Positions 1 to 64,000 are shown, counted from the first letter of the stretch. The stretch: 64,000 nucleotides of DNA from Hyaloraphidium curvatum SAG 235-1 (GCA_025558095.1 JAIVFI010000007.1:186001-250000); one strand, 5' to 3'. A program made the numbers and translations. The notes: a model not told the origin generated them from the letters alone.

Positions 1-166
1 CAACTCCAAGCGGACGGAACGGACTCTGGACGGGGACGGCCACGGCGGCAAAGTGCAGATCCAACGAAAATCAATTCCAACGAGGATACATCTCGGGGGG
101 TGGCGTTTAAATACGCCGGTGGGGCCTGTCGCCCTGGAGCCTCTCGGGCCGCGAGGGAGGGTGCGC

Positions 167-1502
<1,336 letters not shown>

Positions 1503-2011
1503 GCGGCCGTGTGCCTGGCCTCGGACGATAGCGGGCACCCGCTCCCCGGCGTATCTAAACGCCACCACCCGGACTCGCGGCGGAGTTGGACTTTGGACGG
1601 AGATGGAGAGGATTGGCTTGGCTTGTACTTTGGGCGATTTGTGGCCCGATAACACGGTTGTTCTCCTTCATCTGCTCGTCCCGACCGCTCTCGGCGCTGC
1701 TGTCCTTCTCCCTTGTCCGCACACTCCCGGAGGCTACCCGAGTGCCCTACCGCCCTCCAGCACCCTGCTGCCCCGCCGTCATGGGGAGGGGGGGGGGGGG
1801 AAAGGAGGGGGGCAACCATATCGACCTTCTTTGACTGCTCCGACCCTCAGTCAACTGCTCAGCACCAGGACACGGACTTCATCCGCCGCGCAGCCCAGTC
1901 CAATCCGTGAATCGCCCCCGGCCGGCCTCCCCACGAACCGGCTCCGCAATTCTCTTGACAGCCCGACCGCGCCGTACATTGGCGGCCACCCCGCTGCATC
2001 ACGCGATCCCC

Positions 2012-3000
2012 TCACTTGACGGCTTTCTCCCTGAGCTCGTCTTGCTGCGCAAACAGCATCGAGATCCGAGCCGCCTCGATGTCGGGCGGAATGGCGTTGT
2101 GCATGGCCGACACCGCCCGATCGTAACCGCCGCAGAGCGAGGCATTCGACAGCGCGGGCCCGAGCCTCCTGGCGGCTTCGCTGTTCTCGGGCAGGCACTT
2201 CCCGCAGAGGCAAACGTGGTCGCAGGGGCACGGGTCGCCGCCTTCGGTGCGGCACGCGCGGTCCCCGGGGCAGCCCGCGGCCTGCCTGGCCGGGAACGGG
2301 GCCGCGGGCCGCAGCGGCTCGAGGTCGAGGCCGGGCCAGCACGTCGACGTGGCGGCGCATTGCCCGGCGGGGGAGCAGCACCGGCTCGCGCACTCGGTGG
2401 CATTCGACGGCGTGCAGACGGATCCGGGCGGGGCTCCTTGGCCCCGCGGGAAGCACTGGTCGGAGTGATGGCAACGACCCTCGAAGCAGCAGCCGGAATC
2501 GCACTCGGTGAAGGTCGATACCTCGCACTTCGGGGGCCGGGTGAGCACGGGGACTGCCCGGAGCGGCCTCCGGCACCCACCCTCGCGAGATGGTTCGAGC
2601 GCAAGGCGCCCCAGCAGTCGCCGTGCGGGGCGCAGCGGCCCGCGACGCAGCAGCCGGAAGAGCACTCGCGGTATGTCGAGTCACCGCACGAGGCGTTGTG
2701 CGCGGCGCCGCGGACCGCGGCCAGGGGCGCCAGCGCGCTGCGGCACGCTTCGTCCGGCAGGCACCGCCCAAACAGGCAGCATCCTGACGGGCAGTCTGTC
2801 GCCAGCGTGCACGGCGGGTGCGGCGCCGTGGCGGAGATGGCGGCGCCGACCGCGGCCTCCTTGGCGGACCCGGCCGCCGGCGGGCGCGCGGCGCGGGAGA
2901 GGTCGGGCAGCGGCGGCTGGCGGCGTGCGATGGCGACGCGACGAATCGCACAGAGGCGACCGCAGCGATGGCTTCGGGCCACCGGCAATAAGACGGCGAT
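2012..3000 (-). CDS. Cysteine-rich protein with four C-x(4-7)-C-x-S-x-CC-x(4-5)-C-x5-C repeats; start uncertain
   Basis: Two ORFs joined by a 53-nt intron 2580-2528 (GTGGGT...GCTCAC...AAG), giving LAR|CEVSTFTECDSGCCFEGRC; repeats DCPSGCCLFGRC, ECSSGCCVAGRC, ECDSGCCFEGRC, ECASRCCSPAGQC. Confidence 0.65.
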
Positions 3001-4066
3001 GAAAGGCCGCGGGCCTTGGAGGCCGGAAAAAGTCGCTTTGGGGCGAGAGAAGGAAGTGGGAAGTAAACGGGTCCCCCACACAGCCCGACCATCCGATCAC
3101 CGCGCCCCGTACATTGCATCCGGCCACCGCATCGCCTCTCCAAGCCACGCCTTGCAGCACAGTGGTCGCTCAAGCCTTTGAAACCCGCTGGTACCGGGAC
3201 GGCCTACAGGCTTTTTCACTCGGTGGTGAGCTCCGAATCAACAAACAGAAACGGTTCGCAACCCACGCAAGTCCGGGCCGAACGCGGCCGAACCGGTCCA
3301 CAGCTCCAGATCAGGCGTCGGAAGCTTGGGCTGCGATTAGCCGGAGGTCGTGAATGAACGCTTCGCTCTCAAGGTCGAGCAAGTTCCCGCAGCGCCCCCT
3401 GTCCGCGTCCCCATTCCCTCCCGCCTCGACGATCCACGCCCGGACATACTGTTGTTGGACATTGTCCATCTGGCTGTGCACCGAGCGCACAACTTGCGGT
3501 GCACCTGCCGCCCGGCGTCCCCGCCGTCGAAGTTGGCGAGCTCGCCCCGCATGTCTATCCGATCCTCGACACGTCCCGGTCCGCAATCGGAACCGTTTTG
3601 AAGGTATGGTGCCGGCTTCTTCGGCTCTCGTTCGGGACGATGAGGTTCACGGAGGGGAGGCCGCCCAGCTGAACCGCATAGGCAGCCGAGTGACGTCGAA
3701 TCCCTGCCAATCACCGTTGGCCGGCCCCTCCTCCCCTCCAACCTCCTTCGCAGCTCTCTTCATACTGTGGAGATGATCGTGGTGCTCTGCCGCCCCGCGA
3801 ATCGCGCTGTGCAGCGCACCAGAGCGGTGCACGCGCGCACCTTGAGCTTGCGGGGGACATGAGGCGACCATTGCCGATGCAGCACTTGCCGTCGAGGCAT
3901 TGTGCCACAGGCTGTGGACCGGCTCGTCTTCGGTTGGTCTCCGAACCGCATGAGGTTCAGGGACGCTCTCGTCGGAGCGCGGTCCCTTGACTTGGCTGCT
4001 GCGTCACACCCGTCCCTCATCCCTCAGTGATCCCCCAACGCCACTTCCCCCGGCCGCGCCCCCGCC

Positions 4067-5556
4067 ATGGCCGACACCGCAGACGGCGGCCCGCCGGTGG
4101 CGCCGCCGGCGTTTCCCTCCGAGAAGCGCGCCGCCGCGCCGCAAAAGTCCGACGCCGCCGCGCTCCCCGCCGCGGACCCCGCCGCCCTCCCCGTGCGCCC
4201 GCGCGCGGACGCCGTCGTCCCGCAGGGCGGCAGACTCAAGGCCGCCGGCTTGATCCTGACCACGACAACCCTGCCCACGCTGCTCGCCCTGCCCACGGCG
4301 ATGGCCGGCCTCGGCTGGGCCGCCGGCGTAGTCGTGCTCCTCGGCGCCGCGCTGGCCGCATTCTACTGCTTCTACTCCCTCGTGGCGCTCAACGATTACG
4401 GAGGCAGCCCGCACTACACGTACCCGGAGCTGACAGACGCCGTGCTCGGCAGGCGGTGGTACACCGGGAGCATGGTGCTCGCGCTGCAGTACGCGAGCCA
4501 GTGGGGCACCGGCGTCGCGAACCTGGTCATGGCAGGAGGATTGCTGCAGCATTTCTGGAAGGCAAACTGCGCGCCGGCGTCCTGCTCGGCGATGAACACC
4601 GCCTGGTGGACCGCCGTCTGCGGGGCGGCCATGGCCGTCCTCGGCCAGCTCCCCGACTTCTCCAACCGCAACTGGGCCATCATCACCTCGGGCTTCTTCA
4701 CCGTCTTCTACTCGACCGTCGCCATCGGCCTGTCGATCGCCAACAACCAGGCGGCCACGGCAAACTACAGCATGGAGGGCACAACCGTGCAAAACATGTT
4801 CACGGCCTTCAATGCCATCGGGATGGTCCTCTTCGTCTACGGTGGGCTTCAACACCTTCCTACGGTCCCATTTTGGGTGCTCACATCCGTTTCTGGCGTC
4901 TAGGGGATACGATGTACGCAGAGGAACAGTCGATGCTCACCCCCGTCGACGGCAGCACGGTCGGACCGATGCACGGCGGCATGAAGATCGCCTTCGGGAT
5001 CACCGTACCCCTCCTCGCCACCCTCGCCTGCGTCGGCTTTTGGGCCTACGGCACCGCCGTCACCCCCTTCCTCTTCAACGCCTCCATGAACCCCGCGTGG
5101 CTGGCCATCCTCGCGAGCGCGACCTGCGTGCTGCAGCTGCTCTTTGGCAACGCGGTGTTCGAGCAGCCCATCGTCGAGAAGATCGAGACCAAGATGGCCG
5201 CAAGGTGGCCCGCGCAGGGATGGATGCGCCACGCCGTCGATGATGCGGCCTACCCGAGCCGGTGGCTGATGTTCCTCGTGCGGACGGGGTACTGCCTCTC
5301 CGTCACCGTGGTCGCCGTCTTCTTCCCCTTCTTCTCCTCGCTGATGGGCCTGATCGGCGCCGCCGTGCTCACGCCGCTGACGTTCGTCTACCCGATGGCG
5401 ATGAAGATCCGCGCCGGGGGGCCGGGGGCGGGCAGGTGGGTGCGCGCGCTGGACACGGCGATCGTGGTGGTGTTTGGGCTGGCGGGGTGCGTGGCGGCGG
5501 TGGGCGCGGTGCAGGGGATCGTGGTGGGGCTGCAGAACCTGGACCTGAGCGCGTGA
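4067..5556 (+). CDS. Amino acid/auxin permease (AAAP, Aa_trans) family transporter, 1 intron (4842-4903)
   Basis: About 10-11 hydrophobic helices; LLALPTAMAGLGWAAG, GFWAYG, FFPFFSSLMGLIGA..LTPLTFVYP motifs. Confidence 0.9.
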
Positions 5557-5599
5557 GGCGGGACGAGGAATGGCGGGGTGCATGGATGCATCTGGAAAG

Positions 5600-6095
5600 A
5601 ACTGCGCGACAGCACCGCGGAACGCCTCGCCCGCGCTCCAATGCAACGACCGCTCGAGCGAGCACCACCTTCTTCACATGCTGCAGCACAACGATGCCTG
5701 ATACATTCTCCATGAGTTTCGTCATCCTGTGGACCGCGACCTGCTCCGCGGCGTCTCGCTGGAACTCTTCGCCGGTCGAGTTCCACGGCCCCGTGAGAAA
5801 GTCCCACAGGTTGAGCGTCTCCAGGAGCAGCGGGAGCCGAGTCGCATACGTCTTGCGCGACGCCTTGGCCAGCTGGTGGTGGAGATCGCGGGGACGGTAG
5901 AGGTACCGCGCGACGTGCTCGAGGATCTCGGGCGGCAGACCCGCTCCCGGCGCCGGCGACGACGGCTCCAGGGCGGCACTGCCCGTGCCGATCACGAGAG
6001 AAGCATTCGAGATGCGTTGCGTAGCGAGAGAAGATTTTCGCGCGTTCCGTCGAGGGATGGCTTTTTGGTCCGCGGGGTTTCGCGGAGATCATCAA
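5600..6095 (-). pseudogene. Truncated F-box-like gene copy (paralog of 6288-8059)
   Basis: LPPEILEHVARYLYRPRDLHHQLAKASRKTY F-box-like motif; similarity to the neighbouring copy fades near 5650; the position matching the neighbour's candidate ATG reads ATC. Confidence 0.5.
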
Positions 6096-6287
6096 CCCTC
6101 CATCAGCGATTCAAACAGCTCATGAGGATTCTCAAATGTATCGCAGCGCATCGAACATAGTATGGTAGCATGTTCTACATTCGCCCGAGGGGCAAAGTCG
6201 ATCGCCCGCGCTGGCCGCTTCGAAAGCATCGGAAGGATACAATCAGAAGATGAATGCTGAGTCTCGGTCGCTCGCTCTCAATCTCGT

Positions 6288-8059
6288 TCAAGGAGCCAGC
6301 TGCCCGTGCGGAAGGCCGGTCACCTTCGAAGTCTCGCGAAGCGTCTGCTCGATCTCGGCGACGGAAGTGGCTCCGTTCGCAGCCGCCCGCCTGGTGACGC
6401 GCATGATTTCCTCGTGGATCGCCCTGAAGACGTCGACCTCGCCCACGGGGTCGGGGATCCAGATGTCAACCCCGGCGCGCAGGCGTTCTTTCCCCAGCAA
6501 CAGCTGGCGCCATTCGTCCCGCTGCATGCACGGCCACACCGTGAAGGAATGGAGCTTCTTCAGGTTCGGAGGGAGGCCGTCAAGGAGAAGGCGCTCGGGG
6601 AACACCCGGAACTGCAGCTCCCGCAGGTTGGTGCGCTTGCAGAGATCCGGCCAGATGCGGGCCACGCGGCGCGGCACCTTCTCAGTCTCTTCCGTATCGT
6701 CCTCGTCCCATGATGCACAGAACTCCGCGAAGCCGTTCAGAACGGTTTCGGGGTTGAACAGCGGGTTCCCAAGCATGGTCTCCAAGTGGACAAATCTGTC
6801 GTCATCGGAGAGCCCAGAAATCTTCTTGACGGTGTCCTCCGACAGCTGGTCCGTGCATTTCTGAGAGCAGCCTTTGAGCCCAAGTTTTGTGCGGCGCTTC
6901 CGCGAACGGATCTCGGTGGCCTGGGCTCTTGGCGTCGCGGCCCAACTCCAACACTGGCTTCAGCTGTGCACCGAAGCCGCCGCTGTCAACGCTCCGGCCC
7001 CCGCGCCGGTCGCTTTTGGTTTGAATGTAGATGAGGAGCTGATTCTTGGGGCGTAGGGGGATTTCTAAGTGTACGGTGGGATTGCTAGCTCCTCATTACA
7101 GACTGAGCCCAAGGCGGATCCGTTGGAGCTTGGGGGAAGCCGCAACAACCTTGTTGACCCAGTCAGCATTGAAGTCGACCCCATCGTTTCTGCGGAAGCC
7201 GAAGTAGACCGTCAACTCCCGGAGCGGAAGTACTACGTCACGCTCCAGAACAGGCAAAATCGTCCGTGACTCGATGAAGAGGGTCAGGACTCTCACGTTC
7301 CGCAAGTCGAAAAGCCTCCTGCTGCTGACGTCGTCTTCCGGGGGCTGATAGTGGAGCTCCACCGCTGCGGGTCCGTCTTTCCCTGTGCCGAATGCCTCGA
7401 CCGCAGAGAAATCAAAGGCGGCACTGAAGTTTGGTATCGGTATCCCAGGATGAGCGTTTTGAGGGGCCAAGGACGCTTTCGGATTTCGGCCACAGCCTCG
7501 GGTTCCACATGTGCCGCACGGATCTCCAGGCGCTCGAGCCGAGGTAACTGGGCCAGGAGATTCACTCTCCTGGCATCGAGATCGGAAACTAGTGCCCAGC
7601 ACGTGGCGTGCCGACACCTGGCGTAGAAGTGCGAGATCGAGCAACGCCAAGCCTCGTCCGCGTTCAAGTCCTCCGAAAAAGGCCAATGGTCAACAAGAAT
7701 CCTTTTGACGAAGTCGAGCTTGCCCAGCCGCAGTCCGTCCTCCATGAACTGATTGAGCCTCTCCGACGTTTCCTGCGCGTTCGGTACGTGCCGCGCCGCT
7801 GGTCCCGCCGATCCCGGCCCCGCCAGAACGAGATGAAGGTCGACCGTTTCAATCAGCAGTGGAAGCAGGAGCGAGTACGTGTCGTGAGACGCCTTGGCCA
7901 ATTGGTAGAGATCGCGCCGCACGAGGAATCGCTCCACGTGCAGCAGGATCTCGGGCAGCCAACGCGTTCCCGGCGCCGACGACGAAGCTTTCGGTGCGGC
8001 ACCGCTGTTGCGATGACGAGCGAAGCACTCGAGACGCGTTCCGAAGCGGGGGAGGCCAT
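6288..8059 (-). CDS. F-box-like / LRR-like protein (possibly frameshifted or split)
   Basis: WLPEILLHVERFLVRRDLYQLAKASHDTY followed by LRR-like segments (LPRLERLEI, LRNVRVLTL, LRELTV, PKLQRIRL, NLRELQF, PNLKKLH); frame change near 7435; exon structure unresolved. Confidence 0.5.
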
Positions 8060-8219
8060 TGTGCGCGTTCCGCAGAAGGATGGTTTCTTTTTTGTTCGCG
8101 GGGCTTCGCGACGAGGCAGCGAATCAATCCGCTCGTCCTGCGATTCGATCACTTCAAGGAGCAATCTCATTTCCACATTCTATGAGAAGAGGAAGGGATG
8201 ATACAAGCCCTCGACCGCA

Positions 8220-9600
8220 TCACTTGTTCACGTCCACGACCACGCGGCCGGCCACGTTCCCCCTCACGATCTCGTTCGCCACCCCCACCGCCTCCTCCAG
8301 CCCCACGACCTTGGTCATCTCGTGCAGCTTGTCCATCGGGAGGTCCTGCGCCAGGCGCGCCCAGACCTGCTGCCGGCGCGGCTGCGGGCACTGCACCGAG
8401 TCGATGCCTGGAAGGGGCCGGTCAGATCGTGGAAGGTTTCGGGCAGCGGCTCGAACCAACCGAGGAGGTTGACGCCGCGGAGAATGAAGGGGAAGACGCC
8501 GGCGTTCGGCATGCCGGGCGACGCAGCGAGACCGCAGGCTGCGACGGAGCCAACTGGAGGTGAACGGGACATTGAGGATGACGCGAGCGAATGCCCAAGC
8601 GCATGACACCCACGGTACTTCATCTGGCTCAGCACGTTCACCAATATCTGTCCGCCGACCGTGTCCACAGCGCCGGCCCATTTCTCGCTGTCGATGGGCT
8701 TGCCGGGCTTCTCGAGCTCCTTCCGGTCGATCACCCGCGAGGCTCCGAGCTTCTTCAAATAATCGCCCTGGCTCTCCACGCGGCCCGAAACGGCGACGAC
8801 TTTGTAGCCGAGCTTCGCCAGAATGGCCACAGCGACGGAACCGACGCCTCCAGCGGCTCCAGTGACGACAATCTCGCCGCTGTCGGGCTTGACCCCGTGT
8901 TCCTTGAAACGGCCCATTAGCGAGGGTAGGCTCTCGAGCAAGGGAGAATGCCAACCTGAAGGGCCATCACGCACTGCATCGCCGTGAACCCTGCCGTCCC
9001 GATGGCCACCGCGTCCTTCTCCGAGATGTTCTGCGGCAGCTTGACGAGCCACTCGGGCTTGACCCGCGCCATTTCCGCCAGCCCACCCCACGTGCTGCCC
9101 TCGCCGATCCCGTAGCCGGTGAGCACGACGCGGTCCCCGGGCGCCAGGCCGGAAGAAGCGGGGGCCTCGACGATGGTGCCGGCAATGTCGATGCCGGGCA
9201 CGTGGGGGAAGGTGCGGACGATGGGGGAGCGGCCCGTGATTGCCAGTCCATCCTGTGAAAGTGAAGAGGGAAGATGACGGTAGAAGGAGGAGGAGAGGAA
9301 GGAGAGGAAGGAGAGGAAGGAACAGCCGAAGTCAGAGAGGGCGAGAGAGCTTCGTTGGCAGGTACACGCTTTGTAGTTGATCGAGCTGAAGGCGACCTTG
9401 ACCAGCGCCGGGTTCTTCGGCAGCGCCGAGGCGTCGAGTCGCTTCACGGCGGCCGAGATCGTCTTGCCCTTGTCTGCCGACTCGAGGACGAGCGCGCGGA
9501 ACTCGCCCGACGCGGCCGCGGCGTTGGGCGCCGTCGGCGCCGCGGCGGACGGCGTCGCGCCGAACGCGGAGAGCAGCGCGGCGGTGCGGCGGAGGGCCAT
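8220..9600 (-). CDS. acuI: Acrylyl-CoA reductase AcuI/YhdH-like MDR oxidoreductase with N-terminal mitochondrial-type presequence; multi-intron
   Basis: SSINYK|DGLAITGRSPIVRTFPHVPGIDIAG, WGGLAEMARV, AIGTAGFTAMQCV, VVTGAAGGVGSVAV, WAGAVDTVGG, FPFILRGVNLLGIDSV, GRVVVDV motifs. Confidence 0.88.
9292..9320. repeat. (GGAGAGGAA)x3 purine microsatellite inside AcuI intron 1
   Basis: Seen directly: ggagaggaaggagaggaaggagaggaagg. Confidence 0.8.
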
Positions 9601-9717
9601 GTCGCTCATTCGGACGCGATGCTCGGGAAGCGGGTTGAGTTTGGCCGGCTCCCGACGCGCGTCCACGTCACCCGCCCAAACATCGTCTCCCACTCGCAGC
9701 CAACTCGCGCCGCGATT

Positions 9718-11278
9718 ATGACGAATCCCGCGTATCCGCCCCTCTCGGTCTTTTCCGAGTCTCCTCCGATCTCGGGGTTCGTCGCCCCGGGCTTCGAGAC
9801 CGTCCTCGAGGAGTTTAAGGCCCACTTCCAACCGGTGCTCCGGAGAACCTGCGCGAACTCGGCAGCTCCTTCTGCGCCTTCCACCGGGGCAAACCTGTCG
9901 TGCTGCTCTTCGGGGGACACGCCGACGAGGCCAAGACGCGCAAGTTCGACGGCGACACGCTGACCTGCGTCTTCTCGAGCGGCAAGTCCGTGATGTCCAC
10001 CGTCACGGTCTCGCAAATCTCGGCCGGGAGGTTCGGCTGGAACGACCGCATCGCGAGCATTTGGCCCGAGTTCGCGGCGGGCGGAAAGGCGGATGTGACC
10101 GTGAAGGACATGCTCAATCTCCCTTTTTCCCCTTCCTCTCTCCCCCCCCCCCTTCCCCCCCTCCTCTCCCCTCTCCCCGGTCGGATCGCCGGCAACCCGC
10201 ACAACTTCAAGGGGAAACTCAAGAAGGCCTACCACGCAGTCACGGTAGGCACTTCCAATGGATGCTTTCGACCCACTCGCTCACGATTGCACGCAGCGGG
10301 GCTGGTTCCTCAACGAGATCGTCTGCCGGCGCCACCCCAAGGGCCTCAGCCACGGCCGCATCCTCCGCGAGGAGATCATGCCACGCATCGGGGCCGAGAT
10401 CTACGCCGGCTTGCCGCGGGAGCTGCACCACCGGGTCAGCCCCGTCGTGCATAGCGAGTTCCTGATGGCTGCGCAGGCGCTCGTGGCGCCCTCGGATTCC
10501 TCGTCGGAAAACGGCGGCAACGCGCTGGCGCTGACCATCACGGGGCTCACGGACGTGCCGGCCAATCGTACGACGCGAAACACGGCCAATTCGCCAGCAG
10601 TTATGGAATGCGAGACACCGAGCGCGTATACGATCACCAACGCGTGGAGCTTGGCCGCGCTGGGGAGCGTGCTGAGCAGGCGCGGCGAGGGATGGCTGAT
10701 GGACGAAAAGACGTGGGAAGAAGCACACAGGCTCGAGGAGCGGCTCAAGGGTGGGCTTTGTGGCCACGTTGCTTGCAGTCGTGCTGACCGGCGATCGCGC
10801 AGGCGAGAAGGACATCGTCTTCCAGGCCCGCGGGCGGACCACCTGGGGCGGCTGGATGCAGTCGCTGCCGGGCAACGTGGTGCCGCAGTTTGCGTTGGAT
10901 CCGAGGACCGGCAGGCCCAAGAAGCTGCCGGCAAGTGCGAAGAGGAAGGGGTGGGAGTGGACGGGGGTGAGCTCTGTCGGCGCAACGTTGCGTTCCTCTT
11001 GCTCACTAGGCATCCCGGGGGGGATTGGCGCAAAGTGGTACGGGTTCGACGGGTTTGTACTCTCTTTTCGGCGTTCTCTGCTGATGCCGACGTGCGACTG
11101 AATCTTTCCTTGCCTCCCGCGCAGATCCGTGATGCAGTGGGCCCCCGGCCACGAAGTTTCCGTCGGATACGTCCCCAACCTCCTCTACCCCGGCCTGCTC
11201 GGTGACGAGCGAAGCCTGCTGCTGACCCTGAAGCTGGTAGAGTGCATCGAGGCCGTCGAAGCAAAGGCCAAGATGTAG
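9718..11278 (+). CDS. Beta-lactamase (class C)-related serine hydrolase ending in PTS1-like AKM; frameshift near 9830 and apparent internal deletion near 10115-10180
   Basis: GFVAPGFETVLEEF, FSSGK (SxxK), WPEFAAGGKADVTVKDML, AYHAVT|RGWFLNEI, GIGGSVMQW; ends EAKAKM*. Confidence 0.8.
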
Positions 11279-11782
11279 CGAAGAGTAGATTGTGGGGGAT
11301 GGTCGGTTTCACCTTGCTGTTGGATGAATGTTTCAATCTCAATGATGGTGCAGATGCGACTTTGCTTTGGAATGCGAGAACAGCAGAGCTGCATTCGGGT
11401 TTCGAAGGGTCGGAGTTCGGAGTTTGTGGTGCGGCCGCCGCCACCAACTCCGGCCCCGACAGCGCGCGTGACCTGTCGGCCGTGTCCCCCACCGTCGTAC
11501 CCGGCGTGTCGGAGACTGTCAAGTATTTTCTGCGGGACCTGGGACAACAGCGCCCCAGATCCGCGGCCGGGCTGCGCGCGTTGAGCCGGGACTGGCCGTG
11601 CCGGAGGCGCTTTGTCCCGCAAACTCCGAAGGCGCATCGCCGCCGCGCCGCACGGACCTCCGCCGCCGCGCTCCGTTGCCGCGACTTTCCGCGAGCTTCT
11701 GCAGCTCGCACCGGGGCGCCGGGACCTGTCGGAGCCCGCCAAGCGGGGCCCGCCGCGCCGCGTCGGCGCTGTTGGCGCCGAC

Positions 11783-13366
11783 ATGCCCACGCCGAGCTCC
11801 ACCTATTGGAACACTTCCGCTTTCGAGTTCCGCGATTTCACTCCCTGGACCTGCTCATCGTGCGCCATCGCGCCGCCGCCTCCGGCATACGTGCCGCCGG
11901 CGGCCGGCCCCCCCCCGCCGCCTCCGCCGGCCCCTGGCCGCCCCCCGCCCGAGCAGCAGCAGCAGTCGCCCGGCCAGCAGCAGCGGTCGTCCGAGCCAAA
12001 TGAACATCAGCCCGCGACACGCTCCCCTCCCGTGCCTATCCCGGTGCCGCCGGCGCCCGGGACTTCGCCGGAGGCCATCCTGGACTACGTGCTGAGCCCT
12101 GTCGTCTCCCTCTACGATGTGCTGGGGGTCCGCCCCGACGCGTCGGTGGGAGAGATCAGGCGAGCATACCTGAGCCGCAGCAAGGATTGCCATCCGGACC
12201 GGATGCTCGCCCAGAGCCCGACGGCCGTTGCGACAAGCCCCAGCACCACCCCCGGCTCCCCGCCGCGGAAGCGCGCCGCCGAGCCCATGGACCCGGACGT
12301 CAAGCGTCGCAACTCGAGCAGCTCCGAATCGAGCTGCGAGACTGCCTACGCCGAGGCTTGTCCGGGATCCCCCGCCTCGGACACCACCTCGGCCAGATCA
12401 CTCACGCCCACCGAGCCGGAGTCGGCCTCGGACACCGAGCAGAACAGCGATGACTGCAGCGCCAAGGTAATGTTCTCGCGGTGCCGCGGGCGTCAGTCGG
12501 ATCTGGCTCCAAGGCTTCTTGCTGATATGATCCCCCTTCCCGTGATCAGGCCACCGCCGCCTTCCAACGCCTTGCGTTTGCCTACGAAACTCTGCGCGAT
12601 CCCGGCGCCCGGCGTCGATACGATCTCCACGGAGAGGATGCTTTTTCGGGGGATGTCGACGAGGGGTACGGCGAGTTTTGGTGGTGGGGCGACTGGGTGG
12701 GACGGAACGGCGAGGAAGAGGAAGTCGCCGAGGCGGATGAGGGACCAAGCGTCGCCGAAGAGATCTTCGGCAGCGCGGTGAAGCAGGTGGGTTCGCTTTA
12801 CTCGGGCAGCTGGTCGCCGACTGATCAACGCCTTCCCCCTACTTCTCTGATCGCTTTCGGTGTCTCGATATCAGCTCTACGAGGACTTCTTCTCCACTTC
12901 CTTCGATCAGATCATGGCCGCCATCGACATCGTCCACCGCCTGAACCCCCAGCTGGACTTTTCGCGGGAGAAGCTCACGCGCTTCCTCCTCCGCCTGCGC
13001 GATCTCGCGGCCCTGTCGTCGCAGTCGCTCGCCTCGGGCCTGTTCGCCTCGGTCCACCGCGAGGTGTACCGCCTGTCGGAGCTGAGGGACGAGTGGGCCT
13101 CGCTGAGCTGGTGGGACATTGGCGGGCAGCTGCGGGTCGGGATCGAGATGGGTCGGGCGCTTGTCAAGGTTGGTCTCCTGCCGCCCATTGAGTCTGGCTA
13201 CTTCCGCTTACATTGTTCAAAGATCTACGGCCGCGTGGCGGCGGAAGCCCGGATGCGGGGCATCGACGTCGAAGAGGCGATCGACGCGGCGGCGGTGGTC
13301 GGGCTTGCCGTGTCGCCGCGTGGCAGATTGCGGATGGGCAACGGCATGCCGATTGTAGTCACATGA
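11783..13366 (+). CDS. DnaJ/J-domain protein with Pro-rich N-terminus and a long insertion in the J domain
   Basis: SLYDVLGVRPDASVGEIRRAYLSRSKDCHPD ... (intron 12467-12550) ATAAFQRLAFAYETLRDPGARRRYD. Confidence 0.85.
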
Positions 13367-13611
13367 TGGTCGAACGGAGGGGCGGGAGAGAAGATTTGGA
13401 GAGGGAGGGACAGGGACCTGGATACCGCATTTTGGGCGATTCGGCTTTGCTTTCAGGATTCATGATTACCCTTTTATCAGCTTGGCATCGTGGTGGACTC
13501 TTTTGCTGGCTCTGTGGCATGCACATTGTACCTGAACACGGAATCAAGAGCGTTCTTAATGTCGACCCAAATTGCTCGTCGCGACGTGGAAGAGCCGGAC
13601 TGTATTGCAAT

Positions 13612-14187
13612 TCAGACGTCCACATCTATCTTCTTCGAAGCCCCGTCGAGCTTCCGATTCGCCCGGGAGTTCGTGTATGCCAGGTAAGTGTTCCAGGCCG
13701 TCGCCGTGGTATTGACGACCAAGAGCCTCAAAGGCGGAGGCGTGAAGTAGAAATTTATACACTGCACGGGGACCCACACTGCCCAGTTCGCCACAATGGT
13801 CGACGGAAAAGTTTCCTTGAGCTTGAGCCACAGGTCCGGAAGCTTGCGGCCTTCGAGGAGGCCCATCTGCACAAAGTACGCGGAAACGAAAACTGGCGTG
13901 AAAACCAGCTGGTCCAAAGCTACCCGCGCGAGCAGTTGAGGCAGAGGATCGCGGAGGACGACGCGTCTGTTGAGCTGCCCGTACCAGGTGGACAGCATGG
14001 GTCCGGCGGAGAGGCCTCCAAATAACAGCGACCTCAGCGTCCTCCGGTAGTCGTGGTGCGGAGTCCGCTCCACCAGGTGCTGCGAAAGCGCGTCTCCGAG
14101 CCCGAACATAAATGCAGTCATGGCGGCCTCTGTCGGGAGTGGGTGCGACGTTGCCAAAGCCCGGTACCGCCGCAGAATGGCGGCCAT
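13612..14187 (-). CDS. Mpv17/PMP22 family membrane protein (SYM1-like), intronless
   Basis: GDALSQ, DYRRTLR, RVALDQLVFTP, ANWAVWVPVQCINF, WNTYLAY motifs. Confidence 0.93.
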   Translation of the reverse strand: MAAILRRYRALATSHPLPTEAAMTAFMFGLGDALSQHLVERTPHHDYRRTLRSLLFGGLSAGPMLSTWYGQLNRRVVLRDPLPQLLARVALDQLVFTPVFVSAYFVQMGLLEGRKLPDLWLKLKETFPSTIVANWAVWVPVQCINFYFTPPPLRLLVVNTTATAWNTYLAYTNSRANRKLDGASKKIDVDV

Positions 14188-14322
14188 GTCTGCCACGTGG
14201 AAAGCGGGATCAAAAGAAACGAGTCCAGAATAGGTTCTCTTGTAGCGCAAGCGATGCGGCGTCGGCGAGTGGCCGGTGCGGTCGTCCCGCAGGGTCGTCC
14301 CACACCGTCGGTTTATTTACCC

Positions 14323-15318
14323 ATGCTTCCGACCCTGGACGCCGCCCTCCTCGCGGCGCTGGCGCGGCTATTCTACCTCGTAGCGACTCTTCTGGTTGTT
14401 GCGACGGCGTCTTTTCCCCGGACTCGCGATGTCCTCGTTCATTACGGCAAGCTGCTCTCGCCGGACACTGTGACCCGCGCCCCGCGAGGTCTTTTCGGCT
14501 TTCCGCTGAACTGGAGGGTGCCGAAGACGTGGTTCACGCACTTCTATGCCTTTGGACTGGCATGGTTCGGCTACACCGCGTGGGAGCTCGCGTCCGTGGT
14601 ATGCGGGCCACCGTTCATCGGCGGAGCACCTCTGCTTCGCTTGGTGCTCCGCAACGACGTCGCGGGCCTGAAAGCCGATCCGAGCCTGTTTCATGAAAAG
14701 CCAGCGGGACCTACTCCACCAGCTGCTTTGGTTGCCTCAGTGCTCATGACCTTCCAAATGGCCCGACGGCTGCTCGAGTCGCTCCTGCTCATGAGACCTT
14801 CACCGGCCCTCATGCACGTGGGCCACTATGCCGTGGGCATGGCTTTCTATGCTGTGACCGGGGTGGCGGTGTGGGTGGACTCTGTCGGCTGGCTCGCACG
14901 ATGTCTGGCACGGCACGAGGAGCATTGCGCGCGATCAGCCGTTTCCGAGTTTCTTTCGGAGCCCCGGACTGTTGCGGCGATCGCTCTGTTTGCCTATGGA
15001 TCCATCCAGCAGTACCGCTCGCACGCGATTCTTGCGTCACTCCGCAAGGAGGAAGCGGGCACGGCGCGTAGCCGGTACTCTTTGCCCGAGGCAGGCTCAT
15101 TCAGTGGTCTCGACTGCCCGCATTACTTCTTCGAGATTCTCATATACACTTCTCTTGTTCTCGTGAGCGGAGGCAAAGCGCGGACGTTGTGGTACTGCTT
15201 GCTTTGGGTTGTTGTCAACCTGGGGACCACGGCAGCCGAGACCGGCAAATGGTATGAGGCCAAGTTCGACGCGTACCCGAGAGGCAGGAAGTGGAGGATG
15301 ATTCCATTATTGTGGTGA
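14323..15318 (+). CDS. DFG10: Polyprenol reductase (DFG10/SRD5A3; steroid 5-alpha-reductase family), intronless
   Basis: YGKL, VPKTWFTHFY, RRLLES, MHVGHYAVGMAFY, QYRSHAILASLR, CPHYFFEILIY, KF..YP..R..MIP. Confidence 0.92.
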   Translation: MLPTLDAALLAALARLFYLVATLLVVATASFPRTRDVLVHYGKLLSPDTVTRAPRGLFGFPLNWRVPKTWFTHFYAFGLAWFGYTAWELASVVCGPPFIGGAPLLRLVLRNDVAGLKADPSLFHEKPAGPTPPAALVASVLMTFQMARRLLESLLLMRPSPALMHVGHYAVGMAFYAVTGVAVWVDSVGWLARCLARHEEHCARSAVSEFLSEPRTVAAIALFAYGSIQQYRSHAILASLRKEEAGTARSRYSLPEAGSFSGLDCPHYFFEILIYTSLVLVSGGKARTLWYCLLWVVVNLGTTAAETGKWYEAKFDAYPRGRKWRMIPLLW

Positions 15319-15415
15319 AAGCTGCAATTGATGCTGATTGGGTATCACATACGAGTACGATCTAAAAGGTCATCGTCCCCAAGGGAACACTCCGGTCCCC
15401 GTCCCCGCCTTGCCT

Positions 15416-18400
15416 TCACTCCTCGTCCTCGCTGAAGTCCATCTTGTCGAAAGCCGACAGCTTCCGAAGCGCGGCGAGAACATCGGCGATCGCGTTGGAG
15501 GGAATGCACAGCCCGATCGCCTTGAGCTTTTCGTCGTCCGTGCCCGCCGTGCGAACGATCTTGAGGCGCAGCTTGGAGCTGAGAACCATGGCGCTCTCCA
15601 CCGTCCGCCAGATGGCCATCTGATGATGCGCTTCAATGGAAGCTGCAAAGCGGTCGACAGAGACCCACAATGTTTCCGACAATGAGGTGGTGGCTCCGGA
15701 GCCGCAGCCCAAAGTCGCAGTAACCGTTCGCCTTCTGCATAGCGCACGAGTCCTGCAATGTGATTGATCAGGGCAGGGCCTGCTGCGCACGCGAAGCAGC
15801 ACTACCTTTCCGAGCTTGTGCGTACAGTTCTTGAGGGCGAATTCGTAGCTAACCAAGCATCAGCAGATGCCGAAAGAGAGCGCAAAGCAATGCTCACCGT
15901 TTCGTCCACCTGGCCTGAATCTCTTCGGGACGGACCTTGCGGTAGTTGCGCCTCAAGTCGCCGGCGCTCATCAGGGTGAAGATCTCGCCGACGTTGGGCT
16001 TGTAGATCTGACCAAAAAGAACGGTTTGCAAATGACCGGAGAACGGGGACACGATCGCTTACCTTGAACATCCGGTTGTGCGCCGCGACGGCTGAGGCAA
16101 AGCGTGAGCAAAAGCGACCGGAAGAGGCGTGCGCAAACTCGCCAAGCTGGTACATCTCGTGACCGTTGTGCGTGGAGATATAGAAGCCATCCGCATTATC
16201 GGGTTCCGGGAGATCGTCGAGAATGGACTTGGCCGCCGCAAAGCTCATCCCGCGGTCGCTAACGAGCTCGAAGTACCTCGTTTCCAGGCCGTGGCGCGGA
16301 TCGCGGTAGATCGTGACAATGTCCTTGCCCTCCGCCATCGCCAGGGTCTCGTGGAGGCCGCCGATCGTTTCCACCCCGCGGTCATACTTGTTGTTGCGCT
16401 TTGCCCAAATGAGAACGTGGCGAAGATTCTGCGCAAAGAACTCGAATAGCGGGTTCTGGAACTTCAGAGGCAATCCGAGAAGCCGGTTGAGGAACTGAAA
16501 ACCAGGCTGTCAATGCGGGGCGTTGGGTCCGCGGGCGGAGAAGAGCAGCACCTTGGGAATGTTCTTCACGTCTGCTTCTTTCCCGACCATGTCGAGGCGT
16601 TCGCACAGCAGCGCAAGCCGCTCGAAGAACTGGTCCTCCGTCACGCCTTCGGGAAGCACCTCGGGTGTGAGCCGCTCGCCGCCGGTGTCGAAGTTGGAGC
16701 GGAACGAGTTGCCGACGATGGCCGAGTAAGCCTGCCCCGGAACGATGAATGAGAGCAAGTATGGGATGAAGCGGCATATAGACTCGCCCTCTCGAGAGCG
16801 AGGCGCCCGAACTTGGTGTCGAAGTGAAAGCTGTTCAACGAGATGCCGTTGCTCGCTTTGCGATCGCCTGGAGCACGCGGTTGCTTCAGTAGCGAAGCAC
16901 CATGCGCGGAAGCAAACTCATACCCTTGGTGAGCGCGCCCATGGACGAGAGACGCTTGGCAACGGCGGAAGCAAACCGATTCTCGCCGGCAATCTGCGAA
17001 ATAACCAGGATGTACTCCGGAGCCGACGACTGGTTGCTGCGGTGAGTCCGCCCGAGCTGCACCACCGTCTGAGGAGAACGTCGATGAGAGTGTGCAGGGC
17101 GGAAGATGCGCGGCGGAAGAAGCCCGGCGCACCTTGTCCGCAGCCCAAGCGAGCTCGAGGGTAATGTGCACTCGCCGCTTCTGGTTCTTGACTCTGCGAT
17201 CGGCCTGCAGGGAAATGCCCGCGGAGGCGGCGTCGCTGATGATGGCGATGTCCTGGATGGCCGCAACGCTTTGTTAGGGCAAATCAGCACGGATGCACGA
17301 AGTGCGCACCTTCTTGCCAGCCATGAAAGCGGCCTTCTCTGTTGAAGGCGTTCAGCAACGACGGAAGATCGGTGGAGCAATCGCAACAAACCGGCGAGGT
17401 TCATGTTGTCCAGCGTGACCCCCTTATCTTTTCCGTACCGCTTCTCGTAGACGATTCTGCCCCTGCTGTTCTTGATGGCCCGCATCTTGCGCCCCGTCAG
17501 CTCCGCAACTTCGGCCGGGCCTCCAAGTTCGATGACGAGCTGGCAAAAGCGGTGAGCAAGGGCAATTGCAAGCGAGTTCATCACTCGGAGCTGACCTGAT
17601 CAAGAGCATTGTCCGGAAGATTGATCTTGTCCGTCCTTGTGGGTTGTCGCGTCAGAATGATCGGGCAAGAATGTACGCAGCCAAGCTCACTTTTCCAGGA
17701 GATCGCACAAGGACTCGAAGAAGGGAAGCTGCTCCAGAGCTTGCTTGGACCCCAGCGCCTTGTACAGCGGCTTGAGCTGACGATCCAGGTTGACTCTGCG
17801 CTTCTGCGGGGGTTTGGCCGGCCGAGGAGCGGACACGTCGCTGTCGTCCTCGGATTCCAGAGCCGCCACGCGCTTGCGAGGATGCCAGATGGGTGCGTCG
17901 GAGCTTTCGGAATCGCTGGCCAGCTTGCGTTTGGCGTCCGACGGCTCCTGCTTCACGACCTCCATCTTGACGTCCTTCGGCTTCCGCCGGGGCTGCTCGT
18001 CTTCGCCGGTCTCCGAGTCAGAGCTGGAGCTGGCCATTTTGGACTTCTGCGCACGGCTCGGCCGCGGACGGTAGTCCTCTTCGTCCGAGTCCGGAATGAG
18101 GATGACGTCGCTGTCGCTGTCGAAGTTGACCTTTTCGTCCTTCACCTCCTTCTTGACCTTGTCGGCCTTCTCGGACTTGATGCGACCGCCAGAGCTGCGA
18201 GAGGAAGGCCGCCGCGTGCTGGCGGAACTCGCGGAACGGTCATCACCGCTCATGGATTCGGCTTCGTCCTCGAAGTCGGACGAGCCCGAGGTTCCGCTCT
18301 CATCGCCAGAGTCCTCGGAGTCGTTTTCGGTCTTGATGGATGCGACTGGGCGGCGGCGCAGCTTGCGGGCCGGACGCTTAGCCCTCGAAGACGCCGCAGA

Positions 18401-21400
18401 ACCCGAATCGGAGTCGTAGGAGTCGTCACCCTCGGAGCCGTCGGAGCCGTCGCCGTCCGAGTCTTCGTCATCCGGGTATCCGTCGAGGTCGAGGTCATCG
18501 TCCGAAGACCCCACCTCCTTGTCGGGCACGAAGCACTTGCGGAAGAACCAGATGAGCAGGCGGATGATCGACTCCTTGGGCGACGACACAAGGCCTTCCA
18601 AATCAGGTTCCTCGGCCAGCCTCTTGGCGGTGTTGGCTTCGCCGGTGTTCTGCAGTCCGATCACGACGGCCTTGCCGTCCTCGAGTGCTTTCTTGGAGAT
18701 CTCGATCACGGCGGGAACCTAGAGGCAAGGCCGTGAGCACTCCGTACGCAATGCGCTGGCTTTACCGGGGTTACGCGCCTTCGACGATATGACCAAATAT
18801 CGGAAGAACCGCTGACGGATTCGGTTAGTGCAGCCACTGGTGCGGCGAAACTGGCGCACACCTGATGGGAGCCCCAGAAAAGGCGAGTCATGACGCTGAG
18901 CGCCTTGCCGTCCAAACCAGTGGTGTTGGCCGATGCCCACTTGAAAAGCACGTCCTTTAGATCGAGCCAAAGGTCCACGGAGGCGTCGTAGTCGAGGACC
19001 GAGGGGTCGTGCGGGATGTTGATCACCTCGAACGAGGCCGTGGCGTAGGAAAGCGTCCGGGCCAAATAGCTGCCAGTGGACTTCAAGTCCAACGCTTTTG
19101 CAATGGCAATGGTTATGGTTGGTGAAGAGCTGCGGGTTCACGCTCGCGGCCTCGCTCACCTAAGCATTCCTGTTGATGTGACAATCAGCGATGCAACCGT
19201 GAGCTTTGCGGAAGCACCAACCATGGCACCCGACCCCCTCTTTTCCACGTTCTCGTAGAATTCCTTGAATCCGGTCGGAAAGCTGGTGCCAGGTCCCCAG
19301 AGGCCAAGTCGTGACCCGGGGAAAGAGGTGTCCGTTAGCAAAGTCGGCAACAAGACCCTCGCAGCTCAGGCAGCTCACATGTAAGCCAGGTTCCTCGTTT
19401 CGGAGACCCCAGTGGCGGAGACGTAAACGACGCGGGCCTTCTTGAGCCGCTCCTGCGTTACCGAGATGCAAACGTCAGCAACGTTTCCGACCCGCCCCGG
19501 AAGCCGCACTTGAATAGCCGCGATGACGATCCCGGTCTGCGTAGCACCGGTCTTGGTGTTCTTCTTCGCCGCTTGTCCTTTGCCCCGTCCGGCTTCGTCG
19601 ATGAGCTGCTGCACGACGTCGACGCCCTCGGGCAGATCGACTCCCTCGTCGTCCTTGGACACGGCAGCGTGCTTCTTCCCGGGCGGGACGAGGTTCTTGG
19701 CCTTGTGCCTGTTTCGAAGGCGTCAAATCATGCAAGCGCCAAGAAGCCCGCCGACACTCACGATTCGTCGAAGATGAGGAGCCCATCAAAGTCCTCCCCG
19801 CCCAGCCACTCGATGACCTGTTCCAGCCGAGAATCCATCATCTTGCCCTTGCCCTTCTTGCTCTGCGTGCGAGCCTGGCGCTTGGCGATCAGCGAGGAGT
19901 AGGTCGAGAAGAGGACGCCATTCCAGTTTCCAAGGCGCTGCACGTCGCGAGCCATTGCGGAGCAGACAGACAGTCAGCGTTGGAGGTGATGAGCGGAGCG
20001 CCCAATAAGACGAACCTCGTATGACAGCTTGGCGATGTTGGTCACCGAAATGTGGTTCGCTGCCGAGCACAGGTTAAGCATCGATTGCGTCGAATGCAGC
20101 GCATGTGAAGCACTGCCCACCTCCAATATCAGAAAGGTCACGTCTTGCGTCTTGATACAAGTCAGCCGAAACACTGACCCAAAGAGCGCGTTTCCTGCCG
20201 TGCAGATGGTTTTCGTAGATGATTCCTGAATGCCAGCGAGGATGAGAAGACCACGCGATCGGAAAGGCTTCAGCGAAACCGACCGGCAATCGTCCGTCCT
20301 TTGCCGACACCTGTGCCAGCACGGGACTGATTATCAGGACACGGCTGGAGATGCTCTCGCGAGGGCGCACCTGCTCCGTCGCCCACAGCGAAGCCTGCAC
20401 GCGACTTGTTATCGGGACACATCTGGAGATGTTTTTGCGAGGCGTAGACAACACTGAGTGGAAGAACAAAGAAGGTCAGACGATACATCTAGGCCAAAGC
20501 ACTGAACAAGCAGCGGCGGACCAACCTCTCGAGCTGGATCTTCGACAGAGCACCCGTTTCTACGAGCTTGGCACGAACTTTTTCGTCGGAGTAAAGCTTC
20601 GGCACGTATGTGATCGGCGGGGGAGGGCAAGAAGCGAGCGAGGCCGCTTCGACCTGATGTTGCACGAGTTAGCGCAGAAAGCTCGAAGCCTCAGCACTCC
20701 CACCAAAGGGTCCGGATGGTCCAGGCCGTACGGAAGGCTGGACTGATAAACGGCGTAGCGCTGGCAAAGAACCATTAGATAATGGACAGGGCTTCCAATC
20801 GCGTGGCCTCGCACCTGGAGGTCTTCGAGCTCATCTTCAACGTCGATCTCCTCCTCGTCGACGTGCTCGTCCGACCCGGCAGCGGCAGCGCCTTTGGCGG
20901 CTGTAGATGCAGTCTTTGGCGCTTGAGCCTGCGCGGCGGCTGCGGTGGCGCCTGCGTTGGTGGATGGTGTCGCGGTCGGCATCAAAGGAGTGCCGTGACG
21001 GGCTTGACCGGGGGCTGGGACGCTGCCTTGACGCGACTTGGGCCTGGACGCCATGTCCTTGAGGCTGAAGTCCTTGTTCGCCCAGAGATCCGCGATTGAT
21101 GCTTGCGCCTTGGGTCGGTTGCTGTTCTTGAGCCGGTTCTGCGCAACACCCCCGGCGGACAGGGCATGCGGTAGATTGGCGGCTTGGGTCGCAGGGCGCT
21201 GCGCTGCCTGGGGAGCGGGCACCGTTGCCGCCTGCGCAGGGGGCGGGAGGAACGTCGCCGCCGGGACTGGCATCGGTGAGGCGTTGACGGCCCCCGGGAA
21301 CGCTGCTGCCGCTTCGTCCGCCGCCTTCTTGGCGTGATACGACTCGAGCATGATCCGAATCTCGGCTGGGGACATGTCGGCGAGCAGGGCGGCGACGTCG

Positions 21401-21420
21401 TTCTCCTTTTCGCCCACCAT
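15416..21420 (-). CDS. SBNO: Strawberry notch homolog (AAA_34 + Helicase_C_4), many introns
   Basis: GFAVGDGA|[133 protein letters not shown]. Confidence 0.93.
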
Positions 21421-22212
21421 CCTGGAAGGTCACCGCCCGCGTCGAAAAAAGGCGCGAGGGGGCACGGCGTGTAAAAAAGGTGTTCCGAATGAGCGAATCA
21501 TGTGCTCCGCTCACCTGGCGTCCGGCGAGAAGGGGCAGAACCACAGGCGGTGGGGCTGCGGTCACGGGGGCGTTCAGGCACGTTGGAGCGTCGGGGCGGG
21601 GCGCCGAGGCTACGCAGCTTACCTGTCTTTCAGTTCCGCTTCACGATGGCCATTCGCCGGCGGGGCACGGCTCGTCGCTTGTCCGCACCGGTGTGGTGTC
21701 ACAGAGGTTGAGGAGTTGAAGGCGGAGGTTGCCATCACGATCCACTCCAAACCCCTCCAACTGGGCTGAATCTCGGTCGAACTGCACGATATTCTTCGTA
21801 GATTTCGGCAGTGCATTAGCAGGGAGCAATTGGCAGTAAAACTCGGCACCTTCTTACACGCGATCGCTGACGTCACCGCGTGGCTTCAACCCTCGGTACC
21901 CTTCCATCCTGGATGGTGGGAAGATTTGCAACGAAACATTGTCGACTGCGCGATGCTCGCATCTCAATAGCTGCCTCTCGTGCGTGGCCGGCACAGTCCG
22001 GCCTTCGAACGGTTCGGGGCTGGCTGCGGAGCTCTCCATTGTCTGTGTCTGCAATCCTGGACTTTCGGAGCGCAGAATCTACTCGGTCAAGAGCGAAGCG
22101 CCAATTTACGCGAAGGCCGGACGCGATTGACGCGATTTCGAAGTCGTATGTTGAAGTCGCTTGGTCGCGCGGCGACGCGTCGCTTAAGAGAAAGGGGGGA
22201 ACTCTTGTCGAC

Positions 22213-24184
22213 ATGGCCGTCCTCGCACCTCTGTTGCTCTACGGCATTCTTGCTTTCGTCGCTCTCGCTCTCACGGCCATAGCTTTGGTCTTCGGCTTCG
22301 TGGCGCTGCAGGCCTACTATTCGACGCGGCCAGACCTTCCGACGGCGATACCGGCTGACGGAAGCGCTAAAAGCAGGCGGGAAGCTACCGATAAGGACAT
22401 CTGGGATTGCATCGTGGTCGGTCCGTAGCTTGCTCGTGCTTTGCTTTGGGATTCGCCTGAACTCCCGTTCGTTTCATGTTTCTTCTGCTTCTGGATTACA
22501 AGGGGCCGGTCCCTCAGGGTCGACCTTCGCTTGGGACCTGAAGCGAAAGAATCCGAGTCTGAAGATCTTGCTTCTCGAAAGGGCCGTGTTTCCGAGGCGC
22601 AAGTACTGCGGAGATGCCGCGAGTATCGACCTGTTTGCCGCTGCGAATGCAAGGCTGACGTGTGGTGTCGGTTTCAGTGGTGCGAGAAGGCGCTGGTCAT
22701 TTTGGACGAGATGGGGATCTTGAAGAAGCTCGAGGATCCAGGTGCTTTCCTATCATGGCCTCCGCTCACGCTGTTGCTCATGGCGACCTTGACAGCATCC
22801 TTTGCTTCTTCGCTGCCCCCTGGCATCGATTTGGAGGCCTACAAGGCGGCGGGCTTCGAGCCCGGAAAACCTCTGGCGCGCAGGGTGCGATCGGGAGGCT
22901 TCGTATCCCCGTCGGGCATCCGCTGCATCAACGACAAGGACGACTCGGACGCGTACGGCACGACGACGCCCATCCGGACCTACGCCATCAAGCGCTTTGT
23001 CATCGACGAGTGGATCGCAAAGACGGCCAGGTCGGTCGGCGCGGAGCTCGTCGAGGGGTGCGAGGTCGGGGAGGCCAGGCTGGACAAGGAGTCGGGGATC
23101 TGGACCGTGTCGGAGAAGAAGGGAACCGGGGCGGGTGCGAACGGGACCGACCCGCATCACGAGGTGGAGCTGGAGACGGGCGACCAGGGCTCCGCGGCTG
23201 CCGCCGCGGCCGGAGGACGGACCTTTAAAGGACGGCTGCTCGTGATTGCCGATGGCTCGACCTCGTACCTCGCCCAGAAGCTCGGCCTCGTCAAGAGCCA
23301 GCCCGACTCCGTGTGCAGCCACTCGTATTATGTTCCCGGGGAAAAGGGGAACGCGGGGGAAGTGGAAACGTCGGCCGACGGGGTCATGCTCTTCTCGCAA
23401 TCGGTGCTTCCCGGCTACAGTGCCTGTTTCCGGCACAGCTCCGGGGACGTGAGTTGTTTCAGTGATCCGAGCCTGTCTTACGCCTGGGTGCTGACATGAG
23501 CTATCGCCGTAGATATACCTCGGAACGTACATCCTTCCCGGCGGGCAAGCGCGGCCGCGCTGGATCAAGCCGTTCGAGGATACCCTGGTGTCCGAAAACG
23601 TCTACGCCCGCTCCCTATACAGCGGCGGCAAATGGCGCGAATCCAAGAAGCTCGCCCCGATCCGGTGCTACACTGGGGACCGCAGCGAACGCTCGTACGG
23701 CGACAGGGTGCTCGTGATTGGCGACGCGGCGGGGCAGGTGGACCCGCTGACCGGGGAGGGCATACACACGGCCATGGTCGCCGCGAGGCTCGCTGCCCAG
23801 ACCGCCGCGGAGATGTTTTCGGCCGGCAGGTTCGACGAGGCCGCGACGGCGGTGTACGAGCGGCGCTGGGCTGCGGAGATGGGGCCCGAGTTCTTCTATT
23901 CCCGGGTCATGGCGTGGATTCTTTACCATTTCCCTTGGGTTCTCGACTGCATGGCCACCGTGGGAGTCCGGAGGAAGCAGGAGTTCCTGGATCACTACGG
24001 AGAAGCCATGACAGGGCAAAAAAGCAAGATCGAACTGCTTCGATGGCGTGATATTGTCGAGATCATACCGGAGATGATAAGGAGGCTCGTGACTGGGCAG
24101 GTCGCCAGCGACGTGGAAGTCGTTCCAGGCTACATGGACGCCGGCGCAAAGCTTGAAGCCATGTTTTCGCGCAAGGGACGGTAG
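22213..24184 (+). CDS. FAD-dependent oxidoreductase of the geranylgeranyl-reductase family with N-terminal TM anchor (about 4 introns)
   Basis: DCIVVG|AGPSGS, LLERAVFPRRKYCGDA, IADGSTS, GDAAGQVDPLTGEGIHTAM; hydrophobic residues 3-35. Confidence 0.88.
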
Positions 24185-24289
24185 CTGAGCCGGAAGCGGA
24201 GAACGGGTAGGAGTGGTGTTGGAGAAGCCTTTACCTCGCTGGCACCGCTGTGACTCTACATTGGTGCGCGGACGGACACTGACTCTAAC

Positions 24290-24860
24290 TTGTGCCGGCG
24301 AATGCTAGCTCGGGGTTTCGGACATCGCCCATTTCTCGGCCGCAACGCATCGTACGGGCCCGGACGACCCGGGAACGTGACCGCAGGGGGTCAGTTCCAC
24401 GCCCTAAGTGGTGTCAGATTTCAAAAATACCCACTGCCCGTTGTGATGGCCGGGGAGCGTTGCGGGCGTGCGGAGGAGGGCGGTGCACGCCCAAAACCCC
24501 GAGGGGCAGCCCCCACAGACCGACCGCGTCCGAGGCACGCAGACCCCCGACGTGGCTCGGAGGACGCGCTCCATTGCGCTGCGCGGGCGGGGCGGGCGCG
24601 GGAGACGTGCCGGGAGGGGTGGGAGGTCGGCGGTGCCCCTCGGCTGTAGCCCACCCCGCCCCTCCCATCTTCTGCGGCAGGGCCAGATATTCGGCGGCGG
24701 CGCAGGCACGATGGAGTACGGCAAGTTGGACGGCGCGGGCGCGGCTGAGCGGGGGTGGGCGGACGATCGGATGATGTGAGGCACAAGAAGCCTAAGAAGG
24801 GCCCCCATAACAGTCCGCCGCAGAACACTAAGAGCAATTCATCACGATAGAATCCTAGAA
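24290..24860. ncRNA. Putative structured non-coding RNA (identity unknown)
   Basis: Several nested inverted repeats and an Sm-like GUAUUUUUGA on the minus strand (24421-24430); no convincing ORF; no match to snRNA/SRP/RNase P motifs I could recall. Confidence 0.25.
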
Positions 24861-25170
24861 CGCCGCCCCGGTGATCGACGAAGGGTCGTGGTCGTGAGGC
24901 GGGTTGACGACGAACGGCCCCGCGAGTGCTTGCTGCCATTGGGCGCCGTCGTGAGCAATGAGACGAAGCAATGCAACGTAACGAGAGAGGCCCACTAGTC
25001 CATCGCTTCAGCGAACAAAGGAGTTCCGAGTGATGGATGAGTCAGCTCTCCGGCGGGCTCCCCACCAGAAGACCCCGACCGCATTGACCTCGAATCAAAA
25101 CGCGCTTTGACCCCGCTAGACCTGCGACCTCCGCGTGCCGCGCGTCCATTGCTGCTCGCGGCGCGTGGCG

Positions 25171-28100
25171 ATGCTCTCCGCGGGCGACAGCGAGGCGGAC
25201 CGCGCGGCGGAGGAGTGGGAGGCCGCCGAGGCCGCGCAGCGCTCCGCGGAAGAACGGCGCGCGGCGAAGCTGCGGGGCGCGCCGCACACGCCGCCGTCGG
25301 TCGACGCGGACGAAATGGCGGCGCTGCAAAGCGCGGACGACGCGCGGATGGCCCAACCCGCGGGAGGTGGGGGCCGCCGTCCCGGACCGCCGGCCGCCCT
25401 AATGCCTCTGGTACTCCGGCCATGTGGGCTTCGGCAGACTTCTTCACCTCGCGGACGGCGTTGCCGAATCCCTCGAAGCCGGCCATGTTCGAGAGCAGCC
25501 AGGACGACGACTACGAGCTGCTTGCGCTGCGTCGGGAGGCCGAAAGGAGCTCCAGAGCGAGTGGGTGTCTTCCAAACGGGCAGCAACTCTATGGAGTCCC
25601 TCATATTCATCTCCCATTGCAGTTGCGCGGATGGAGGGGGCAGTCTCTTCGTCGCCGAGGCCGCTCTTCTCGTCGCCGTCGGCGGCACTTCTGGCGAACC
25701 GCGCCGCCGACGAGGACGAAGCCGGCGACGATTCGCCGGCGGACGTGCGCGACAGCTCTTTCCTCGACTCCATCCTCGGGGACAAGGCTGGACTGTTGCG
25801 CCGCGCCTCCGGGTCGGAGCCCGAGTCGGAGGACGACGATTCGCCCGGGGGCGGAGAGGGGCTCGGGATCAAGCTTGGCTTGGACAACAGCGTGGAGGAA
25901 GCAAATTCCTTGCCTGAGGCTCCGGACTCTGAAGCTGAAGCAGACCATCGACCGGACATGATGGAGGAAGTCCCGGATCGGAACCCTGAGCGACGCTCTC
26001 CTTCCCCGGCTGCTTCGGATCGCGGAAGTGAGGCAGATGATTGGATGCGGGAGCTCGACAGGGCAGCACACGGGGCTCCAGCAAGACGCCCGAAGGTGGT
26101 TGAGGAACCATCCCCACCGAGACGCCCGAAGGTCGTCGAGGAGCTCTCCCCAACGAGACGTCGGATGATGGTGGAGGAGCTCTCGGATCCGGAACCGGAT
26201 CAGGACGAGCAGGACGACTGGATGGCCGCACTGGCGCGCGCTGCGGATCCCGAGCGCGATCAGGGCCGGGGCCGGAACAAGCGCCCCGCATCCGATCTCG
26301 CTGGCTACGACGATGCAGACTCGCCTCCAAAGTCGTCGCGGCGTCGGCTGTCGGACGGGGAGCAGTCGGAGCCGGCGACGCCCGTGGCGGACGAAGAGGC
26401 ACGGAACCGCGTGCTCGCCGAGATCCGCTCCGCGCGCGCGGCCCAGGAAGCCGCCTCGCGGCCCGTGCGCCGCCGCGACTTCACGCGGCCGATCGACAGC
26501 CCGCACGTCTGCGCCAGGACGTCTTCCGATCGCGAGGTGTACTTCCCGCTGCGCGACTCGCAGCCGACCCCGCTCCCGGACATGCGCGAGGAAGGCGGCG
26601 GCCTCCTGCCCGGCGCGGGGATCTACGCCATCCTGGACGAGATCGAGCGCGACCGCGCCAAAGCGCAGGAACAGGACGGCATGCGCAGCCAGCTCCTGGA
26701 CATCGGGATGGACGCCGACGGCGCCGAGGCGCTGCTCGCGGACGTCCAAGCGGCGGATGCCCCCGCAGGCGGAGATTCGCGCATGTGGACGGACAAGTAC
26801 CGGCCGAGGCGGTACGTGGACCTCGCAGGGGACGAGACGGTGAATCGCAGCGTGCTCTCGTGGGTGAAGGCGTGGGACTACTGCGTTTTCGGGCGGAGGC
26901 CCAAGGTGGCCCCCTCGGTGGATGCCGAAAAGTCGTACGCCGGTCGGGGCAGGGGACACGGCCGCGGTGGCTTTGGCAGGGGAGGCTTTTCGGGCCGTGG
27001 CGGCGAGCCTGCGGCCAAGGATCGGTGGCTGCGTCCGGAGCACAAGGTAAACATCCTGCTCGTCCAAAAGTGGTCTAAAAGCTGAATCTTCTTCTGCAGA
27101 TCTTGCTCATTGGCGGTCCGCCCGGTCTCGGCAAGACCACCCTTGCCCACGTCGTTGCCCGGCACTGCGGGTACGACGTCATCGAGGTCAATGCGTCGGA
27201 TGAGCGCGCCGCCTCGACGCTGGTGCAGCGCGTGGAGTCGGCGACGCAGAACCTCAGCCTCGCCGGGGCAGCACGGGGCAAGGCCACGGGGAAGCCGAGC
27301 CTGATCGTGCTGGACGAGATCGACGGCGTCAGCTCCGCCGAATCCGGCGGCGTGAGCTTCGTCCAGGTTCTCGTGGAAATGGCCACCGCGTCCGCGGACG
27401 CGGGTTCGAAGGCCGACGCCGCGGACGACGACGGCGACAAGAAGGAGGACGGCGAGGGCGAGGATGCTGCCAAGGAGAAGAAGCGCTCCAAGAAGGGCAA
27501 GAAGGTCGCCAAGCACCCGCCGCTGCGGAGGCCGATCATCTGCATTTGCAACGACCCATACGCACCCGCCCTGCGCCAGCTGAGGAGCGTCGCATTGGTC
27601 ATCAACATCCGCGTGCCTCCCGTCCAGGCCCTCGCGAAGCGCCTGGCCGACATCTGCGCCTGGGAAGGACTTTCGGTGGAGCTGCGCACGCTCATGGCAC
27701 TCGTGGAAGAGACTCAGGGAGACGTGCGGAGCTGTCTCATGACGCTGCAGGTGAGCTTAACCTCTGCTTGGCCCCTGTGTGCATCTTGACCTCCCCGTAC
27801 AACAGTTCGTGCGCTCCAAAGCCGATCGGCTGATGTATTCGGACCTCCAGACGCTGTCCGTTGGTCGGAAGGACTCGGAGAAGAGCCTATTTGCCGTTTG
27901 GGATACGATCTTCCAGGTTCCGACTGCGAAGCAGGAGCGGAACACCTTGTTCACCGGCCGGCATGACGACGGCGGCGAAGTCGTGGAGGGCCACGTGCAC
28001 AACCAGCACGTTCACAACATCCTGGCAATGGTCGCTGCTCACGGCGAGTACGACCGAATCCTGCAGGGTGAGTAGAGCTAGGCGCTGTTTGATTAGGCTG

Positions 28101-29418
28101 ATTGAGTGACTGCGTTTTCAGGATGCTTCGAAGCGTACACGAAGCAGCGCCACGTTGACGTATCGACCGATCCTTCCAAAACGCGCATCAATCAGCTGTT
28201 GGATTTCCTCACCGGTTTCCACGACGTGGTCTCCAATCGCGTCAACACCTCGCAGAACTGGGAACTGGGCGGCTATCTTTCCTACATCTTTGTCGCATTC
28301 CACCGCTTCTTTGCGACGACAAACCGGACGCGCATCGAGTGGCCGCGCAAAGACTACGAGGCTTTCGTTGCCACGAAGACCAACGACAGCATCCTGCAGC
28401 TGATGCAGAAGGGCCTGTCCGCTAAAGCACGGATGAGCTGGAACGTTCGGAACGTCGCTCTGGAGCTCGCGTCTCCGGTGCTGCGCATCATGTCGCCGGA
28501 GCTTAGGCCTGTCAATGTGCAGCTCATGAAGGCCGAGGAGCGGAGGACGCTGAAGCGCCTCATCGGGCTCATGGTCGGCCTCGGGTTGGGGTTCAAGCAG
28601 GAGAAAACAACGCCGGAGGATCGGTTGCAGGCCGGCCAGATCAGCGGCGACGGAAACTGGGTCTTCCGTCTCGAGCCGTGAGCGCGTTTACGCTCGATCG
28701 CTTCTCGCAGCTAAAAGTTGCATTCTCCACCAGACCAATCCATCGCTTGATCGAGTTTTCCTCTGACACCACTCCCCTCACCTCCCGCGGCATTCTTCCC
28801 TATGGGTACACCGTGCGCCAAATGGTGGCTCACGAACTCGAATTCGAGCGGGTTCGTCGTGCCGAGAAAGCTCGGGCCGAACGCGAAAAGGAGCTGGAAG
28901 AGCTTGAAGCGAGACAGCGAGCAAAGGCGGACGGGCTGTTTGCGCATGTTCCGGCTGCTGAACCGGACCCTGCAGAAAAGGCCCTCGAGGAGGCGGCAGC
29001 CAAGGAGGCGGCGGAGGCCGCGGAGCGGAAAAGGAAGCAGGAACTCAAGGACAGGGTGTTGGAGAAGATCACTGCACGGAAGCCGGCTGCAGTCGTGCAA
29101 ACGAAGGTGGGCTTCCCACTCAATCGGTTGGCTCTTCTCAATCTGACGGCGTTGCTCAGGCGGCAACCGACTTTTTCGGCAGGCCTCTCAAGAAGGAAAG
29201 TGCATTTGCTGATGACGAGGAGGACGAAAACGAGGATCAAGGTGAGCGCAGTCATCTGCTTTCTTCTTGATGAAACTAAACCCTCCGCTCCAGGTCAGAA
29301 GCCGCGGAAGAAGGCACGGACGGAGGAGTCCAAAGCACAGTTCAAGGTGCTCTACAAGTTCAACGAAGGATTCAGCAACGCCGTACGCACTCCAGTGTAC
29401 ATGCGTGACTTCCTGTAG
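25171..29418 (+). CDS. CTF18: Chromosome transmission fidelity protein 18 (alternative RFC large subunit), multi-intron
   Basis: WTDKYRP..YVDL.GDE.VNR, GPPGLGKTTLAH, EVNASDER, LDEIDG, RRPIICICND, DFFGR, FNEGFSNAVR; 5' exons joined by introns 25367-25437 and 25561-25622. Confidence 0.93.
26084..26191 (+). repeat. Three 36-nt tandem coding repeats (RRPKVVEE[PL]SP) in the CTF18 N-terminal region
   Basis: agacgcccgaaggtggttgaggaa.. / agacgcccgaaggtcgtcgaggag.. / agacgtcggatgatggtggaggag.. Confidence 0.8.
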
Positions 29419-29542
29419 ATCTGTTTTGCTGGCCTTATGTCTCCGTTGTGAAATGGAATCCTGCGTCAGAGGTAGAATCGTTGGACTGAAGAAGATGTCA
29501 CTTGTCCGCCGTCTATTCCATGACGCAGTTCATCTCTCTACA

Positions 29543-32500
29543 TTAAGGACGGACCAGAGCCAAACGGAATCTGGAGTCGCTGATCTGAAAGAAGTCGCGG
29601 CAATTAACACTTGCAAAGCAACGAAGCCCGGGGCCTTCACCTCCTGGTCCTCCTCAATAATGACGTTTCGACCTTCCAACGAGCCCTTCTTGATGTTCAG
29701 GCTCTGCTTGAGAGCCTTGTTGAGGAAGTCGATCTGGCGATCGAGGCACGTCTTGAGCTGGTCGTCCTTGTCCTCAAGCATCTCGTAGAAGTACTCGACT
29801 TCGTCGACGGGAACAAGCAGAGCCTGCGACGTACCGACGTCAGAAGCCAGAAGCCCAACTTGAAGGTGGCCGCACCTTTTTCCGCAACCGTTGAACGCGA
29901 TTCACCACCTCCCTCGCCATGCCCTCCATGATCAGCCCCTCGTCGAGCGTCACGTCGACCAGCACCAGGGCGTTCTTGTCAAACGCCCCTTCGTACGTCG
30001 GATGTTCTTGCTCGTCAAAGTAGCGCACGACGCGCAGATCCGCGTCCGTGAGCTCGTGTCCATTCACGGTGATCTTCTTCGTCGTCAGGAACTCCTTCAA
30101 AGTGTCCGAAGGCAGCTGCTGCAGCGCCTTCACAAGGGCCGGCGCGTCCTTCTTGAGGCGCATCCCCAACGTCTTATGGTCGGGATCGGCACGGTACTTG
30201 AGACCGTACTTGTGCTCATCGTCCGTGACGACAACGGATTTGATGTTCAGCTCCTCGCTGATGTAGTTACCCAGCGAGCGCACGTCATCGAGGTACTCCT
30301 GGTCTGCGTTGATGACCACGACCTCGCGCAGCGGGGTCTTGACGGGGATGTTCCGCTTATCCCGCACGATGCGGCACAGTTCAATCACCCGGCGCATTCG
30401 AGAAACACGCCGCTCAATTTCGGGATCGGCGTAGCGCTCGTTGGGAACGGGGAAGGAGAGGAAGTGGATAGACCGGTCGTCGGCCTGTACGGGATTGAGG
30501 CAGGAGGCGGCGGCCGCAGACGAAGCGGTGTGCAGGTGTTGGCGCAGACCTTGGTAGATGGTTTCGGTTATGAAGGGGGTGAAAGGAGCCTAGGAAGTAG
30601 ACGAGGCGGTGAGATTGCCGTACGAACATTTTGCCGAAGGTCGAATTACCATCGTCTTGCAAAGAGTCAACAGAACTTCGAAAAGGGTGTTCATAGCGGC
30701 CACGGCGTCTTCCGGCCCGTTCTCTCCCTTCAGCCGCTTGCGGTTGAAACGCAGGTACCAATTCGTCAGCTCGTCCACCAGCTGAAGCAGCCGCGGAACG
30801 ACGGTGTAAAGACGGTACGCCTCCATCTCCTTGCGCACAAACGCGATGAGCGACTGGCACGAGGCCAGGATCCATCGGTCCATGAGCGCCGAAGAGGTAG
30901 GGGCCGCGGGGTCGTACTTGAACTCGACGCCGAGGTCCTACAGAGAACATTCAACGTGTGCCAGAGCTCCGAATCTTCGGCAACGAACCTTCTTCAGGAC
31001 AACAACCTGGGTCACAAAGAACCTGTACGAGTTGAACCAAGGAAGGAAAACTTGCGCGAGAAGCGCCTTCACGTCTTCCTCCTTGAACTTGAGGGTTTCG
31101 GCGCGCACGACGGGGGAGTTGATGAGGTAGAGGCGCAGAGCATCAGCGCCGTACTGATCCACGATCTGCGTCGGCTCGGGGTAGTTCTTGAGCCGCTTTG
31201 ACATCTTCTTGCCGTCACTAACGCGGAAATCAGGACGTCTGACTCGATGTCACCGAACGACGATCGGGCACTCACGCGGCGAGGACGAGACCGTTGACGA
31301 TGACGTTCTTGAACGGCGGTTTTTGGAACAGGTGAACGGAAAGCACCAGAAGGGTGTAGAACCAGCCACGGGTCTGGTCAAGGCCCTCAGCAATGAAGTC
31401 GGCCGGGAAGCCCTTCTCCCACTCGTCCTTGTTCTCAAAGGGGTAGTGGGATTGCGCGTATGGCATCGAGCCCGACTCGAACCAGCAGTCGAGCACCTCG
31501 TCCACTCGCCGGAGCACACCCTTGCCCTTCTGCGAAGGGATCGTGATGTGGTCGATGCTAGCGTGGGTGTCAATCGGACTGCAGCTTTACCGGCACCCCG
31601 AACGTCTCACCTGTCGCGGTGAAGATCCTTGATACCGGCCACGCCGCTGAGCTTCTCCAGCTCCTCAATGCTGCCCACACAAACAATCTCCTCAAAGTCC
31701 TCGCTCGTCCACAGCGGAATCGGCGTGCCCCAGTAGCGGTTCCGCGAGATGGACCAGTCGCGCGCGTTCTCCAGCCAGTTCGCGAAGCGCTTCTCCTGGA
31801 CAAAGTCCGGGACCCAGTAGGTTTCCTTGTTTGCTTGGAGCAGCTGGTCCGTGATGTTGCTGACGCGGACGAACCACGAAGGAACAGCCCGGTACACGAG
31901 GGGGGTGTCGGACCGCCAGCAGAAGGGGTACGAGTGGTTGAGAACCCCCTGGCGGATGAGACGGCCGTGCTGCTTCAGCATCTTGACGATGTTCTTGTCC
32001 GCGTCCTGAAGAGAACGGTCAGGGTCGCGACGAAAGGTCGGGATCGAGAGCTTCACCTTGACGTACTCGCCCTTGAAGTCCGTCACCTCAGCCGTGTAGC
32101 ATCCCTTCTCGTCGATCGGGCACGGCACATCCTTGCCCTCCTTATCGATGATGCCGTGAAGCATCGCTACCCGGTAGTCGTCCTCACCGAAGCCGGGAGC
32201 CTGGTGGACGACGCCCGTGCCGGCTTCATCCGTCACGTAGGTGTCCGAAACGACCTTGAAGGTCGTAAACTGTCCCTTCCGCGCCTCGTAGTAGGGGAAC
32301 AGGGGCACATACTCGAGCCCGGCGAGCTCCGAGCCCTTGTAACGCTGCACCACCTCGTACTTTGCCTTCTTCAGGTTGTAGACCGAGTCCAGCCGCTTCT
32401 CCAGCAAGATCCAGCATTTGCCCGTCTCGCCGTCGCGGACCTTGACATAGTCAAAATCGGGATGGACGCAGAGGGCGAGGTTGGCCGGCAGGGTCCAGGG

Positions 32501-33377
32501 AGTGGTCGTCCACGCGAGGATGGAAGTGTCCGGATCCGAGATCAGGGGGAAGGAGACGACGACGGCGGGGTCGTCGACGTCCTTGTAGTTCTGGTTCGCC
32601 TCAAAGTTGGATAGTGGGGTATTGCAGGCGGTGGAATAGGGCATGATCTGCAACGGGCGTCGTCAGGACCTGTTCCCCGGGAGGCTGCCAATCTCCATAC
32701 CTTGAAGCTCCGGTACACCTGCCCCTTGTCCCACAGTTGCTTAAAGACCCACCAGACGCTCTCCATGAACGACGGGTTGAGCGTCTTGTAGTCGTTCTCA
32801 AAGTCGATCCACCGCCCCATCCGCACGACCGTCCGCTCCCACTCCTTCGAGTACCGCATGACGATAGAGCGGCATTCGGCGTTGTACTTGTCGATACCCA
32901 TGGCGAGGACGTCGGAGCGGCCGTTGATGCCCAGCTTCTTGTCGATCTCGTACTCGACCGGAAGCCCGTGGGTATCCTGAGGTCCCTCCGTCAGATTGCC
33001 GGAAAATCACCGCCAGAAAGAGCTCCGACGCACCCAGCCGAACCGCCTCTCCACGTAGTGACCCGTGGTCGTCGCGTACCGCGTCACAACATCCTTGATC
33101 GTCCCCGCGAGCAGGTGCCCGTAGTGGGGCAGCCCCGTCGCGAACGGCGGCCCATCGTAGAACGTGTAGCGCGGCAGATCCTTCGTGAGCTCGAGCTGAC
33201 GCTTGAAAGCGTCGAACTGCTGCCACAGCCCGAGGACCTTGAGCTCCTCCTGGTTGAAGTTGAGCGACGAGGACACGATCCCTGTTCCGCGAGCCGCACG
33301 ACGCCGTCGGGGTGAGCATGGACCCAATCCCGTACAGATCAAATGGAATTCGCACCTTCGGAGCCCTCGGCAGCCAT
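29543..33377 (-). CDS. ILS1: Cytosolic isoleucyl-tRNA synthetase, multi-intron
   Basis: [78 protein letters not shown]. Confidence 0.96.
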
Positions 33378-33651
33378 CTTCTTCCTCAGGCAGCCCGCCG
33401 AGGCACCGAACGCTTTCGAGCCTGTCGGGTGCCGGGGCGCGTCCCAAGCGCGTCCAAAGACCGGTACGCGGCGCGCGGCCCGCAGCACAGCACGCGCCGA
33501 CGTCGTGGAGACCCGGAATACCCGGGCGAAGGCGTCGGCGGCACGGTCCGTGCCTCCGGTTGGTTTATTGTTGTTTGCAGCCGAAAATTGCTAGCCCGCC
33601 CTTCAACTGCCTTCACCTGCTCTGCTCCGAGCCTGACCTCGGAAATCGGCG

Positions 33652-34253
33652 ATGGCGCAGTCGAACCCCCTCTCCGATCCCAAAATCCAGGCGGCGATCA
33701 CCGATGCGGGCACGGGCGGCCTGATCGGCTTCGCAACGGGCTGTGGGGCGCTCCGGCGCGCGGCGGGTGGACCCTGCCTCACCTGCCGCTCCGTCCATTC
33801 GCAGACGCGGTGAAGAAAGTCGGGAAGGTGGCGCTCGTGGTGGTTGGGGTCGGCTTCGCGGGGTTGCAGGTCCTGGCGAACAATGGTTCGGCCTCCGTCG
33901 CTCGGGTTGGGAAAGGCGGGGCTGAACGGTGCCATTCGCCGTGCAGGGATGGTGGAGGTCAATTTCTCCGCGATGGACAAGTACGCGAAGAAGAATCTCG
34001 ATTTGAACAAGGACGGGGTGGTGCGTTGGGCTCTTGCGGACCTCGGGTTAGGGAGTGTCTGAACTGGCATCGCGCGCAGGTGGACGTGAAGGACGCCGTG
34101 GTCGCGACGCAGAGCCTTTCCGACTACTTCAGCCGGCGGATGCCGCAAGGGGCAGGTCTGCATCTCTGGTCTGGAACCCGTGCCGTATGAAGGTGCTTAC
34201 TCATTCCTCCAGGCTTCGGCGTCGGATTTCTCGGGGGATTGAGGTACGGATAA
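33652..34253 (+). CDS. FUN14: FUN14-domain membrane protein (4 introns)
   Basis: GGLIGFATG|YAVKKVGKVALVVVGVGFAGLQVL, LDLNKDGV|VDVKD, GFGVGFLGG. Confidence 0.85.
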
Positions 34254-34349
34254 GGCTTGAGGTCTGCCACAAGCTGTGAATGTATTTCGGCGCAAGCAAA
34301 CAGCATCGCCAGGTATCGTCATTTCTGCTGTGCACCCGCATCCATCCCT

Positions 34350-35754
34350 TCACCGCGCCGGCCACTCCGCAATGTCGACCCTGTATTCCTCGATCGGCAC
34401 CGTGTACGGTTCCTCCGGCGGCTCCATGTCAGGGTACCCGTTGTCCCTGAGGATCCTGAGCCAGTCCTCGGGCCGCTTGGACGGCGGCGCCGAGGGGTTC
34501 CGCGGGGGGTACAGCGGCGGCGCGTGGAACGTCAGCGTGGCCCTGGCCGCCGGCACCGGTTCCACGGGGATGGGTTCCCAGGGGACTTGCGCGGCACCGA
34601 GGAAGGGCTGGTACGCGTTGGGCGGGAAAGGCGAGCCGCCGGGGCCCATGCCGTGCTGCATGCCGGGCGGGAACGCCTGCATCGACGACTGGTAGATGGG
34701 AAACGCTGCCGGCGATCCGATCCCGTTGGGAGGCACCATGGGGAACTGCGTCCCGGGCGGGAAGCCAGCCTGCTCGGCGAACATGGCGCCGGGGGTGTCC
34801 GGGCCCTCGTCGCCGTACTCGCTCGGCTCCGGGCTGCCCTCCTCGTCCAGCGGGTTGATGTAGTAAGCGGCGCCGCCGATCGACACGAGGATGGCGCGCG
34901 CCGCGTCCGAGATGTCAAAGAGCTCCTCCTCGGTGTTATCGTCCGAGATGTACGTCCCGCGCAGCGTGATCCGGTCCGACGGAAGCTCCTTGTGGACCAG
35001 CGGGCCCGTGGGGTCCTTGATCGTGTACTGCATGATCGGGTACGGGTCCCTGTTGTGCGGCGGCGGGTGGAAGCAGGGCAGGTGCGCCTCCTTGATTGTC
35101 CTGGGAGCGGGAGGGTCAGATCGTGCGCATGAAAAGCCCGGTGCCTCGTGCCACGCACCAGTAGTTGGTCCGCCTGTCCATGGCCTCCACGACCGTGACC
35201 TCGACCTTTTCGAAGCAGTCGTACTGGCTCAGGACCGACGACACGGCGCTCTTCCAGTTGGGCTTCCTGGTCGGCACGTGGTCGCCCCAGCGCTCCGGGC
35301 ACGCGTGCTTGAGCCACTCGGTCACGAAGGCCACGGGCGCGTGCCGCAGCGGGTGCGCCAGGATCGCCGAGCCGATCAGGGTCACGAACGGCGTGTTGAG
35401 CTGGTTTGTCTTTGACAGCGTGGTCTGCGGGAACGGCGGCGGCGGCGGGATCTGGCCGGCCAGCTGCTTCCTGATGGTGCGCGATCGCTGCCTGCCGCGG
35501 TCGCGGTCGCGGCGGCGCTGCAGCTCGTCGGGCGTCGAGGTCGTCAGGCCGCCGAAGGCGAGGTACGGCCGCTCGGCGGGCGCGTCGTCGGCGGCGCGGC
35601 GCGGCGGCGGCGGCGGCGGCGCCTTCTTCTTCAGCATCAGCCGCTTGGCGTGCGGCTGCGGCGGGACGGGCCCGGTGCGCTCGCCGCCGCGCCGCGTCGA
35701 GTAGCCGCCGTGCCGCGTCGGCGGCGGCGACGGCCGGTCGTCCGAGTCGGACAT
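34350..35754 (-). CDS. Divergent forkhead-box transcription factor (1 intron near 35158-35102)
   Basis: PFVTLIGSAILAHP...VTEWL...NWKSAVSSVLSQYDCFEKV...NYW matches forkhead helix/wing spacing; Pro/Gly/acidic C-terminal region. Confidence 0.7.
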
Positions 35755-35875
35755 GCCGCCTAGCAGGTCCAATGAAGCCAGAAATGGCACGGAAGGGAGA
35801 TCTCCGGGTTTTGAGCCGGAGCTTGCAGGGGGGAATGTTCGCCGAAGTCGCACAAGTCGCAAGACGCGGCCTATT

Positions 35876-36358
35876 ATGGCGCAGCCAAAAGCAACCAACA
35901 GCATGCCGAAACCGTCCGCTCCCAAGCCGTCCGAGGCGGCAACCGCGCCCGCGAAGCGCAAAGCGGCCTCGGAAATCGACGATATTTTCGCCGCTCGGGG
36001 CAAATCTGGACCAGCAAAGGAGGCAAAGGACGCAAAGAAGCCGGCCGAGGAGGAGCCGATTCTGGCGAACGAGGCCCCAAAGAAGAAGAAGAAAAAGTCC
36101 AAGCCTGCTTCCGATGGTGCTTCGGACGCCAAGGACGCCAAGGTCGAGGTCGTGGATCTCTCCGCGAAGCCCTCTTCTGCCAAGAAGAAGAAGCTCGTGG
36201 ACGAGGACGGTTTCGCCGACTCCAGGGGCAGCAGCGGCAGGAAGAAGATCGACGGGCTGGACGTCTATTCCCGTGCGGAGCTGGGGCTGGTCGAGGATCG
36301 GCCCGGCGGCGACACCCCGCTGTGCCCGTTCGATTGCCCGCCAGAGTGCTGTTCATGA
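35876..36358 (+). CDS. DUF1764-family Lys-rich protein
   Basis: SEIDDIFA, FADSRG, RKKIDGLDVY..AEL, GGDTPLCPFDC..CC C-terminus. Confidence 0.85.
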   Translation: MAQPKATNSMPKPSAPKPSEAATAPAKRKAASEIDDIFAARGKSGPAKEAKDAKKPAEEEPILANEAPKKKKKKSKPASDGASDAKDAKVEVVDLSAKPSSAKKKKLVDEDGFADSRGSSGRKKIDGLDVYSRAELGLVEDRPGGDTPLCPFDCPPECCS

Positions 36359-36475
36359 GCAACACCGATCGGAGGCTGTCCGCGATGTCACTCCAGGATC
36401 GTAAACGTCTGCTGGGATGTCTACTCTAATCGGAATGAGGATGACGCAGTACATGCTGGGCAATAGTTCTCAGCC

Positions 36476-37424
36476 TCAATGGGACTTGGCGTAGATCGCC
36501 GGCAGGTTCTCAGGGGCGATGAGCTCCTCCAGCGTCGCCTTGACGTCCGACGCCGACGTCATGGTGAACTTTGCCCGCGTGCGCGCGGTGGTGAAGGAGG
36601 AGAAGATGCTGTAGAGGAAGGACATGAGCCACGGGACGTGGAGGAAGAGCTGGGCGAGGGGAACATCAACGGAAGGTCCCAAATCGGTGGCGCCATGACA
36701 CTACCTTTCGTTCCAAGAATTCTGGATAGTTGTCGCTGAATATCGTGATGATCTGCTTCGAAACGGCACGAATGTTGGAGTCCACGGAGAACATAGAAAC
36801 ACCCTCGTAAGAATGCTACATCAAAGTCAGCCCCGAAGCACGGTCCTGTCGGTTTTTGCTTCGCTCACGATCTGGGTGACCGTCTCGATCGGCGTGTTGA
36901 AGTCCAGCAGAGCGACCGCCTTCTCCATGAGCTGGATCCGCCAACGGATGAAGTCATCGGTCCCGTTTCTGAAGATTGTAGCGGTATCTATCCCGGCGTA
37001 AAGGTTCCAGGTCACAGGGTGCCTGCGAGAGTGCTTTCCGTGAGATCCGAGCCGAATGGGCGAGGCGACCATCTCCGCACCCCTTGCGATCCGGCTTATC
37101 CTGCAAAAAGCCCAGCTTGTCGAACGCCGGGTCGAACTTCTCCTTCATCAGCTCGTGGATCCGGAAGCTCTTCCTCCACCGCAGCACGTTCTCGGCCATG
37201 GCGAGCGCCGCCTCGACGTCAAACTCCCGCGCCCGCAGGAACTTGAGCAGCACCCGCTTCTGCGCATCAGTGGGTTCCCCGTCGATCCCGGCCAGCGGAA
37301 CACCCCAAAGGTTCTCGTAGTCGGTTCCCAGTTGAAGGGAGGAGAGACTGTTTGCGAGGTTCAATCGGAGCGCGTCGAGTGCCTCCTTCTGCGAGGTGCT
37401 GAGGTCCTCGAGGTAGCCCGACAT
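36476..37424 (-). CDS. CRAL-TRIO/Sec14-family lipid transfer protein (SFH5-like)
   Basis: LWGVPL, VLLKFLRAREFDV, WRKSF, PVTWNLY, FIRWRIQLMEK, DNYPEFL, VPWLM. Confidence 0.85.
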
Positions 37425-37615
37425 CGTTGCTCTCCCGAAGCGTATACGGCGGTCAAGCAGGCGACCACGCGATGAAGCTACTATCAATGCTGAGCGAGGG
37501 AGCGGATCTTGTTTGCCTGTTTATCCGCCGATCGCGCGAAGCCAGCAAGGCGGTCACCGGTCTCCCGCTTTCCGGCCTCAATTCTCGACGTCATCCTCCA
37601 TATTCAACTCAAACA

Positions 37616-39917
37616 ATGCGATCGCTGAAGCATGCATCTAATGCCCCCGAGGAGTTCGACGACGATCTCCCCGGGCCCCCGGCTCCGCCGCCCAAGGATT
37701 CCGCGGACCCCTGGGGCCTGGCCCGGCTGCTCCGCTTCGCCCGCACGGGCAACCCGACGGCGACGCTGATCGCACTTTGCGAGATTGGGGCGGTCATCGA
37801 GCAGGCTGGCGGGGACGGTGGGATTGCTGCGGCCTGCCCGGGACGCGGCTGACAGGTGGACAGAGAAGCAGGCGCAGGCGTTGGTCGCAGCCGATGGTGC
37901 CCGGCTCTTGGTCAACATTCTGAGCACCAAGGATGAGGGCTGCGTGCTGGCATCGCTGAAGCTGCTAGCGGCCTTGTCGGACAACGGTTGGCACTTGAGC
38001 TCGGCCCGGAATCCACTTGCCCTTACCCAATCTCCATGGCGCTCCCGGCAACCAGCCCAGATCCGCAGCGCCATGGCGCATCTAGATGGCGTGAAGCCGC
38101 TCGTGGATCTGCTTAACTCGGATTTGCCCGAGCACCGCGGGCTGGCGGCCGCAATCCTTGCGCGGCTGTCAAAGAACTGTGGGTTTCTCGAGACCGCCTC
38201 AGTGACTCTGAGCACGAATGAACTCCATACCGAGCAGCCCTGAACAGGTCTCTGGTGCGCCACCATGGCGGCGTCCCGAAACTGGTGCGTTTCCTCAAGT
38301 CGGACGAGGCGACGACGGCCTCGGCCGCGGCGGAAGCACTCAAGATCTGCAGCCGGAGCAGTAGGTCCCCCACCGCGAAACGTTGATCCAATCTGAGCTT
38401 CGAAAAGACGCCGTGCGCCTCGCCCTGCGCGAATCGTCGGCCTTGCCGCTGCTTTCCTCCCTCCTTGCCTCTTCTCCGCCTTCCCTCCTCCCGCCTCTGC
38501 TCGGCATCCTCGAAAACTGCGCCTCGGACCCCGCGCTGGCCTCCGAGCTCGTACCCGCCCTCGCTGCCGCGGCCCCGCACCTGCGGTCATCCGACGGTCC
38601 TGTGAGGATCGCCGCCGCCAAGGCAGCATTCAGGTGCGCTGAGTCACCGGAGCTTAGGGCCGGACTAGCCAGTCTGGGGGCGCTGGAGCCGTTGGTGGCG
38701 ATGCTTTCGCTGGCCATGGGGAAGGAGGCCGCGGGGGCCGCTGCGGGTGCTGTCGCAAAGTGCGGTCTCGATCGTTGGTTCAGCTCAAAGGTCGATCTTT
38801 GGTGGGAAGCTGACAGCACATTCAGCAACCATGCTCGAGCCGCTCATAAAGATGGGAGCGTACGGCAAGCTGGCCGAGCTGCTCGCAGCCAATGCCGATG
38901 ACGCAGCGCTGTCGACGACTGTTGCGGAAGCCCTTGGGACTGCCGCCGCGGGATCTGGTAGGTGCAAAAGGTTCGTGCCACATGACGCCTTGACCAAAGC
39001 TCCTTGCAGCTGCTGGCAGGAAAGCAATTAGGGAATCGGGCGCAATAATCACGCTGGTTGGCCTGCTGTCATCAACGAACGCTGCACTTTTGTGCAACGT
39101 CGCCTTCGTCCTCGGCAAGTGCTCCCAAGAACGTAAGTTGCACGATCCACTCGTGCTCTCCGATGACTGTGCTGACGGCTTTCAGCCGAAAGCTGCGCCA
39201 TCATCGACGCGAAGGAAGGCCTGCGGCTTCTTTTCTCCCTCCTCAAGCAATCCTCCCGCCGTGTCCAATCCGCCGCCGCCCTCGCCGTCAGCGAGCTCGC
39301 CCTGCACTCCCCCAGCGCCGCGGAAACCGTCCGATCCTTCGTCGGCGCGCTGGAGCTCCTCGTGCCGCTGCTCCGCGCCCCCGATACCAGGCTCCAGGCG
39401 CACGCGTGCAAGGCCGTGGCCAGCATCGCCCGCGATCCGGAGAACCTGGCCGTCATCTCGGACCACGGGGTCGTCGGGTCGCTTTCGGGCCTCGTGGACG
39501 CCAGGGACGAGTACCTGAGGAGGGAGCTCGCGCTGGCGATCGAGGCGTGCTGCCAGTTTGGTCAGTGAGGTCGAAACTTCAAGGAAGCGGAGAACTGATG
39601 AGAGATAATCGACAGGAACGAACCGGCAGCAGTTCGGCACCAACGACGTCGTCGCACCGCTCGCCAAGTACCTCAAATCGTCGGATCCGGACGTGCAGCG
39701 CGCGGCTGCACGGGCGCTGTTCCAGCTCTCCTCGGACGGTACGTCTAACCATGCCCGGAAAGGACGCCTCTCACCCTGCGCAGCCGACAACAGCCGCGCC
39801 CTCGCTGCCACGGGCGTGCTCCCCACGCTGGTCGAGCTCGTGGGATCCGAGTGCGGCGAGACGTCGCGGGCGGCAGCCGGGATCCTGGCCAACGTGCGGA
39901 TGCAGGCACCGCGGTGA
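37616..39917 (+). CDS. Armadillo-repeat protein, ARMC4/ODAD2-like (outer dynein arm docking), multi-intron
   Basis: WGLARLLRFARTGNPTATLIALCE, LVRHHGGVPKLV, VRSFVGALELLV, ENLAVISDHGVV, AAAGILANVR resemble ARMC4 repeats. Confidence 0.75.
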
Positions 39918-39978
39918 AGGTTGCTTCAAGAGGGCGTGTATTTCCCTTGGTGCCGAAACAGCCTCTGTCCTCTTTGAC

Positions 39979-41648
39979 CTATCTGTCAACTGATGGAGGA
40001 ACGATGTTAGACCAGAAAAGCGAAATCAGGCAGAAACGCTCACTTTCGCCAAACACGATGTCCATGGTACCTAAAAAGGGCGACACGTCAGCAAAGCACT
40101 TTCGGTTAGTCGAGCAGTCGAGCTCGCTTCTGCCCCACCAATGATGGCAACCATGTCCGCCACAAAGTGTCCCCTGCTCATGAAATCGATGCTGGACAGG
40201 TGCGCGAACCCGGGCGCCTTGATCTTGCAGCGGTACGGCTTGTTGCTTCCGTCTGAGACGATGTAGACGCCGAACTCGCCCTTGGGGTGCTCAATGGCCT
40301 GGTACGTCTCCCCGGGCGGCACCTGGTACCCCTCCGAATAGAGCTTGAAGTGGTGGATGAGCGCCTCCATGCTCTCCTTCATGGTCGAGCGCGGCGGGGG
40401 CACGATCTTGTAGTCGTCGATGCGGTGCGGGCCCGCGGGCATCTTCTCGAGGCACTGCACGATGATGCGGAGGGACTGCCGCATTTCCTCCACGCGGATG
40501 AGGTAGCGGTCGTACGAGTCGCCGTTGGTGCCGATCGGGACGTCGAACTGCGGGTCCGTGAGCGAATGCGCCACGCGGCGACGGCGGAAAACCCACGTCC
40601 ATCTCCGCGTACGCGTCGTACGGCTGCGACTTCCTCAGGTCCCAGTTGATCCCCGAGCCCCGCAGCATGGGCCCCGAGAAGCCGTGCGCGAGCGCCTTCC
40701 ACGCCGGCACGACGCCGATCCCCTGCAACCGCCCGACCCACACGCGGTTCCCCGTGAGCAGCTCCTCCATCTCGTCCACGCGGGTCGCGAACTGCGACGC
40801 CCATTTGTACGCGTCGTCGATGAAGCCCCGCGGGAGGTCCTGCGCGACGCCGCCGGGGCGGACGTAGGCGGCGTGCATGCGGGCACCCGAGACGCGCTCG
40901 TAGAACTCCATGAGCTTCTCGCGCTCCTCGAACATCCAGAGGAGTGGTGTCGTGGCGCCTGGAATTGTTCAGGGGTTTTTCCTGGCAGTTTGCAAGAGGT
41001 CTACCCACCGACGTCCAGCGCGTGCGTTGTCACGGCCATGATGTGGTTCAGGATCCGGGTCATCTCGGCGAACATGGTGCGGATGTACTTTGCCCGCGGC
41101 GGCGCCTCGATGTTGAGCAGCTTCTCCACGGCCAGCGAGTAGCACTGCTCGTTGCACATCATCGACACGTAGTCCAGGCGGTCAAAGTACGGCAGGGCCT
41201 GCAGGTACGTCTTGTACTCGATGAGCTTCTCCGTGCCGCGGTGCAGCAGACCGACGTGCGGGTCCGCGCGGGTGATGATTTCGCCGGAGACCTCGGTGAT
41301 GAGCCGAAGCACGCCGTGCGCGGCGGGGTGCTGCGGGCCGAAGTTGACTGTGAAGGTCTTGATCTTCGTGTCGTCCTCGACCGGCGACTCTGCGGCGGGT
41401 CAGCCTGGCGGCGGGGATGCCTGGGGAGACGCACCGATCTGCTCCATATAAATCATGGACGGGTCGGGCAGCCGCCGCGTGATGGCGTACTGGTCGACGG
41501 GGCGCATCTCGGTGGGCGCCTGCTTCGCACCGCGCCTCTGCGAGAGCAGCAGCGGCAGCGCCGCGCCGGCGGGCGCCGCGATGTTTGCGAACAGCGGCCG
41601 CGCGGCGGAGAGGGCCGCCGCCGCGGGGCGCGAAAACAGCGATGCCAT
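39979..41648 (-). CDS. NDUFS2: NADH:ubiquinone oxidoreductase 49 kDa subunit, nuclear-encoded with presequence
   Basis: [53 protein letters not shown]|IDR*. Confidence 0.96.
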
Positions 41649-42335
41649 GGCGGGGCCGGGCCCGGGGCAAACGCACGTGCGGCGGAGGCGAGGCGGGATG
41701 CCTGCCGAGGAGCACGCGGCGCCTGGGGAGGGGCAGGCAGTAGTGGCGGCACGGGGGGCGGGAGCGCGTCCGCGAGCCACGGAAGAATGCCGACTCGATG
41801 GCTTCCCTCGCACCAAGGCACTGAAGAGAACTACGGAGGACCTTGAGTAGAAGCAATCTAGCTCCTTAACTCGAACTGAGCTCGCTCCGAGGGAATCTGC
41901 GGTGGATGCGTCGCCGATCGATCTCCGCAGGCACTGGACGCGTTCAAGGCAGTCACGATCACCTTCCGGACCACGGATTTGTAGCAGCAACCGATGAGAC
42001 TGAACCATCGGCGTCTGCTGGCGGCTTCCGGCATCTGTACACCGCTTTGAGCGTCTGATCAACTCAAAGGGGGCTCCCCAGCTGCTTCCTGCCATCAATC
42101 CAGCTTCCGAAACTCCGAGTTACAGGCTCAAGCGTTTCTTCCTTGCATTATAGAATCATCCATTGATTCTGTGTCCACCATCTGGACCGGCCTTCGTCTG
42201 CCCGCCTGCGGTGCGGCCTGCGGCAGGACCCCGCTGCCACGCACGCACCTATACATTCCTCTCCCCGCCCCGCATTCCGGCGCCGCTCGGCCGCCGTTTC
42301 CCCCCTCCGCCGCGGCCACTGCCCGCGCAGCCGCC

Positions 42336-43696
42336 ATGCTGTACACGCCGTCGACCTTTTCGGCGCGGTCGCCGTCGCCCGGCCTCCGCGCGTCCTCCGC
42401 GACGCCCGACTCGGCCGTCGGCCGGCGCGGCGACCCCGTGGCGCCGCCGCGCTCGGTGCAGGACCGGACTGCGGAGTTTTTCGCCACGGTCGAGGGCATC
42501 GTCGACCGCATGGAGCAGGGCGGCACGCTGGGGCCGCAGGAGCGCAGGCGGCTGCTGGGGTCGCCGGCCAGGGCAAACTCGCCCAACGGGGCACTTGTCG
42601 GACCCGGGAAATCGGCGCTGGCGGGGCAGGTGGCTGCGAGGACGCAGTTTGCGAGGGAAGCGGCGGCAATCGGCAAGGTGGGATGTCCCGCTCGGCCTGT
42701 GTCCTGCAACTCCTTCTCACTTTCGGCTGCGGTCCTTCTCCTTCGTCCTTTCTTGCTGCCGTTGGTTGTGAAACACAGGACATTAACCAGACGATGGATA
42801 AGCTCGGGAAGCTGGCCAAGCTGGCCAAGCGCAAGACCCTCTTTGACGACCGGCCCGAGGAGATCAACCAGCTCATGTTCGTCATCAAGCAGGACATTGG
42901 CCGGATAAACGCCCGCATCGCGTCCCTCCAGACCTCGTTCAAACAGCCCCCGCAGCCGGGCTCGCCGCAGTTTTCGGGGAAGCAGGCCGAGGACCACGCC
43001 CGCAACGTGGTCGTGAGCCTGCAGGGCAAGCTGGCCGAAACCTCCTCCACGTTCAAGGACATTCTGGAGATGCGCACGCAGAACCTGAAGGACCAGAAGC
43101 AGCGGCGGGACCAGTACGGGTTCGCGCCGCTGCCGGCCAACGGACCCTCGCTGGCGCCGGCGACGGACAGCCCGCTGTACCACGCCAACGGGCCGTCGTC
43201 GTCGACGCTGCCGCCGCCGCCGTCGGAGCACGTGATCGATTTCGGGGGAGGGTTCCAGAGCCAGGAGCTCGTGCAGGCGGGGGCGTCGCAGGACTACATC
43301 TCGTCGAGGGCGCAGGCGATAGAGTCGATAGAGAGCACGATCGCGGAGCTTGGGCAGGTGGGTTGACTTCTGCTGTGGCGGGAAGGCGACCTTTGATTGC
43401 TGATTTTCGATCTCCTGCTTATTCGATTCCGAAACTCGACCTGTCTCGCCATCCTCGTTCCGTCGCCGCCTTCACGTTTCCAACAGATTTATTCCAACTT
43501 CATGACCGTCCTCGCGGGCCAGCGCGAAACGGTGCAGCGGATCGACGAGCACATCCAGGACGTGGAGCTCAACGTGGAGGGCGCGCACAACCAGCTGCTC
43601 AAGTACTACCAGGGACTGCAGAGCAACCGGTGGCTCGTGATCAAGGTCCTCTTCACGCTCATTTTCTTCTTTATGGTCTTCGTGATGATGCTCTGA
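42336..43696 (+). CDS. SED5: Syntaxin-5 / Sed5 cis-Golgi Qa-SNARE
   Basis: DRTAEF N-peptide, LAKRKTLFDDRPEEI, IESTIAELGQ|IY, QRETVQRID, C-terminal TM. Confidence 0.94.
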
Positions 43697-43946
43697 CGGC
43701 GGGCGCGGCTGTGGCGGGGTTCGGGTCTGTGTCCTGGGGATCGTGGAGATGTAACATCTTTTGCATGTAGAGACTTGCTGACTGGAATTGCGCTCTCGTC
43801 TTCGTGTTCGCTTTAGCAGTCCGTGACCCCGTCTGCTTGTCGATTTTGTATGCGTTGGGCGAGCAAACAGAAGCGTGGGAGCTTTGGACCGTCGACTCCG
43901 TGGAACGCATCTACGGGACGCATGACTTTTTGACGCGAGGTAGAGG

Positions 43947-44495
43947 TTGAACTCGCCGCACGAGTCGGCGTCCCCCTGCGGGAGCCCGCGGAACTTGATC
44001 TCCCTTTTTGAACGAGCAGCTTTAAGCTTTGCATGGGGCGCAGTCCCAGGAAAGTGCACGATCGGGGGTATCAGAATCTCTGTGCGCTGCAACGCCAGTC
44101 TGGAGCAGATAGCTGAGGAGCAACGTCGCGTGGGAGATGCGCTCCAGCGCGTCATGGGACCCGACCGGATCATGTTCGAAGCGGCTCTTCGCATCGATGG
44201 TTCTGACTTCGGAACGACGACGTTGCCGCCTCTCTTGGAGGAGCAGGAGGAACAAGCCATGTTGATTGCTCGCCGGATATCTTTCTGGAATCGCCGAGTT
44301 CGTCTTGTTGGGCTTGAAAACCCCGAACGCTTTCGGCGCTTGAGCTCCTGTCTCCGTTTGAAAGTATCTGCGATGCGACGCATTACATCCAATAATGAAC
44401 GCTTTCTGAACCAGCTGCAAGAAGTGCAGCAGCTGGCGGACGAGATCGATGCCGTGGTTGCTCGCACGCGGAGGGTTGAAGAGCTGTCGGACTGA
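43947..44495 (+). CDS. Hypothetical small coiled-coil protein; start uncertain
   Basis: Open frame with helical composition (LNQLQEVQQLADEIDAVVAR); no recognisable family. Confidence 0.35.
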   Translation: MNSPHESASPCGSPRNLISLFERAALSFAWGAVPGKCTIGGIRISVRCNASLEQIAEEQRRVGDALQRVMGPDRIMFEAALRIDGSDFGTTTLPPLLEEQEEQAMLIARRISFWNRRVRLVGLENPERFRRLSSCLRLKVSAMRRITSNNERFLNQLQEVQQLADEIDAVVARTRRVEELSD

Positions 44496-44680
44496 GCCCG
44501 CGGATGACAACGAGCTTCGAGGCAGAATCAGCGTCGGCGGAGTATGACAAGCATCGCAATTATTGGACTTGGAGCGCACGATCTGCGAATGATCGATGTA
44601 TCGTCGAGCATGCAGAAGGTGGGGAAGGACGACGTGGCACAGCCGCCGCGGCCACCACTCCTCGACAAACATCCGGGACC

Positions 44681-47363
44681 ATGTCCTTCTTCAGCCGCGG
44701 GTCGAGTGCGGCGTCCGCGCCGCAGACGCCGCTGAATCCCGCGCCGCCGCCGAAATCCGCGGCGCCTCCGCCGTATTCGTCGGTGCCGGGGTCGCAAATG
44801 GCGCGGACGTTCCGGGTGTCCAAGTCTCCAACGGAGGTTCGCCTGCGCCTTCCGGCCGCAAATGTGCAGGGCCCTGACGCTCCATAGGCACTGGCAATGA
44901 CCAACTGCGTGATTGCGAGCCCGAAGGACTTCGATGCGGGGGTTAAGTACATCCTGGTGGAGGACCAGTTCGCGTTTACCCTCAGGTGCGACGACCCTTG
45001 GACCAATGGGCTTCCCTCGTTCTGAAGCATTTCCGTACCGCCAGATTCGAGCCTGCTTTTCCGTCTGGCGAGCTTGGAACCTCTATTTTCCACCGGCGCT
45101 TTGCGCAGCTTTCTCTGAACCAGGACGTTCGGGCACGGGCCTATGATGCCGCTACCGAGCTCCCGAACCCGTATTTGGGGACGCTGCACATGCAGGTTTC
45201 GTTCCTTAGGAAGGGCTTCGAGTCCCCGGAGACGTACGACACGGCGGAGATGGCCCAGGTTTTTCTGTCGTCTTTCGACGGCCACATTCTGGGCAAGGAG
45301 CAGACGCTGTGCTTTGACTTCCACGGGGTCACGCTTGTGGTCGCGGTCACTAGCATGCATGCTCTGGACCTCGCGAATCTCAAGGGGAGCCTGTCGAATA
45401 GCAAGGGCGGCGATCCCGTCGGGAACTCGGTCACGCGCGGCGTCGTTATGGGACAGACCCAGATCCAGTTCACCAAGGCCGCGGACTCGACGATAAAGCT
45501 GAAGGGCTCGGCTAAGGGAGGCCCTTCCACGGCCATCATTCAGCCCGATTTCAAATTCGAGGACCTCGGGATCGGCGGGCTGGACAAGGAGTTCTCCGCG
45601 ATCTTCCGGCGCGCTTTCGCCAGCCGCATCTTCCCGCCTGCGCTGGTCGAGAAGCTGGGCATCCAGCACGTCAAGGGCATTCTTCTCTATGGACCTCCAG
45701 GGACGGGCAAAACGCTCATGGCTCGGCAGATCGGGAAGATGCTGAACGCGCGGGAGCCGCAAATCGTGAACGGCCCGGAGATCCTGAACAAGTACGTCGG
45801 TCAAAGCGAGGAAAACATCCGGAAACTGTTTGCCCCGGCCGAGCAGGAGGTTGGTGTTGGATGGTTGTCGAATGATTGCTCGCTCACGGCGCACGCTTCC
45901 AACAGTACAAGGCGAAGGGCGAGGATTCCTCTCTACACATCATCATTTTCGACGAGTTGGATGCCATTTGCCGCCAACGCGGTTCCGTGCAGAGCGGGAC
46001 CGGTGTGGGCGACTCGATTGTGAACCAGCTGCTGGCCAAGATGGACGGCGTGGAGCAGCTAAACAACATTCTGATCATCGGCATGACCAATCGCCTCGAC
46101 ATGATCGATGAGGCGTTGCTGCGGCCGGGCCGTTTGGAGATCCACATGGAGATTTCGCTGCCGGACGAGAAGGGACGTTACGAAATCCTCAAGATCCACA
46201 CTTCCAAAATGCGGGAGAACGACATCCTGGATTCGGACGTTGACCTGCAAGAGCTTGCCGTGAACACAAAGAACTATTCCGGAGCCGAAATCGCCGGTGT
46301 CTGCAAGTCTGCGAGCTCTTTCGCCTTCAACCGGCACATCAAGGTCGGCAGCCTGGCTACCGTTGCGCCCGACGTCGAGAAGATGAAGATCAAGATGGAC
46401 GATTTCCTGCACGCGCTCGAGGAGGTCAAGCCCGCGTTCGGCGTTTCGGAGTCCGAGCTCGGGCTGTGTGTGCAGAACGGTATCATTCGGTACGCACCAG
46501 TTATCGATGTGAGTTGCAGCTCGAGGGGCCGCGGACCGTTCTCACCGCGGTTTATCCCGCAGCACATTCTCGACGACGCACAGCGCTACGTTTCCTCTGT
46601 TCGCAACTCGCCCATCACTCCCCTCATCTCGATTCTTCTGCACGGCCCGCCCAATTCGGGGAAGACGGCCCTCGCGGCCTCCATGGCCATGCAATCCGAC
46701 TTTCCCTTTGTCAAGCTCATTTCTCCGGAGTCGATGGTTGGCTACTCGGAGACGGCCAAGATGTCCCAGATCAAGAAGGTGTTTGACGACGCGTACAAGA
46801 GCCCGCTAAGCGTCATTGTTGTGGACGGGATTGAGAGATTGTTGGGTGGGTTCTTGGCCCCATGGCACCGCGATCCGTTGGAACTCATTGAGCTGCAGAT
46901 TGGGTGCCCCTCGGTCCGAGGTTTTCCAACGTGGTCTTGCAAACGCTGCTTGTTTTGATGAAGAAGACGCCACCAAGGGTCAGTTGTCGCGTCCTGCAAG
47001 CCATGCTCGATCGAATGCCGACTGATCTGCACAACACAGGGTCGCCGATTGCTCATCATTGCAACGACCTCGCGAAGAACGATTCTGGACTCGCTGGACA
47101 TGTCCGACTTCTTCGACGCCGAGGTCTTCGTCCCTACGATCTCCTCGGTGGCCGCGGTCGAGGTTGTGCTGAAGGAGGTCAAGGTCTTCACGGACGAGGA
47201 GCTGGCTCAGGTCGTGCAGCAGCTTCGCACGGCCAACCTGGACGGCCGGCTCAACATCGGCGTGAAGAAGCTGCTCATGGTTGCCGAGATGGCGAAACAG
47301 GACGACGTGGGAACCGTGGAGAAGTTCCTGACGGAGCTGATGCGAGAAGGGGTGACGAGCTAG
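44681..47363 (+). CDS. SEC18: Vesicle-fusing ATPase Sec18/NSF, multi-intron
   Basis: GIGGLDKEF..IFRRAFASR, GPPGTGKT, IIFDELDAIC, RPGRLE, second P-loop GPPNSGKT, IGVKKLL. Confidence 0.96.
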
Positions 47364-47441
47364 AGTTTGTTCTTTGTCCGCGATGTATATTCCTGCATAC
47401 CCATGCTCTACACGAATGAACCAATCTGGTCTTTACAATGG

Positions 47442-50400
47442 TCAATCAACGTGAGGTATTGCAAAGAGAGATGCAATCTTGCTGCTGGCGAACTTGTTTG
47501 CAACGTCATAGACCTTCATTGATTGATACAGGCGTTTCGAATCCAGCGGTTTGATCTGGGGGACGATATTTGCCAGCGATCCGATTACTTCGGCCGCGGC
47601 AATGTCGCTCGATCCGGTAGGGACGGATCCCTCCTCTGTTCGTTCATTTCCCGACTTTTCCGGAGTTCTCTCAACCGCCTTTGCGTCCTCTTCTTCCACC
47701 AATGAGTCCGTCGGCCGCAGCCTGCGGCGATCAAGGTCCCATGGAGCTCTCTCCCCGAATGTGCCAACTAGCTTACCCTCCAACGTCCACAGCTTGGCAG
47801 TGTCGTTTGACACGCTGACAACCAGGCCGTGCTTGTCCGAGTAATCCAGCGAATTGACTGCGCCGTTGTGCGCCCGCCATGCGGCCGATCTCGAGCAGCT
47901 CACCGGCGACGTTCCAAGCATGCAGACGCTAACGTCACCATCTGAATCGCCCACGAGCAGAAGATCGTTTGTGGTACACAAGGCAGTCAGAATTGGACTG
48001 TCTCCTGCACCCTGCGAGAGGCCAAAATCCAGATAAACGCGGGTTCCTGTCGACACATCCCACAAGTCCAGCTCCCCGCCAATGGTGAGCGAAAGAAGCA
48101 TGGCGGTAGGGCTATGCAATCCGTCTTCTTTTCGAGCTCCAAACTGAGCAAGTGTCCTAATGCCGCCCTTTGAGCCTTTCGGAGCTTCGAGTTTCTGAGT
48201 GATCTGCCGTGTCTGAATGTCCACGAGACAGACAGATCCATCAGCGTCTCCCGAGCAAAGCGTCGCCGGGAAAAGGAAGCACAGCGAGGAAATCGGTGAC
48301 GAGTGCCACCGCGGGTCCATGGTGCCCGCGTTGAAATCGGCTGCGGGTGCCAGCTTGCTCGCACCAATCTCGTCCACGAAAAGCTGCACCGTCGTCCCCG
48401 CTGCCGCGGCAAAGTACCTCGTCTCGTCACACTCAATGTGCAAAACGCAAGAGATTTCGTGGTCCAAAGGCGGTTTGGCTTCCTTGAGACGCATGCCGTT
48501 GTTGTGGTTCCAAACCTTGAACGTTCCGTCTGAAGACGCCGTTAGGGGAGGACTACTGCGCAACACAGCAACCCACCAGAAGCTCCGGTCATGAGCCGCC
48601 GTCCGCGCGAGTCAAAGGCCATGGCCTTAATCGGAGCCTTGGGATGAGCATCGGCCCAACGGTACGCCTTTTGCCCGGTCGTAACGTCCCACACGTTGAT
48701 GGCGGAGGAGCTGTCTGCGCTGACGCAAAGGTCAAAGGTCGAGTTGTACAATGCCGCACAGATGGGAAAGTCGTGGCTTTTCGGGTCCTTCTCGTCGTAG
48801 TGCTTATCGCGCATGTCGTAGCGGAGCAGCGACGTGCAGCCAGCTACAACGAGAGTGCCACCGTCCCCGCGGGCGTTGGGCACGAAGACCATACCGCCCA
48901 GAAGGTTCTCGGGCCGATAATCCCTCGGATCGATGATGGTTTGTAGGCAGACCTGCTTGCGAATGTCAAAGACCTTGATGTCCTTGTCCCACGACAGCGA
49001 AATGCACTGGCCGGGTATCCCGGCGACGACCTCGATGATGGGCGCGGAATGGCCCCGCATGGGCGCGATCGCCTTCTGTATCCGGTGCGGATTCCAGATG
49101 CGCAGCGTGCGGTCCTGCCCGCCGGTGATGATCGCGACGGGGTTCCTAGAGTAGGCGAAGCATTGCACGCCCTTGGCAACCGACGCGTGTTCGTTGGTCC
49201 AGTTGAGTCCGTCTTTACGCCGTGCGATGACGAGAGAGCAGTGCTCGTTGGAAGAGCAAGAGACAACAGCGTTCATTTCTTCAATGTAGTCGATGCCGAG
49301 AGTCCAGTCGCTGTGCGTCTTCCAGCTCGTTGTGTTGGCCAGGTGAGCGCTCTCCTTGACAAGCTCGTGCAGCGTCATGTCCAGGCATTCGGAGCTGGGC
49401 TTCTTTGCAAAGAGCTTCTGGTGGTCAAAGCTCAGAATGTTCAGAGTTCCATTGTCGAGCCCATAGTAGATGGCGGTCTCCTGATGGTCTTCAAGAGCGA
49501 CCAAAGACGCCGCAACGCACAAAGCCATGCCTTCACTGAGGTGCACGCGGAGCTGCGGCAACATGGTGTTGCAGTCTGCCGACTGTTAGCAATGAGAGAC
49601 AAGGATGGCACGTCCAACGCACCGAAGAGGGTAATGGTTCTGTCGTCCGCAACGCTGACAATCATGTTCAGATGAGGGATGGTGGCAACGTCGTGCACCC
49701 ATGTATGATGGTTCCCGCGGCGATGCTGCCGGCGCGGATCCGTGACAAAGCTCTGGATCAGCCCGAGATCCCAGTTCCACAGGCACTCGGTGCCGTCGCG
49801 CCCGATCGTCGCGAACCTCCGGTTCTCGGGGAAATGCACGATCCGCTTGATGATGTCAACGTGCGGCGTGGCCGTCGGCCGCCGCGGGTTCAGGGGATCG
49901 TGGTCGAAGGTGCGCTTCTGCGCCTCCTCCTCCATGCTCTGCTGCCCTTCCGAGCGCTTCAGAATGAAGGCAGAGAACTCGTCCCAATCCAAGGTTCCGT
50001 TAGTATCCGTGTCAATCTTCATGAACAGCAAAGTCATCTGGAAGGCGCGTGTCAGTAGGCGGCGACGCGAAAAGAACGGACTGACCTGCTCGTCGGTCAG
50101 ATTGCCACCAAGAACGTTCCGGAAGGCCTTCTTGAACTCGTCCAGCGTCAAACCGACCTCGCCCTGGTCACCTTTTGAGGCTGCACTCTGAACAGGACGG
50201 TCAGAGACGCGTCTCTCCCTGTTCCAACGACCGCCACCTTTTGGAAGAGCTCGAGAAGCTTTCGCAGGTGCTGGAATTCGATCTCGACCTCTGCACGGTA
50301 TTGTGCCGAATCTCGGAGCACATTCACGCCCTCGGTGTTGCTCATGAGCTCCAGGCCCTTGCTCTTCGGTCGCGGTCCGGCCGAGCGTGCACGTCCGCCC

Positions 50401-50504
50401 CCGGCCGTTGTGAAGCTGAGCGTCGAGCCCTCGATGTTTGCGGCAGTCCCGACCCGTGTCCCGGCCATCGAAGACGATGAAGCAAAGCCTGCGGACGAAG
50501 GCAT
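47442..50504 (-). CDS. EF-hand + WD40 repeat protein (WDR49/WDY/EFCAB8-like, ciliary family)
   Basis: LFMKIDTDTNGTLDWDEFSAFIL EF-hand; TGGQDRTLRIWNP, ISLSWDKDIKVFD, SHDFPICAALYNS, TGAS|DGTFKVWN. Confidence 0.8.
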
Positions 50505-50657
50505 TTTGAGAGAATTGCATGCGCCTGGTCCTTGGTTTGAGTTGCTGTTTTCGATCGCCTTGGGTTCTCCGCCGCAGCTTCCCCACAACCCAGGCAGGGC
50601 GCATCGCGGACGGCAGCCGTCTCTACTCGCCTTTCACGTCGCTCTTAGCTCGCGGCG

Positions 50658-52072
50658 ATGCTCTCCGCGGCAGTGCGGCACCCGCCGCTCGGGGCGCTGG
50701 CCCGGGCGTTCCACGCGTCCGCGCCGCGCCTGCAGGCCGCCCCGGCGCTGGCGGAGCTGTCCTCCAAGGGCCTTTCCGTGACGTCGGCACCCGTCGGCAA
50801 GCCGCTGGTGCCGCTTAAGGACCTGGTCTTCGGCAAGACGTTCACCGACCACATGCTGTCGGTCGAATGGACTGCCGAGAAGGGCTGGTTGCCGGCCCGG
50901 ATCCACCCCTACGAGAAGCTGCACTTTGATCCTTCCGCGATTGTATTGCACTACGGCTTGGCGTGTTTCGAGGGGATGAAGGCCTACAAGGACAAGGCCG
51001 GCAACATTCGGCTGTTCCGGCCGCAGATGAACATGCAGCGGCTCTGGAAGAGCGCGCACCGGCTCGCGCTGCCGACGTTCGACCAGAAGGCGTTGTTGGA
51101 GCTGTTGGAGGACCTTCTGAAGGTGGACGAGAAGTGGATCCCGAACGAGCGGGGGTATTCAGTGTACATTCGCCCGACCATCATCGGAACCCAGGTGGGT
51201 TTGCGGATCCCATCGGCTGCTTTGATGCCACCACCGACCCTAACTTTTTGCAGGAATCGCTGGGCGTCGGTGCCTCCAATCGGGCGCTGCTCTTTGTGAT
51301 CTTGTCTCCCGTGGGCCCGTACTACAAGTCGGGCTTCGCCGCCGTCAGCCTGAAGGCCACTAACGAGTACACTCGGGCATGGCCCGGCGGTACCGGAGAT
51401 GCAAAGATTGGTGCCAACTACGCCCCCGGAATCAGGTTCGAGACGCCGGGCCGATCCGTCTGCTCTGATCCTGACTCCGACCAGACCCCAGATTGAGGCG
51501 GGCAAGGAAGGCTATTCGCAAAATCTGTGGCTGTTTGGGAAGGAGGACTTTATCACCGAAGCGTTGGTACCTTACAATTCTCGTCGGACGAGCCGCTGAC
51601 GTTCGCCGCAGCGGAACCATGAACTTTTTTGCCCTCCTCACCAACGAGAAGGGCGAAAAGGAGCTCGTTACCCCGCCGTTGGACGGCACGATCCTGCCTG
51701 GCGTCACTCGGGATTCCATGCTCACCCTCGCGCGGGACTGGAAGGAGTTCAAGGTCAGCGAGCGGCCGATCACCATGGCCGAGCTTTCGAAGGCCGCGGA
51801 TGAGGGCCGGCTCCACGAGGCGTTCGGCGCAGGTGCGTTGATGCCTTGGGGCACTGCGGCCTCCATTCTGATTCGCGAAATCTCCAGGCACTGCCGCCAT
51901 CGTCGCTCCGATCAAGGCCATCAAGTACAAAGGCCGAGACATCCCCGTTCCCCTGGACCCTTCGAATCCGGCCTCGCAGGCCGGGCCGCTCGCGCTTCGC
52001 TTCGCGGACACCATCATGGCGGTGCAGTATGGGGAGAAGGAGTACCGGGATTGGAGCGTGGTCGTGAAATAA
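50658..52072 (+). CDS. BAT1: Branched-chain amino acid aminotransferase, mitochondrial
   Basis: [44 protein letters not shown] (PLP Lys), E|[14 protein letters not shown]; Arg/Ala-rich presequence. Confidence 0.95.
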
Positions 52073-52118
52073 TAGCGCGCGTGTAACCGGATTGAGGCTG
52101 GTTGTGTGCGATGACGAT

Positions 52119-53986
52119 CTATTTCGCCCCCGGGTCCAGTTCAGGCAATGTGTGTCCCGGGTTGAAGAGGTTGTCGGGGTCCAGCGCGTTCTTGATTGCC
52201 CACATGGCTTCGAGCGCCTCGCGGCCGAGCTCGAGCTCCAAGAACCGCATCTTGCTCTTGCCAACACCTGCCAAGAACGTCAGGCATCAATAAGCAACCC
52301 CGATAGCGATACTCACCGTGCTCTCCCGTGCACGTTCCGCCCAATAGGATTGCCCTTTCCGAGAGGATGTCCTGGAACTTCTTGGCCGCCTCTAGCTCCT
52401 TCGGATCGTCCTTCTTCACCGACAGCGCGCAATGGAAGTTGCCGTCGCCCGCATGGGCCACGATCGGCGCCGCCAGACCCATTTCCTCCCTGAGCTTTTG
52501 TGCCTCCCTCATCGCTGCAGGCAGGGCCGAGATCGGCACGCACGAGTCGGTCGAGATGAGCGCGAGCTGCGCCGGGTCGCAGTTGTCCGTCCGAACGGTG
52601 AAGTTGTAGTAGATGGCCGAGCGCCGGATGTTCCATATGTCGGCGTAGTCCGAGTCGCCCGTGGATTCGCGCCAGTGCGCCAGGCGGTGCCGCTTGGCGA
52701 GCTCCGCGACCTCGGACTTTTGCTGCGCGATCGACTCCTTCGTGCCGGCAAAGTCGATCAGCAGCGTTGCCCTTTCGGGGAGCTTGATCGGGGCGCCGGG
52801 GAAGTTGTTGGCTGCCCGCACAGCCAGCTCGTCCATGAGCTCCAAGCGATTCAGAGCGAGCCCGGACGACACGATGGCGTGAACCAGCTTGCCAGCGTCC
52901 TCGATCGAGTCAAAGCACGCGACCGCCACCTCGTGCCGCTCGGGGATTCTGCGGAGCTTGACAGTCACCTCGGTGATAATGCCCAGGGTCCCCTCGGAGC
53001 CGATGAAGAGGCGCGTTAGGTCGTACCTGAAAACGATATCAGCGTTTTGCGCGAAACGGGAGCTAGCCACTAACCCTGCGGAAGATTTTGGTGGCCGGCG
53101 CCTCGTCGTGATGACTTTGCCGTCGGAGAGAACGACGCGAAGACCAAGAACGTTCTCCTTCATTGTACCTGCCCCACAAAGAGTTTCAGATTTCCGAAAA
53201 GTGCGTAAAAGCAGCCTTTTGCGTACCATATCGCCATGCCCGAGTGCCGGAGCAGCTCGTCCCGCACATCCCGCCCAGCGAGGCGCCCGGGCCGGGGTCG
53301 GGCGCGAAAAACAGGCCGTGGTCCTTCAGCTCGGCATTCAGATCCAGCCAGCTCTTGCCGGCTTGGACGACCGCGTCCATATCCTCGGCGTGGAGGGCAA
53401 CGATCGCATCCATGCCGCGAAGATCGATGACGATCCCACCGCGGTCCGTCGGGGTCAGCTGCCCCTCGATGGAGGTGCCCGCACCCCAGGGAATGATGGG
53501 CACCCTGTGCAGCCGGCAGATTTTGACAGCATCCACGACGTCCTGCTCCGTCTCGGCAAACACCACGGCCTGCGGTGTCCCGCCGACGTAGTAGCTCATG
53601 CTGTCGCGGTTCCGCGAAGTCCGCAGGGCCAAATCATCGCTGAATTTCTCGCCGAAGCGGGCGCGAAGATCGCGGACGCAGGCTTCGGCTGCAGGATCGG
53701 AGCGCTTCGCGGAGACCGACGTGCTGGGTGCCTCGGCGGCAACCTCGGTCCGAGATAGGGCGAACGCCGCACCGGCCCCGACGGCAAGAGATGCAATTCG
53801 AAGATGCCATGGGGCTAGCTGGAACGCACGATTGCCCGCCGTGCCGTGAAATGTCCGCGATCGGCATCCAGCCCGTGGGAGACGGCACGGAAGCACGTTT
53901 CTGGAGGCCTCAGCGGCACCGCCGAGCGTCCAAGCAACGTCCCGGGCAAAGAATCCGCGCCGAGCCACGCGACCGAGAGCAGCCAT
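52119..53986 (-). CDS. DLD1: D-lactate dehydrogenase (cytochrome)-like FAD-linked oxidase, mitochondrial
   Basis: GAGTSIEG, DPGPGASLGGMCGTSCSGT, KSSAG|YDLTRLFIGSEGTLG, HAGDGNFH, GTCTGEHG, LDP..LFNPG. Confidence 0.92.
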
Positions 53987-54300
53987 CGCCGCTGGAGGCA
54001 AGGAGGCCGCACTCGTGTAGGTCTTTAGGGTTTTTCGTATCGCCGGCATCTTCGGTCCGCCCGGGCCGGCCTCTCGTCACGGCACCACTCGCACCGCGTG
54101 ACCGTCCCCATCTCCGGGGCGCCATCCAGCCGCGCGAGGCTCGGCAGCGCCGCGGCCTGTTGGACCGCCCGCGCCGCCGCCGTTGCGCCGGCGTCCCCTT
54201 CGCCGCCAGCCGGCGTATCTCTCGGGTGCCGCACGCTCGGAGCGCCCACAACCCGGGTCGGCCGCATTTCGGAGTTTGCTAGGCGCCGCTGCTCCCCACA

Positions 54301-55712
54301 ATGAGCAAGCTCACGCCGTTCGGTCGGTTGCCGTTGGACGCTTCCCCGCCTGCCGTCAACCGGGCTGACTGGTTCATCCCGCCCCGTAGGCAACGCTGTC
54401 GCCGGCGCATTGGGTGCTGCTACTGCAAACACCATTATCTACCCGTTGGACGTGTGAGTGCCCTTTTCAGTCCCGAGTTCCTTGGACGGCGATTGATCCC
54501 CTCCGCCACCTCACCCCCTCCGCTGCCGCCACACTCGCCTTGCTCGTGTGATGGACTCATTATCTTCCATTGCTGGTGTCGCTCGTTTGTTCCTCGCAAC
54601 CGGCGTTGGATTGCTTCTCCGTACGGATGCCATTGGTGCCGCAAACCTGCACGGATCCCCGAACGGTCGCCAGTGTTAAGACCCGTCTGTCGGTGCAGAC
54701 GAAGCATGCCCAGTACCACGGGCACGTGCATTACGCAGGCACCTTCGATGCCTTTGCCAAAATCTTTGAGCAGGAGGGTGTCGCGGGGCTGTACGCGGGC
54801 ATCGCCTCTACTCTGGGCAACACAGTGGCGCAGAACTTCGCCTACTTCTACTGGTACGGCTTCATCCGGGGCTGGTGGCAGAAGCGGAACCCGGGCAACA
54901 TCTCGACGGTGATGGAGCTGCTGCTGGGGGCCCTCGCGGGGGCCTTCTCGCAGATGTTCACGCTGCCGCTGGCCGTGATCTCGACGCGGCAGCAGACGGC
55001 GTCGAAGAGGGACAAGAAGAGCGTGCTCGGAACTTTCTGGGAAATTGTTAACGACGAGGGCTGGCCCGCTTTGTGGAAGGGTGAGGGATGCTCGCAGGTG
55101 CCGCGGTCGCCGGTCGCTGACCATCTCTGCGCAATCTTCAGGCCTCAAGGCCTCCTTGGTGCTCTGCTCCAACCCTGCCATCACGTACGGAATGTTTGAG
55201 AGGATGAAATCGCTGCTTCTGGAAGCGCGGCCGCGGAAAGGCAACAGCCTGTCGCCGCTGGAATCGTTCATGCTGGGCGCTCTCTCCAAAACGATGGCAA
55301 CCGTCGTCACGTGCGTTTCTCTTTGCTGCTTGGTTGCCTTGCGTTTGACCGATGGCGCGAAACAGTTACCCCTACATCATGGCCAAGGTCAAGCTCCAGT
55401 GGAAGCCCCCGAAGGAGCTCGCCAACGACCCGATGTACCAGTACAAGGGCGCGCTCGACGTGCTCGCCAAGGTCTACAAGCAGGACGGCATCAGTGGCTG
55501 GTACAGGGTGCGTTTGGCTTGTAGCTGCGTTGCCGAGGTTCCTCCGTTGACGGTCCCTTTACCTCCAGGGCATGGACAAGCAGATCACCAAGGGCGTCCT
55601 CTCGCAGGCCATCCTGTTCACCACCAAGGACCAGTACACCTTCGCCGTGATCGCGCTCTACGCCCTCGCGCAACGCGTCTTCCAAAAGCCCGTTGCGGCG
55701 AAGCAGGCCTGA
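54301..55712 (+). CDS. ANT1: Peroxisomal adenine nucleotide carrier (ANT1/PMP34-like, SLC25 family), multi-intron
   Basis: YPLD.VKTRL, QNFAYFYWY, TLPLAVISTRQQT, LVLCSNPAITYG, YPYIMAKVKLQ, QITKGVLSQA. Confidence 0.88.
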
Positions 55713-55881
55713 TGAGCACGATACCTCCCCAACTCCCCCTCGCCGAGAAATCTGGGTCTTAGAGCTTTGATAATAACGTGTACAGGCGGATGAATGAGAG
55801 CTGATCCACTTGTCATTCGGACACTTCGCCTCGATCGGTCCTCCTACAACTACTGTCTCTCGTCCGACGCGTCTTGCGACT

Positions 55882-56814
55882 ATGTCACGAATAATGTCGC
55901 CGTCGATGTTCCGGCCCATCTCCTTCTCCATGCCTGGCATGGCGCCGGCCCCGAAACCTTCTCCACGCCGCGTTCTGTTCCCCCCCGCTTGCGGCGTCGG
56001 CTCCTCCGTCCCGCCGTGTCGCTCGCTCCACGCGACGCGCCAAGCCCTCTCCTCCTCCTCTTCCACGAACAATGGTGCCCCCGATGTTGACTTGGAGCAG
56101 GTGGACGGGTCGGTCTCGTCGCGCTTGCCCCCGAAACCTTCCGTCACGGAGATCCTGGACGAATCGGAGATCGTCGGGACCGAGGTGGACGACATGATGA
56201 CGTCGTTCAAGGGCGCGAGCCAGGTGCCGTTCCCGAAACGCGCGGCGGACGTGCTTTTGGCGCCCATAAACGAGGACGACGTGGAGATGCTGCCAGGTGG
56301 TCTTGCTCGTGCGGAATGGGGACCTGGGAGGGGCGTTGATTCGTTTCGTGCCAGATGGCACTCCATACCTGCCCGAGATTAAGTTCCGGCGGATCTTGCT
56401 CAAGGCCTTCGGGCCCGGAGGTTGGGGCCTCGTACCGAGAGGGAAGCACACCCTGGTCGGCAAGAACCTGAGCCGGGAGTACGCGCTCTTCGTCCAAGGG
56501 CGATTCGTCAGCCAAGCGAGGGGCGAAACGGTTCGTTCGCTTGTTGGAAGCACCTCGATTGGCCAAGATCGGCTGATCTTGCACCTTTGCTCGGCAGGAC
56601 ATGCAATCTAACAGCATGACCCTGGCGACGGCTGCGGAGAGCGTACGATCGGACGCGCTGAAGCGCTGTTGCAAGGACATTGGGATCGCTTCCGAGTACG
56701 GTTTGCGATTTCATTTTGATTGGAGTTCATGCTTACCTTTCCTTTGTCAGGCTGTGGGATCCTGTCTGGACGCGGAAGTGGAAGGCCAAACGGGCGACCT
56801 TGAGCAGACGATAG
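55882..56814 (+). CDS. MGM101: Mitochondrial genome maintenance protein Mgm101 (Rad52-type); 3' end approximate
   Basis: LLAPI..DDVEMLP|DGTPYLPEIKFRRIL.KAFGPGGWGLVPRG, REYAL, ARGE, ALKRCCKDIGIASE|LWDP. Confidence 0.92.
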
Positions 56815-56951
56815 AGAGACTCATGCATGCCCAAAAGCTTTGTGTCGTATGTGATGACGGCGCAATCGGCCGCGCGGCCTGCCGCGGTGATGAATGGGTG
56901 CGTCGATCAGGCTCGGGGGGGTCGCGAATAAAAACAAACATTGACGCCACC

Positions 56952-58040
56952 ATGCAATCGAGCCTGGTCCGGGCAGCGATGCCCCGTTTCCCCGTGCTGT
57001 CGCGCTTAAGAAGCTCCTTGCCGCGATGCTCCGTGCCTGCGGCAGCTCGTGCGCTCTCCGCGACCCCCCGGGCGCTCCAAAAGGCGGACATGAAGCTCCT
57101 CGCGCAGCTGCGCAAAGACACCCAGATTTCGATGTCGAAGGCAAAAGAGGCGCTGCTGGCGACCAACAACGACTATGCCGCCGCTCTGGCTTGGCTGGAA
57201 AAGGACGCGGCCGTGTCTGGTGCCGCCAAGGCCTCCAAGCTCGCGGGGCGCGACGCCAACGACGGCCTGGTCGGGATCGTCATAGGATCCGCTGGATTAG
57301 GCGGCGCCATCGTGGAGATGAACACCGAAACGGACTTTGTGGCGAGGAATCCCATATTTTCCAGCCTTGTGACGCAGGTCGGCGCGACGACGCTGTTCCT
57401 GCACTCCGTCGGGGGCACGACCGCGGGTGATCGGGTGCTGCAAGAGGTCAATGCCGAGGAAGTGCTGGCCTCGCCCTTGATGCCGCATCCGACCGCGGAA
57501 ATGGACGGGGATGCGGCGCCGGAAACGATCAAGACGGTCTCAGAGAGAATCGCCGAGGTCGTTGGCAAGGTCGGCGAGAACATCAAGCTCAGGAGGGTGG
57601 CTGTGGCGGGCGGCAGGGTGGAAGGCGATGTTCTGCAGCTCACGGGCGGCTATGTTCACTCGACCAGTTCGGACGGGGCTCCTCTGCAGGGCCGGATTGG
57701 GGCCCTCGTCGTCGTTGACGCCAAGGGCAAGGCCGCGGTCGTCCACCGAAAGAAGGTGGCCCAGCTCGCCAAGAATCTGGCGCAGCACATTGTCGGGTTT
57801 GCTCCCAAGTACGCCGTCGAGGACGACGTGGACCGCACTGCGATCCCGGACGAGGTCCAGCAGCATGTCGGGGAGGATCCCGCGGCCATGGATCGCTATC
57901 TGGACGAGGTTGTACTCGCGCGGCAACCGTTTTTCCTCGGCGGCGGCACTGTTGCCGAGATCCTGGCGCGGACGTCCGAGGAGCTTGGGGTCCGCGTCGG
58001 CGTGAACGGTTTCGTGCGGTGGGGTGTAGCGGAGGAGTAA
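56952..58040 (+). CDS. TSF1: Mitochondrial translation elongation factor Ts, intronless
   Basis: LLAQLRKDT...MSKAKEAL, GRDANDGLV, VEMNTETDFVARN, KVGENIKLRR, LAQHIVG. Confidence 0.93.
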   Translation: MQSSLVRAAMPRFPVLSRLRSSLPRCSVPAAARALSATPRALQKADMKLLAQLRKDTQISMSKAKEALLATNNDYAAALAWLEKDAAVSGAAKASKLAGRDANDGLVGIVIGSAGLGGAIVEMNTETDFVARNPIFSSLVTQVGATTLFLHSVGGTTAGDRVLQEVNAEEVLASPLMPHPTAEMDGDAAPETIKTVSERIAEVVGKVGENIKLRRVAVAGGRVEGDVLQLTGGYVHSTSSDGAPLQGRIGALVVVDAKGKAAVVHRKKVAQLAKNLAQHIVGFAPKYAVEDDVDRTAIPDEVQQHVGEDPAAMDRYLDEVVLARQPFFLGGGTVAEILARTSEELGVRVGVNGFVRWGVAEE

Positions 58041-58212
58041 TCCTCGGCGGGATCGGCTTACGGCGGCGAGTACAAACTGCAGAAGGGCTCTAAACTTCTG
58101 CAGTGTGGACTAGCCGAGAGCAACGCTGGCGCTGCACTATCTCGAATCTGGGAGATCAATTGACAGGTCGATGCTGGTACATCCTCACTTCTGCTGTCCT
58201 TTGCCTTCGTAG

Positions 58213-60049
58213 TCATCCACAAGAGATAGCTGCTGCGAAGCCGGCGCCCCAGGTCGGGTCTGCCAAGTCAGTGCGATCGAGCGTCCGCGATTCCCTGGCG
58301 AAGAACTCCACATCCTGGCGCAGAAGACGCCGGCGGATGTACATCGAGACGTGGATGGGAAGATACGTCGAGTTCCCCAGGCTTGACGTGATGCCGGTGT
58401 CAGAATCAAGGAGATGGCCAAGCTTGCCCATGGGCTCCCAGCCCCATAGGCCCAGATCTCTGACCAGCGAAGCGAACCCACTCTGCACAGCAGGGATGTG
58501 GTTGGGAAGATACGTCGAGTTCCCCAGGCTTGACGTGATGCCGGTGTCAGAATCAAGGAGATGGCCAAGCTTGCCCATGGGCTCCCAGCCCCATAGGCCC
58601 AGATCTCTGACCAGCGAAGCGAACCCACTCTGCACAGCAGGGATGTGGTTTCCTTGCGTATGTGCACTCGAACTTTGACGTCGGTCTTCGTCAGGTCTCC
58701 GCTTGTAGATAGCCCGATGAGCACGCCGAGATTTCGGTTATTAAAATCGAACCTCGCCTTCAGGACGAAGGCGTCCTGGTCAATGGAAAATGGAACATCC
58801 CTTCGGATGAGGCCGGAAGAGTTGGTCGGTACAGGAACATGAACGATCGTTGTCCAGGGGGGCAAAGTGCTCTTGAGCGCGGAGACTTCGTTCTGCGACT
58901 GCGTCGCCATCCAGACATGACCACCGAGGAGGAAGACCGCGAGCAGCAGGACCACGATGCACGCCAGGGCAGCGGTGGCGGCCGTCTCGAAGGACAGTTT
59001 GCTGACGACGACCATAACTGTCTGCCAGATGCGGGTGACGGTCGAGGCCTGCAAGGCAGCCAGAGCCGCCTGACCCTTTGCGAGCTCTTCGTCCTTGGCC
59101 TTGATCGCCGCTTGTAGCTCCCCTATCTTCTGGTCGAAAGAAGCCTTCGGCACCGTCGAGGCTCGGAGGGCCGCGAGCTCGGCCTGCAGGCTCGAGACCA
59201 CGAGAGACTGGCTTCGTTGGCCGCGTCGGTATCCTGCTGCAGCTTGGCGTACGCGGCTTCCGCCTGCTTCAGGTGCTCCTGCGCCGCATCACGCTCGTGC
59301 GTCTCGAGGGTGTCGAAAGCGCCCTGAACAAAGAGGAGTCAGGGCCGGCAAAGACGGGAACGGTGCCAAACGAACCTGGTAGCCGCAGTTGGGGAAGTGG
59401 GGACATTTGACGATCCGACGCGGGCACGCAGCCAGGTGGCCAGTCAGCTGCTCGCGGAGCACGGTCTCCGAGCAGCCTTGGTTCGTGCACGGGACCGGCG
59501 CCTTGGGGCAGGACTCTTGGTGCTGCGTCATGTTGCCTCGTCGAATGTCCAGGCCGCAGCCAGCGAAGGCGCATTTGACTGGAAAGCTGGAGCACGTACC
59601 GTAGTGGGCCTAGAGGGGGCAACGAATGAGGCTGACGCAAGCTGGAGCGATGCCTCGGCGCCATACCAGAAGAGAGTCGGGAGGCGACACCGTGCTGCCG
59701 CAGAACGAGCAGTGCCGCGGGCACATCCTCAGGTGGGCGTCGATGTCACACATCTGCACCGACGCTCCGCACCCATCCGGGCAGGCAACCGCGGCATTGT
59801 TGTATAGAAGCTTGAGGGTTTCCTGCGGGCTCGCGAGAAGTGGGACTAAGAACGCCCACGGCTTGCGGCAGTTCGGGCAGGTCTTTCCACTGGGTCCGTT
59901 CTCGCTCAAGGCATGCCTTACAAAAGACGTGGCCGCAGGCCTGGCGATAGCCCTCCTGGTCGTGGCACAAAAAGCACGGGAGTCGCAGACGGCAAAACCG
60001 GTCCGAGACAGACGGTACACGTGAGCCAGGCCGGGTCCGCCATGGCCAT
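58213..60049 (-). pseudogene. TRAF-like gene: RING - TRAF zinc fingers - coiled coil - TM - MATH-like domain; four 1-nt frameshifts (pseudogene or sequence error)
   Basis: CTVC..ACGHVFCKAC..CPNCR RING; CPDGC..H..MC, C..C..H..TC, CAFAGC..H..SC, CTNQGC..H..AC, CPHFPNC..HE..HL fingers; introns 59666-59610 and about 59375-59324; ALACIVVLLLAVFLL TM; WGW...LLD..TG...L.IHV MATH-like tail. Confidence 0.75.
58356..58650. repeat. Exact 147-bp tandem duplication (2 copies: 58356-58502, 58503-58649)
   Basis: Identical sequence tgggaagatacgtcg...gcagggatgtggt repeated; gives 49-aa repeats in all open frames. Confidence 0.95.
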
Positions 60050-61016
60050 GTTTGGAGCCCTCGCTCCACTTCGCGATGTGCCGCAGCCGCCTGTCGGGAC
60101 CAGGGAAGCGATGCGCAAGTCCGGGGAAAAGCGTTGCCGCGGCGTGACGGGCTGCACCGGTCCGGGACGGTGCTCGGCGTGCTCATGATTCGGGAGCGAG
60201 CTGGAGGCAGGATGGGCCGGCCGGCGACCCGTCCAAACCCGTCCCCCATCTTCCCCATCGGACCTCGGACCGCGCGGTCCCGCAGAAAAGAATATCGTTA
60301 CCTTCTATTCAACTCCTCGCGTTGTACGAAGATGCGCTGGCGGTCGAACGCAGCCGGGCGCGTGTGGCCCAAACGGCGGTCGCGCGGTCCACGACGGCGT
60401 TGGACGCGCCGGGGGCAGCTCGCGACCAGAGTTCTCCATATCGTGCGGCAGCTGCCGAGAAGGCTTCGTCGATCTACTCGGCTCCGCAGGAAACTGGAGC
60501 GCAGATCAAGGTCAACATCGCGAGCGTCGATTGGTGCTCACCTCGACCACCTTCGAATCTTCGAGAGGGAAAGTCTCGGTCCGCCCGACCAATCCATAGT
60601 CTGCAACTCTGCAGCTTCGAACCAATTGGAATCCGAGATCGGACGACTGTTGTAACCTGACACCAAGCTCCGGCCGTGCTGGCGTTGATGACCTCTAAAC
60701 ATGAACAGGCCCCGGCCGCTGCGACGAGAACGTAAGCCGAAGACATTCTATATCAGAGGAAGCGTAGTATACGATCAAAGCGAAACCCTTTGCCTTTTGC
60801 GGGTCCTGAACGAAGCAGAGTATCGAGCAACGCAGATGAGGACGATGGGGACGGTCGCGTGGCAGAGAATCCCAAACACACCGGCGGAACTAAGTGCAAT
60901 CTTCCAGCTCTCTCGATCTTTTCGTCTTACGAATGCACTGCAATATCCGTCCTGTCCTCGGGGCGGGGTGATGATGCGCGCTGCGGCGGCGCGCCAAATC
61001 CCCCAACACTGGAGTG

Positions 61017-63710
61017 ATGCCCCTCCCGGCGCCGACGCCGACGCGTGCTTCCGAGCTGCGCGCCGGCGCGATCTCGGGCACGCCCGCCGCGCCCGTGCGG
61101 CGAGCGGGGTCGACGGTGTCGGCGGTGTCGGCGACGTCGCGCACTTCCGTGCGGAGCGCGGCGCCCCGCAACCCGCCCGCGGGCCCGGCGGGGACGAGCG
61201 CCGCAGCAAGGGCAAAGGCCGCGCTGCCGACCGCCGCGCAGAGCTCCCCGGCCGCCGCACCGCTGGGCGCACGGGGCGCCAAGCCGGCCGCCCCAAACAC
61301 AAACACGGCACGTTCGGTCGCGGGAAGCACGAAGGGACCCGCGAAACCCCCGCCGAAGCCCGTTCCGAAGCCGCCGCCGCCAAAGAAGCCAGCGGAGGAC
61401 ACGGTGGCCTCGTTTCCCGGCCGGGCCAAGGCAGCAAAGACGCTGCCCCGGCCTGTCACTGTCGCCGAGCTCAAAGCGTCCGCGGAAGCGCTCAACACGC
61501 CGAATTCCCTCTTTGGCCCGTCGCCCAGGACGACCGGGAATACTGCCACGCGGCAGAATGGGCCCACGACCCCGGGCAGGATCCCCACCGCGACGGCGAC
61601 ACCCCGGCGCGTGCCCAGCGCGCCGAAACCCTCGAGCCCGGCGCCGGCCCCGCCGCAGCAACAAGCCATGGGCGGGATCCCGACCGAAGCAGTGCTACAG
61701 AAGCTTCTGGATCTTGAGTCGGAGCGGACGAGGCTGAGGATCGCGAACGCGGAGCTGCAGGCCGAGATGGAGAGGTGCGTTGCTCCGCGGGCCACTTTCT
61801 ACCCTCGCATCTGATTTTGTTGTGTTGCTATTTCCGCACCGTGCCGAACACTTTTCTGTTGGCCTTGCTCCAGGATCAAAACGGCCCCGCCGCCCCAATC
61901 CCCCGCCCGCACCCCTCCCCGCTCCCCCGCCCCAGAATTCCGGCTGCAGGACGAGGACCCGCCTTTCGACGAGATGTACGAGCGCGCGGTGGCCAAGATG
62001 CGGCTGATGATCGGGGACGCGAGCAGGGTGCTGCGCGGGCACGGGGAGGAGACGCCGACGACGGCGGTGGACGGGAACGCCCACGGGCCCGAGGGTCCGA
62101 CGGCGGTGTCGGCCCCGGCTCCGGACGCTGCGAAAGCGGAGGAGCCGAAACCGACCGCCGATTTGGAGTCCACCGTCGGGGTTGCCATCGCCGAGCCCGA
62201 GGCGCCTTCTTTGGAACCTGCTTCTGCCGAAGTCGCAGTTACGCCCACGGAGCCTGAGGTTTCGGTTGCGGAGCCCTTGGTTGCTGCTGCGGAACCAGCT
62301 GCTGTCGCAGAACCCGCGGCGGTCGTCGATCCCGATCCCGCATCGGAACCTGCATCTGCACCGGCGCCCGACGACGCGTCATCCGCGCCGGCCGAGCCTG
62401 CGCCTCCGGTCGCGGTCGTCGAGAAGGTGGAGCAGGAGCCAGAGGCACCCACGCGTCCGGCGCCGGAAGAGCAGCGCTCGGAGGACCAGCTGTTCAGCAG
62501 CGCCGTGGAGCTGCTCGGCTCTTCGGACGACGTCTCGGGCGAAGCTGTTCCCGAGCCGCTCGCTGCTTCGAAATCCGATGAGGAGGCCTCGCGAGAGGTG
62601 CAGCACGGGGAGGAGTCCGTGGAGGAGGTCAGCAGGGAGGAACCAATGAAGCTGGTACCAGCGGGACAAGCACCAGCACTTGAAGCACCGAAGGAGGAGC
62701 TTTCTGTTGAACACCCACCGCCTGCGGTTTCGTTGGGGGACAAGGAGCTGCCGGAAAAGATCAGGATGCCGGGTCACCTTTCTGCCGTGCTGGAAGAGCC
62801 CAAGACGCCGACGCAGGAGGCGCCTCCTCCTATCGCACCAAAGGTCGAAGTCGCAAAGGAGGCGATTCCGGTGACGACCTCGGGCCGCTCCCTCTCCCCC
62901 GACGACACGGCGGCTTCGGGCTCCGCTGGCCGGAGCAGCTCGATTGACACGCTCCCAATGACTCCCTTCGGCAAGGGCCTTTCGTCGCCCCCGGGCTCGG
63001 ACGATGGTCGCGCCTCGCGCCCCAAGAACCTCTTCACGGAGCTCGATCGCCTCTCGATCCGCTCCGCACCCGTTTGGCGGCGCGCCAAGTTCTCGCCTCC
63101 GAGCCTGGCCGACGACCTGGACGGCCTGGCCGAGGACCACGTCTCGGAGGACGGCAAATCCGAGACCTCTTCGGCCGTTCTCTCCGACGCCCCCACCGAC
63201 GCCTCGTACGCCTCTGCGCACGAGGTCGAGCTGGACGCCGCCGAAGCCCGCAGGGCAGCGCTGAGGCTCATCACCCTCCTCCGCGAGCTCGAGACTGCCG
63301 CCGCCGGTCTGGCCTCGCAGCCCAACCCGGCACCGGCGCCGGCATCTCCCCCGACCCCCGCTTTCGGACTGAACATGCTGGTCCGCGACGCCGTCGCCGG
63401 CCCCGCCGTGGCCTCGGCTTCTACGACCCCGCAGGCCGCGGTGCTGAGGCTCGCCAGGGAGGCACTCTCGGTCTCGGAGGCGTTCGGAAGGCTTTGCGGG
63501 CTCGAGGCCGCGGCACCGGCACCGGCGTCGCCCAAGGTGCAGCAAAGCGCGCAGGCGAGCAGGCCGCCGGCGCCGAGGCAGGCGAGGCCGGGGCTGAGGG
63601 AGATGGTGGGAAGGCAGGCGCTGCTGGGCGGGCCGCTGGGGCCGGCGGGTACGGGCGTTTTTGGCGCGAGCATGCGAAGGCCTCCGGGGTACGCGGCCAG
63701 TATCGTTTAA
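61017..63710 (+). CDS. Low-complexity Pro/Ala/Glu-rich protein with coiled-coil segments, 1 intron (61775-61873); function unknown
   Basis: Basic Pro/Thr/Ala N-terminus, LQKLLDLESERTRLRIANAELQAEMER coiled coil, in-frame splice into the acidic 578-aa ORF; strong GC3 bias. Confidence 0.7.
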
Positions 63711-64000
63711 CGCATGATGCTGGTGAGGCGCAGTGGACGATACCGAGGATACCCAGACCAAAGGACAATACCCTGTAGATAACTTTTTCGCCGTTTTTGG
63801 ATATTGCCTACTAATATCGACGCCGTACATCGTTCTACGTCCTGCCGGGCACCGTCTAGAGCGGGATGTTGCCTGCCACCCGACCAACATAAGCCACAGG
63901 CCAAGAAGTGCCAACCGTGGTGATGACCCACCGTGCTTTTTCGCCGGGTTGACCAGCTTCTTAGTCCTCAGCATTCTCAGGTCCTCGATGATCCGCCGCC

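Follow-up and report, generated by a model that had tools for sequence, protein, structure and literature searches.

TRIM13 and TRIM59, which consist of a RING, a B-box, a coiled coil and a C-terminal membrane anchor, are precedents for a ligase that is tethered after its coiled coil, and the meprins are a precedent for an extracellular MATH domain. Neither joins both features in one chain, and TRAF-type fingers are absent from both. We know of no TRAF with a membrane segment between the coiled coil and the MATH domain. Meprins are peptidases of the membrane, and their MATH domains cluster with the TRAF ones; a few fungi are known to carry MATH-bearing TRIM37-like proteins (PMC3503706). In Dictyostelium, over 40 TRAF-like proteins have been predicted, 16 of which possess a RING, a zinc-finger and a TRAF domain (PMC5758549). 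When we searched the literature for chytrid-grade fungi with TRAF-like proteins, no paper was returned.

The locus described herein belongs to Hyaloraphidium curvatum and lies at 58213-60049 on the minus strand of the window, a 64,000-nucleotide stretch (contig C7:186001-250000) of the 32-Mb, 55-contig genome. When read conceptually across its frames, it comprises a RING, about five TRAF-type zinc fingers, a coiled coil, a 23-residue hydrophobic segment and a MATH-like tail. This domain order had been proposed in a sequence-only reading of the window, and both translation and homology to paralogs confirmed it. The same reading had gone on to suggest a membrane-anchored receptor and E3 ligase in one chain, a function that is unsupported for this locus. 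Instead, the locus is very probably a transcribed pseudogene of a species-restricted, high-turnover TRAF-like family, and its sequence may be what remains of a membrane-anchored member.

The domain order of the family is that of animal TRAF6 and TRAF2. A profile of the N-terminal regions (alignment A2) found the RING and fingers 1-3 of TRAF6 as its best solved match (E = 1.5e-9), and by layout, as read from sequence and models, the H. curvatum proteins would be placed with the TRAF-type ligases. Unlike animal TRAFs, the tails of the family go undetected by the Pfam MATH model and the family has been found in one fungus only; the window copy differs further in being broken and in the hydrophobic insert that parts its coiled coil from its MATH domain. 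As in Dictyostelium, the TRAF-like proteins of H. curvatum form a lineage-specific expansion outside animals (about 20 zf-TRAF loci, at least eight MATH tails), a likeness at the level of layout. In contrast to Dictyostelium, the host is a fungus of the Monoblepharomycota and many of its copies look damaged. A fungus, a host outside animals and amoebae, has a family of considerable size in which the TRAF layout is complete; both the Pfam MATH model and the public annotation miss it, and its existence bears on the age of the TRAF architecture.

Domain layout and reading frames

Three-frame translation of the minus strand over 58100-60300, together with comparison with the paralogs, showed that four frame changes are required to read from the RING to the tail (Table 1). 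Homology to the paralogs passes from frame 2 to frames 0 and then 1 in exon 1, and from frame 2 to frames 1 and then 0 in exon 3; the maximum of third-codon GC (GC3) tracks this path exactly. The first frameshift is contained in a short T run, the third coincides with the move of the GC3 maximum from frame 2 to frame 1, and the fourth (frame 1 to frame 0) sits at the upstream edge of a tandem duplication. Apart from the frameshifts, the conceptual reading is free of in-frame stops and its codon periodicity is still strong, which argues that the decay is not ancient.

Table 1. Coordinates of the locus and of two relatives on the same contig; positions are those of the window unless a contig interval is given.
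Feature	Position	Strand	Remarks
Start ATG	60047-60049	minus	earliest ATG of the transcribed stretch
Exon 1	59667..60049	minus	RING split over three frames, TRAF-type finger 1 and half of finger 2
Frame change 1	near 59966-59972	minus	
First-AUG ORF stop	59918-59920	minus	43 codons from the ATG
Frame change 2	near 59880-59910	minus	
Intron 1	59610..59666	minus	57 nt; GT..AG; in-frame stop inside; spliced in X1 contig 4
Exon 2	59376..59609	minus	TRAF-type zinc fingers
Intron 2	59324..59375	minus	52 nt; GT..AG; position conserved in paralogs; retained in X1 contig 4
Exon 3, start	59040..59323	minus	end of last TRAF finger (H-E ... E-H-L), coiled-coil region, frameshift 3
Frame change 3	near 59190-59210	minus	
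Hydrophobic membrane-like segment	58914..58982	minus	23 residues, frame 1
Coiled-coil end remnant and MATH-like N half	58653..58895	minus	frame 1; from paralog-tail profile and alignment A1
Frame change 4	near 58645-58655	minus	
147-bp tandem duplication	58351..58650	minus	49 codons, within the MATH-like domain; TRF
MATH-like C half	58213..58503	minus	frame 0; stop codon 58213-58215
L024 (encodes P0006)	C7:257000-262000, gene at ~2250-3066	minus	beyond the window; distance to the window gene 14 kb
L025	C7:150000-154500, 1578 to ~2660	plus	closest N-terminal relative of the window gene

Exon 1 opens in frame 2 with the motif D-P-A-W-L-T-C-T-V-C, which is 68% identical to L025 across 25 residues. 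The frame-0 piece carries the C-G-H-x2-C-x2-C part of the RING, as found by tblastn against the paralogs, and the frame-1 piece contributes C-P-N-C and the first fingers (52% identity to L025, E = 6e-19). All eight ligands of the C3HC4 RING that had been read here are indeed present, but they are spread over frames 2 (CTVC), 0 and 1 (CPNC). No single frame holds a complete RING, and the Pfam RING matches to the frame-0 piece were weak and all under the cut-off.

Exon 2 matched Pfam zf-TRAF (PF02176) over two stretches (E = 3e-16; score 60.3 bits, cut-off 27) as well as zf-TRAF_2 (E = 3.8e-8), which bears out the TRAF-type zinc fingers assigned earlier, and it is 43-46% identical to the paralogs L025, L024 and L030. 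Intron 1 holds the same position in the MATH-bearing paralogs, after a PP-x-T-x-E/Q motif, and lies slightly earlier in L024. At the other end of the gene, TRF resolved the duplication as 2.0 copies with a period of 147 that are 99% identical. The terminal W-x-x-A-P-F of the family is degenerate in the window copy, and the frame continues for 7 codons beyond it.

The MATH-like tail and the membrane-like segment

Pfam gave no MATH match on either piece of the window tail, nor on the tail of an intact paralog. We also compiled a hidden Markov model of eight paralog tails from which the window copy was left out. This profile matched the N half of the window tail in frame 1 (profile positions 57-112, E = 1.8e-4) and the C half in frame 0 (positions 125-196, E = 1.5e-8), with positions 118-162 matching twice because of the 147-bp duplication.

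An AlphaFold2 model of the paralog tail at L015, calculated from alignment A1, reached a mean pLDDT of 86 and a pTM of 0.80, and comprises a helix that passes directly into the first strand of a MATH β-sandwich. A Foldseek search of the PDB with this model returned the MATH domain of SPOP and the TRAF-like domain of USP7 (E ~ 5.6e-6, probability 1.0). In VIA-align, the model superposed on USP7 with a Z score of 12.3 (rmsd 2.6 Å over 125 residues) and on SPOP with 11.8; the TRAF-C domains of TRAF6 and TRAF2 followed at 10.7 and 10.3, so that the fold is slightly closer to the MATH domains of USP7 and SPOP. The sequence profile of alignment A1 likewise matched the SPOP MATH domain (E = 6.9e-6). 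A feature search of the ESM Atlas pointed to CYHR1_TRAF_C and MATH clusters at 0.85-0.87, which is under the trust level and serves as a lead only. The profile matches and the fold comparisons support the assignment of the window tail as a diverged member of the MATH-fold family, interrupted in the middle of the domain and partly duplicated; it would be MATH-like because it is homologous to paralogs that model as MATH. The MATH resemblance noted previously is in this way supported.

Upstream of the tail, the strong hydrophobic helix that had been noticed was equally evident in our analysis. Its mean Kyte-Doolittle hydropathy is 2.91 over 19 residues, against a classical threshold of 1.6, and no other segment of the window gene exceeds 2.3. 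GC3 over this stretch is 0.85-0.88 in frame and 0.42-0.65 in the other frames, so that the stretch looks shaped as coding in frame 1. This codon signature is of the coding type. The segment probably belonged to the protein before the gene decayed, in which case the copy would be what is left of a membrane-anchored variant and not a receptor that works. We considered whether the region might be a mis-framed coiled coil, and rejected this, as the other two frames are without similarity to the family and GC3 peaks in frame 1.

The segment sits in an insert of about 55 residues (~58896-59035) that has no counterpart in the MATH-bearing paralogs. In alignment A1, the N-E-V-S-A-L-K-S-T-L remnant of the window copy and the strand that follows it align to the end of the coiled coil and the first strand of the paralogs. 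In the paralog alignments the helix-forming region adjoins the first MATH strand; in the window copy it does not, the hydrophobic insert intervening. No second DNA copy or donor of the 165-nt insert was found in the genome. Intact paralogs with the same placement of a membrane segment, which the sequence-only reading had led one to look for, did not emerge: the segment is absent from all eight aligned MATH-bearing paralog tails and from L025, and no comparable hydrophobic stretch was detected in the 17 family loci scanned. Moreover, in the window copy itself the segment is out of frame both with the RING and fingers (frameshift near 59200) and with the second half of the MATH domain (near 58650). 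A segment of this kind between coiled coil and MATH is seen here in a dead copy only.

A TRAF-like family with intact and damaged copies

Across the genome, 23 zf-TRAF matches were identified at about 20 loci. Tails homologous to that of L004 occur at at least eight loci, including L004 itself, L010, L015, L016, L017, L018, L019 and L020. The MATH-bearing loci have in common both intron positions and the order RING, fingers, coiled coil and β-rich domain; their coiled coil runs straight into a V-V-R-I-P-I-G-Y-K-G-S strand, and the C-terminal end reads E-P-x-W-P-x-A-P-F.

By analogy with TRAFs, intact members would act as TRAF-like E3 ligases that oligomerise via the coiled coil, with the RING recruiting an E2 and the MATH domain binding peptides of partner proteins. 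Copies that look intact are L004, L017, L018, L025 and the gene for P0006. Among the MATH-bearing paralogs on contigs C16 and C9, several look damaged when judged from the assembly. In L015 the frame changes within finger 1, and the public model of this locus, P0004, also drops 55 residues of the MATH domain; half of the RING of L016 has been lost by deletion; L020 has an in-frame stop downstream of the RING; and L021/L031 and L022 are fragments only. The public models P0004, P0005 and P0008 contain model introns that remove parts of the RING or of the MATH domain. Turnover in the family appears high, with several copies that look damaged.

One of the paralogs searched corresponds to the public model KAI9021781, a hypothetical protein of H. 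curvatum (Monoblepharomycota). Word-indexed searches, limited in length and word, with the L015 tail, alignment A2 and P0006 returned proteins of H. curvatum only, which suggests that the family is species-restricted as far as searches insensitive to distant kin can reach. The remark that this architecture is untypical for fungi agrees with that result and holds within the same reach.

The closest relatives by N-terminal sequence, L025 and L024, lie on the same contig as the window (Table 1). In L025 a RING is followed by TRAF fingers and then by a long coiled coil, with neither a MATH domain nor a membrane segment behind it. L024 encodes P0006 (DFJ74DRAFT_765440), an intact annotated model of 248 amino acids, in which a RING, zf-TRAF fingers and a short coiled coil are followed by a polybasic K-K-A-R-M-K-K-K-E-K-K stretch, a hydrophobic segment of 18 residues (Kyte-Doolittle 2.58) and an end of 36 residues, with no MATH domain. 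P0006 resembles the window copy in its D-P-x-W-L-T-C motif, which marks an N-terminal subfamily, in the RING and fingers (38-46% identity) and in having a membrane-like segment after the coiled coil. It differs in being only 248 residues long, in its short coiled coil, in the polybasic stretch ahead of the membrane segment and in the absence of MATH. Between the two hydrophobic segments there is no sequence similarity that would point to a shared origin of the anchors.

P0006 is a candidate membrane-anchored TRAF-like E3 ligase, and H. curvatum plausibly has intact genes for membrane-tethered TRAF-like ligases. That the window locus, before its decay, encoded a true single-pass membrane TRAF, with the RING and fingers in the cytosol and the MATH domain beyond the membrane, is a tentative proposal that we hold to be rather unlikely. 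If it did, then the locus and P0006 together would imply that membrane-tethered TRAF-like ligases arose in an early-diverging fungus, with receptor and adaptor in one chain, and an intact copy might persist in other Hyaloraphidium isolates or elsewhere in the Monoblepharomycota. For experiments, the intact genes for P0006, L004 and L017 are tractable.

Transcription of the locus and its possible products

The sequence-only reading had treated the four indels and one copy of the duplication as errors to be corrected. As an independent check, we aligned contigs from two public H. curvatum runs, one RNA-like (X1) and one DNA-like (X2), to 57900-60400; such contigs display the dominant form only, with minor alleles and isoforms hidden, and the data are those of one strain. 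X1 contig 4 (1488 nt) covers 59666-60165 and 58621-59608 with 0 mismatches and 0 gaps relative to the assembly, and all four frameshift sites are covered identically. X2 contigs are identical to the assembly over 58691-59429. In addition, X1 contains a 59-nt unitig at 58474-58532 that is centred on the duplication junction and has the size expected for junction-specific 31-mers; together with the TRF result, it substantiates the 147-bp repeat that had been described. Since the contigs match the assembly at all four sites, the frame changes are real and not assembly errors, and the indels and the duplication belong to the organism.

The joint in X1 contig 4 at 59608/59666 (CT..AC on the plus strand, depth 41) skips exactly the 57 nt of intron 1, and the contig therefore derives from spliced RNA. 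The window locus is accordingly transcribed, at moderate depth in X1, and a spliced transcript, which had been a proposed check, does exist. Over 58621-59608 the same contig is unbroken, so that in the sole RNA-like contig seen intron 2 is unspliced. Both of the GT-AG introns that had been proposed thus stand at positions shared with the paralogs; intron 1 is removed, but intron 2 is retained in the contig. The two halves of the gene likewise do share a transcript, as had been supposed, in that one RNA-like contig spans the RING to the first half of the tail, but the frames within it are broken. An intron of 38 nt or 185 nt that would remove frameshift 4 and one copy of the repeat was also considered; its putative GT donor, near 58669 and just upstream of the repeat, is poor, and X1 contig 4 is unspliced over it, and the candidate was rejected.

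On the pseudogene reading, the window copy has gained four frame changes of the one-nucleotide class, the 49-codon duplication in the MATH domain and a displaced stop. The mRNA is present and lacks intron 1, and translation that begins at the first AUG stops after 43 codons, so that no chain from RING to MATH is produced. The proposed one-chain receptor and E3 ligase founders on this point, and from a dead gene at this locus no new receptor is to be had.

The public annotation cuts the locus into two models, P0007 and P0001, and the locus might accordingly encode shorter functional products, for example P0001 with an N-terminal membrane anchor, or the RING-less P0007. We judge this improbable. 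P0007 is a partial model of 142 amino acids with a zf-TRAF match (E = 1.1e-18), whose model intron splices out the RING because it thereby avoids the frameshifts; no joint in X1 within 59666-60165 supports this intron. P0001 is a 276-residue ORF that begins at an internal Met and continues out of frame into the duplicated tail; about half of it is MATH-region sequence translated in the wrong frame, present twice owing to the duplication, and its start codon, on the same transcript, is about 1 kb downstream of the first AUG. The region is transcribed and the frame-1 ORF is open over 338 codons, but GC-rich DNA here often has long open frames. A HMMER search with the piece comprising coiled coil, membrane segment and N half of the tail against 1.84 billion cluster representatives retrieved its own ORF model and two spurious low-complexity or coiled-coil giants, and no homologue of the ORF.

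Still less probable, and in our view a slim chance, is that a working single-chain membrane TRAF is made here from an intact second allele or by recoding. The conceptual domain order does read through, the segment is strongly hydrophobic with a coding-type GC3, one RNA-like contig joins the RING and the first half of the tail, and the same genome has in P0006 an intact candidate for a membrane-anchored TRAF-like ligase. Against this, the assembly, the RNA-like contigs and the DNA contigs all carry the frame changes and the duplication in identical form, with no variant reported; four separate recoding events in one mRNA are not known to have a precedent; the duplication would put 49 extra residues into a β-sandwich; and the X1 contig keeps intron 2. 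The least probable explanation, that the gene is in fact intact and that its frame changes arose as errors when long reads were assembled or polished, could draw on the short T run at frameshift 1 and on the single frame breaks seen at assembly level in other paralogs, but it is largely eliminated by the base-for-base agreement of k-mer contigs from two other runs at the four sites and the duplication junction.

The preferred reading remains that of a transcribed pseudogene; the damaged look of other family copies speaks for it as well, and the lack of further in-frame stops, the strong codon periodicity and the moderate depth of transcription speak against it. It carries a caution, namely that stitching frames over indels can turn a pseudogene into an attractive architecture.

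Two further observations concern the flanks of the gene. At position 60354, in the upstream intergenic or leader region, X2 is one base short relative to the assembly (one contig, depth 5.9), and X1 has the assembly sequence. At the downstream side, X1 contig 1 (2356 nt, depth 217) extends from a convergent EF-Ts-like gene (ORF 56601-58040, plus strand) to 58385, past the stop of the TRAF-like gene, so that the two converging transcription units overlap at their 3' ends.
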